63,995 nt of DNA, filler included, from Folioceros fuciformis (GCA_049999805.1; 5 parts of 5 records of this genome joined end to end with filler, not necessarily neighbours in it); one strand, 5' to 3'. Positions 1 to 63,995 are shown, numbered from the whole stretch's first letter. The notes: generated by a model not told the origin, from the sequence alone. Program-made: numbers and translations.

Positions 1-3245
<3,245 letters not shown>

Positions 3246-3502
3246 ACCTTTTGGGTTATCAATGAGCCGACTGCGGCATCTCTGGCCTACGCATTCGAAA
3301 GGGAGAACATGAGAGTGTTTTTGTGTGTGATATTGCGGTGGGACGCTCGACGTGGCAGGTTGTGGATTTCTCTTTAACATTTTGTCCTTTTGTCAGAGAG
3401 AAGATTATCTACTCCTCAAGCCGTCGTTCAAGTAAGTACCTTGGCCGTTCGTTGCTCCTCATCATGTTGTTCCTGAGGTGTTCTAATCCTATTTCGGCGA
3501 TG

Positions 3503-4360
3503 CAGGCTGGCTTGTTGGTCGGAGAAGTAAGTGACATCGTACTTTCGGATGTTACACGATTAGGTCTGAAGACCTTAGAGTGGGGTTATGACCAAAATTA
3601 TGGTCAGGAATATGCCTCTCCCAACCACGAAGCGGGAAGTCTTTGCAACAGCTGCTGATGGCCAGACCAGTGTGGAAATCAACGTGGTGCAAGGCTCGGG
3701 CAACTTTTTGAGAGATAATAAATCGCTCGGCAGCTTCAGGCTCGACTTCATATCCCCTGCTCCTCGTAGTGTGCCTCAGAGTGAAGTTACTTTCAATATT
3801 GACGCCAACGACATCCTTTCCGTCAGTTCCAATGGATAAGGGCACTGGCAAGAAGCAGGATCACCGGGGCTAGTACTCTTCTCAAAGATTAGGTGACTTT
3901 TACTTGCATGCAGCTTTCGTTCATCGTTCTCTTTGTCTGTGGATCAAGTACCTAACATTTCGTCTACTGCATCTGCAGGTGGAGCGGTTGTCAAAGATGC
4001 TGAAAGGTATGGGAAAAGAACAAAAAGGATCAGAGAAGCAGTCGACACCATACCATTATCTACCAAACGGAGAAGCATCTCAAGGAACTAGGCGAGAAGG
4101 TGCCAGGACTAGTCTAGCAGAAAGTGAAGGCGAAGTTGAAGAAATGGAAAGATGCTCTTGCCGGAACTGACACCCAGGCCATCAAGGCGGGTATTGCAGC
4201 TCTCATCCAGGAGGTGATGTAGAAAGGTCAATCCTCTATGACCAACCAGGAGCTGGAGGACTTGCTACCGGGAGTGATGGGGCCTCCTGAAGCTGGTGCC
4301 CTCAAGTGTCCAGGCGCTGGTAACGATGTGGTCGACGCTGACTTTACAGACAGCAAGTGG
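3503..4360 (+). pseudogene. Plastid stromal Hsp70 (cpHsc70) C-terminal-half pseudogene fragment
   Basis: [60 protein letters not shown] and the cpHsp70-type tail DVVDADFTDSK. It has frameshifts and stops, no ATPase domain, and a retained intron at ~3893-3978. Confidence 0.85.
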
Positions 4361-4760
4361 ACGGTGGAAATCGATAGATCTAGTCTTGTCCGCCCGAGCA
4401 CGGGAAAGGACGGAAGAGGTGCTTGAGCCTTAGGCCAACGGAGCATGTAGGGAAAAATATTTTTACGATTGTCTTTTTTGTATTTTATTGAAATATTTTT
4501 GTGAATTTGTTCCGGTGTTCTTACAGCTTCGACGAAATGTCATGAGCCGGTTATTCTGGTATTTTATTTTGCTTCCATCCATGGTTACAGTTCTCGACCA
4601 TGGTTCTAGTCCTCAACCCTAAACAACTCCTTTGCCTAAGGGTAACTCAAGCTTAATGAGCCTTGGCATTTGTACCCACCATGCAGCTGAGCATGAGATC
4701 ATGCTCAGCTCATAGCATGAGGCCGCTTCTCTTTCTTTCCGGTGTTTCCCTCTCTGGGTT

Positions 4761-4885
4761 GAGAGGCATGAGGCCGACATCTCCCTCTTTGGGCTGAGAG
4801 GCATGANNNNNNNNNNGGCCGACATCTCCCTCTTTGGGCTGAGAGGCATGAGGCCGACATCTCCCTCTTTGGGCTGAGAGGCATA
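4761..4885. repeat. 35-bp minisatellite (gagaggcatgaggccgacatctccctctttgggct)
   Basis: Three to four tandem copies with a short N gap inside. Confidence 0.85.
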
Positions 4886-6179
4886 AGGCTGGCATGCCTC
4901 TCTTTCTTTTCGATGTCTCACTCTCTGGCTATGGGTGACCGTCGTCACTCCTCTCAATGGCTCCGTCTGCCTTCCTTTCACCGGCTCCCGATTGCGCTCT
5001 TCTCAATGCCGTCCATTCGCACTTGGTCACCACTTGGTCACCTGAATGTGGTCTCAACTGGTTCACCCATCCCATGATCTTGTTCCTAATGTGGGCGAAA
5101 ATGAACGTTTCAAGTATTTATAACTGACTTCTAATGCGATTCAGTTCTTAAGGAGACTTGCTAGGTATGATTGAGCAAGCGAGCAACAGTCTCTCCAATA
5201 TTGTGGTGTGAGCAAAATGGAATATTTGCCTCACTCTCAAGTGTAGACACCGAAGCCTTGCATCTTCACCAAGGAGCATTCGACATGGGCTATAGGCAAT
5301 CATCAAGGGACGATGAAAATGCATTCCTGCTAACCATGTAGGTGATTTTAAACTAAATGCTTGCTTTCATGCTATTGGGCTGCATAAGGGCACACTTGTA
5401 AGCACTAATTTAAGGTGTCGATGTTGCTTCACAAGGTCATGCCCACACTTTCTTTGGTACAAGAGGTTATGCACCATAGGCATCATGAGCAATTCTCGCA
5501 AGACATTGAAATGGTTCAACTTCTATAACTAGTGGGATGCAAAGAGCAAGTTAAGGTGGTCGCAAACTCTACAACTAATGGGATGCAAAGAGTAAGTTAA
5601 GGTATCTAATGCATGCTAGGTGAAACTATTTAGGACATTACTAAGGATATGAACTAGAGTGTTGATGGCAAGCGAGCTTTGGCTCAATTTAGATGCAATT
5701 TGAAGAACTTACAAAGGCTAGTTGAGCAGCATCCTCATCTTGTGGACCACATGCTGAAGGACTTGTTGTAGGTTTATGCAAACATTAAAGAGCATAGAGG
5801 CTATAAATATGGATGAGGGCTTGGCCATCACGCCACATATGGCCAAAAATGTGGGAGGGAATACTTCTAAAACGAGGAAGTGAGCATTTTGGGAATCTGA
5901 AGGGTAGAAAACCCAACACAAGGAAACGTCTAAAGACCTCTAGGATCTATGTAATGTATGATTTAAGCCTCCTCCATTAAAGGAGAAGTCTTTTTTTAAG
6001 GCAAGCTAGAGGTAGAGAAGTGGTGTTATAGCACTTGTTGTGAATCAAGTGTCTTCATAATTGAAAGCCATGTGTGCATGCTAGTCTATCACAAAGCATT
6101 CAAAATGAAAAGAATAGTGGGAGTTCGTAATCAAGTGCTTAGTGAATGAGTTGAGACCATAATCGTGTGACGGTGTACG

Positions 6180-6446
6180 AATGGACGACATTGAGAGTAG
6201 CATGGACGGGAGCCATTGAGGTGGTACTTACAATGACTTCTGGAGCAACTACCCTACTTTTAACAGAATAGACAACGTTGAGAGTAGCATGGATGGGAGG
6301 GAGCCATTGAGGTGCTACTTACAATGACTTCTGGAACAACTACCCTACTTTTAACAGAATGGACGACGTTGAGAGTAGCATGGACGGGAGGGAGCTATTG
6401 AGGTGCTACTTACAATGACTTCTGGAACAACTACCCTACTTTTAAC
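6180..6446. repeat. ~90-bp tandem repeat x3
   Basis: Units start at ~6180, 6268 and 6358 (aatggacgac(a/g)ttgagagtagcatgga...ctaccctacttttaac). Confidence 0.9.
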
Positions 6447-6769
6447 GAACGAAGCTTCGTTTTTGTTAGTACTACTTTCTTGCTGTTTTCTCGTAACACT
6501 GACATGCATATTTATTTATGCACCCAATATCTAGCTTGGGAGCATGTGACCGCCGCTCTACCTTCCTCTTTGCTACTTGGAAGATCACCGTGAGGTTGCC
6601 TGCTCTGATTTCTGTAAATCTGCCTAATCTATTTGTTGTGAAGTTGCACAATCTGTTTTTCATGGATTCGTTGTCCCAATATGGAATGCTACCAACTGAA
6701 ATGGTACCTGTCACAAGACATCTAGGTTACAAGTCCTAGCGATTTTTAAGCGTCGAAATCATAATAAGG

Positions 6770-8600
6770 CTACATGGACAAGCGAGAGCACTTACACTCT
6801 AATCTCAAAGTCCGAGGATGTATTGTATATATCAATCATCTTCATAAAGGAAATCTTGCCTGCCACCATTAGGACGCTATCACACTGAAGATTGTGCCCT
6901 CTTGCATGGGATCTATACCAACAGGAATACAATGCCGTTACAAAATGGACTCCCTCAAGAAGGACTATAAGCAGGAGAATAAAAAACTCAGCACTAAACT
7001 GTATGCTTCGAAGTGGGCTTATTGGGAAGATCTGCATTCCTTTATTGCAGACAATCCAAAGGTGGTCGGAATGCCTAACTCCCATGACCCAAGGTTTGTT
7101 GATTTAACTGCAATGATTGTTTGTGAAGATGTGGTATCTGGAATGGCATGTCTGAAGGTGTGTATGAGTTGATACACATTGACAACCCACCTACAAGCTT
7201 CCCTCCTACCTCTTCTTCTCCTACATCCCCACCTCCTACAACTCATGTAAGGAGTTCTACTCCGCCTCCCACGTCTAAGGACAATCACTCTTATGATTGC
7301 CCTCTTACCCAAGTTGCAAAGCTAAAAGGTGCTCCAGCTAGAAGGTTTTCAAGAAAACCAAGAGGAAGCTTTCGAGTGTTAGGATTGACAAGATAGCTAA
7401 ATCAATCAATAGTTTTGTAAAGATATGGGCAAGAGTTGAAGCTGTGAAGGAAGACAACATGCAAAGTATGGAGAAAGCAAGGTTGGAGAGTCTTCAAAAC
7501 ATGGAGAAAACAAGGCTCTATAAACCAAAGCATGAAGATTGTTGAACTCCAACAATTTACGCAAATAGAGCTAGCCAAGGTCTTGGTGCAAGCATCCAAG
7601 CGCACAAGGCAGGAAGAAGAGTATTACACAAAAGGGTTTCAGCACTAGCCACAGCTTTTGGTTTATGCTAGCTTTGATATTATCAGGTTTTTCCATAAGT
7701 TCAAGTATCATTCAGTCCTAACATCCATCATAAGTGATACACACCACTAGAATCAGCTTGCTTAGCTATGTAAGCTTGTGTTTTCATTTTTTTATTTTAG
7801 TGAACAATGGCCTCTGAAACAGCACTAGAAGTTCAGCCTTCTAAGTAGTTTGCTAAAGTTTCTACACATCTTCAAGTGCCATTCAATCCTCAATTGTGAC
7901 TTTAGTTCATAAGTGCTACACACCATTACAATAAGCTCGTAAAGCTCTACAAGCTTGTGTTTTCAAATTTCCATTCTAATAAACAATGGCTTCTCAAATA
8001 GTATTGAAAGTTCAACCTTCCAAGTAATTTGCTAAAATTTCTACACATCTTCAAGTACCATTTTGTCCCCAACTACGACTTGAATTCACAAGTGCTACAC
8101 ACCAATAGAATCATCTCACAAAACTTGACAAATTTGTGTTTTGAGATTTCCGTTGTAATGAACGATGGCTTCTCAAACAACATTGAAAGTTCAGCCTTTC
8201 AAGTAATTTGCTAAATTTTCTTCACATCTTCAACTACCCCGACCAAGCTTATACGACACCAAAGCAATAGATTTATCACATGGTATTGGTGTTTTGTGTA
8301 AGGTTCGTACCAGGAAATGTTGTAGTTGTTGAACAAAAAACATGCAAGTGGAATATGACATTCACTATTCTCTGTGTCAATGCTGATCTCTTCTTTCAAG
8401 ACCTTCCAAGTGCCAAGCTTGTATGTGTAGCTCTTCCCAAAGCCTTGTAGAGGATAGAGAACTTCCTCTAAACATGACTTCTACGTGTCTGCAATGGTGC
8501 CTAACGGTCGTATTCCATGAAGCCCGTTTGGCTCACTTTTGAATGTATACCATCCTTGTCACATATCCACATTTAAGCTGTTTTTTAAAAAACATATCGT
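6770..8600. mobile_element. Degenerate PIF/Harbinger-like remnant: trihelix Myb/SANT ORF (+, ~6770-7650) and convergent transposase C-terminal remnant (-, ~8320-8600)
   Basis: On +: W-T-S-E-S-T-Y-T-L-I...GNLACHH*DAI...TGIQCRYKMDSLKKDYK...WAYWEDLH (trihelix). On -: GTWKVLKEEISIDTENSECHIPLACFLFNNY, which resembles the Harbinger KGRWRIL...ACxxLHN tail. Confidence 0.55.
7690..8235. repeat. Degenerate ~180-bp tandem repeat x3
   Basis: A recurring block aatggc(c/t)tct(g/c)aaa...aagttca(g/a)cctt...tttgctaaa at ~7806, 7985 and 8165. Confidence 0.75.
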
Positions 8601-8859
8601 TTGGACATGTCGTGGACACCACACATAATCAAAAATGTTTAAACCAACTCAATCTAACTGAAACATAAAGTAGAAGACCGATTAAATTTTGCCTAAAAAC
8701 CGAATCCTCCTTCAAGTGCGCCGGTCTACCGGTGCACTGAACAGTGTGATTCACTGAAAAGAACTTGGCTATGTGCCTGCTATGAATAAAAAACCTTTAC
8801 CAATCACTTTTAAATAAAGGAATATTGTACCACAAACTGCAAGTATTTTCAAATCTTGT

Positions 8860-11800
8860 CTATATCAAGTCATGTACGTCTTGGATGACCTTAGAATCGA
8901 CAATTATCTCTACATCCTTCAAGTGCTAGCCCTTTGTGTCGCCGAAGTCGTCTCCTTCCACCTCAAGAACCGAGAAATGAGGATCGTCCACTGTCTGAGG
9001 CGGAAGCGTGCCATTCTCATCCCAAATGGTCATTGCATACAAATCTTCCGCTGGTCTGTCGTCTGAGTGAGTAATAACTTCACTGTTCTTCCCCAGCAAA
9101 CTGTACACCTGCATCCACCGATCCACGCTACCGTTGGCGCAAACTTCTTTAGCCCAAAACTTTGTGGGCCCATGAGAGAACGGGTCTATGCGGATTTCTT
9201 CATCAGCGTTTGGCAAAGAACCAAGGCCATTCACTCTCTACATCACGTATGTCATGCATCGTATATCGATGTCGATCGCGACAACATGCCTCCCCCTCTA
9301 AATAGCAGCCTGAAGGAACGATCCGGATCCTGCGCAGGCATCCACTACCCAGTCTCCTTCAACCGAAAACATGTTCACCAGCATTCCCATTAACCCCAAC
9401 GGCTTCTGATATGGGGAGACCACCATCGAATTGGCTGAGTGAAAAAAGATGTTTTTTCACGACAGCCCCATGCCTTATCACTCTCAGCAGAAGAAATCCT
9501 TAATTCGCAAATAAGGCTGCTTTGGTGGTATGAGCTTCCGAGTGGACTGCACTTCCAACTGTCAGGTACTCCACAGTCTCTACTGCCCCTGCATTTGGAG
9601 GAATGTTGGTCTTTTCCCAAACCAATGTCTGTATGGTGCCTTTCTTGCACCATGGCCTAAGTGCCTCTCTCGCCTGTGAGATGAGGTCAACCCCATGCAT
9701 GAGGACCACTCGATAAACATTGCTACTTGTGCATTCAAAAAACCCCTTGATCATGTCTTCAAGGTCCTTGCTAGTTAACCGCCTGTCATAATCATGTCGT
9801 TGGAGACCACGAGGCAAATCAGCGAACAATAGGGTATAAGGTCTCTTTACCAAAAATCCGCCCATCTCTAGAACACTTCTCTGCATCACTTGATATTTCG
9901 TTTTTTGGTTGTTGTTGGGGACTCTGAACTCTAACAAACCATCATCCATATCGACGTCTGCTAGTTTTTGCTTCTCCTCTTCTAAGCATTTCCAGTTCCT
10001 TGCTGAGTACACGTAATCCTGGAACGGCTTGGGCAACGATTCCAAGTCGTTTACATATGCAGGTTTCTGCCAACAAATATCTTCGTCAGCAAACTATGTT
10101 ACTTTCATTAGTCAAAGTGGCGCGACCGGCGAGTCAACCACCTAACCACAGAAGTTGGACAGTCCAGAGGTTGGCTTGGCTAGTGGCTGGAGTGCGCCGG
10201 TAGACCGGCGCATTCCAGCCAAATACTGTCATACAGACTGCAGTGTCTACCGCCGCACTCCAGCCAAATGCTGCCTAGAAGCAGCCACTCAGGCTGGAGT
10301 GCGCCAGTAGACCGGCGCATTCCAGCCAAATACTATCATACAGACTGCAGTGTCTACCGACGCACTCCAGCCAAATGCTGCCTAGAAGCAGCCACTCAGG
10401 CTGGAGTGCGCCAGTAGACCGGCGCACTCCAGACAGAGTCTCTACCTCAGTCTTTCATCAGGGCTGGAGTGCGCCGGTAGACCGGCGCACTNNNNNNNNN
10501 NNNNNNNNNNNNNNNNNNNNNNNNNNNNNNNNNNNNNNNNNNNNNNNNNNNNNNNNNNNNNNNNNNNNNNNNNNNNNNNNNNNNNNNNNNNTCCAACATT
10601 AGCTGAGATTCATGAAGCAACTGAAAGAAAACTTACCACTTTTGCAAAGGCCGTCTGGAATCGAAGAAGATTCGCGTCTTCAGTATGCTTGGGGTATATT
10701 TGCTCATCTTCTTCGAAGGTTGCGCATTTTAGAGCTATCCGGAACGCATGCTGTATCAAGTGAATCTTCTTCCTTTTGCCCACCTCTGCGTCCATGTCCT
10801 TTAGCTGGAGCTTCCCATGTATGACCTTCTGGGTTACTGCGGTGAGCATCTCCTCCCCTTTTGCACCTGCTGGAACTCCTTGAAAGGCCCTCCAAGGCCT
10901 GCCCTACATTGCGGTAACCTTTTTTGTGGACTCATCAGCCACATGGGTGCTATTGGAAGCTATGCCAGCTTCCCCTAGTTTCCTCTTCGCTTTCGCCCGC
11001 TTTTCCGTGCCCGTGCTCCCTCCTGCTACCTGTTCCGGAAGCTCGCTCCTCTCCCACATCTTAAAAATCCTGTTAACATTTTCCCACATGACTCCACTGC
11101 ACCTTGCTACCCGATATGGTAGTGTCTGCCTATCTACCATCTTCTGTACCTAGTTAGTATCCCTTGGGTCACCTGCCTCATCCGTCATCCCCAGCAACCT
11201 GTAGAGATTAAATTTCCACTTCATTGGTGGCTTCTCGTCCAGTCCATGGCTCCCGTAGAAAATATCCAACTCGTCATGGATGTATCTTACTTGCTTGATG
11301 AAGCCCATCCTCTTCTGTTTGTCCGCAAAAACATTGTGATCTACTGCGAGGACTCGCATTTCCTCATCCGTCAGGCCTGCATAAACATGCCCTTCCATCC
11401 ACTCGTATTTGTCCTTTGCTGGGTACATCTAATGCAGCTTCTACATAGCTGCAAAGCAATGGTTGCCCCCAAGCACTCCCATCTGGTAACCCTACTCTGT
11501 GATCTTCTCCAGCGAAACATCTTCCTTCTTCGAAACCTGTTTCGGATCAATCATGCATAGGAGAGGTAAAATACCTTCCTTCACAGACCCTATCTGCATC
11601 TGCCTGACCAGACACTTCATCCAGGCTTCGTCAACCTCACGAATTTGTGCATCTGCTGTTATATAACTTGCAGGGTGGAGGATATCCACATGAAGATCAA
11701 ATGTCATCGAGCAGATCCTTTTCGCATGCGCTTTTCTTCGAACAGCATTGAGGTAGTCCTCATCCTACGCAACCCTCTCCATCCGTTCAGCGTCTGTCTC

Positions 11801-12326
11801 TACTGTTTGGGGCGGCTCGTCGTCGAAAGTAGGCCCTTGAGCCTGCCGCCTATGTTTCTGCCTAGCAAAAGCCTTGTTGACAAGCCCTCCCAACCTGCTT
11901 TTCTTCTTCTAGGGTGAAGCTGCCACTGAACCACATCAGCTGTTACATCCGATGTCCACGACAGGAAACCAAACCAGACCAAATTGCAGACCGATTAGAA
12001 AGATACGCACCTGTGGCTCTTTTTCGAGACCTCGCAGGAGAGGTCGTGGCTGTCTTCTTCTTCCTTTGGATTGGGGCGCTGGTAGGCCGGGGCACCATCT
12101 TTTGCTTCTTCCTCGGTGGCGTCACCTCAACGGGCAATTTCTCTTCTTCTTCCTGTTCATCGTGTGAGCCTCTTCCAGCATCCAGTGCCTCATTGAGGCT
12201 GTCTTCGGTCGAGGAGTAACCACCCATCTCCTTCTCTTGGTGACTGCTCAGCTCCTCCACCTCACACAGTTCGTCTTCCAACAGCTCTAGCTGCATGCGC
12301 GGCATCTCCACCGGCCTCTCCGTCAC
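8860..12326 (-). pseudogene. ParB-like domain + beta-class N4-cytosine/N6-adenine DNA methyltransferase fusion (PF01555-like), inactivated
   Basis: Reading through stops: QIREVDEAW...VLGGNHCFAAM...VYAGLTDEEMRVLAVDHN (ParB/Srx-like), then LLFADLPRG (motif IV, DLPRG at 9820-9806), LVWEK, and SPYQKPLGLMGMLVNMFSVEGDWVVDACAGSGSFLQAAI*RGRHVVAIDID (motif X/I, ~9417-9265). A phase-0 GT-AG intron spans 10636-10067. Confidence 0.85.
10185..10491. repeat. 107-bp tandem units each containing the palindrome GGCTGGAGTGCGCCGGTAGACCGGCGCA(C/T)TCCAGCC
   Basis: Core motifs at 10192, 10299, 10406 and 10469, plus half-sites at ~10245 and ~10352. The array runs into the N gap at 10492-10591. Confidence 0.95.
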
Positions 12327-12628
12327 CCTTCCTGCGCTAACATCGAAATCTGTGAAGGTCGCAATTCGTTGGCACTCTTCGGCGATCCTGGATGCAAGGG
12401 CTCAGTTCTTCAGGACACAATCAGCACAGAATCACAAGACAACTGTCTTGTGATTCAGTGCCGATTTTGATCAATCACAGACAGAACTGTTCGCCTCCCT
12501 GTTACACCCATAAGATGCAAGTAATTAGGGTTTACGGTCTGCTGGGTTAATAAGCCTAAATAAGTAAGCAACAACAGCTGGGATAATTAATTGTTGGGTT
12601 AATAAACTGAAATAAATGATTAAGCTAA

Positions 12629-13374
12629 TCATATACAAACATCTTGCACATTCAGACAATCTTTCAAAGACGTTTTTTGCCACATCGGTTCACAGCGCCG
12701 TGGCACAGCTTTCGCAACATTGACCACAATCAAGCTGTGGCTATCGTAGTCATCGGCGATATGGCTTGGTGGGTGCTGCGTGCAAATGAAATTGACGTGT
12801 GTTTCATCTTCCACGCCGTCAACGGATGCATAGAGAATCCACCCAGACCTCCCTGCCTCATCGTCCGGCAAGCCTTGGAAACCGTTAATCCGCAGAGCCA
12901 TGAGCGGCACCCACGGCAAATTGTAGTCTTCTGGCTCCTCTTCGATCACTAAAAACCACTCTTTGTCTGTGTTGAACCTTTTGGCAAGCGTGTCTTCAAG
13001 TTCCTTTAGCTTCAAGCGCTCAACAAAGTTGTACGCATTTGGAATATTGTGGTTCTAACTATCGCCAGTGCTGCCACCCTGAGTCACATTCACAGGCACA
13101 TGTTAACATGAACCTCGCTAGCTTTGCTGTTCGAGGCACGGACGCTCCCTCCTGAATTGTCTTTCCTCAGTGCGAGAGCTGTTGGCTGTGGTGTAACATC
13201 TCCTACTGTGATCGCTGGTCGCCTCTGGTTTTCTCTCTCGACGATGGGGCCAGATGCAGCGCGATCTAAAGCTTTCGCCCCCTATCGTGGTTTCTTCGGC
13301 CTTGATGGTGCCTCCAATACTTCCATATCAATGGCCACATTCAGTTGGTTGTTGCTTCGCCGGCCAACTGCCAT
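12629..13374 (-). pseudogene. Unknown transposon-borne ORF (ORF-X)
   Basis: ATG at 13374 (MAVGRRSNNQ...), internal TAG stops and a frame change, then an open 128-aa globular-looking segment at 13015-12629. Confidence 0.5.
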
Positions 13375-13821
13375 CTTCGCCAACGCGTGAGAGGAAGTGA
13401 ACGAGAAAACTTGAGAAGACCAGAGCTGATGCAGAAGCACTGAGGAATGACTTAAGCATTCAACGAAAAGATTTAAAGTCAACTGTGAAGTTGAATGTGT
13501 GTTGCCTGAAATAGGCAGAGTGTTTGAACAATGTCCTCTGCATTTATGCCAGAACAACGATTAAAGGTGCCGTTCCCAACAAACAACAGCTACTTGATTT
13601 GGTGATCAAACGTTCATATCGAAAAGGCGGCTTAATTATGCCAGCATAACCTGTATTCAATGAGTGACGGTAGAATGCATCCTGCAAGGACGCTCCTTTG
13701 CGATTAATCAGTGCGACATTGGCATGGATTGGCAGGCTTCTTCCTCAGGCGACATGGTGCCTACGAAAACATCGGAGTTCAATTCTCAAGGTAGGCGACG
13801 ACTATAATTGAAGACAGGCAT

Positions 13822-16800
13822 TTGTTTGTTGAAGTTGAAAGTCTCATCTTCTTTGTTCGCGTCTTGCTGCTTTGTTCCCGATATTCAGAAGGAATCGACA
13901 TCGACTTCCGACTGTCTCCTGTACGTCTGAGTCTTCTGGATGGCATCCATACTCTGGAAAGCCCATTGCGAACCCAGTATCCTTTCACACCAGTGACTAG
14001 GAAAACAACACCTCTAAAGCAAAATGCGGATCTCACAATCTTGGATGGGGACTTTGATGATTCGGATGTAGAAGGAATTGCGAGTGGACATCGGGTACCA
14101 GGAGAGTCAACCGGGGAGCGCTTCCAGCCCAAAGCCAAAGGAGGGGATGTCATGGCCGTAGACGCTGTTAGGACGATGGGCACATCGTCGCGAAAAACAT
14201 ACAATCTGAAACCATCATCCGAGCCCTTGATTGAAGTTCCTGGAGATCATTGACGCAGCCGGAAGAAAAAAATCTCGACTATACTTGAGGAAAAGCGCTC
14301 TAAGATCCGCATTTCTGCAAATTACCGTAGACTATGTTGTGCAAAGCAGTGTCTTAGATCCTTAGGTAAACCAGGCTTTCGGGATTTGACATACTGATTT
14401 CTAAACCTGTGCAGGACAGAGCAAGAAATGTTTTTGCAGACCCTGTTTCATGTCAAGCGTACTTCAGATGGACGCTCGACAGCGGTGGCTTTTCTTATTG
14501 GATCTGTTAAGATACACTGTTGTCGGGACGCCTTTAAACGAGTTTTATGTATCGGTGCGAACAGGTACGAGGCAGCAAAAGAAAGAGCTTTGGATAACAT
14601 TATGTGGGTGGGCTCTGTCCATGCAGAAAAGCGCACCCGGGACCACGCTATGGCTGCATGTGTTTAGATGGATCAATTATTTTGCCTCTTTGCAGAACGC
14701 ATGCCAAACATTGAAGTGTACCATCTTCCTGACTCGTACACAAAAGAGGAAATTTTTATGGAGTACAAGCAGCAAATGCAACGGGCGGAACAGTACAGTG
14801 TCTTATACCTGTCAATTGTGGGCTTCACATTTCTACAAGGTGCGAACTCCAAAGACCAACAGGTTTTCGCTCTATACAACCTGCGATTACCTGAAAAGGA
14901 ACATCAGAGCCGAGTCTGATAAGAAGAAACAAGGTATGTGACCGCGTTTTTTCAGTTACGTTTCATGTAGGCATTTGAAGTGCGCCGGTCGACCGGCGCC
15001 CTTTGCTCCATCCTTCCCTGATAAGTGCACCGATTGACCGGCGCACTTTTTCTTCCCATTGATGTTGAGAGTGCGCCGGTAGACCGGCGCACTCCCCCTA
15101 TTTCGTATCCTTCAGTTTTTCTTGTGACTGCGCATTGCTGGGTGTGCGCCGAATATACCGGCGCACTGCTTCCACTCCTTCTCACAAAATGTAGGGATTG
15201 ACTGCTCTGTTGAAGGTGTGTGCTGGTCTACCGGTGCACACCCACCAGTTCACACACTTTTTCCTTATTCTTATGTGTAGGTCTTTGCTATTTTTTGTAG
15301 AGGGCTTTAAATCTGACTTGAAGCTCCATCAAAATAGACTGAAGGCAGAGCGTGAGAAGAGTATCAAACATCGGTTCAAATGTTATAGCGACCCCAGAAA
15401 GTACATTGGAATATCAGTGGGTGGTATGGATCAACCGAAGACTCAGTTGCCTTATTTCGTACGAGTACCCAAAGATTTGGCGGATGTTGGCCTCATTGAT
15501 GTCCATGTAGTAAGGTGTATAGTATACAACAAGACTTTGACACCAAAGCTCTTCATCGAGTTCGGCAACATTCGAAAAAATGGGAACTTAAAAATATCAA
15601 TTATTCAGGGCGTGATTCACGCGTACGAAGGCTTGCTTCCCGGAGTGCTATATTTGCAGCTAGACAACACGGCACGGGAGAACAAAAACGCGTTGCTATT
15701 TTCTTATTTCAATATGTTAGTGGAATAGCGGGTTTTTTTTAAGATAAAAGTCGGATTCCTACTAGTAGGGCACACGCATGACTAGGTTGATCAGATGTTT
15801 TCTAGGTTTTCAACGGCACTCGGTTGGAAGGAAGCTTTGACTTTACCAAAAATGATTGCAATTATGCAGAGCGCGTATACCCCCATGCCAGACGTTCAAG
15901 AGGTGAACGAGGTTCCAGACTTCAGAAAGTTTGTTTGGCCTATACCCTATGGGAAAGCAGGATATCAGAGTGTTGCAGCGGTTAATCAGCTGCATAACAT
16001 ATCGTTTCAACACCAATTTAAGGTCACAAAAGAGAGTCGCGGAGATCGTGGACCTGGTACAATTACAGGAGGAAAACAATATTCTACTGATCAATATTGG
16101 TCGCCTGATGAAGATATAGAACTCCTGAAAGTAGTTCTGGAGAGGAATATGAAAGCCGCTCCACTGATGCATCTGCAGGTGAGAAGTAGGAAACAAAAGA
16201 GTATTACGGACAATGTGCCAGGATATAATCTATTGCAGATTCGATCAAGATTGGAGTTCAAATTACGCCAGCACTTAGATCTGGGCGAAGACATTTGGTG
16301 GGATTCATTTTGGGCCAAGCAAGAGGCCATCGTTCAAATTATTAATTCGGGTGTAGAGCAAGACCTTGAGTGGCCATGGTGATGGTATAATCGTGACGAG
16401 GCAGAGTTGTTAAACACCCCGTTACTCGTGCCAGATGCTTTGGTATTGGAAAACCCACGGATACGAGAAGTTCCTAGAAGAGATATGTATGTGGGGCCAT
16501 ATAGAAGAGACGCACACGTTCGGAACGATGTTGACAGCTTTAGTGGAGATGTATCAAAGATCGAAGCAGGGCACATGATTGTTGTCCCATGCAAGACAGA
16601 CGTAGACAACAGGCCTTTTTGAATCGCCAAAGTGCTGGACACGCAGAAGGAAAATGACACTCAAAATATCACAGTCCATTGGTGGGTCACGAAATGTTCA
16701 GATGCATTTGAAGGCCGATATCAAGAGGAGATGATATTGCCGAATGAAGACCCTACCATGGGTTCTAGACGAGGACGTAAGCGACGGCCAAGCAGAAGAC

Positions 16801-16985
16801 TTCGGAAGCATATTGACACAATATCTGTCGCGAACACTTTTATTTTAGCGTATGGATTTGAGTTGACTCGTAAAAAACAGCTGCACGCTCGCACTCGAAA
16901 CCTTATCAGAAAGAACTTGTACGTGCTTAGGCGAGATCAAGAAAACCGTGTAGATGAACTTGATGACGACCTCGCAGAAACTTAG
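13822..16985 (+). pseudogene. Sola1-like (DUF7869-type) DDD transposase, inactivated
   Basis: CCAKQC, CCRDAFKRVLCIG, AERMPN..YHLP, LWASHFYKVRTPKTNRFS..TC, then catalytic-type motifs ISVGGMDQPKT (DGMDQ-like, D>G), LYLQLDNTARENKN and FLLVGHTHD*VDQMFSRFS. A phase-1 intron at 14934-15300 restores KKKQ|EGFKSDL. Confidence 0.85.
14980..15239. repeat. Five copies of the 22-bp palindrome separated by unique 23/24/51/51-bp spacers
   Basis: Copies at 14980, 15025, 15071, 15144 (1-nt insertion) and 15218, all inside the transposase intron. Confidence 0.95.
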
Positions 16986-17217
16986 ACTATACCGGTTAAG
17001 TACTTTCATGTATACCACACTTCGTATATATGAACACTATTTGCAAAGAGCTGTGGTTGGCTATTCATAAGCACCCTTGTGGGGGTGCTCATAGAGAGCG
17101 GCTACTTCGGCTTAACTGTGCACTAGCCTAACCCTAACTCATTTTGAATAGTTGTGGTGCACTTTCCCCAGACCTGATCTAGGTGTTCACCAGCTACTCA
17201 TTGCTTCACCGGAAGGA

Positions 17218-17291
17218 GTGCGCCGGTAGACCGGCGCACTTCTGCTGTCTTCGCGCCGGTAGACCAGCGCACTCCTACCGTCCAGGGTTAA
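17218..17291. repeat. Subterminal palindrome pair plus putative right terminus/TTAA target site
   Basis: gtgcgccggtagaccggcgcac (17218) and tcgcgccggtagaccagcgcac (17251), then tcctaccgtccaggg-ttaa. Confidence 0.7.
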
Positions 17292-18639
17292 ATGAGCGTT
17301 ATTGAAAAAGCTTTAACATTTTACAGTTTCAAGTAATTCTGATTTCAAAAAATATCATTCCGTCTACATGCAGACGGTAGTGTTAGACCAACCATGGAAT
17401 TGGATAAGATCAAAAAGTTTTACTGTTGGTAACTCGTAATTTCGGCTAGTTTCTGGATAAACATGACGAACAGACAATTTGGCGTGATCGTTTTTCCGTA
17501 GATTTGGGGGTAATCCACACCAAATAGCATGATTTCTGGATATGTGCCACCAAAAATGACGCAGAAAATGACCCTTTTTTTTTTTTTTTTTTTTTCGACT
17601 GTTAGGTGCAGACCTTGTCGCAAAGTCTCCACATGAGCACCACCTAAAGTTTCCAAAGCAGTGTGAACAGGACATGCATCACATTGTCATTGGATCCCAT
17701 ATAGTGTACATCATCTAAGTATAATGAATTTGAATACGACCTCTAAAACATTACCTAAAGCATATAGTACAACATAGGATCCATAACTAAAAATAACAAG
17801 ATTAGTATTAAAAAAAAAAAAGGCGAAAGGCTGTCGAGTGTGGCTCCCTTCAAGTATGCTTTGTCTAGGTTGCAAGACATGTTTTGTCTAGGAAAGGACA
17901 AAAGGGCGAAGGAAAGAGAGCAAACCCAAGCTGCCCCAAGATCGAAGAATGGTTTCATCTTAACTATAACTGATCCTACACATAACAACACACAACATAC
18001 TTGCTTTTTTAGGGTGCTCGGCGCATGGTGCGCTACAACTCCGTCCGGTGCCCAATATATGCGGGTTGCAAATAGACTGAGGCCTGCTGCATTTTAAGTA
18101 GGCCCTGAAAGGACAGGAGACTGAGCCATTGAGAGGAGCAATGAAGAATGCTCATTAAGAGCTTATTAAGTTTGCATTAGCATTAAGGGACGAACTAAAC
18201 AACCCCTCTAAATTACATGAGCCTATGATTATGATATCTTACTAAACAACCCCTGTAAATGACATGAGCATATGATTATGATATCTTATCTCCTCACCAT
18301 CCATGGTTATAATTGCTTTCCTCGACTCTAAACAATCGTGGCACATCCAGCACGAATGAAATTCCATAATTGAGCATCTCGGCAAAGAGTTATGTTGTCC
18401 GTGCATTTTACATTCAATTCTAATGGAAACTATATAGTATCTTATCATTGCCCGCTCTTACACAAACATATCTATAAGATTGTCATCTTAATTAAGCTTT
18501 AAGTTCATAGGTGAGCACAAGATGGTTTAGGAGATCAGATTTGTTCACCTCTACAGTCTAGGAATTTGCAGATAGACTAACGCCTTACACAGTTGCGCGT
18601 GCAAGTGCGTACTCTGGATGTAGCTTGAGCTACGGATAA

Positions 18640-19275
<636 letters not shown>

Positions 19276-21041
19276 TGAGTGATATATGTTAAAGACATTT
19301 TCAAAGGCCAAGGGCCTTCAATGTGATTTATTTTAGGGCCCCAATGATCTATGTTTGACATACAAGAGATATAACTTATATCTCTTAAACCTATATACGT
19401 TAAAGGTATATTTTTTTTCCTTCTGCACTTTGGATTGTGCTCTTTGCTAGCTTTAGAAGGCTGACTTTGGATGCGAGGGGGTGGTTTAGAAGGTGTTATG
19501 CTTGCATCCACCCATCTTCTGCTCGCGCTCGGAGATTTGGAGGCTTCAATAGTTGCATGCACATACATTGGGAGACAAATTGCTACCGCATCACTGCACC
19601 TCAATGGCCTATGGTATACCTGCCTACATGTGTGGGACTGAAGATGGAGAGCATGGCGTGTTGTGCTACCAAAGCTGGGTGTAGAGTTGCTAGTGGTGTG
19701 CGTTTTGCTTTGCTTGTGTAAGGTGGCGCGCTTCCCGTGATCGCAGCTACAACCAGTTATGTTTGGCCTCTTGGATTTGTCCCCTTTGCTTGATGCTTGC
19801 AGCATGAGTCCCACCCCCTCTCGCATTCCCACTATTGGTCTCTACCCATTGAACTACTGATGGCCTTGCTTTGTTGCTTGCAAAACCGCTTGTTGCTGCT
19901 GAGCTGGATTTGTCCAAACCCCCCTTCCCCCATGTGACCAAGTGTCCTCTATGGAAATTGATGATGAATTATAAGCAATTGGAAAGGCATCAAGACATGA
20001 GGTGTACAAGATGGAGGAGATAGTGGCTGAGGAACAGTGAGTAGAGGCTTTGGCTACACAAGTTTTTGTACAAGGGGACCCTTCTTCTAGGGGTGCAAAG
20101 TATATACTTGCCGGTGGAGCAGATGAAGAAGATGCCATGCAATGCAATGAGCTTGCATTGCATGGCATCTTCTGGGGTTAGCAAGGTCGTGGATCCATAG
20201 CTTAGGGATGAGGTAGCTGTGAGCTCCATTTCATTCCTATCGGAGGGAGGGAAAGCTGAAGTTATCTATGGAGTCGTCTCGCTAGCCTAGATCCCTTCTA
20301 AAGTTGTTTTGCAGACGAACGGACAAGAGGCTCACACCCCCCACGTTGCTAGGCATCAACCCTATCCAGCTATACAAGGCGATCCAATTGGTGATGGCAA
20401 GCAAGCTGGTGGTGACTGTGAGGAGTTGGAGGGCACGAAGTGCAAAGGTTTCAAGCAATACGACCAACATAGTGTTTGAAGAGCCCATAAATCAACCCGG
20501 CTCGCCAACTCTACTAGGGCATATGAGACAGATCCAAGCTCAACCTTAGTAGGCACCTTAGCAAGGCAAGAGAAGCGAGAGTTCTCGTTTTCAGCAAAGA
20601 TGTCTCAAGTCGGGCCTCAAGCCTTCAACAAGGATAGTGCCATGCACTCATTGACTTTGCAATATGCAAAATTACAAATGGTCCTTCGATTTTGAAGGCT
20701 CTCTACGATGCGGTGTAACTGTTAGGGTTTTGTTACCTTAAGTAGTTATAGCCCCTTTCACTCGTTATTTATCCTGTGGACTGTTTTATCAGCCATAGAT
20801 GCCTTTTCATTTTTAGGGTTTCTAGGGATATATAAATAGGCTCTTAATGGAGAGATAATANNNNNNNNNNNNNNNNNNNNNNNNNNNNNNNNNNNNNNNN
20901 NNNNTTAATTAATTAANNNNNNNNNNNNNNNNNNNNNNNNNNNNNNNNNNNNNNNNNNNNATCACAATCAGTAATAGGACTATATCTAGCACTGAACATC
21001 AAAAAACCACCATCGATGCGGTGAACATCGGTAAAACCCAC

Positions 21042-21782
21042 CCGATACAGCTCTTCTAGGCTGCATGACACAGGCTGCTTCAAGTGAATGGCTGTCACAG
21101 CCTCCTTAATCTTGAGCCAAGTAATGTCTTCAAAATTGCTTGGTAATTTTGGCTTATCTGTGGAAAACGTGATACAGTTTAAAACGTGTACTAATCCTCC
21201 TCTCTTCAACTGCGCAGGCCTCATGGAGATGAGGACAAGCTTAAACAATCAAAAGAATAGCAGCAAGACACAACCACAGCTGTATCAAGCATGATAATCA
21301 AGCACCGCGTGAAGCAGTACGCTTCCATGCCATAGCCCCAACAAGAGGCCAGCACAAGAGCGAAACCGCAACCCGGACACAAGTCCAGGTTCCTGGCAGT
21401 AAAGTGAGGTCGTAGCAGCTACAGCATCACTTCAACCTAATGTCTCACCAGGAACGAGGGCAGACAGATGCACACCTTTAAAGGGCTTGATCACCAACTT
21501 TTTGACCGGCTGCGGGGGAGTGGCCTTCTTCCGGGACAAGTTAGCGGTGGTGCCAGAGCCGACGGTGGCACTCCCCAGGCCAACCGCGGTTGCCGTGGTT
21601 GCCATGACTCCACCCTCCGTCTTTAGGTCAATAAGCATGAGGTCTTGGTCATCCCCAATATGCGCAATCCCATTCTTGTCGTAAGGATCAACCGGCTGCT
21701 GCTTGGGCTTCTTTGTCGCGGAAAACATGACTGAACTCGGACTCCCGCTGCTACTGCTGCTCAGCCTCTTTTTCTGCGACAT
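21042..21782 (-). CDS. CUL4: Cullin-4, first two exons only (rest lost at the assembly join)
   Basis: ANLSRKKATPPQPVKKLVIKPFK | DKPKLPSNFEDITWLKIKEAVTAIHLKQPVSCSLEELYR. Exons 21782-21476 and 21157-21042. Confidence 0.92.
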
Positions 21783-23228
21783 CAATTAAGTTAGACGGGA
21801 GCGAAAATGCAAGCGGCTTCCAGAGCCGTGTCCAGCCGTGCGTTCGGTTCCTCGCATCTCCGCTGAAGCTGCCGGGCATTCACCTGTCCCGCCACAGAGC
21901 CGTCAGTCAGGGGCCAATTTCCCCGTCATCTGGTAAATTACACGGCCCGCGCCAATTCCATGGCCCTGCAGCCAGGATCCACGCCGAATTCACGTCCCTG
22001 GCCTGGCTGCCCGTGCCCGGATCGACAGTCCCGCTCTATCCTGGCTTCGCAGCACAGCTGCCGCAGTAGGCTTGGGCATCCCCGGCGCAGAGCACAGCCG
22101 CGCACTGCACCTGCGTGAAATTCAAACTGGAGGGAAGCACCGCATGCCCCCGGATGCGGCAGGCGGCGGAACAGGCGAGATCTGCGTGCCGGTCTTGCAC
22201 TGGGATTGTGGCAGCCTCTGGATGCGTGAGCGCGCACGTCCTGTGGCTGGCCCTAGCAGGAGCCAAGAGAGAGAAGGCAGAAGACCGGGGCCAAGACAAG
22301 TCGAGTCCGAAGGAGCTGCCGCTGCTACTGCGCCTGCTCCAGTGGCGAGCCGACGCTGTGTTGTGTGTTTGTGTGGGCGTGTATGTGTGGCTCAGAGCCC
22401 GGCACCTTGCAAACACGCTCAAACTAGAGCTGCCTAGTCTCGTCACATGTTTTGAGGCTTGAGAGAATCAAACCCTCACATTCCTTCTCACTTTCTCACT
22501 CGCCACTTAATTCCCGTCAACTTTCCCCGGTGCCGTAAACTTTAAAGTGGGCTTTCGGGGATATACAGCTCCACGGACAGGCATGACATCACACCGCGGT
22601 TTGATTCGCATATAGCCTAGCGAGGTCCTTAGACTAATGTGGTTTATTTAGTCACTTTCCGAGGGCTATATAATGACTTTGGCACAAGAAGATTAATAAT
22701 TTTTACAAGCATCTTTCTTCTAAGCAGAGCAAAGGAGGACGCATCGTAGAGATGTCTATGGTTGGACGGAGGGATCAGAGATAACCTCTCCCATTCCATT
22801 GATGAGGAGGTTTTTGAAGTCATTGCACAAAGGTTAGTCTTCTAGTGTGGTCTTAGATCATTTTAGTGCAACTAAGTTTCACTGATTGTTGTTGTCTTGT
22901 GCATTCTGCAAATGATTTTATACTTTCAATCTTCCCTAGGCCCAAGTACCTACTCTTCTAACCTTGGCCAAGTACTCTTGTAACACAAATCTCATGAGCC
23001 ATGATAGGCCAAATCCCATGGCTGGAACACACCATGATGTTCGGGGGCTAAACTTGTAGAAGCTGCCCAGAAAGAGGACTCTGGAACCCATGTATTGGTT
23101 TCGACACGATGCCTTGACATGAACGTAGGTTTTGTCATGTTTTTCAAGCGCTGGCTACAAGAGTGAAGAGGGATTGAGCCAGACCCTTCAAAGTCTCACC
23201 CATCTCGTGGAAATGTTGTAAGGGATAC

Positions 23229-25288
23229 ATGGAGGCTCTCGTCAGATTCAGGTTCACGTGCCCAGAAGCACCGTGGGCACTTACCTGTCGTGAACTTTCT
23301 GCTGGGCATTTGCATTCAAGAAGATGCAGAGTTAGCATGACAGCAGCAGCTTCTGGCATCAGTAGGGAGTATGATGTCGTAATTGCAGGGGCTGGCATCA
23401 TAGGCCTCGCCATTGCCAACTCAATTCTTTTCAACACCAACTACTCTGTGGCCGTGGTGGATGCTGCGAGGCCGTGCGCGGGAGCTACTGGAGCTGGTGT
23501 GCTGCGTTTTGTCTTTCCGTGCTTTGTTTCAGAAATGCAGTCTCTGACGTTGAGTTGCAGCCAGGGCAGGGATACATCTGGCTAGGACACCGTCAGCCGG
23601 GCACCCCTGGCTGGGCTCTGGCTAGTCGAAGCAAACAGCTGTGGGAGCAGCTTGTAGCGGATTTGCATGCGTCTGGCTTGGACCCTCTTGATGCTGTCGG
23701 GTGGAGGAATACTGGTAACTGGAACGTTCTTGTAGTGAGCTGTTGGCGGTGTGAGGTTCATGATCAAGTGATTTGATCTCCGGGAACTTCCTGTCTGCCT
23801 ACTATGCAGTGCAAGAGGTGAGGTATCGTTAGCTCAGCTGTGAGCCTGCTGTTTTTTAGGGAGTCTGCTGGTAGCTTCAGCGCACGGGCAAGCTGAAGCT
23901 CTGAAGAAGTGTGTGGCATCCCTGCCATCTTTCGGAGTAGCGGCCCATTATTTGTCACCTTCCGAGGCACGTCAGGAGGAGCCTTCTCTCTGGGTGCCAG
24001 ATGACGGTGGAGCCGCACTGGTGCCTGGAGACAGCCAGTTAGACGCCCAGCTCACAGTGGATCTGCTCAGGCAGGTGAATTCTTCTCTCCCTGTCCGTAT
24101 CCTTCTCGCAATTCTGCTTCCATCTTCTCACAACCCTGCTGTCCACCAGAGGAATGCCTCTTTCAAAGGTTGTGGGCGCTACGAGGAAGTTTTCAATGAC
24201 CCTGTCGACCACCTCTTCCGGTAAGTCCGTGGTCTCTGGTTCCGAGCTGCATGGACGAGGATGCCCACCGTGTTATCGTTTCTTTCCTGCAGTTCTCCCC
24301 AAGATGGCAGCATACAGGGTCTCAGGACATCTCACAGACTTATGCTGTTTGCAAAGGAGAAGGTTGTGGTAGCCACGGGTGCATGGAGTCCCATCCTCAT
24401 GTCCAAATTGGCTAAGGACCACAACGCGCCTGTGGTTCCTCCTATCTTGCCCCGCAAAGTGAGGTTTCTCCTGCTCCTTCTTTCTTAGTGTTATGGGATT
24501 TGCATCTCTCAGTGCTGACTGGTGTCTCGCTGCAGGGTCACTTGCTGTTGCTCAAAGGCGTGCCCCATATCCACCTCAAGCATGCACTGATGGAGTTCGA
24601 GTACACATCGAACTATTCCTCTGGCGCCGCAAGCTCCAGTTTATCTTCGGCCACAGCTGCCGTGGCCATGACTGCTACCATGGGCCCCTCCGGTGATCTT
24701 CTCCTGGGTAGCAGCAGGGAGTTTAAAGGCTTTGACATCACTCCAGACAGAACTGTTGTGGAGAGAATGCTACAGCGGGTGGCAGAGTTTTTGCCAGCCT
24801 TGGCAGAGGTCTCCTTGGATGAAGCCTTTGATAAGGGGCGAGTAAGGATAGGCCTCCGTCCTTTCTGTGAGTTCCTCGCATTCCAGTGTTGGAAAATACA
24901 TGTGCAGCCTGCATCTGATCTGAATTTCATACGTCTCTTCTGTTCAGGTTGCATCTGATCTGGATCTCTCTGGACTCGTGTGCAGGCTCAGATGGCAGAC
25001 CAATTATAGGACCAGTCCCTGGCTTTCCAGGACTTCTCTTGGCTGCGGGGCATGAAGGATCGGGTCTCTGCATGGTAAGAAAAAGCAGACTATCCTGTTG
25101 ACATTCCATGGTTCGATCAAACAGCAGGCCGTGCCTAACCTGCTATGGCCCTCTCTGTTGTGTACGTGACGCAATGCCAGGCTCTTGGAACAGCAGAAGT
25201 GGTGGTGCAAATGATTGTAGGGCGTAAACCTTCGTTAGATCCACTCCCATACAGCCCAAGTGGACGTCTGGGATTGCCAGCGTCGTAG
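23229..25288 (+). CDS. FAD-dependent oxidoreductase, DAO/glycine oxidase family (multi-exon, probable organellar presequence)
   Basis: YDVVIAGAGIIG Rossmann motif, GATGAGQGYIW, VATGAWS, IGLRP, DGRPIIGP, LAAGHEGSGL. Stop at 25286-25288. Confidence 0.9.
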
Positions 25289-25383
25289 CAAACATTATTC
25301 CATATTTTCGGCGTCCTTCATGAGGGGTACGATAACTTGAGACTGGTGGAGGACACTAGCCTAGAGGAATATCCAGAGATGAG

Positions 25384-27948
25384 CTAAAAATCAAAAGCAA
25401 CCCGCTTGTCCAGTTTCCCAAACTCTCTGTAGAATGCTGCAATATGAGAGTATGCGTGCCCTACGTCACCGACCCCACACATTTCTCGTATGCTATGCAT
25501 CGACAGTTGTGGTATCCCGATGTCCACAGTTCTGACTCCAACGCCACTGGCTAAGATTGGCCCAATGGTTGAGCCGCAAGGCATATCGTTGCGGACAACA
25601 AAATCCTGGAGCGAATCGTCGAAGTTTCAGGTACAATCCCAAAGATAAAAGACGGAGCAAAGAATTGCGGGTAATGCCGGTTCTTACTTGAGTTGGTATC
25701 CCATGCCTTTTAGCAATTTCTCGGAATAGGAAGGCAGTGACAGCATTGGTGGCATATCGTTGGTTTGCGTTGTGTTTGATGACCAGTCCCTTGTGCATCT
25801 TCGGTTGATGGTTATCCTCATGCTTGTCCTGCGAGTGTGGCACGCGTAACGTCTCTTGTGTATCATACTATGAGCTTTCCATCACGCAAAAAGGACTGTA
25901 GCTCTGGTTACCTGGTAATTTGGATGTAGGCAATGTGCCATATCTGCTGAGACCACGAAGCTCCTCTGAATTGCTTGCTCAATCAAACCCTGCACATGTC
26001 GAGAGCCTTCATGGGCTACACAGAAGATCGGTGGGAGGAACAGAGGTTGTCACTGAAGCAAGCTTACTTGTTGAAAATAATGGCTCTTATCCAAGAACGA
26101 GGACGTTATCCGTTTCAAGGCATCAAACATCACTGGTGATCCTGCACCCTGTGCCGAATCTGATCCCACCTCCTCATGGTCAAAAAGTGCAACCATTCTC
26201 ACTCCCTCCTCCTCCTCCAGGTCCGCGTTGCTGGTGGAATCTATGAAAGCCTGGAAGTGTGAAACAGAAGCCCCTGCCTAAGCTTCCAGGAAAATGTCGA
26301 GTCTCATTTCCAATACAGGACCAGAATCCAGTGAGCAGGGTGGTTACCTTCAGCGCGCAAAATGACATGCAGAGGTTGTCCAACCGGCCAGAAAAAATGA
26401 ACTCTTTCAATGCACCACCCAACGCACTTGGTTGTGTGTCACAAACTTGCAGCTCAAAATCAGCAATCTCCTCTGCTTCACACCCAATTTCAGAGGCAAG
26501 AAGCTGCATGTGGAAAATCGTACAGCAGAGTAAGTGCAAACCACAGTGGGGAAATCCATGGAAGCAATTCTGAAGTACATGCTCAAAAATCTTNNNNNNN
26601 NNNNNNNNNNNNNNNNNNNNNNNNNNNNNNNNNNNNNNNNNNNNNNNNNNNNNNNNNNNNNNNNNNNNNNNNNNNNNNNNNNNNNNNNNNNNNCTTGCAT
26701 ATTTTGCCATCAGAAGTTTCGCTGGGTTCACCTGGCTTGGTTGCAGGCTTGTTGACTTCGGCCTGAGCACAAGTTTGCGTTTAGAGCCTGCACTCAAAAC
26801 AGGGAAGAGAGGCTGACCACAACAATGCAGCAAGTTCTGGTGTACCTTGATGGCTGTAGCCAACACAGGATCGAAATGGAGTTGTGTGTTGACCTTGAAC
26901 CCATCATTCACATTTCTGTGCCTCAAAAGAAAGAGCTTCAGAAATTCTTGGAGGAGATGAGTGAGCTTGGTTAAATGCTGACAGGCTGGTCAGGTGCAGT
27001 ACCTGTCCAGATGTATTGCCAACGTGGGAATTCGAAGAATTGGTTCCCTCAGGTTGACGAGCTCATGAGAGTACGTTACCTCCTCCAAGGCAGGTGGGTC
27101 GCCAGCACCCTTCTTAACTCGTTTTACCACTGCCCTTCCTGCAATTGTCAGATCTCGGTCGAACCAGGTATGCCACAGGCCCCCTCCATATGTTTGCACT
27201 CCCACTTCCAGGAAACCCCCTTTACTGACCTTCAACAACAACACAAACACACAATAGTTTTGCTTGTAAGCTGCTCTACCACAGCACGCGTAGACATCTA
27301 CTTGCTTCGGTAAAGACCTGTACGAGATATGGTCCCCATACCTTAGTTTTGGGCTTCAGCTTTGGGCATGGACTATCCGTATGCGCACCTACGATGTAGT
27401 AGCCGTTGCCATCTTTATACCTACATCAGGGGCAGCACGTAGCTCAGAATGAAACTGCAGACCTGCTGTCCCTGATTCCCCGTGCAGGACTAAACCAAGC
27501 TGAACACGAAAGTCAGGCACCTTACTTATGTCCAATAGCAAATGCAGCGATTGTGGAAAAATTGCGAGTGAAGTAACACTTATCCCCTGTCTTGCAATTC
27601 CACGGTTCTCTCTCTGAGAGCCGGCTAAACCCTGCAGCTTCGAGCCGAGATGCGGCTTCTCCTACAACCCACGCATGAAACACAAGCAAGCCTGTCAAAA
27701 CCTCGAACGAGCTTCACAGACAAGCCAAGAACAAATCATGTCCGACGCAAAAGGACAGTTTGCTGACTCAGGACTCTTCAGATCACGAGTTCTCCATTCT
27801 GAACACAAACAGAACACGCAGAAAATACACTAGCTGGCAGAACAGACGTGGGCCAGTAAATTGAGAACAACTCACGAACAGCATGAAACGGTGTTGGAGA
27901 AGCATTCAGGAAATCCAGCAGCTCCTGCACGACTTGAGACTCCGCCAT
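25384..27948 (-). CDS. Aspartyl aminopeptidase (peptidase M18)
   Basis: [90 protein letters not shown]. Confidence 0.95.
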
Positions 27949-28906
27949 TGCATCCAGATGTTTCTCAGATCTTTGAGCAAACTTAACCCAACCCTAACCC
28001 TACACAAGTTAAATGGAGTGGCAGCTGATGGGACTGAAGGGAGCCAGGGGATGTGATTAGGACGGCGATAAGTAGAGTCTTGGAGTCGGTTCCTAGTCCG
28101 ACGATCAAAGATACAACTGACACTTTCTTCGGTCTGCAGCATTTTTATTTGGGTTTAGGAACGTGGCAATCCTCCTTAAAATTCTCTCATTTCCCACACC
28201 CCATTTGACGGCTGTTTTGTCAAATGTCCTCGGCGAGACCTTTCATCCTTATCGGACCCTGATGAGTTGATTCTGAGCCCAACTCTTTCTGCGCTACAGG
28301 GTGGAAAATTTCGGCGTGGGCTGAGCTCCGGACTCGTGAAGTTGAAGTTTTGCCCCAATTGCCGTCTAGAACCTCCGAAGGAACATTGCCAAAGTGTCCC
28401 TATGGAATTTCCACGAACTCCTGGGAGCCTGATGTGTGCTTAAGCCTGGTCCGTGAGCCTGTACTGCAGTGAATATGAGAAGTGGAGGCCGTGGCCATAA
28501 CAAAACAGAGCTCGTATCGATGGTGCTTGGCAACAGAGAGGAAGGGGCAGGTGAAAGTTCGAAAACCATTGCCTTTGTCCTGTGGACGAAACACATAACT
28601 GGAGCTTAGTTATTTGTGCAATATCTCAGAACCTTGTATAGCAGCGAAGACACGATTGAGGAAGGTTCATCGGTTCTTTCGTGGAACTTCTGAACGCTCG
28701 TCGGCGCCGGTACTCCTCATATAAACTGGTAGCATCCCGCCGGAATTGGACGTGGATCTGAGTACCCCTCATACATACTGGTGGCAGCCTGCAGGAATTG
28801 GACGCATTCTACCGAGGATCTGAGTTTCACAGTGATTTTGCGAACGGGTCAATTGATCTTGCGTCACATTTGCGAGGAATCGAATACTCAGCTTGGCTGA
28901 TTCGTG

Positions 28907-30187
28907 ATGGGGCTAGACAAGGTACTGGTGCTCGGAGCTACTGGGTACATCGGCAAGCACATTGCCAAGGCCAGCGCTGGACTGGGCCACCCAACTTTCG
29001 CTCTCGTTCGGCCAGCTTCTGCGACCGATTCTGCCAAGGCTGAGGTGGTGAAGTCGCTGCAAGCAGCTGGTGTGACGGTTCTGCACGTATGTGCTAGTCA
29101 CTGTCGGTCTCACAGCAATTGAGTGGCTGCAGAGGTGGATTTGTGTCTCAGTCTAGGTGCTGAGTGTGGCGCAGGGGGATTTGGAGGACCACGAGAGCCT
29201 GATCGACGCTTTGAAGAAGGTTGATGTCGTCATCTCCGCTGTAGGAATAGCTCAACTTGGGGAGGGCCAGCTTAAGCTGGTTGAGGCAATCAAGCAGGTT
29301 GGGCACATCAAGGTAAGCCTGCACATGTGACGCAAGTTGTTCCGTGCAACATAGGGTTCAAGCTTCCAGATTTAGTGAACGCCTGTCCGTGCGTCCTCGC
29401 AGAGATTCCTTCCATCGGAGTTTGGTACGGAGTTGACCAGAGCCTTTTATCCAGGAAGTCTACCTATCTTGCATTCTGCTATTCAGCACAAGCTCCGCAT
29501 ACGGGAGGCTGTGAAGGAGGCAGGAATTCCCCACACGTTCGTTGTCAGCAACTCATTCGCCGGGTGGTATGTAGCAAACTTGGGACAGTCTACTGTCGGA
29601 GCACCACCCACGGACAAGGCCTTCGTAGTGGGACATGCTAAAGGTGTGATGTCATCCTCGCAAGCGCTTGCAAACAATTCTGAGTGATTTCCACTCTGTT
29701 TCAGAACTGACACTGGCTGTTTTGCAGCGTACCATGTGGAAGAAGATGATATTGGGGTATACACTGTGAAGGCTGCTGTTGACCCCAGAGCTGAGAACAA
29801 GGTACTCTATCTGAGACCTGCAAAGAACCTCCTCTCTCACGGAGAACTGGTGGAGCTGTGGGAGACGAAATCCGGACACAAGCTTGAAAAGATCCAACTG
29901 GAGAAGGACGATGTGTTGAAGAAAATCGAAGGTGAGCTTGTCCAGCTGAACTGCAGACTGTTCGAAATGACTTGGCTTTTGTTGTCACAGGGCTGAAACC
30001 AAAATACTGTCATGCTGCAGATGCACAAGATTTAGGAACAAAGATCAGATTCACTCTACACTACGCAAATTTCATCAGCGGGGACCAAAGCAACTTTGAC
30101 GTTCCCCTTGATGCTGTGGAGGCAACGGATCTATTTCCGGAGATTCCCTACACAACCATAGACAAGTATCTTGAGCGGTTCCTGTAG
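28907..30187 (+). CDS. Isoflavone reductase-like / PCBER-PLR (NmrA-like) NADPH reductase
   Basis: VLVLGATGYIGKHI, GHPTFALVR, VDVVISAVG, RFLPSEFG, EDDIGVYTVKAAVDPRAENKVLYLRP, EATDLFPEIPYTTIDKYLERFL*. Confidence 0.93.
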
Positions 30188-30609
30188 AGCTCAGCAAAGC
30201 CTGATTTACTGGACTTTTTACACATTTTGTAGTAATTCATTGGACTTTTTGCATATTGCAATAGAAAAAATATTTTCACTTTGTATGTCTGTACTAAACG
30301 GCACGGTGTTTCCTCCGGGTTAGTTTATAATTGAAGGGCGTAACAAAGTTCATTTGAGGATTCGAACAATAGAGGGAAGCCAAAGCGATCCTCTTAGTAG
30401 GAGAAACTAATCTTTTTTTCTAAGGGTATTTATTACTTTTAAAATATAAATATGAGGAACAAAGTGCATGCAACCCACATAGAAAAAGGAAGTAGCGACT
30501 AAGCTCTTTATCTAAGGAAACTACTTATTTTTTCTAACCTATTAGTATATCCTTTTTCCCTAGAGAGGGTTCCCATAGCTCTCTATAGAGAGTTTCCATT
30601 GCTCTACAC

Positions 30610-31095
30610 TGAGCGTTAGCTAATATCATATACAAGGAAGACAACATTGGTGCGAGCAGCGAGCGTTAGCTAATGCCATATACAAGGACAACGACAACAT
30701 TGGTGCGAGCAACGGGCATTAGCTAATGCCATATACAAGGGCCGTCGTGTTAGCTAATGCCATATACAAGGACAACGACAACATTGGTGCGAGCAGCGGG
30801 CATTAGCTAATGCCATATACAAGGACAACGACAACATTGGTGCGNNNNNNNNNNGGGCATTAGCTAATGCCATATACAAGGACAACGACAACATTGGTGC
30901 GAGCAGCAGGCATTAGCTAATGCCATATACAAGGACAACAACAACATTGGTGCGAGCAGCGGGCATTAGCTAATGCCATATACAAGGACAACGACAACAT
31001 TGGTGCAAGCAGCGGGCATTAGCTAATGCCATATACAAGGACAACGACAACATTGGTGCGAGCAACGGGCATTAGCTAATGCCATATACAAGGGC
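30610..31095. repeat. 53-bp minisatellite containing the 16-bp palindrome GGCATTAGCTAATGCC
   Basis: About 9 tandem units (e.g. 30911 and 30964). Diverged units recur at ~35670-35805. Confidence 0.92.
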
Positions 31096-31309
31096 TGTCG
31101 TGCTAAATAGCATAAGTCATAAGCGCAAGGTCTCACCACATACGCTAACCATACACTGATACGCTAATATGCTGGTTAGGCCACTAGTTGGAGCATAGGC
31201 AAGATTGTCTTGTCTATGGACAAGGAAAAAGAGCTCACTCCTTATCCCATGAGGTGCAGCACGAGGACTTCCCGGGAGCTCACCCATCCTAGTACTCATC
31301 TGGCCCAAG

Positions 31310-31545
31310 GGCGCTGAACTTGGATGATCCAGCAGCATGGGCCAAGGCTATTGGTGAATGTGCAGCATTATTTAGACAGGTAATGCCGATGGCCATTGCC
31401 GACCTCAAGATAGCTCAGCATTGGAACACCTTGCAATATGCGCAATCCAAGAGTGGGAGCTTTCATCTTAAGGTCAGGAAGTTTTAGCTAGGAGACTATG
31501 TCTATGTACAGTGGCAAACGCAAGACACCTTGGAACCGAGCACTT
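31310..31545 (+). mobile_element. Ty3/gypsy integrase C-terminal fragment
   Basis: AALFRQVMPMAIADLKIAQHWNTLQYAQSKSGSFHLKVRKF*LGDYVYV resembles the green-plant gypsy IN tail (AQxRDTLRY...FxxGDYVY). Confidence 0.6.
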
Positions 31546-31560
31546 GTTTAGTACGACAGC

Positions 31561-34500
31561 TGTCAGGCTATGCTGATTAATTAGGCTAGATAATCATGTA
31601 GGCTACATAATTTGGCTGGCTATTAAATAACCAAAAAATCAATAAATATGGAAAGTGTGGGCATAGTTAGGGCAAGCCTGTGAGCGAGGCGTGACTGGGC
31701 CAAATGGGCGAGCGATGATTGAACATGGGTGACGAAGAGCGCGGGGCATCATGTTGTGAGATAGCTGTGAGATTGAGATCGTGGGTGGCATGGCACCAAC
31801 GGCGTGGAGCGAGAAAGACACATATGAATATTGAGCTGTTAGGCATGGCTGAGTAGTTGCTAGAAGCTGTCGGGAAGCCTACCATGGAAGTGTGGAGCTA
31901 AACGCTTTTGAATGTTGCTCACAAAATGTTGTGGCCTGATGTTGAACTTTCTCAATTGAGGACGACATGTTTTTGAACGTGTTGCTGCGATTGTGAGTGT
32001 GCGTGTCTACTAGGGTGTGTGTTTGAGCATGACGATGTGGATGGCTCGCTGGTAGGGTAGCATGGAACTTACTCCACCTCATTACAATCGCATCTACCAG
32101 GGGCATGGTCTATGGATCTATGGAGCACACGATGCTAAGTAGATTTGTTTTCAAGAGATTGCGAGTTGGAAGGTGTTGTGGCGGTCGTCACATTATATTC
32201 TTGGTAGGGTGTTTGTAAAGCTGAAAATGACTATAGAAAGCACAAGCCGAGTCTCCCAGCATGGCGCTACTGCGATCTCACTGTGACGCTTTCTTTATTT
32301 AGAATTGTTAGATGTGCGTGATAGAACGCTAGGGCGTTTCCTCACAAGACGTTGTGTTGGTTCTCATTTACTTCTAGCAACTACTCCTTGTGGGACTTGA
32401 GTGCGACTGAGCTTGGAGGAGGAGGAGGTGGCCACACACCTACATCAAGGCAGCATCACCCCCGACCTGCCAGCTGCAGAAGCATTGCAGCTACAACAAC
32501 GTTGACCTAACAATTGTGTAGGGCTACCAACCTTCTATGGATCATAGCACCCGCGTTACACTAAACTGCTTGCCTTGATAAGGCAAGTCTATTGGTATGA
32601 TTTTTATTTGATTTGGAGTTGTATTCAAGGACTAATTGCATTTGGAAGTTTAGAAGCAAGGTTTTGCTCTCGCTACATTTGGTCACACTAGGAGCTGCAA
32701 TCTGGGTGCGTCTTCAAGCTTTGCCATTTGCATTCCGAGCATGTGCTAGAGTTACATTGAAGTCTCAGAGTGTAGCTAGGCTAGGCTAGATTAGAAGGGA
32801 GCATAGACTCCTTGTGTGCAGGCTTGGCAAAACCTACATGCTGACTTTGAGGACTCATGTGTCACTATGATGAAGAAGTGGTGTGAGTCTCTACCATTTT
32901 CCTAAAAGTAGATTTCTTCCTAGTTTCACATGTCTTTGTATGGGGCTTGCCATCGGATGGAAGTGATGAGGAGCTAACATACTTTTTGAGCAGCAGGATT
33001 ATTCCTTGACAGCCTCGGATTCCCAAGAGCAGAGTGTGATGATAGCAGCCTACTACGCCTAACATCTCCGTAAAAGAATCAAGGGAGGTGACTGACTCCG
33101 TGACTGCTCAAAACCAAGGTGCCTCGAACTCAAGTGGAGTTGGGGAAGAGCTCGGCACTGCTGAAGCTGTGGGAGTGGGTTGGTCACCCTTGACAACCAT
33201 TGTCGAAACTATGGGCGGGGCCACAAACTTCAAAGAGGATGGTTCAAAGGAGTCTGATACCATGAAGGGAGGTGGAACAATTGTCCACAAATCTGAGAAG
33301 TTCTTGGGTAGGCCAGGAACGCAGACTCTTAGGGATTTCAAACTCTTTTATGGTTTCTTAACTAGTTATGTTAAGTTTAAGCACGATCATGCTTAAACTT
33401 ATCGGTACATGTTTAAGCAATTGCCGGGTTATTTGGCTGATGAAGCTTTGGACTTGTATGAGATACGTACACCAGAGATGCTTGCAGTGGAGCAAAGGCC
33501 TAACCCAACTTACATAGCAGTTCTACAGGTGGTTTACAATGCCTTGCTGGCTGCAACTGTGTCTAATCATCAGGCAGCTATAGCAGTAGGTACAGTGTCA
33601 GCCACAATGGCACAACCAGCAGTAGTAAACATGACACCTGAAGAGATGGCGACCACTATAGCTGGGATTCTGAATATGCTAGATGTTCCTAAGCATGAAA
33701 ATCCAATGGAGGACTTCTTTGCAATTCTGGACAAGACATTCCCTACAAAGACATCAGGTAAGATTGCCGAGCTTGTAGCCTTTGCACGCAAGAAAGGCAA
33801 GACTAGATGGCAAGAAACGCAAGACCAGATGGCTTTCAGTACCTACAGAGGTTAAGGGATGCCACGAGTATGTTCACTGATCAAGAGGTAGCAAAAAAAT
33901 TCTTGGCTACCTAGGAAACTGATCCCATGTTTCACTACCAGCTTTTTACAACATTGGTTGACAAGTATGGGGATAATTACACGCTAGATCAGGTTTACCT
34001 AGAAGTAGAAAAGAAGGAATTAGCCTTCTCAACGTATGCCTCCAAGCATACCAAGGCCTTTGCGCACTACCAGCACATGTTCTCAGGAAAGGGCAATGTA
34101 GCAACAACACAGGGGGCTGCCACCAAGGGTAAGGACACCAAGCCAGTCAAGGCTAGGGTAGCAGCCATCGTGACTACACTTTGCAACAAGTGTCGTAGTG
34201 TTGAACAACTCTTACCTACGTGCAAGATGGAGTTTGATTCCTTGCATTGCATCCATTGCCAGAAGCAAGGCTATGTGGAAGTAGTTTGCTTTCAAAAGCA
34301 CCCAGAGTGCCAACCTAGGAAAATAGGGGCAGGATCTAGTGCTACAACAATTGCTAGAACTGGAGCTTCTAGGGGAGCCTCAGCGGGAGCATCCGTAGGA
34401 GGGGATGCCATCAGCAAGAGCAAGGCAAAGCTTGACAAGGTCAAATAGAAGGCTGCTGTTCAAGCAGACAAAATGACTGCCTTGGAAACAGCCATGGCTG

Positions 34501-35668
34501 CTCTAACCACCCATGTCAGCACTTTGGCAGCAAGTTTGAATGCTGCTAAGCTTGCTAGTGCAACTTGTGGCTATTGGGGCACTGGATGATCTTGGTGAGG
34601 ATTATGACCCAGTCATGGAGGCGTGTGCCACGCACAAGGAGGAATCAACTAGAGTTGAGCCAAATCATAGCGAAAATCAAGAGTAGGCTAACATGTCTAG
34701 TGATGATGGAAAGCTACCAAGAACTTGGTTGGGCCATATATTGGACACAATTGTTGTCACCATACGATAGTAAGGAGCTTGGGCTACAATGCCAAGATCT
34801 TTCCAACAACTCCCACTAGGGTCTAGCATACCAGTGAGTGGGAGCTTTCGTAAAAAATGACAACCAACACAACGCCTTGTGAGGAAACGCCCCAACATTC
34901 TATCACGCACATCAATAAGTTCTAAACAAAGAAAGCGTCAAAGTGAGCTCATAGCAATGCCATGTTGGGCAACTCGGCTCGTGCTTCCTATAGTCGTTTT
35001 CGGCTTGACAACCACCCCACCATGAATGCACTGTGACGATTGCCACGAGACCTTCCACCTTGCAATCTCTTGAGAGCAAATCTACTCAGCATCGCGTGCC
35101 TCGGAGATCCATAGACCGTGCCCCTGGCAGACATAGTTGTAATGAGTTGGAGTAAGTTCCCTCCTACCCTACAAGCGAGGCATCCACACCATCACGCTAA
35201 AACATGCACCCTGGTAGACACACATACTCACAATCACAGCAACACGTTCATAAACATGTCATCCTCAATAAAGAAAGTTCAGCAGCAGGCCACGACATTT
35301 TGCGAGCAACATTCAACAATGTTCAGCTCTGCACTTCCAGAGAGCCTCCCGAGAGCTTCTAGCAACTACTAAGCCATGCCCAACAGCTCAATACTCATCT
35401 ATGTCTTTCTCGCTCCAGGCCGTTGCACACATTCTTGCTCCACGCCGTCGATGCCATGCCACCCATGATCTCAATCTCGCAGCCATCTCACAACATGATG
35501 CCCCGCTCTCCTTGTCACCCACGTTCAATAATCGCTTGCCTGTTTGGCCCGTCATGCCTTGCTCACGGATTTGCCCTAACTATGCCCTCACTTTCTACGT
35601 TTGCTGATTTTCTAGTTATTTATTAAGTAGCCCAATTATCTAGCACAATTAATCAGCATAGCCTGACA
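31561..35668 (+). mobile_element. Gag-bearing retroelement remnant bounded by ~810-bp inverted repeats (31561-~32368 / ~34855-35668)
   Basis: TGTCAGGCTATGCTGATTAATT at 31561 is the reverse complement of 35647-35668, and similarity continues to gggcgtttcctcacaag. The internal decayed gag (33088-34560) has zinc-knuckle-like CNKCRSVEQLLPTC and CIHCQKQGYVEVVC. Confidence 0.75.
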
Positions 35669-38600
35669 AGACGATAACATTGGCTTGAGCAACGAGCGTT
35701 AGCTAATGCCAGGAACAAGGACGACAACATTAGTACGAGTAGGGGGTGTTAGCCAATGCCATATACATGGACAACAACATTGGCGTGAGCGGTGGGTGTT
35801 AGTAACTCTAGTGATGTTGATGTATGTTTTAGGTGCTATTGGTAGTCATTAAGCTTTAGGGTTAGCCCTAGTATCACTATCATGGTTTATCTCGCTCTTT
35901 AGGTGTAGATGGTTTTTAATCTTATTTTTTTAAATAAATAATGAAACAATATGGCTTGGGAGTACCTTCATAGGTTTTCTAAGGGAGGCATCTTGTTTAG
36001 GTTTTTTCCATTTATATGTAGTATTTTTAGTATAAATAATATTTAAAAAGTTTATTTATGAAAGTAAGACGTAATAGAATGTATGGGTTGAAAAGGTCCC
36101 ATTACCATTTAAGGAATTCTCATCTAACCCAATTTTTTAATATAGTAAACATTTGGGAGTACGGTACCAATTAAGGAATTGCTCATTTGACCGAGTTTTT
36201 TAACGTAGTAAATAGTTGGGAGTACGGTCGAAAGTTCCATGGCCGAGTGTATGCGAAACATGTAGGGCCATGGCGTCTCCCCCTTCCCTGTGGGACGTCC
36301 AGGCGCCGCGGCCTGGATGGAAGGAAGTTGCTGTGCATCACTCGCAAGTACCGGCTGCCGTAAAACGGCCTAAACAAGGAGATCTGAAGATTGTTTATGG
36401 GGACAAGATCTCCAGATATGTAGAGATTTGGGCACAGATGTATCAGGTGAGGGCTACTTCTGTTGTTGGCAATGAGCAGATCTGGTGGGTTAAGGTGGTG
36501 ATGTTGAGAAATGCGCTGGTTCCCAGTGCCCATTGTCATGGCACCCGGTTGGGGGTTCTTCGCTGTTGGATGGAGCACGCTGCATGAGTCTGTACCTTGA
36601 GAGAGTCTTGCCTGACATCATCAAAGGCCGAGCTGACCGTGCGACAGGACAAGGGACACGCGCTACAAGGCGATGGTGGGTGCAAATATATTCGTGCATT
36701 GATGCAAACATTGCAGCAGTACAGTTGTGGCAGGCAAAGGAAGAGAGGAAAAGGCGAGCAAGACGCCCCCGACTTGCCTCGGGTGACGGATCCTAAACCG
36801 ACTTAGACGAGGCGAGACGAGAGCATGCGCACCAGTTGTTGTTTGGCCGTTACCAGACCCGCTTGTGATTGCGCTTGTGGCTTGCTTGGCAGCTTCGATC
36901 CTGGGACAGCCGGTCCACATCGGCACCCGCGTCGTCACATGGCAGGCAGCAGGGAGGGACAAGCAGAGCGAGTCGAGTGTGTGCCGACGTGGGTATGGCC
37001 TACTAGTGTTGGAGGAGGGTGCGCCAGGTTTAGACATCTATTGTAGGTTGAAAGATCTGGTAGGGTTTACACAATCCCCGGCCTCGTTTGCGGTAATCTA
37101 CACGTACATCAGCATTGATTGGGAATGCAGCTGCTACGTTTATGGCCACGATCTCTTGTTACAGCTACACAGCTCTGCAGTACGGTCAGTCGCTCTCTCT
37201 CTCGCGTCGGCTGACACACTACAGCCCACTCCGGTTGCGCGTGGCCAGGGTCTGCCTGCTTGGAACGATGGCAAGTTGCAACGGATTGCGGAGGGTTTGG
37301 GTCGTGACAGGTTCTCTCCCGTTCCCATCCTTCCCCCCTTGCTCTTTTCTCCACTCTTGGTTGGGCAACTTGAGGGGGGCTGTGTGCTGTTCCTGTGGGC
37401 ACTATGATATTTTTCGGCATTATGCACGAGCGCTGGAGGGATCCGGAGACACATGGCGGGGCCGGGAATCCTAGTGCTGCCGGCCCCAGCCGCAGTCCAT
37501 GGGGCCGCCTTCTTATGTTGGCGAGGACGGCAGAGACAGGGTCAGTCGGAGTGAAGCACAAGCTGTGCACCTGTCGGCAGCTCCGTACCCGACCTCAGTA
37601 TCCTATTCTTTCTATATCACTTCATGCCCCTCGCAGCGTCCAGTTCCATGCACTGTGCTGTGATGCCCCTCATGAGCATGGCTGTGGGACTCGGAGCATA
37701 CGCGCATAGGCAACGGCTTTGTCCACCGCCACGAGGCCTGCATCATACGTACGTAGCAGGAATTGTGGACTCCTGATCCTGCATGCAAGCGCGGGCTGTC
37801 AGTGAAGACGACCAGTTCCAAAAGGCCTTCACACGTTTCACACGCCACGATTTCTCTCCCTTTCCCCTTTCCATCACCAGCATCGGGAATGGGCATACGG
37901 GCAGGGCACGGCTGCAAGTCCGTAACCATTCATCACGGATCACACGCTGCACAAGCATTCCTTCCACCCTCCACCGACTTCAGCCATGCCCACGGCCCGC
38001 CCATTCCTGTTGCCAGCAGCCTGGAAACGGCACCAACGACTGCAGTCCACGCTCCCAGCTATAGCAGCCTGCATGTGATGACACCCTCGGTACCCGGGAA
38101 CTTCATGCCAGGCCATCCCCCAGTCAAAATAGTGTATGCACAAGGACGGAGCAGAGCGTGAATTTCCAGAAGCTCTGACTGTGCTGCGTCTCTCACTGGG
38201 GTCTGAAACGCAATGGAAGATGAGTGTGGCGTTTTTCAATGGAGGCAATGACGGATTGATTGGAGAAATCTGTGGGGTTGCGAATCGGCTGGGTGTTGTT
38301 GGTGTCGCCATCGCCGTGCATTGCGATGCAAATGCGATGCACTGGTGGTAGTTAGTCAACCCACAATCAGTTGAATTTGCGGGGAGTAAAACGCGGCAGA
38401 TGGCGCGCGTTAGGGACGGTCGGGAAAGAGCAAAGGTGGAGTAGCGAGTGGGTCTCGCTCACACCAGCTGGCGAATGAGTGAGCTGGCCATCCCAGCTTT
38501 CTGCCGTGGAATCACGACCGCACAGGGAACCAGGCGGCACCCGGTGAGAAATCCCGGCGCCCGACGGGTCCACCTCGGGCACCGGGTTCGCATCTGGGGC

Positions 38601-40355
38601 GAGACGCTTCGAAACGGTACTCAGCCGAATGCGGGGCGCCAGCTGGGGCGAAAGCGAGGCGCAACGCGGCAGTACGGGCGAAACTGGCTCGGTGGCTGTG
38701 AGAGCTTCTCGCAGGCNNNNNNNNNNNNNNNNNNNNNNNNNNNNNNNNNNNNNNNNNNNNTTAATTAATTAANNNNNNNNNNNNNNNNNNNNNNNNNNNN
38801 NNNNNNNNNNNNNNNNGTGTGTTACTCTTGTTATTTATGCTACGATCTTGTGGTATGATCTCATATTGAACTATATTATTGATATCTTACTTCACTTCTA
38901 GCTTTGCTATTGCTTTACTTTTATTTATTTATTTTTGTTATTCACTGCAAGTGCTAAGGTTCCATAATTTTGTGGTTACTATTTTTTTGGTTTTGAGTTT
39001 ATTTTTTTTATCATTTATGTAATGATCTCTTACTTCACTTTTCACTTTGCTTTTGCTTTACTTCAATTCTTGTTTTGTTATTCACCGCTAATGCTAAGAT
39101 TTCATTGTTTCATTGATTTCCTCTTTTCCTTTTTTGTCTAGCTACTCCGATTATTCTTGTTGTTATGCCTTACTTTGATTTTTTGTTTTCTATTGATTGT
39201 AATTGTCTGGTTTAGTACAATGGTAGGCCTCAAACATGTTCTACTATACCTCCTTAGTGCTGATGGAAAAATTATTAAAGTCGAAATGACATATGTCATT
39301 AAAATCGATAAGATTATGAAGAGTAAGACTATGTTTTAGGGCTTCTCATCTTCTACTAGTAATGATATATTTTTGAAAGTGGGTGTATTCTACCATCTTC
39401 TAGTCCTAATAATATGTTTTGCTTTGCTCATTATATATATATATCAGCAATTGCTAACGCTCGACACTAATATTGCATCTAGTTCACGAAATAACGTGGC
39501 AAGAATTGGGCTATCAACTCAATGTCCTACCGACCTTTAGCTAGGAATTATCGTGAAGCTATGAGAAGGTCGAGGTCCAAGACTTTAGGAAGAGGAAGGA
39601 GATGTGATGAGGATGAAGAAGGTGCGGTACACCTGATTGTGTGGGCAAAGCAAAGCTGCAGAAAGAGCTACTCCTCCTGAACAAGTACAAGGAGCGTATT
39701 GTGCGACAATGGCTTGGCGCTCTCTCTTGCTCGCGATGTAAACGGTATTGTAGGAGGAGAAGCTTTCAGCTGCACATCCAAGTGGGCGGTCGCAGCGATG
39801 GTGCATCGCAGCCAAGCTGTCCTGTATCTAAGTGGGCTTGGTGCTCCAGCCAAGATTTTAACTGTTTGTGTTACTGTGGCCAAATTGCGTGAGGGAAAAT
39901 CTGTAATCACCAACTTGACATTCGTGGATATTGGCAACTGGATAGGATGCCTTCCGCGCATGATGTTTTACCCGTCAACGACTAGTAAGGCGAACAAATC
40001 ATTTTTGACTTCCCAGTTGCTCCGCCCCGGCATTGCAGCACAGACGTCGGGTGCAGGCATCCTGGTTAAGTGCTGCGTATGGTCCACAATCTCTAGAGTT
40101 CCCAAGCCTCTGCTAAAGGCATGAAATGGTTACCAACCAAAAATGGAACTTCAAGGTCGCATTTCAGCGAATTCCTTTTCAAATCCTCTTCTACTCGCCA
40201 CATGGTACCATGTCGATCCCACACTACCTGCCCGGGGGCGTTAAAGGAAGTACCTACACCGTGGCCTACAATAAGCTCAACATGTTTGCCCGTCTTAACT
40301 AGGAAAATAGATGTCATGCTCCACAACATGATTGATGTCTAGTAGCCAAGGTTCG

Positions 40356-43300
40356 TTAGATGCTCTTTCTTCTCGTTCCAGCCTTCTTACTCCCCTGTCA
40401 CATCCTGCCCAGTCAGACACCGATCTCCAGTAATGCTACACCAATATACGCACGGGTCAATGCTGACAGCACTTACCAGTCTTTTCTTGTTCACTCCTCT
40501 TGGCCTTTTCCTTTGCTCCTTCAACTTATAAATCCGTACCATCCAATGGTGGGTGGTGAACACCTGCAACAAATCAAGAAACAATTAATAGACCATTCTA
40601 ACGAAGCGAACAGAATCACTTCCTGCTGTTCACACCTCCTCAAAATGCGTAAGCTTGAATCTTTTCTTTCCAATCTCAGTTTTCCGAACTCGATCATATC
40701 CTTTTCCGTCCGCGGTTACTTCTGCGAAACTGCAGGCACTAAACGGGTTAGAGAGAACTCATACCCAGGACTGCGAGATAGCTAACTACAATACGCAGGG
40801 ACATCACACACCGGTAGTAAGACAGTTTGTACATAAGGGAATTCAGCATAGTCGGTGTTCCCTCCGAATCGATTCGATACACTCCATCTCTCTGAAAAGG
40901 GTCATGGAGCTCCAGCGATCAGCTCCAGAACATAACACGTTCAAACAAACAGCAATTGGAAGTTATAATTCAGCAGGGTAGGAAGGCTCACCAGGTACTC
41001 TGGCTCTTTAATGTGCGGAAAGACTCCCCCACCAATTCTCACCATCCAGAGGAACTTGTTGATGTCATCACTTGGATAGCCAACAAGCCCTGGACAACAC
41101 ATCTGCCAGGTCAATATCCATTTACACCCGAAGATGAGAATGAAAAGGGAGTCCACACCTGCACCATTTGAACTACATTTTCCTCATTGTAAGACAAGAA
41201 AATCATCAAAAGGTGGTATTCAAGACCTCCGAAGATGACAAATACGTATTTTACGTCCAAAGACCTGTAAATTTCCCAGGCTTGTCTTTCTGGGGAGGAC
41301 ATGGCCATCCCCACAGTGGCAATGTGTGTATTGTTCCAGGTGTTGTTATCCACAATAACAGTCCTGTTGGCCATAGCTGTGGTCTGATACCCATAATCCC
41401 ACCAGGATGCAACCTACAACAAACAAGAGTCCAGGACCACTTTCAATCCCAGCATGGTCTCAGAGATTGCTCTACAAAAAATACAGTCCACCATGACTTG
41501 AACCTTATCGTCTTCTGCAGTGTTGTGCCTTAGCCAACCATATGCCTCTCTAAAGTCATCGAACACATGGAGGCCATCAGCACCATGGGACGTCAGAACA
41601 ATTGATGGGGCTGAATACGCCTCAGCAGCAGCCCAGACACAATGTATCTATAAATCCATAGGCATAAATTAGAACACAATAATCAATTCATTCACCATGG
41701 CCTGCAAATTACAGTCTCAAACTAGCAGATATCATTCATGGTGTCGGACTCACAGAAGCTTACCACGTAGTATGAAACGAGCAAGAAAAGCAGGAAGAGG
41801 CATACTACTGACGCTTCCACTGGGAGGACGCTAAGCCTCTTCTCTGGTGCTTTCTTAGATGTCAATTTGTCTAGGATTTCCTTTTCCCTCTTCCTACTTC
41901 TCTTTGCAAGCTTCTCTTTAAGTGGCTCCTTCGATCTTCCCTCATTGGGACCCTTAGAAACTGCTTTGCTAGCCTCAGTGACATCATTACTGATGGAATT
42001 GCTGGCATTTGTTTCTTCCTAGAAGCAGATGAATTGCACATTTAGAGAGGACATGCAGAACTGAACAAACCAGTAAATTGAGCAGCTCACTGTGTAACGA
42101 TTTCTGCGTCAAGACTAACCAGACTCCGGTCAATGAACAGCTGGAACTTGAGAGATCTTGTCAAAGTCGAGTAAGCCTCAGAAAGAGCAATCCCAGACAA
42201 AATGCATGCAGCTGGAGCTAAGACCAGCATAAGTCGCACCTGCAACAGTAGAAAAGTCTTAAAGGTATCCTCGCAGCAGCAATTAGCGGCCGTCTCCCTT
42301 CAAAGCAAACAAAGGACAACACAAAAAGGGCCAACGCCCTTCAAACACAAAAAAGGATGGCAACAAAGAAACCAAGTCCATGTTGCGTTCCCGCATCGAG
42401 TACTCACCATCACTCCAGAGAAGTATACAGATGTGACAAGGTACAGCACTGCGAATGAACTAGCATCTGATAGTGGTAGAAAGCAAGCCTGTCAGGACAT
42501 GAAGACATACGTGTAAGAGGTCAAGTGGCAGAAACTAGACAATTTGAGCTTACTGCTCCAACCATTTTCACCAGCATAGACATGTACAGGTTCTGCATTG
42601 CAATAACATGAACCAATAGGTGGTGTAAGGATGATGAAATGTCTCACAATAATGCCTGCAGGAACCAAGAAAGCCAAGACATTGATATCCATAAAATACG
42701 ACGGCCATGTTGGAGGTTGATGTTCACTGACACTCGCAATGATTGGAATGTATTTGCTGGCATATGTTCTGCAAGATAAAGAAAGACAGTGCACAACTGA
42801 TCACGATGCCCTTAGGTTACTCTGTCTCCAAAGACGATGCTGGAAACTGTCTTTGAGGCAACTTTTTGAAAGACGACCCAGTAGCACAACTGTCAAGATT
42901 GAATATCCGTAAACACAAGGCAGGTTGTGTTAGTGGACTTGGACGCAACTTACGGATCAAGCAAGCTGAGACTTCTGCCACTCCATCCCTTCGTTGGACT
43001 TGCAGCAACCAGAGCGACTAGGATGGCAACCAGTCCAAAAGCAATAGTTCTGCAGGTGCAATGAAAAAACTCATTGGCTATAGTGCATCAGCTCATACCG
43101 ACGACTGCTACTGTACATTGTTTACCACAACAAGTCAGACCTTATCGAGGAGCGTCCACCACACAATTTTGACCTTATGGAAAACAAAGACCAACAGCAT
43201 GACACAAGATTTTTCTTGGTTCCTCCCGTGAGGGCAGGTTATGGAAAAGATGACCTACGTGCCACTTGTTACAACCAGAGCTAATGCCATTCGATAGACT

Positions 43301-45787
43301 CTTGCTGGCAAAATCCTCCTGATGTAGTGTGCCAATGCCACAACGTGTATGATCACAAAAACCTGTCCGACAATTTTTGTCATGATAGGCAAAACTTCTT
43401 TCATGACTGTGACTTTTCTACACAGACCCATGTATACAATCAACCGCCACTCCGTAGGAGGTACTTACTTACCAGAAAAGCACCAAAGTGCTCGGAAGTC
43501 ATAACGGCGTTGAAACCAACAACTGGTACCAGAGCAGCTAGAAGAGTACCCAAGATAACCTGCAGAACATACCGTAAAGCGCCATGTAAGGCAACCATGT
43601 AGAAATTTGCGAGCCGCAGTATTACTCAGCTGTAAAGTAATTGTATCTTACCAGTGGTGCAAAAGCTATATAAAGTCGTGATGAGTAGCGGCCAGTCACG
43701 ATGCACAACAGTACATGCAGAGGGATTAAGTTGATGATGAACGTGTACCCACCCCAAGAGCAAACCTGGAAAGAACTCAAGCACAACATCAAGACCATTC
43801 ATCTGAGCCTAGTACACAAATCCACGGGAAATAAAACACAGGAGGTCCATACCATGTAGAAGTAGGCCAGGGAGTTCAATGTGGCGAAAAAAAGTGATCC
43901 TGTATTCAATGTCTGCAATCCCAACAAATCAAAAGTCAAGGATGAAAAATCTGAATAGGACGATCCCAGCTAAGGGCAGGAAATATAACTCTTAGGCTTT
44001 CAGGGAGCAAACCTTGAGATAAAGGAAGAAGGTGAACACTAGAGCGAAAATTGCCACAGCTTCGTTGTCATAACTACCTGCCACAGATCGAGAGATGTAC
44101 GAAGGTACCTGCATAATCCAAATAAATGGATGGCAAGACCATCACTAAACTGGACCTCCCACAAACTACCACTTCCACAAGCTATCTTGAACAATCGGCA
44201 TAAACAGCTACATATGGAGCTAGTCAAACATCAGCCAACGTAGACCATTTACCATTGCCATCAACCCAGCTGCCATCAAACCTGCTCCTGTACCTTTTAC
44301 CTCCTGCAAACAAAGACCACACCAAGTAAGGCGCCAGTCAAGCTTACAGTAGTTGAGTGACACTTTGGCGGCAGCAACGACCTCGAAATTCAGCACATCA
44401 ATCAATTGACGGAGACTTCCGCACAGTAGTAGCTGGCAGCAGAATTAAGCAGTTCAAGATACAAACAGCAGACTGCTCACCTTAGTCAGGAAAAAGGTGG
44501 CCCAGGCTGCAAATGCCGAAAAAATTGGAGCTGTGAAAACACATACTGTTTCCACCGACAGGGGGATATTGAGTGAAGTGGCTATCCTGCAGAATCGCCT
44601 AATATGTCAGAAGGAAACAGGCCACAGAAACAAAATCTACAACTAGCATCCATGCCATTCACTAGCTTTCTGCAGGACGACAAGATCTTACCAATGCATG
44701 GTGCCTGCCGTTAGGGTCAGTCCAGGATAAACTGTTCCCCCAACCACACGTCCCAGTGGATACCTACGCACACAGCAAAGACATGTCAAGATGATAAAGA
44801 AACCAGTGACTCGAGTTCTTCCTACGACGAACATAGGGACAAGAATATACATACCGGAGCATAAGCATTAGCTGTGTGCAGACCAGTGCGAGGCACTTAC
44901 CAAGTACGATCATCAAACCAGTTCCAAAAGTTATACACTCCGGAGTTCACGAGGTACTGGACACAACAATCACCACAAACAACGTAGTACACTATATCCA
45001 TAAGACGACATCTTCAAAAAAAAACACACACACACACATACACACAGACATTGGATGACTTGCAGAGAGGTTGTTCGCAGACCTGGGTTACTCGATAATT
45101 GAAGTAAGGATCAAATTCATGAATCACACTTTCATACTTGATCACCTGCCAGACACTGGAACATATCACCACTTGCAGCTTGGAAAGGGCAAACCAAAAA
45201 TACCCTGACAGAAACTTAACAGCAGGACATTGCAACTTCCGATGAATTTCAAACCCGTCAGCAACAGACTAGAAGCGACCCGGTTACATTAGGTTTCACA
45301 CAAGTAGCAACGCCGTACTGCATCTCAAACTGACATTATTGCTCACGGAAGTACAAAACTACAGACACAAAATCGATGCCTTCATCAGACCACACCTTGT
45401 GCGACCCTACAGTTCACGCTCTGCATCAGCTAAACCAGAAAGCCACAGAATTTAGGTCTAATAATCAAAATTTCGCAGTTGAGAGCATCAAACGCTACCA
45501 GTGCTATGCCCAGGCTGCCTTGAGCTCGGCGTTAGGAGGCAAGAATCGTAGACCAGCCACGTGACACGTACCGAGAACAGCCGGATGGCAAATCCCATGA
45601 TTCCGATGAGAACGAGAATGAGTGTGGCCAGAAAAGGAGGAATGGCGGCTCCATGATTAGAGCCGCCTGCGGCAGGAGCCGTCGGCGTGGTCTGCCTGGA
45701 GGCCGTCGGGGGAACCTCCTCCGCTTCCTGTGCTGCGACCGCTGCTCCGGAAACCTCCGGGGCGCTTGCCCCTCGCACCCCCGCCAT
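40356..45787 (-). CDS. STT3A: Oligosaccharyltransferase catalytic subunit STT3A (many exons)
   Basis: [101 protein letters not shown]. Confidence 0.96.
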
Positions 45788-46136
45788 GGTTGCTGCTGGA
45801 TCACAAGCCCAGCGTCATGGGCTTAATATTCCTTAAATTCCGTGGCTCGCGTGCCAACAGAAGCAGATCCTATGCGAGCTCGGCTCCAGCAGTCCGCTTG
45901 CCACCGTCTAAGTCGGATGTTTAAATTGTAAGTAATTTCACACAGCAAGTAGGGGCCCGGGAGACAGTGACTACCTAATCAGACTGCCGTCTTCCTGACG
46001 GAGTTCGTAGTGTGAAACTAACATCACAAGAAACAGTTCTTCGCAGAGGAAAATGTGGTGTGTATGTTTGGCAGATGAAAAACACGGATAGATGGACTAA
46101 GTTCTCGGTTATCCTCTACAAGGCCGAGGAGGAGCG

Positions 46137-47737
46137 CTATGTTTCCAGGAAGTCTGGAGGAACTGTGTCCGGCGTGAAATAGTTTTCCCTGACTTCCGCA
46201 GCTGAGCAGAATTTCACCTGCATGAACGAACGTTGGAGACGATGACGGTGAGTCGCGGTTGAAAACTTGTGTGTGGAGAAGGCGCGGGCTAGACACACAA
46301 CATTTACCAGACTAGCGTAAGATTTGAGCAAGGGCTTCACAATGTTCCAGCCTGGTTGGAAAATGATCGGAGCATCCACAAACAACACTTCACCCAGCCG
46401 CTTGGGATAGTATTCGAAGAAGACATCAACCTGCAATACGAGATGACCTACACAAATAAAGGCCGCAGGCCGGTGGGAGGGCTACGGGAGGAGGAGCAAG
46501 GAGACGAAGCATGGTTGTTACCAAGAACTTGACAAACTTCAAGTCTCCGTTCTTTGATGTAAAGCCTCTAAGATCGAAGATACCGAGCATCTTCTCCCCT
46601 CCTGGTGGAAGCTGGCTGAGAGCCTTTTCGATCAGGTGGACGCAAAGCTTCTCAGTGGCGACCAGTGTTGCTGGCTGTAAGAGTGGTGCACACAAACTGA
46701 TGTTGTTAACGATTCGGAGCAGATGACATGGTAGAGGGCGGAAGGACAGTGTGGTGTGCTTTTGCTTACGTCTGGGAAATGGTTGGCTGCCTTGACCACA
46801 ACCACTGGCCGTCCTTGTATATCTGGGCTGGTGTGCAGGTAGGCCTTTCCTGAAGCTGCAACTGCGCCGACTTCCTCTTGGGTGATGTCATCGACACCGA
46901 AGTCACGACGCCATTCCTGAAGCCGTCAAGGACGACGCAGAGTGGGGCAATCCCCATCGACTCCAACACCAGCAGAGCACGGAAAGGAAAAGGAAAACGA
47001 TAAGGAAAAGGGTAAGGGAAAGGATGGATACAAGCGCCCTGCTGAGCTTGGCCACAGTAGCATCCACGTCAAACTTGCGGTCGCGGAGGAACCACAACAA
47101 GAGGCTATCATCATCCCGCCCGTTCTTGCCCANNNNNNNNNNNNNNNNNNNNNNNNNNNNNNNNNNNNNNNNNNNNNNNNNNNNNNNNNNNNNNNNNNNN
47201 NNNNNNNNNNNNNNNNNNNNNNNNNNNNNNNNCCCTCAGACTGCTGTGCTCGATTTCCAGGCGTCTCTTCACCTCGCTCACCAGCTGCCAGGAGCCATTT
47301 ACCGAGTCAAGAGCCTGACATTGTGATCCCCCAAATTGTGAGCCATGGGGACTGCAAAATGCGTGCGTTTACACCTGCTCCTGATCGACGGTAGCCGGTC
47401 CAGCATCCGCCACTTTGGCGTACGTTCTCACACCAGGGGATCTCTGAGCTGGTCTGGGATTGCGACCACCGATCCTGCTGCCTTAAACACCCCATGGAAA
47501 ACAAGGCACCCACTCCGTGACCACCCAAACTGCACAGAAGCGCAAATGTCGCAGCAGCAGCCAATCCAAAATCGCCCATCACTACTTACCCAAGCAGACT
47601 TGCACCCGGAAGGACCCCGCCAGAGGCTGCTGCTGAGGCACCCGAGACGCCCAGGCTGCCCTCGGAGTTGCACACACTGCTGCTGCAGGTGGCGCAGCTG
47701 CTCCCAGCGCCGGCCTGGCCACCACTGCCGCCGCCAT
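46137..47737 (-). CDS. Chloroplast Sec14-like CRAL-TRIO lipid-binding protein (CPSFL1-like)
   Basis: Ala-rich transit peptide, [48 protein letters not shown] gap at 47133-47232 hides part of the gene. Confidence 0.88.
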
Positions 47738-48463
47738 TCCGAAGGGTGACGCGACGGCGCACACAGCAGGCCCTGGCTGGGCTTTTCCCCGACCGTAAAA
47801 CGGAGAAAGAGAAGAAGGCTGGTCCTTCGCGCTGTGCGTCTGCCTCTCTACCTGGTGGCTGGATAACGCGGCCAGATCATCTTCCAACCAGATCCAACTG
47901 CTGGTAAATATGTATCGATCGGTTGCTTCTGTAGGCATGTGCGATAGCTCTCCTGGGAGAAGGTGAGGAGCGCAGAGTCCAGACAGGGCCCACTTCGCTG
48001 TCGGACGATGTCCAGTAGTAAGCTCACGCTAAATTGGTTTAGGTGGATTGCGTGACACTCTTGAAGGTAGCTCACGCCAACTCGGACTAACTACAGTAGA
48101 GTTGTAGTTTGTGTGGCCTGCTGTGGGGGAAGCCTGGGGCGGAGGGAGACCTGCACATAAAAGCATTGCAATCACGGCCAACACAGTCCAACGAGGACGA
48201 TCAAAAAGACAGAAGTTGTCCACTGCCTGCCGTGATAATACACTAAGGAACAACAACACGAGATCACAGATTTTGATATCGTTCGTCATCAGAATGAGTA
48301 ACAAACCAAGGAGTCCTATCGTCCAGAAGAAAGACATTCTAGTGGAACAACCCCTTCCAAAAAGGCAGAAGCCAGAACAGAACAAGTCTGGCGTCATCAC
48401 GACCCCTAGAGCACAAAGCAGAAGGATCTACAAAGAGTCTGGGACGAAGAAATCACGGGTGAG

Positions 48464-49129
48464 CTAGACGTTGGGCTGCGGGGTGAGGCGAATGTAGCCC
48501 TTGCCGGAGGGAACCGACACCTTCTCGAAGCCCTTGGGGAACTTGGCGGTGGCGGCCTCGTCCGAGAGGGAGGGGACCACCATCACCTTGTCACCGTGCT
48601 GCCAGTTGACGGGGGTGGCGACGCTGTGGTTGGCAGTGAGCTGGAGGGAGTCCAGCACCCGGAGCACCTCGTTGAAGTTGCGGCCGGTGGTGGCGGGGTA
48701 GAGGATAGAGAGCTTAAGCTTCTTGTCAGGGCCGATGACGAAGACGGCGCGGGCGGTGAAGGGAATGCCGGACGCGTCCTTCTCGGCGGGATCCACCATG
48801 CCCCAGGCCACGGCAAGCTCGCGGCTGGGGTCCGCCAGGATGGGGTAGTCCACCTTGGACCCGGGGGTGTAGCTCTCGATGTCCTGGATCCAGGCCTTGT
48901 GGGAGTCCACCGTGTTGCAGCTCAGCGCCAACACCTTCACGCCCCGCTTCTCGAACTCAGGCAGCAAGGCTCCCACGGACCCCAGCTCCGTGGTGCACAC
49001 GGGAGTGAAGTCGTTGGGGTGCGAGAACAGGATGGCCCAACTCCCCTCGATGTACTGGTAGAAGTCGATTTCGCCCTGCGACGAGTCCGCCTTGAAATTG
49101 GGCACGGTGTCTCCCAAATTGATCCCCAT
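48464..49129 (-). CDS. PER1: 1-Cys peroxiredoxin (Prx6/rehydrin), intronless, 221 aa
   Basis: FSHPNDFTPVCTTELG active site, YPATTGRNFNEVLRVLDSLQL, VATPVNW, PSGKGYIRLTPQP. Confidence 0.95.
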   Translation of the reverse strand: MGINLGDTVPNFKADSSQGEIDFYQYIEGSWAILFSHPNDFTPVCTTELGSVGALLPEFEKRGVKVLALSCNTVDSHKAWIQDIESYTPGSKVDYPILADPSRELAVAWGMVDPAEKDASGIPFTARAVFVIGPDKKLKLSILYPATTGRNFNEVLRVLDSLQLTANHSVATPVNWQHGDKVMVVPSLSDEAATAKFPKGFEKVSVPSGKGYIRLTPQPNV

Positions 49130-49743
49130 CTCGCTCCAACCTTTCTGCGCGCACCAACAGAAGTTCGTACAGTCCAGTGTCAGCAATCCCGCACTCAGTC
49201 ACTGCCAATTCCTGCTCACCACCTCAAAGCCACACGCAACGCAACGCAATGCAACGCCACAACAATCTAGCTATGAACTGGGCTGAGCTGAGCTGAGCTG
49301 GGCCTCCAACCTTGCACGCGGCCGGCTACACTGGTGACAGCTCCAGACTCAGACGGCGGGAGCAACAAAATGCGGAAGTCTCCAAGACGACTGACACTCA
49401 CGGATCACACAATGCTTCTGGGAAGTGAAGTTGCCAATTAGGCTAGGCCAGGCCGGGCCAGGCCAGGACTGGGGCCCATCATCGTTCGCTACGCTGCCAG
49501 CCTTGCCCGTTACCCTGTCTCTCACATCACTCTCTCTCCTCCTTTTGCAAAGTCGGACGGACAGGTACATGCACCTCCCCCAGGTAAAATATTCTACGAA
49601 CGTCGGAGGCTGCAGCCAACAGGAAGCTTCACACACTCTGTGCGTGGAAAAGATCCTACACATGAATGTAGCGTTTCTCCACCACAGCCCAAGGATTCAA
49701 CTCCAAGTCCCCACCTGGAATGTGGTGGCTATGACCACGTGAG

Positions 49744-51016
49744 CTAGATTTTGAGCTTGTCTTCCTCTATGCTTGACAGGATGAAGTCAAGGGCGGCAAA
49801 GAGCTGCTTCCGTGATGCACCGTCCGTTATACACGCCACAACTTGCTCAAGGGATCCTAGTCTGTCTGGGAAGTCTGCATCGAGAGATGGGTTCATGAGT
49901 ACTCAGACTGAAGCAAGGCAGACAGGCCTGGGATGCTCGCTTGCCTCCCATTTTCACTTGTAAATTGAGGAGAGATCAGGTGAGTGCTTTACCCTGTGCT
50001 TGGATCTTAGGGTCATCGCTGAGAGCTACGATCTTGCAGCAGGAATTGGGAAGTTTGTTTGGCAGGCCAAACTCGTGGTACCTAGAAGTTGTAGACATGG
50101 ATCATAGTTTGAGGGATCTTTCATGCAGTTACTAGCAACAGCAGCTTGTGCTTGGCCAGCTTCCACTCCTGTGTAAAAGTGTCCTTGTGGAAGGCCGGAA
50201 TTGCACTACAACGATCATCAACGATGTGCTATCTAGGTGTTCCTCACCCCTATCAGCTACACACAGGGAGCGGGAGCAGACCTCTTGTTACATGCATTGG
50301 CTTTCTAGTGTGAGCGCAACTAGAAACCTTCCGGTCACATGTGCAGTAAGGTTCACAAGACTAAATAAAGCACGACAAGAAATCGTCTACCGGATAAGTT
50401 TCTGGGACTAAGGGCATCAGGTCATGGAGACTTGGAGAAGATTGGGAAGGCCCATCGCGCACCATCTTTCAAGCTCCTTCTGTCTGATAATGCTCTCCGT
50501 CTCCAAATCCAGTTTGTACACTAGTAGAAGCCCCTGGGCATCCTTTGCCATAGCTGGCCAACACGACTGATACCTGAAAATTGCGCTTAACCTTTCAGTA
50601 CAGGCACCACTTGAGCAAGGGATGTGGCCAAGCAGCCCGGTCACGGCAAGAGTGCAGAAACACTCACTTAAGGTCTCCGGAGCAGTCCCACAGCTGGATA
50701 GGTCTGGCCTGTGCAGTGCGTGGCAATTTTCGTTCCACCTCTTGTATCCTGGACAACCAAGGGATGGGAGAAGTGCAATGCTCAGAACTTGCTTGCACCG
50801 GGAACAAACTTAAAGTTTGCTGAAGCCCCTAATGCCTTCAAAAGCACAGGAGAAACTTCACCTGACTCCAACAGTTGGATTGTAACGGAGAGTGAGAGGA
50901 TCCCACTCCGCCAAGGCACGACTGACACTGGTTTTCCCACAACCCTTAGGCCCAACCACACACACTTTGATAGGCTCTTCACTTCCACCAGTAATCCGCT
51001 TCTGCATTGCATCCAT
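49744..51016 (-). CDS. IFT22: Intraflagellar transport protein 22 (RABL5-like small GTPase)
   Basis: KVCVVGPKGCGKT, YNPTVGVR|IQEVE, QLWDCSGD|YQSCWPAMAKDAQGLLLVY, ELERW|YHEF. It lacks the canonical NKxD motif, as RABL5 does. Confidence 0.8.
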
Positions 51017-51680
51017 GGGAGGGATCTCGTATCTCACACCCAGAGCCAGAGCCCAGTGCCACCAAGTCAAGGACTCAGAGAATCTCGACTCATGCAATCT
51101 CTCTGAAGTCAAAAGATGGGATCCCAACTTGGAGTCAGAAAACGGATCCTCCAGAATTCACGCAAGCACCGCACCCACACTTGCAGACCGATTGCAAGCT
51201 TGTCCACGCCCCATTTATACAAGCTGCCCAGAACAGTCAGCCTCCCCAGGAATGCAGAAGAAGGCGGGAACAGGGAGGAAGCAGGTTGGTTTCTGCGCCG
51301 CATGACACATCCAGCCGGTGACTTGGAGAAGTTATAACGGCTGACCACCGGCTGCAGGCTGTACCCTCCCGTGCTTCTTGTTGCGTAAAAGTGCCCGAAG
51401 TCGGACTCGTGTCCTTAGCAGCAAACAAGAACAATCTCGTCCTGCTTCTTGCTTGGCCTGGACTGAGACGACAGGACTAGTGAGGACGCTTCTTTCTTCT
51501 TCCTCCTCCTCCTCTTTCCCCCGGAAGTGCACCGAGCTTGCAAGAACGGCCGTCCTCCTCCAATTCTAGCCATGGATGCTCTCCCAGCCTCTGGACATCA
51601 AAACATCGAATCCACCGCGTATGAGCACGCGCTGATCCCGTCCGTCAATCCTCTAGCTGCAGTATCGCATCGCTAGATGA

Positions 51681-53191
51681 ATGAACGCGGATATAGATGC
51701 ATTCATGCATTCCTCGAGGCTTCACCTTGTGCGAAGGCGGATCGAGCTGGCATGGATCGAACGGAAGCACGCCGTGCTCGCAGGCAGCAAGGGCAGAGGC
51801 CAATCCCTCGTCCTCCTCACTCTGCTCTTCACCGCGCTGTCTGTCTGCGTCTACAGCATCCACCACTTCGCCCTCCCTCCGCAGACCATTTTGGCACGAA
51901 AGGCGTGCCCTGACCAGCTGCTCCCTCCCAGCAACTGCTCTTCCCAGCACCAGCGACAGCTGCATCCAGAGCCGGAGGTGAAGGAAGTCGTGATCCGAGA
52001 ACCCTGCCAACAGGAGGAGCCGAGGAAGCAGCAGGAGCAGGATGCCCCGCAGACGACAATTGTGAAGCACGAGCCGTGGTACGCGGAAAACAGGACATGG
52101 CACTACCCGGCCGAGTTCCCGCTCTGCTCCATGGACGTGTGCTTCAATTTCTCCAGGTGCGAGGAGCAGGAGGAGTTGCTGGTATTCTCGTACGCGCTGC
52201 CGAGCCCGCCGGTGCGCTACTTCGCCCGCATCAACTCCAGCGTGCACCACACAGACGATCCAGCCAAAGCCTGCCTCTTCTTCGTGTTCCTGGACACGGA
52301 GACGCCATGGCCACCGCACCCGGCCGAGCTCCCGCACTGGAACGGCGGCCTCAACCATGTGCTCATCACCTTCGCGGACATGTGGAGACAGAAGGGCCCG
52401 CTCCCGGGCACCATCGGCTTCGCGTCTATCATGGCCACCGACATGCACGAGACCACATACCGCGCCGGCTTCGACATCAGCATCCCCTTGCCGGGAAACG
52501 TACACATGCCGCATCTTCAGGGGCTCAAGCCGTGGGAAAGGCGTTACTTCATGACGTTCCGAGGCCTTCGCTACCTCGGCCACCGCGGAGAAGGCATCCT
52601 CAGAAGCGAGCCCGTCTTCAGGTACCCGGATCTCGTTTCGCTTTCCTTCAGAATCGCTCCCTGCTCAACAGACCGCCGAACTTGCGGAATGCCAGGAACA
52701 TGCACAATGGAGAGGACGTGATTGTGGCCACATCTTGCAACCATTTCATCAACGACATGAACCGAGCCAAAGATCCAGCGTTGGGTGCGCATTGCGAGGA
52801 AGACAATGCAGTTCATGCGCACTTTTCTTACGAGGAGCTCATGAACGCCACCTTCGGCTTGGTTCCTGCCGGAGTGCAGCCCAACTCGTACAGGTTCATA
52901 GAGGTGCTCAGCGCCGGGGCCATCCCCGTGCTCATCGCGGATAATTATGTGAAACCTTTCGACACTCTGTTCCAGTGGCACCGATGCATTTTGCAGTTCC
53001 CGTCCTCGCAGATGCACAGAATACTACCCACGGTGCGGGCGTTGAAGAAGCAGCAGCTGGAGCGAAGGCAGGCCAGATGCTTGGAGTTCTACACTTCGCT
53101 CAAAGACGACGACACGCTCCTCAGAACTGCCATCCTAGCTCTCAAGGCAAGGTTCTATGGAATTTTCCACAACGAAGCACTGCCGCTATGA
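51681..53191 (+). CDS. Exostosin-like glycosyltransferase (GT47), type II membrane protein; start uncertain
   Basis: TM segment, CSMDVCFNFSRC, TDDPAKACLF, LPHWNGGLNHVL, YRAGFDISIPL, MNATFGLVPAG..SYRFIEVLSAGAIPV. One intron at ~52622-52704. Confidence 0.9.
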
Positions 53192-53265
53192 ACTTTGGCC
53201 GAAATTTCACTATTGTACAAAATTGGTAGCACGAGGTTTAAGTGACTGGGGCCTGCATCCTCAAC

Positions 53266-56200
53266 TCATGCTCCACGCAGGCGGATTGGTACACCCCGAT
53301 CAAGAGGAGCACCTTGCTCGGCAAGCTTCTGTATCCGTGATGACAGCTCTCCGGCCTGTCGCCGGGAACTAAGTCAGCTCGGGAGCTCACAGAATCACGC
53401 TGGGAAACGCGGGCAGCAAAACACAAGATGGCACAAGTTACCTGTTCGTCGATCCAAATCAGTGAACTCAGCTGATTATTCAGTATACGAACCACCATAT
53501 CCAGTGGACTTGCCCCGTCGACGATATCAACATCCCCTCCCTGACGAAGCCCGAATGGAGTTAAACAAACCAAAGCTGTCACTCCACCATGAAACCATGG
53601 ACAAAAATAGAATTCAGTGGTAGCGTCAAGGTAACCAGCGTTTACCTGGCTCTTATTCACATTCTGTATGGTCTCTCGAATATTTTCGCCCATCCTCTCA
53701 AGCTCCCTCTCTATGTACTCAGCTTGTTGATACCTGCATCGATGCACGAAGTTTCAGAGGCCATGTCCGAAGAGCTAAGGCAAAGCCATCCTCAAATCCG
53801 AAATCGACAGAGAGCTGACATCATGTCTCGTGTAGCCGTGGCATCGTCTTCGAGAACGAGAGGACGTTCATCTTTGTACAGACGATCCGCTTCATCCTCA
53901 ATACTTACAAGAGCTCTTTCAACCTGCCCAATTGCAGCAAAATATTTTAATATGCCTTCCACACTGGCTTTAGTCACGAGGCAGCTACATGATACCTCTA
54001 GCTGATGTGTCTCAATTAGTTCCAGTTGTCGTTCTAAGCTGTGTTGCGATTCCACGACCTTCGCAACTTCACTCTGGAAAAAAGAGACACAAGTGGAGAA
54101 GTTGTAGAGGCAACTCTCAACAGAGCTGCCTGAAGGCAGAGCAAACAAGCGGCCGGAGCAAAACAAATTCACACCTCAAGTTTGATTAGGACGTTTCGAT
54201 TGCTGATAATTCTTCGATCCCACTCCCCAAGTGCTTCAGCTTGCTTTCTGAACTTTGATGTACGCTCTTGAAGTTCCTGTGTCCAATCTTTGATGATCTG
54301 CAGCAACGTAAGCAGAACAGAGTCAAAAAATGCCAAGCTGATCAAGGACTTCCTCCTACACAGAACAATGAGTTCATCAAAGATGCACGATGCTGACCTC
54401 CTCAATTGATTTCCCTGTGATCTCCGAGGGAAGCTTTGGAGTAGCAGTCGTGGAGACAGCACCAAGCCCTGTTGCACTAGGCAATTTCCACCAGCCCACC
54501 CAGCAAGCAGAGAGTAAATTGTCCAATCTTGGAGAACATTTTGGGGTAGGAAGAAAGCACGGGAGNNNNNNNNNNNNNNNNNNNNNNNNNNNNNNNNNNN
54601 NNNNNNNNNNNNNNNNNNNNNNNNNNNNNNNNNNNNNNNNNNNNNNNNNNNNNNNNNNNNNNNNNGTATTACACCCGTATAAAGTGTCCAGTCAGAAATT
54701 AAGCGTCTGATTACACATACCCAGAGAGGGGAGTGCTCAAGGCACCGGAGGTGGTGCCTGTAAAAGTTGTGGAAGGTCCTGTTGCTGAAGAAGCTCCTGC
54801 AAATGGGAACCCCGATCCACCAAAGCCCGTGCTGGTGCCAGGTCCAGACACTGAAACAGGTGTAGCACTTTAAATACTGAGCTAAAGTACGATCACTTGG
54901 ACCACAGCAGGCAGTGGTAGAGGAAACTCACTGGTAGGTAACGAGAAGGAACTCGTTGTGGCAGGTGCTGAGGACTTAGCCGTGGACTGAAAACTCAACG
55001 ACGTTGAACCAATTGTTGCAGGCGTTGCAGATGCCGCAGGTGCTGCAACAGCTGCAGACGTCTGAAACAAAAAACTTCCTCCAACTGGCTGTGTACCTGT
55101 TGCGGAAGTAAAAACCAGCAGCGCATTCAGCATAGGCGATGCAAACCAATTGCCGAAGGAAAAACCTTCAGACGAGACGATGTCAGGAATGCTGCCATGG
55201 ATACGGTCATTTGCATAAGAAAACAAAACAAACCAGGAGAAGCCGCAGAAGTAGTTGCTCCTTGCGAGGATGCGAAGAGGGATGACGGGCCTGTAGAGCT
55301 TATAGGGGCCGTGGCTCCAGAGCTGCTAGTTGCTGCGGCACTAGGCAGCGATGTAGATGGGGCACCAAGAGTGCTCCCAAGAGCAGAAAATGCGGGAGAG
55401 GCAGTGGTTGAAGTACTAAACAAAGGTGGAGCAGCTGTAGGGGCAGAAGCGGCAGAGCTGATACCGAAAATTCCGGCTGCTGATGGGGTAGATCCAGTGG
55501 AAGGCGTCGAGCTACCAAAGTTGCTGAAGCTGAAAGTTGTCGCCGGTGAGGCTACCAATGAAGGTGCAGAAGCCGGAGTCTGGGGGCCCTGCGACTGAAA
55601 CGAGAAGCCCGCTGTCGGTGCAGCAGACGCAGCTGCTGATGATCCCTGAGTATTAAACTCAAAAGCAAACCCACCCAAGGTTGCTGAGGATGCTGCTGGC
55701 GCTGAAGGCCCAGAACTGAAGGCTGACGAACTTTGCGATCCACCTGTTCCGAATCCGAACACTGATGGGGCAGCTGACGTAGAGCTAGGGCCAGAGGCTG
55801 ACGAAGTCGCACCGAAGGCAGGTGCACTTTGTGTAGTCCCACCGAATGGATTGGAGGCCACAGTTAACTGGATAGCACTGGGAGCGGGAATAGAAGAGCC
55901 AAATACAGGCATGGTGGCTCCTGAGCTTGCAGTTTGAGTCCCAAATTGAGCTCCTGTGCTGCCTGTAGCGGCTGGAGTTGTTCCGCTAAAGGGAGAAGAA
56001 CTAGAACCAAGTGAAAACCCTGGGGGAGGAGAGATACTTGTTGGCCTTGCAGCAGCGCCAAAGCCAAAACTAAAACCAGTTGAGGACGAAGGTTGAGAGG
56101 AACCCAAACTAGATGAGGAGCCGGCGGCAGAGGAAGAAGGCCCGAAAAGAGGGGTAGATCCGAAGGAAGAACTTATTACAACAGCATTGGCAGTAGCAAA

Positions 56201-56923
56201 TGCCGTTCCAACAGGGTCTGAGGTGCCGAAAATATTTCCACCCCCACCTGCAGATGGGAACACGCTTGCAATCCCTGAGCCAGGGCCACTTCCCAACACA
56301 CGAGTTCCAGTAGCGGGCTGAGAAGCGAAGGAAAATGTCCCGCCCGTAGACGCTCCCGTCGCCGGAACTTGACTCCCAAACGCCGATGGAGCGCTGCCAG
56401 CTCCGAAGGTATTGGCACCACCACCTAATGCATTGCCCGAGCCAAAGATCGAAGCCCCCGTCGCGGCCCCAGAGGCAGCCCCCTGTGCACCTCCTGTTGG
56501 CGCGAAACCCCCTCCAAACCCGCCGAAAGCAGACCCAGAGGTAGTTCCGAAGCCAGACGGTGCAGTCCCTAGGGCAGAAGGTGTTCCAAATGCTGGTGCA
56601 CTGGAGGCTCCGAATGTCGGAGTGGTGGAAGCTCCGAATGCCAGAGTAGTCGGAGCTCCGAATGCCGGGGTAGTGGAAGCTCCGAAAGCCGGGAGAGTGG
56701 AAGCTCCGAATGCCGGGGCCGAGGAGACTCCAAATACCGGGGAAGCACTGGAGGCTCCGAAAGCCGGGGCAGAGGCGGCTCCGAATGCCGTGGAAGCACT
56801 GGAGGCTCCGAAAGCAGGGGAACTGGAGGCTCCGAATGCCGGTGACGCGGCAGCCCCTCCAAAAGAAAAGGAGGTGGAAGGGCCACCCGAGGAAGAAGAT
56901 CCAAAGCCGCCAAACCCAGCCAT
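53266..56923 (-). CDS. NUP62: Nucleoporin NUP62 (FG-repeat N-terminus, Nsp1-C coiled coil)
   Basis: PAFGAS FG repeats (24-bp units at ~56590-56840), KLPSEITGKSIEE|IIKDWTQELQERT, LERQLELIETHQ, VVRILNNQLSSLIWIDE, SSRIQKLA. Confidence 0.93.
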
Positions 56924-57578
56924 GGCTACCTCATTTACACACAACCCCCCAAACCAAGGGGAAACAAACAACGGGACAGAATTCAGCCTAGGGTTCGCTC
57001 TGGTTAACACAACCAACAGTCTCCCTTGTCCTAAAGCGTAGGACAAGAGACCTCAACACTCACCTGAAATGCACAGAGCAGCGCAAAGCCTTTCCGAGAT
57101 CAGCAAAATGCCGGAAGCGTCTGACAGCACAAACACCAACCGAATGGGGAGAATTCCGTGGATGCAAAAGAAAACGGGCTTCGGCTTGCCACCTGATCCC
57201 GCACAGCACCGAGTCACCCGTGCGAACAGTCGGCAGCTGGCTGGTTCACGTCCAACACGAACTGCAGCTGCCCCTCCACCTGAAAGCCACTGGCAAGACC
57301 ATCTCCAGAGGACCAAAGATGGTTAGGGCAAAATTGGAGGGAAACGCTTGAATTTTTCGTCACCGACTTTCTTTGGGCAGCAGCGGGCCCTAGTGCTCGT
57401 CGCTAAGCCCTAAACCCTGCGAGAGAGGACCGTGAAGTAGCCATGACGATCATTGGTGGATCTGCGCCGGCGACGGGGATGGCGCTGTCGATGGGGTGCT
57501 CATCCGGTACGTGAGGGCCGGTGGTGCGAGATCCTGCGAGCTTCGTCGTGCAGGGGGAGAGGTTGTTGCAGCTGAGGC

Positions 57579-59111
57579 ATGGCTGCCCGGCTGCTGTCCT
57601 TGTCGGCGTCCGGCATTCGGCCTGGGCGTCGGATTCGGAGGCTGCCGCTAGTGGGTTCGGCCCCGTGCTCCGTCTGGACTACCTCCGAGCGCGGCGTGCT
57701 GGCCATGTTTCGGGGAGGCAGGGGCCCGGCTTGGGCCGGGTCTGCTGTGGCACCGGGATTGCGGGCCGGGGTGGTGGCCTCCTTCTGCTCGTCTTCGTCC
57801 CGGTTTCTGCTGGCCAAAATTGGATGCGCCGCCGGGAGGGATGCGGGGCCGATGAAGGTGGCATCTTGCAGAGTGAAGTGGGATTCTATGAACGGAATGG
57901 TGAAGTGCCTGTCAGCCAGGGGCTTCAGCGCGGCGGAGGTGTTGGCTTCCAGCCAGGAAGAATTGAAGGAGGAGGTGGTGGAGAGTGCGGCGGGGCCGAA
58001 CGGCGATGGCCTGTCGGAGGTCGCGGACGTTAGGGTTGTGCAGGTTGGTAGTGCGGGAAGCAAGGAGGGAGTGGATGTGGAAACCTCTTCATCGACATCG
58101 GCATCGGCGGAAGTTGGTAGAGCAGCTCCAGCTGTAATTGAGCGGGAAGGGGATGAAGTTGAGGGAGATGGTGGAGATAGTGAAGCAGTGGTGGAGAAAG
58201 AGGATGTTCCTGTGGCGGCGGTAGCGGGTTCGGATTTTGCCTGCTCCCACCCCTGGTCTCACTGGAGGGCATTTGTGCGGCGGATGAACCAGAACAAGTG
58301 CTTCAACCTGCCGAACATGAGGAGTCCCGACGGGGTGTCCAAGTTCGACGATCAGCACGCGGTGAAGCGAGCCGCTCTCGAGTTTGGCAGAACTAGGGAT
58401 GATGTCTATATGGGGTTGGACACCAGGGACTTGCGAGTGATCGCCGATTTCGGCTGCCCGAGCATCGACAGGAAGGTGGTGAATGCGGCCAAAAGGCTGA
58501 GGGTGAAGCTCAACATTCCGGAGAATCCGGTTTGTGAGAAATGTGATGCGCGAGTGACCTGTGCTCGGGCTTATGCAGCGGCGACTGAGGATTTGGATGC
58601 CGGCACCACGGAGGTAGTGCGGCTCATGAACCAATTCGCTTTGAACGAGACTGCACCGGCGGAGGAGAAGAGGGATGTCCCTCAGGAGGTGAAGAATGCG
58701 GTGTTCCGCATTCTGGATCAGATGACAGAGCTGAGTAGTGTGCCCAGGGACCCTAACCTGCCGAAGCCGGAGTTAAAATCCCTGCTTTCGGTGTCCTCCA
58801 TCTTCGGGGAAGAGGCGACGAAACGTCTCCGGGAAGAAAGAGCAAGGAAGGCTGCAGCAGACGATGAGGAGCTGAAGCCCGGTGACTGGAGGTGTCTTCG
58901 CTGCAACTATGTCAACTTCAACCGGAACAGGAACTGTCGGGAGTGCAATGCAGATCGTCCAGCTCGGGAGCTCAGACCAGGCGATTGGCTTTGCCGCCAC
59001 TGCAATTTTGCTAACTTTGCTAGGAACAGACAATGCTTCGATTGCCAAGCCGACAGGCCCGACGGCGTCGGATTCGACAGGATTGACAGTCGCCGCACGT
59101 TCAGTAAGGAT
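57579..59111 (+). CDS. VAR3/OZ-family organellar RanBP2 zinc-finger protein (3' end lost in gap)
   Basis: HPWSHW, GCPSIDRKVVNAAKRLR, CEKC..RVTCARAY (OZ domain) and two GDWxCxxCNxxNFxRNxxCxxC fingers. Confidence 0.88.
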
Positions 59112-59988
59112 NNNNNNNNNNNNNNNNNNNNNNNNNNNNNNNNNNNNNNNNNNNNTTAATTAATTAANNNNNNNNNNNNNNNNNNNNNNNNNNNNNNNNN
59201 NNNNNNNNNNNCCCGAGCACGGGTACCATCAATACTCAGTGGCAGTAGGCGTGGACCTGGAGAGGAGGCAGACACTGTATCAGTTTCCAGGTGAGTCGTA
59301 GTGAGGGCTTGATAGGCGCTTCAGTTTGCAGGGGAGCGAGTTGTTGTCATCTTACCCTGTTTCTTGATTTTTCAGCCCTGATCATTCTCCTCAGCATGCA
59401 ACGATGGCAGACAAGCCCTCGGCAATTTTTAGAAGGAGGTCAGCATATGGCTTCAATTCTAGAGGAGAGAATGGCATGTGACATAGCTGTTTACTGGGAT
59501 GGTGTGTTCATGTGTAGGTGAGGTGGAGCTGTGTCTTGTCGTAAAGTGTTGCGGCGTATGCTCATCTGGCCTCCAGATGGGTTTGGGCTGTGCAGAATGC
59601 TTCTGGCCTTCAGACATGTCACTAACTTATCTTCAGATTTATCTTGATGGATATATTCTCTTATGCAGGCGAGAGAGGTCTCTTTAGGTCGATATAAAAC
59701 ATGAGGGTCGGGGCATTGATTTTCTCCAATACATTACTGAGCCATCTTCCGCCAAGTGAGGCTATTGCTTGTTCTTGTACTAGAGTGAACCTTTTTTTTC
59801 TTTTTCCCCCTTTTGGTAATCTGGTAGACGTCTCAGTGTCATGCATGCATGGTACTCCCGCAGGGACACGACTGCAGTAGCTGGAACTTGGCTTGGTGAA
59901 ATGTACAGGTATGGGCTTAGTGTGGAACCACATGTTATGTCTTCTGTTGATGATGCATTTTAAGGCTAATGTGGTTCTCTTGCTGCAG

Positions 59989-61240
59989 GAATAATCACAG
60001 CTCAGCATCTGAGGCCCGCAGAATGAAGAAACGAAGTGCTGCACCCGAAGTCAGTGATGAAATAGTCAGGTACTGGAACATGCGTATACTCACATATGTA
60101 TCTCGGTAACAGTCAAAAACCTGTCGGTGTATACAATTGAACAAGCGTACCTTCAAAACTATGAAGGTGTTGAAGCCTGACCGACTAGTACAATGGTTTC
60201 TGCGCTGTCCCAGAGCTGTTCGTGCAATGAATGAAGCATTCAAGCAAGAGCGGCGCCGTTTGAAGGAGCAAGGTAGTGGAGATGCGATATCGACTGGGTC
60301 CTTTGAGGGAAGTGAGGTATGTGTGGTTGACTGCAAGACAGACGAACCAGTCATGGTATGCACTTTCAAGGAGTTCACTTTTAAGTTTGGGTTATGGCAG
60401 GTGGAAATATATTGTCTGTGCTTTTGTAGTCATTTGGGAGGCTCTGAAGACAGTACATTGGATGCTTTGTATGATACAGGGATCAGACAGTAAACATGCT
60501 TCGGAGAGTGATTCGCTCTTGCGACATGTTGTTGGTGCACCAAGTGATCTATCCAGAGAAATAGCTGGTACTTCTTCTGGAGTTACTGAAGCGGAACAGG
60601 TGTCTTCTGGAAAGGCATCTTCATCCCGCTCGGATGGCTTCTCTACATTGAAGACAATCTCCCTGGTAGACCGGCAGTTGATGCCATATGAGGAGTGGAA
60701 CATCGATTTTTCTGAACTTCGAATAGGTGTGCGTGTTGGTATTGGTAAGTGGACTACGAGTGCATTAGTGCATCTATTTGCAGCAGGCAGGTGTGCAGCT
60801 TGTCTCAACGTTTGTCTAAGCATTAGTGTGAATTACAGGGTCGTTTGGCGAGGTCTTCAGGGGTGTCTGGAAGGGGACTGAGGTAGCTATCAAGGTGATG
60901 CTTGAACAGGACTTGACCGAGGAGAATACGGAGGACTTCTGTAATGAAATATCTCTTCTCAGGTACGAGGTATCCTCTGCCCTCGACTAATCTGGTGACT
61001 CTATCTCTTACTTTCGTTTACAATTAGGCAGACCCAGTATTGTTCCTGACTAGGATTCTCCTGAAAATCGGAGGACACTAATCTTGATTCTGGTCTGTTT
61101 TGCATCCTTGCAGCCGGCTGCGACACCCTAATGGTGAGCAAAAGCCCCAGGACGTCTTTCTGGGGCCCTGCTCATTTCGCTTAGGTACTGACGTCTTATG
61201 TGATGGTTGGCAGTGATACTGTTCCTGGGTGCCTGTACAA
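59989..61240 (+). CDS. Group-B Raf-like MAPKKK, internal exons (partial, between gaps)
   Basis: AVRAMNEAFKQ, PYEEWNIDFSELRIGVRVGIG|SFGEVFRGVWKGTEVAIKVMLEQDLTEENTEDFCNEISLL|SRLRHPN|VILFLGACT. Confidence 0.88.
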
Positions 61241-62519
61241 ANNNNNNNNNNNNNNNNNNNNNNNNNNNNNNNNNNNNNNNNNNNNTTAATTAATTAANNN
61301 NNNNNNNNNNNNNNNNNNNNNNNNNNNNNNNNNNNNNNNNNCGACTACGCAGTCATACACTTCAAGCATCACCTTTCACAATCACCACAGCCTGTCTACA
61401 TTAGGGGCTTCACCCGCCGACACCGCACTCACCCACAACCACGATTAGACACTACTTCCCTTGCACACGACGCAAGTTCACACTGTCACACTCGCTCACT
61501 TCCCCTCGCGTCCGGCAACACTCGACCCGCCGATGTCACGGCTTCCACTCACAACACTCGTCTTGAAACAACCAGGTTTTCCCACACATGCCTCTCAGTT
61601 CCCGTTCTCACCAGAATCGCACCATTGGTGCACAGCACTTTCGGTCCGGACTTCCCAATCTGCTCTTACTCGCACGCCTTACTCAGAGACACTCAGGCCA
61701 AAATACTTCGCTCATAGTTCACTTACATACCATTCCACCAGACATCGGACACGCATACATTCAATCGGCACTTAACTCTCAGGTACATACCCACAATGCA
61801 CAAACACACCAACTCCCCCGTCACTCAGATTCTTCAACACTCCGGACACTCTTCTGTCACCTAAGTCCGTGACTTTCCTGTCACACGCTCAAGTTCCAAA
61901 ACATCAGCCACTCAGTTCCGCATTCATGTTTCACACACACACATCGACTCTCCTCCTCCTTCTCGCTCCCGAACCCCTCTGGATCACCTCTCACTCACTC
62001 GTCTCTCAACAACTCGTTCCTCTCCACTCTTCGTTCTTCGACTCACTCTCCTCCAATTCTTCTCCTTCCTCTCGATGTTTAAGGAGGTGGTAGGGACACT
62101 AGGGACTAAGAGAAGCGGTTGCCACTTCCACTCCGCACTGGCGAATTCGGTCCCTGTTGCTTCCACACCACCCTACACAACAGTATCGGGAATAGTTGGG
62201 AAGCGCGGCTTCCACTCGGCGAGGCTCCTCCTCCCGATTCATGCTCGAAACCTTAGTTGTGGGGCATCCACAACCAGCACCCCACACCCTCATAACGCTA
62301 CGTGCGCTCGCCTGCCTGGACCTCCCTGTCCAGCAGCGGCCATCGCTAGGCTTCCGCAAGGTCAGAATATCAGGCTTGTTTCTTGCTGATTTCCTGAGGC
62401 ACCAAATCGGCCTCTTGTACACGCTAGTGGCGGTCCCTTCCGCCATAAAGTCTGTCAAGGGGAGTCAGTCAACGCTCTTAATGGTGAGCGGCTTAGGTCC
62501 AAGCAAAACAACCTAAAAA

Positions 62520-63995
62520 AAACTATCCTAAGATGCATTTACTATCGCCTCTCTCCTCGCCGCGGTTGCCTTCCTCTTGGCCGTTGCGCTCCTCCCCTCA
62601 CTGGCCCGCCTTTGGCCCTCCTACCTCGCCATTGGTCAAGCAGATCCTCCCAGAGGATCTCCACCTTGCTGCTGCTGCTGCTGGACCTCACTAGCGGTGG
62701 AGCTGGTGGGTCCCGTCGTAGGGGACTCCTCTCCTCCCTCCGTCGCCGATTGCTAAGGATGAGGACGGGTTCCCACTCAACCCACTGCTGCGCCTCCTCA
62801 TCTATCAGCCTCGGAATAGCAGTGAGCCAGTCCCCACACCCGCCAACGGTAGTTGTAGGACCCCCTACGGGTCCTCAGTTGCTGGCCGTAGCCCCGCGTC
62901 CCTCCTATGCCCCTTCCTCCCTTGGGCTACCTCGGGCTGCCTGCCCTCTATTCTCCAGGGGTACTGGAGGATCCTCCATTCCCCCAGCTGGTGCTCCCCC
63001 TTGCTCAGTCCTCCTAGCGCGAGTCGCTCTTCCAGAACGTCGGGCCGTAGGCGCCTCCACTACCACTTCTTCAGCTACCGGGGTCGGCGCTTCCGCTACC
63101 GGCATTGTCTCTCTTCTACCTGCAGCCTCTTCGGCTACCTCTGTTGTCAATCGACTACCTCGCTTGGTTTTCCCCTTCCCTTTCACCCATTCTCTGGCCT
63201 CATCCCGCTCTCGCTTGTACCTGTGGGCCAGTTTCTAAGCTTGCTCCACAGGGCCGCTTCCTGCTCCTGTGCCCTAGCTACCTCTTGTTGCATCTCTAAG
63301 TTAGTTCCATGGGCTTCCCTCACCTGAGCTAGGAGCGAGTCCTGCTGCTCCTTCAGCGCCTACACCTCTGCCTTTGCCTGGCGGGCCTCTTCCTCCACTT
63401 GTGCCTTGTCCTCGCTCAGGACCTGTTGCTTTTCTTCCAGGAGCCGCCGTGCCATCTCGGACTCCGCCACCTTCGTCCAGGCTTCAGCCTCCTTCTCGCA
63501 AGCTTCCGCCTCCTTGCCCCGGGCCTCAACCTCCCTCTCTGCCTGCATACTCAACCAGGTCAGCACCTTGGCTGCCTAGTCCAGCAAGTTTGCCTAAGCC
63601 TGCACCATCGCTGAGGTTAGACCGGGAAAGTCCACCTCCTGCGACTCCCGACTTGGAGCCATCCCCTTGTTTGTGATCTGCCGTCCTAGCAGCGCTCGCA
63701 GCCTCTCCAGGTCTCATGCCTGCAGCCTGTCCACCAGAGGAATCCTTCTAAAAATTTCCTCCCATCCCGGGAAGGGTTCCTATTCCGGAACGTGCCCTTA
63801 TTCGCTCATCACCTTAGGTGGGGCCACTTCCATTTCTAGCACCTGTTCCTGAGGTGCCTCTGGCTCCTTCTCAACCTACCCCTACTCCGCCTGCTCTTGG
63901 ACAACCTCCTAGCCCTGCTCAGCCTGCTCAGGGACAACTTCCTGTTGCGCTGTCTCGCTTCCCCTTCTGGTGACATGCCCACCAGTCCGTCTCCT
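62520..63995 (-). pseudogene. Decayed intronless coiled-coil ORF, probably transposon-derived
   Basis: An E/Q/A-rich helical frame (MARRLLEEKQQVLSEDKAQVEEEARQAKAEV*ALKEQQ) is repeatedly broken by TAG stops. It adjoins CA-rich noncoding DNA at 61342-62090. Confidence 0.45.

Follow-up and report, generated by a model that had tools for sequence, protein, structure and literature searches.

The window, i.e., the whole stretch of 63,995 nucleotides of Folioceros fuciformis DNA analysed here (GCA_049999805.1, five parts joined with filler), carries on its minus strand a hidden gene for a ParB/sulfiredoxin (Srx)-methyltransferase fusion. That gene does exist, though as a pseudogene: no protein is made from this particular copy. 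It is the decayed accessory gene of a multi-copy DNA transposon, head-to-head with a DUF7869 gene, and the element is found in many diverged copies in a hornwort-like host genome. The features of the locus are the following:

8490-17619, no strand assigned: copy of the multi-copy DNA transposon, about 9.1 kb, ends approximate to a few tens of bases (contig depth, skipping contigs, TIR-like ends)
8487-8512, plus: left TIR-like sequence (compared by eye with 17595-17616 in reverse complement)
8716-8737, minus: 22-nt near-palindrome, left subterminal, in orientation opposite to the right-end copies (palindrome search)
8860-12305, minus: ParB/Srx-methyltransferase accessory gene, pseudogene (stop-to-stop frames, read-through translation, PF01555, phmmer)
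8860-9456, minus: C-terminal half of the methyltransferase and acidic tail (PF01555; aligned with the homologs P0014, P0024 and P0027)
9442-9447, minus: homopolymer A-run with a 1-nt insertion, a frameshift (one letter missing at 9442 in other contigs)
9500-10093, minus: N-terminal half of the methyltransferase, a frame unbroken over 197 aa, motif IV DLPRG lying at 9806-9820 (frames, homolog alignment)
10094-10636, minus: likely spliceosomal intron, phase 0 (GT 10636-10635, AG 10095-10094)
10192-10490, plus: four palindrome copies (10192, 10299, 10406, 10469) in a 107-nt tandem array within the methyltransferase intron, cut by an assembly gap (repeat search)
10637-11308, minus: helical linker (helices at model residues 155-263)
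11309-11725, minus: ParB/Srx-fold domain (AlphaFold2 model, Foldseek, VIA-align)
11926-12010, minus: putative short intron, GT 12010-12009 and AG 11927-11926, leading from the N-terminal frame to the ParB frame (sequence only)
12011-12305, minus: putative first exon, acidic at first and then with the basic, NLS-like clusters PPRKKQK, RKKK and SRKR (frame 11943-12401)
14398-16988, plus: DUF7869-type putative transposase gene, pseudogene, divergent from the methyltransferase gene (PF25273 on the read-through of 15195-16988)
14980-15239, no strand assigned: four palindrome copies (14980, 15025, 15071, 15218) within or beside the gap that separates the putative transposase frames (repeat search)
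17218-17272, plus: two palindrome copies (17218, 17251), right subterminal (repeat search)
17595-17616, minus: right TIR-like sequence (by eye, against the left end)

Stop-to-stop frames and read-through translation reveal one frame running from 11908 to 10637 through six in-frame TAG codons. Over the whole gene, TAG codons lie at 11765, 11492, 11441, 11429, 11150, 10904, 9298, 9238, 8926 and 8860, the natural stop being perhaps one of the last two; a TAA is found at 9500, and TGA is absent. The gene is thus broken by nine internal TAG codons, the TAA and one 1-nt insertion, and the count of internal TAG codons rises to 10 with the putative upstream intron, if this exists, since TAG 11909-11911 is then included. 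After 9500 the frame changes, and its continuation from 9456 to 8860 carries the last four TAG codons. In same-species DNA contigs from two runs (X1 and X2), the extra base at 9442 is absent from four of four contigs in X1 (depth 89.5/89.5) and, by depth, from 97.8 of 158.4 in X2; since the base is missing in contigs of other copies, the insertion is private to this one. The frameshift had been placed correctly, at about 9440-9457, in the first-pass annotation of this DNA, and all the motifs, domains and breaks listed there have been located on the minus strand. The gene probably starts at ATG 12305, with GT 12010-12009 as the donor of its first exon, and basic N-termini are also found in relatives. 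The spliceosomal intron proposed in that annotation is likely: the interval from 10636 to 10094 is bounded by GT and AG, the junction is of phase 0 on both sides and the homolog P0069 is colinear across it. The intron holds a 99-N assembly gap (10493-10591) together with the tandem palindrome array. In an exhaustive phmmer search 64 proteins passed E<=1e-3, the strongest match reaching 1.5e-44.

The N-terminal part contains GGNHC (11456-11470) and YAGLTDEE...LAVDHN (about 11333-11383); in the latter, GL lies at about 11372-11377 and the Asn of DHN occupies 11333-11335. An AlphaFold2 model of 10907-11764, built with 45 homologs, reaches a pLDDT of 85.4. In Foldseek its ranks 1-11 are ParB, Noc, KorB or PadC proteins (E 1.4e-3 to 1.1e-2, probability 0.95-1.00), and the top eight matches of VIA-align among 48,161 chains all belong to the ParB/Srx superfamily (Z 9.1-6.0 over model residues 14-152), the row after them having Z 4.9. 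Nearly invariant in the domain are G99, G100, H102, G130, L131 and N144. The ParB/Srx match expected beforehand was therefore obtained by fold and not from Pfam, where the ParB-like part of the read-through matched 0 families and the homolog P0005 reached no more than E 0.16, with PF08775; the ParB/Srx identity of the domain is a predicted one, by fold. The earlier suggestion that the Cys of GGNHC probably derives from Arg does not hold, as Arg occurs in 0 of 45 aligned homologs at the column after GG-x-H (29 Ser, 4 Cys, 4 Gly, 3 Thr, 3 Leu, 1 Tyr, 1 Gln). The family loop reads GG-[NGTQ]-H-[STC], and a basic residue after the His is absent. Partition-type ParB proteins have an Arg-rich nucleotide-binding box. 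Nucleotide binding of the kind seen in partition ParB or sulfiredoxin is not implied here, because Ser, Thr or Cys, and never Arg, follows the His and because the domain is without a Pfam ParB match. The helical region (model residues 152-263) yields weak matches at Z 3-5, several of them winged-helix or helix-turn-helix (HTH) and not significant by the tool's own note, and a ParB HTH or dimerisation domain is not clearly recognisable. The linker is nevertheless conserved in relatives, P0003 showing 38% identity over query positions 143-429.

The methyltransferase domain is detected by Pfam as well as by fold, and PF01555 together with the fold searches bears out the proposed architecture of a ParB/Srx-like domain, a helical linker and a beta-class N4/N6 methyltransferase. 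On the read-through of 8860-9456, PF01555 was matched as anticipated, with E 5.4e-9 and 36.8 bits against a cut-off of 26.7, covering profile positions 163-216 of 221, and the uninterrupted 52-aa frame gives E 3.2e-6 and 27.7 bits. The motifs can be read directly as DLPRG (motif IV, 9806-9820), SPYQKP (9400-9417) and DACAGSGS (motif I, 9319-9342); on the coding strand motif IV thus precedes motif I, the beta-class order that had been recognised at the outset. A family profile places both motifs on M.MboIIA and M.RsrI, with D-a-P-y-G aligned to their DPPY, and matches M.MboIIA (4.4e-5), M.RsrI, CcrM, DpnA, rotifer N4CMT and M.PvuII. The Rossmann-like methyltransferase fold was tested on the DLPRG homolog P0014, not on the broken sequence of the window; its model reaches an overall pLDDT of 63.6, with values of about 80-96 for most of the core. 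Foldseek matched this model to CcrM (3.1e-12) and MboIIA (7.3e-12), with 184 chains at E<=1e-3 and further matches to HpyAVI, BceJIV, RsrI, N4CMT and PvuII. Rotifer N4CMT is matched less strongly than the adenine enzymes, both with the family profile (0.013 vs 4.4e-5) and with the P0014 model (1.6e-10 vs 3.1e-12).

Motif IV of the window reads D-L-P-R and lacks the aromatic residue of (D/N/S)-P-P-(Y/F/W). The same DLPRG is present in seven database proteins of the closest subgroup (P0008, P0069, P0014, P0022, P0024, P0027 and P0052), so that the Arg, previously thought to reflect either decay or a family trait, is a trait of the sub-lineage and not decay. In 16 other proteins of the family the motif is D-[FAIVL]-P-[YHFC], and D-[IV]-P-[YH] is found in all 45 readable cases among 80 related metagenome loci; throughout the family the second Pro of the motif is replaced by a hydrophobic residue (D-[FAILV]-P-x-G). 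The DLPRG lineage keeps the SAM loop and the PYQKP motif, and for the branch a changed substrate or a role other than catalysis is possible, the chances that it still methylates DNA seeming about even. In the D-x-P-Y-G lineages the predicted product is most likely N6-methyladenine, given the Asp-type motif IV and the adenine enzymes as nearest solved structures.

The limits of the repeated unit were obtained from contigs covering 14 kb at >=80% identity (2205 in X1, 2325 in X2). Summed contig depth, which gives sums and not copy number, is 6-16 in the flank (4500-6834), 41-812 over 8236-17575 and 11-31 beyond 17576. One contig per run joins 8451 to 17620, omitting 8452-17619 (9168 bases). The two TIR-like ends have the words GTCTGCA and CCTAAC[G/A]GTCG in common. 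Opposite the methyltransferase gene lies the DUF7869 gene, for which PF25273 gives E 3.8e-44 on the read-through; it contains five internal stops (three TAG, two TGA) and shows 32-39% identity to intact relatives. DUF7869 searches returned no solved or named relative, and the protein is taken as a putative transposase because of its conserved D...D...GHTHD-type motifs, its occurrence in multiple copies widely across eukaryotes and its location within TIR-bounded units.

The pairing of the two genes is conserved across distant relatives. A DUF7869 homolog was found by tblastn on eight of the 80 related metagenome loci (L002, L005, L020, L027, L029, L043, L052 and L067), with E down to 2e-91, and the 72 loci without a transposase are uninformative rather than contrary, because most are under 5 kb. 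Where at least 4 kb lies upstream of the ParB start, four of five loci show the divergent layout (L020, L027, L029 and L067), and in L027 both genes are enclosed by 37-nt TIRs, 97% complementary, with 7520 nt between the arms; a target-site duplication was readable neither at the ends of this element nor at those of the window element. In Riccia sorocarpa, the ParB-methyltransferase (R1sor_010796) and a DUF7869 protein (R1sor_010795) have adjacent locus tags and come from contigs of equal size. A 9089-nt Logan contig is the source both of P0238, the closest relative of the window's putative transposase, and of the DLPRG fragment P0052; this hints at pairing and does not prove it. Full-length relatives such as P0009 (789 aa) contain both the ParB and the methyltransferase domains. 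Of 29 family proteins looked up, 13 are named, all of them streptophyte nuclear proteins, from Chara, liverwort, fern and Ginkgo; none of the 13 is an Ectocarpus protein, and the named matches of the exhaustive search include no prokaryotic protein.

A 22-nt palindrome is confined to the element. At up to three mismatches there are 11 sites, all within 8716-17272 and none elsewhere in the 64 kb, against a chance expectation of 0. With four of them in the intron of the methyltransferase gene, they are candidate cognate sites near this gene, comparable to the palindromic parS of partition-type ParB, a CTP-dependent clamp with an HTH. Relatives carry palindromes of their own between the two genes, with five copies at 4103-4304 in L067 and one of 41-46 nt each in L027 and L029; unlike in these loci, they are absent from that interval in the window.

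Taken together, 8860-12305 is with good confidence a dead accessory gene of a two-gene, TIR-bounded, multi-copy DNA transposon of about 9.1 kb. The intact element would encode, head-to-head, a DUF7869 putative transposase and a nuclear-targeted fusion of ParB/Srx domain, linker and beta-class methyltransferase. As to the mechanism, we tentatively suggest that in intact copies the ParB-like and helical part might dock on the element's own palindromes. Such docking would carry the methyltransferase to transposon DNA, and methylation there would serve to mark the element, to shield it or to set the timing of its transposition.

The transposase could just as well be the protein that binds the palindromes. 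A reading that keeps the same transposon identity makes them the sites of the DUF7869 protein and lets the ParB-methyltransferase act elsewhere, on host chromatin or the excised element, or serve in the DLPRG lineage as a non-catalytic DNA or SAM binder. It would account for the mutual inversion of the left-end and right-end palindromes (8716 vs 17218 and 17251), as in transposase-binding repeats, for the contigs that link palindrome clusters (10491 to 15068, 17241 to 15066), as expected from internal deletions or from assembly joins at repeats, and for the Arg in place of the base-stacking aromatic residue. However, clusters are also found deep inside the element, next to or in the accessory gene, relatives have their palindromes between the two genes, on the promoter side, and ParB-family proteins classically bind palindromic sites, as has already been suggested in the case of red-algal elements (Petroll et al., 2025); we consider this reading as a whole rather unlikely.

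In line with the first-pass annotation, the locus could be read as a cryptic host gene that came from a phage and became adapted to eukaryotes; it would be either still functional by TAG read-through or recoding, or recently lost. Nine of the ten internal stops are indeed TAG (P ~0.013 under a simple model of equal-rate transitions at the remaining CAG, CAA, CGA and TGG codons), and a GT-AG intron and an NLS-like N-terminus are present. However, the TAG columns are occupied in relatives by G; S/K/R/Q; A/L/K; K/T/N; L/K/Q; and L/A/S, and because they differ in this way no single recoded amino acid fits. The gene also has a TAA and a frameshift not shared by other copies, which weakens the reading further, no special loss of CWG is seen in the composition of the element, and the unit is multi-copy and pairs the gene with a putative transposase that itself has TGA and TAG stops. 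A host gene is therefore largely refuted and very improbable. Equally improbable is an endogenised viral (giant virus, virophage or polinton-like) or bacterial/phage insertion in place of a cut-and-paste transposon: it is typically in phages that ParB-methyltransferase fusions and ParB-terminase loci occur (Iyer et al., 2016; PMC4738411), and the methyltransferase domains of P0009 and P0014 match 574 and 256 phage records, but these matches are confined to that domain at 21-37% identity, none of the 574 records for P0009 covers >=80% of the query, all 13 named family proteins are streptophyte nuclear, and the repeated unit of about 9 kb has TIR-like sequences at both ends and contains introns, but frames for a capsid, a polymerase or a terminase are absent from it.

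The reading of the gene as transposon cargo can be set beside several known systems. The closest is the element Sola1-1_Ec32 of the brown alga Ectocarpus, in which a ParB-like domain and an N-4/N-6 methylase likewise occur in one polypeptide, within a DNA transposon and on the strand opposite the transposase, and for which self-binding and self-modification have been proposed (Dinatale et al., 2025; PMC12477816). The window, with the methyltransferase on the minus strand and the DUF7869 gene on the plus strand inside a repeated unit, has the same arrangement. The two are compared by description only, and they differ in that Sola1-1_Ec32 is an element of 21.5 kb with a protein of 1104 aa, and the present one is of about 9 kb and from a land plant; in the accessible text of that study the DLPRG variant is not mentioned. 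Red-algal Plavaka elements, as described by Petroll et al. (2025; 10.1101/2025.02.11.637652), also carry DNA- or chromatin-modifying cargo, with tandem inverted-repeat arrays beside an accessory gene for a ParB-like domain. There, however, methylase and ParB reside on separate proteins (PAG2, PF01555 methylase and SET; PAG3, ParB-like and 2OG oxygenase) and the carrier is EnSpm/Plavaka, whereas here they are fused and the carrier has DUF7869. In phage ParB-methyltransferase fusions and the methylases of ParB-terminase loci (Iyer et al., 2016), the combination of domains is alike, and it is in the methyltransferase domain alone that similarity is detectable.

With M.MboIIA, M.RsrI, CcrM, M1.HpyAVI, M.PvuII and rotifer N4CMT, the window family shares the fold, motif IV before motif I, the SAM loop and a PYQKP-type motif, but it differs from these beta-class enzymes in an extra N-terminal ParB/Srx domain, a long helical linker and a eukaryotic setting that includes introns and an NLS-like N-terminus. 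The N-terminal domain has the fold of partition ParB, Noc, KorB, PadC, sulfiredoxin, SerK and SbnI, and its GG-x-H-x loop takes the position of the phosphate-binding loop of the superfamily; unlike these proteins, it has Ser, Thr or Cys and not a basic residue after the His, has no clearly recognisable ParB HTH or dimerisation domain and is fused to an enzyme. Another beta-class, prokaryote-type DNA methyltransferase of a bryophyte is MpDN4MT1 of Marchantia, whose a and b forms carry TSPPY, are of the N4-cytosine type and are host genes expressed in sperm (Walker et al., 2021; 10.1101/2021.02.12.428880). Asp occupies the first position of motif IV in the window and in all relatives inspected, in contrast to the Ser-type TSPPY. 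The link to MpDN4MT1 and N4CMT that had been envisaged is therefore not supported: those have TSPPY, whereas the present family has D-x-P-[YHFC]-G or DLPRG and, as far as the descriptions go, is transposon cargo instead of a host gene. ParB-methyltransferases as transposon cargo opposite a transposase thus have a precedent, published in 2025, and are a kind already known from Ectocarpus, of which the present gene is a new member.

The methyltransferase gene of the minus strand is a dead pseudogene in the window, and its hidden ParB-like and methyltransferase parts, reported in the first-pass annotation from the sequence alone, are confirmed. All motifs quoted there were found on the minus strand, with GGNHC at 11456-11470, YAGLTDEE...DHN at about 11333-11383, DLPRG at 9806-9820, SPYQKP at 9400-9417 and DACAGSGS at 9319-9342. 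In stop-to-stop frames and read-through translations, the main frame runs from 11908 to 10637 (minus strand) and contains six in-frame TAG codons; the remaining pieces are listed below.

Pieces of the ParB-methyltransferase gene outside its main frame
12401-11943, minus strand, upstream stop-to-stop frame with an N-terminus that is acidic and then basic (NLS-like)
GT 10636-10635 to AG 10095-10094, minus strand, GT-AG interval with a 99-N gap and a tandem repeat inside
10093-9500, minus strand, intact 197-aa stop-to-stop frame, terminated by TAA
9456-8860, minus strand, C-terminal piece in another frame, with TAG at 9298, 9238, 8926 and 8860

A short GT-AG interval at 12010-11926 would join the N-terminal frame in phase to the main frame, and this candidate intron would thereby bring in one further in-frame TAG (11909-11911). 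As the tail of the methyltransferase is not conserved, the natural stop could be either 8926 or 8860. The damage amounts to 9-10 premature TAG codons, one TAA and a frameshift, the last being private to the window copy: in contig alignments other copies lack one letter of the run 9442-9447 (four of four contigs from sequencing run X1; 97.8 of 158.4 depth in run X2). Run X4, guessed to be RNA, gave a single contig at 17478-17560 and none on the methyltransferase gene.

The domain reading of the first-pass annotation, a ParB-like part followed by a beta-class methyltransferase, is borne out by profile matches, a structural model and fold searches, PF01555 and the ParB/Srx fold both being present. 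PF01555 matches the C-terminal piece (E 5.4e-9, 36.8 bits vs a cut-off of 26.7, profile positions 163-216 of 221) and also an unbroken 52-aa frame. The family profile matches solved beta-class enzymes, namely M.MboIIA (4.4e-5), M.RsrI, M.BceJIV, CcrM, DpnA, rotifer N4CMT and M.PvuII, and aligns D-a-P-y-G of the family opposite DPPY and PYQKP...D-x-x-GSG opposite the motif I region of the solved enzymes. The AlphaFold2 model of P0014, the closest intact homolog with DLPRG (core pLDDT about 80-96, overall 63.6), matches CcrM (3.1e-12), MboIIA, HpyAVI, BceJIV and RsrI, followed by N4CMT (1.6e-10) and PvuII. No Pfam family matched the N-terminal part, which was modelled from window sequence 10907-11764, with X at four stops, together with 45 homologs; the model is confident (pLDDT 85.4, pTM 0.67). 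For this model, Foldseek places ParB, Noc, KorB and PadC at ranks 1-11 and sulfiredoxins next (E 1.4e-3 to 1.1e-2, narrowly missing the 1e-3 threshold; probability 0.95-1.00). In an independent all-against-representatives fold search, the top 8 of 48,161 chains all belong to the ParB/Srx superfamily (Z: PadC 9.1, KorB 8.6, pNOB8 ParB-N 7.3, SerK 7.2, sulfiredoxins 7.1 and 6.3, SbnI 6.2, Atu1540 6.0; next row 4.9), the matched model residues being 14-152. Fold matches of the helical region after this domain were weak and non-significant.

Word-indexed searching with the read-through of 803 residues turned up no homolog. An exhaustive protein search gave 64 matches with E ≤ 1e-3; of these, 22 reached ≤ 1e-10 and 2 reached ≤ 1e-30, and identity with the best match was 38%. 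Organism names are carried by 13 of the 29 family proteins looked up, all streptophyte 'hypothetical' proteins: Chara braunii (8 cluster representatives and one further member), Adiantum nelumboides (2), Riccia sorocarpa (2) and Ginkgo biloba (1). Together with the hornwort-like window, these named hosts include no flowering plants or conifers, and every one of them has flagellate sperm, which could reflect chance, database bias or the history of the element. In one Chara braunii protein (P0004, 1825 aa) the ParB-like motif occurs twice and motif-IV-like sites (DFPYG, DLPYG) two or three times; either its gene model fuses a tandem pair of family genes, or the protein is a genuine duplication. 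Phage methylases match the methyltransferase domain only, at 21-37% identity, and 0 of 574 phage records cover at least 80% of the homolog P0009.

For the Arg of motif IV, the first-pass annotation had left the choice between decay and a family trait. DLPRG is common to the window and seven proteins of its closest subgroup (P0008 and its cluster-mate P0069, P0014, P0022, P0024, P0027, P0052), so that the Arg is a conserved trait, confined to one sub-lineage, and does not stem from decay of the window copy. The SAM loop and PYQKP are retained in this lineage. A further 16 family proteins read D-[FAIVL]-P-[YHFC]-G in motif IV, and the motif is readable in 45 of 80 related metagenome loci (DIPYG in 39, DIPHG in 4, DVPYG in 2). 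The suggestion that the Cys of GGNHC probably derives from Arg finds no support, since Arg occupies that column in 0 of 45 homologs (29 S, 4 C, 4 G, 3 T, 3 L, 1 Y, 1 Q).

The window is nuclear and plant-like DNA, with genes for CDC48, a 1-Cys peroxiredoxin (89% identity with the hornwort Nothoceros aenigmaticus, 76-79% with liverwort proteins), an FG-nucleoporin and an exostosin-like protein. In this DNA, the methyltransferase gene is transposon cargo, a decayed copy of an accessory gene whose kind has been recognised only recently, and its earlier placement as a phage-type gene adapted to eukaryotes was wrong: it lies in a multi-copy unit with a DUF7869 partner. DNA contigs of the same species label were aligned to 4500-18500 at ≥80% identity (2205 from X1, 2325 from X2 and 2202 from a third run, X3). 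In X1 and X2, contig depth sums to 6-16 on the left flank, 41-812 over 8236-17575 and 11-31 on the right, and each of these two runs has one contig that connects 8451 directly with 17620, leaving out 9168 bases and carrying 38 other letters at the junction. The depth block and the skipping contigs thus define a repeated unit of about 9.1 kb holding both genes, the depth sums not being copy numbers. The ends of the element share GTCTGCA...CCTAAC[G/A]GTCG in inverted orientation. Ends at the inverted repeat 4948-4980/18106-18138 were considered and dropped, because the depth block and the skipping contig place them near 8.45-8.49 kb and 17.62 kb. No target-site duplication was readable at the window element or at the related metagenome locus L027.

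The DNA on the left of the element (4948-8451) is itself repetitive. It has the 33-nt inverted repeat 4948-4980/18106-18138, 91-nt tandem repeats at 6202-6474 with units resembling the 4948-4980 repeat, and tandem repeats of 179 nt at 7728-8264; over 6835-8235 the contig depths sum to 29-76. The element seems to be inserted into another repeat, and there is a paralogous 'empty' version. Just right of the element, 18640-19278 holds a partial second CDC48 copy, whose frame reads as an altered CDC48-like protein and which is probably a pseudogene fragment or captured piece; a 300-nt stretch of it (18770-19069) shares 95% identity with 1105-1404. Further along, two adjacent frames at 33397-34448 (plus strand), the second of which is Cys/His-rich (C-x2-C...C-x-H-C) like a retroelement Gag zinc knuckle, have no significant Pfam match. 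In run X3, from the sample of X1 and X2, nearly all differences from the window are C>T (583) or G>A (675), other classes counting 27-154 each; the pattern suggests a library converted with bisulfite or enzymatically, which might reveal cytosine methylation of the element.

The second gene of the unit lies about 2 kb from the methyltransferase-gene start, on the opposite strand, and its read-through matches DUF7869 at E 3.8e-44. It carries five internal stops, three TAG and two TGA. The pairing recurs elsewhere. Among the 80 metagenome loci the ParB-linker part is found in 37 and a DUF7869 homolog in 8 (32-34% identity in long matches, E down to 2e-91), most remaining loci being too short to show one; where at least 4 kb lies upstream of the ParB start, the homolog stands head-to-head in four of five loci (L020, L027, L029 and L067) and is absent from L022. 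In L027, 37-nt terminal inverted repeats, 97% complementary, bracket both genes. In Riccia sorocarpa, R1sor_010796 is a ParB-methyltransferase and R1sor_010795 a DUF7869 protein, both on equal-sized contigs. The frames between both genes of the window (12629-13054, 13282-13560 and 13779-14253) and the putative N-terminal exon gave no Pfam match where scanned and no tblastn relatives in the 80 loci.

DUF7869 proteins are widespread: ferns, liverworts, Chara, a prasinophyte, molluscs and amphioxus have them in multiple copies, annotated as 'hypothetical'. The DGMDQ, QLDNTARENKN and GHTHD blocks are invariant across six aligned relatives. We infer that DUF7869 is a transposase. Searches by sequence and profile yielded no solved relative, no named relative and no further Pfam family, the plain ORF matched only DUF7869 and unnamed eukaryotic clusters in a protein atlas, and a literature search of partial coverage found no paper naming DUF7869 or describing such genes in land plants. 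At the first Asp block, within 15195-15728, the window protein reads VGGMDQ vs IDGMDQ in five of five intact relatives, so this copy also lacks a conserved Asp.

The element contains its own palindrome, GTGCGCCGGTAGACCGGCGCAC, with 11 sites at ≤3 mismatches, all within 8716-17272 and none elsewhere in the 64-kb window; shuffled sequence gave 0 sites. One copy lies near the left end and two near the right end, mutually inverted; four form a 107-nt tandem array in the likely methyltransferase intron, with the assembly gap within, and four are in or beside the break in the DUF7869 gene's frames. Single contigs join the palindrome clusters (10491-15068, 15095-10624, 17241-15066), and these joints may be internally deleted derivatives or assembly joins at repeats. 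In relatives, different palindromes of their own stand between both genes: five copies of an 8+4+8 type in L067 (4103-4304), and one of 41-46 nt each in L027 and L029.

The kind of premature stop is skewed, TAG making up 9 of 10 internal stops in the methyltransferase gene (P about 0.013, from a crude equal-rate transition model over the remaining CAG, CAA, CGA and TGG codons) and 3 of 5 in the DUF7869 gene. TAG as a sense codon is unsupported, the aligned homolog residues varying between TAG sites. CHG-context deamination as the source of the TAG excess is likewise unsupported: compared with the remaining window sequence, the element is neither depleted in CWG nor enriched in TAG/CTA. No compositional trace of context-specific deamination was found in the element.

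It is conceivable, if rather unlikely, that intact family members are self-addressed epigenetic writers of the element in land plants, altered in the DLPRG lineage. The 22-nt palindromes of the transposon itself would be the docking sites of the ParB-like module, as a eukaryotic analogue of parS, and the fused enzyme would put a mark other than 5mC (6mA, perhaps 4mC) on the element, which might aid its escape from, or modulation of, host silencing. In the DLPRG lineage, the base-binding pocket may have been rebuilt for a new substrate, or the enzyme turned into a reader. If this holds, DUF7869 elements would form a widely distributed class of two-gene transposons, and their cargo would explain the patchy 6mA/4mC reports in non-seed plants. 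Caution in annotation is also needed: family genes are annotated as host proteins, either 'hypothetical' or 'DNA methylase N-4/N-6 domain-containing', and such cargo could be mistaken for host 6mA/4mC writers, the window copy itself being a pseudogene.

Among known systems, Iyer et al. 2016 (PMC4738411) describe phage ParB-linked methylases and, from chlorophytes and chytrids, a Dam-like family with a fused ParB-HTH. Bao and Jurka 2013 (PMC3627910) has no bearing on ParB-methyltransferases. MpDN4MT1, a sperm-expressed host gene (bioRxiv 10.1101/2021.02.12.428880), has TSPPY in motif IV, unlike the Asp-type motif of the present family, which for this reason is not filed with it. Transposons with their own DNA-modifying enzyme and a sequence-specific docking domain have been noticed only recently, in brown and red algae. 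The 21.5-kb Ectocarpus Sola1-1_Ec32 family has a gene on the strand opposite the transposase (Dinatale et al., 2025; PMC12477816), and the accessory genes of red-algal Plavaka elements include PF01555+SET and ParB-like+2OG-oxygenase proteins, the gene of the latter being adjoined by inverted-repeat tandem arrays (Petroll et al., 2025; 10.1101/2025.02.11.637652). These algal genes are of one kind with the ParB-methyltransferase cargo. New here are the extension of the class to streptophytes and land plants (the hornwort-like window and its Chara, Riccia, Adiantum and Ginkgo relatives), the tie to the uncharacterised DUF7869 as likely transposase, the palindromes as candidate docking sites, and a catalytic motif with a conserved Arg, DLPRG vs D-x-P-Y-G, which offers a natural active-site comparison; together they make the self-marking hypothesis directly testable in tractable plants.
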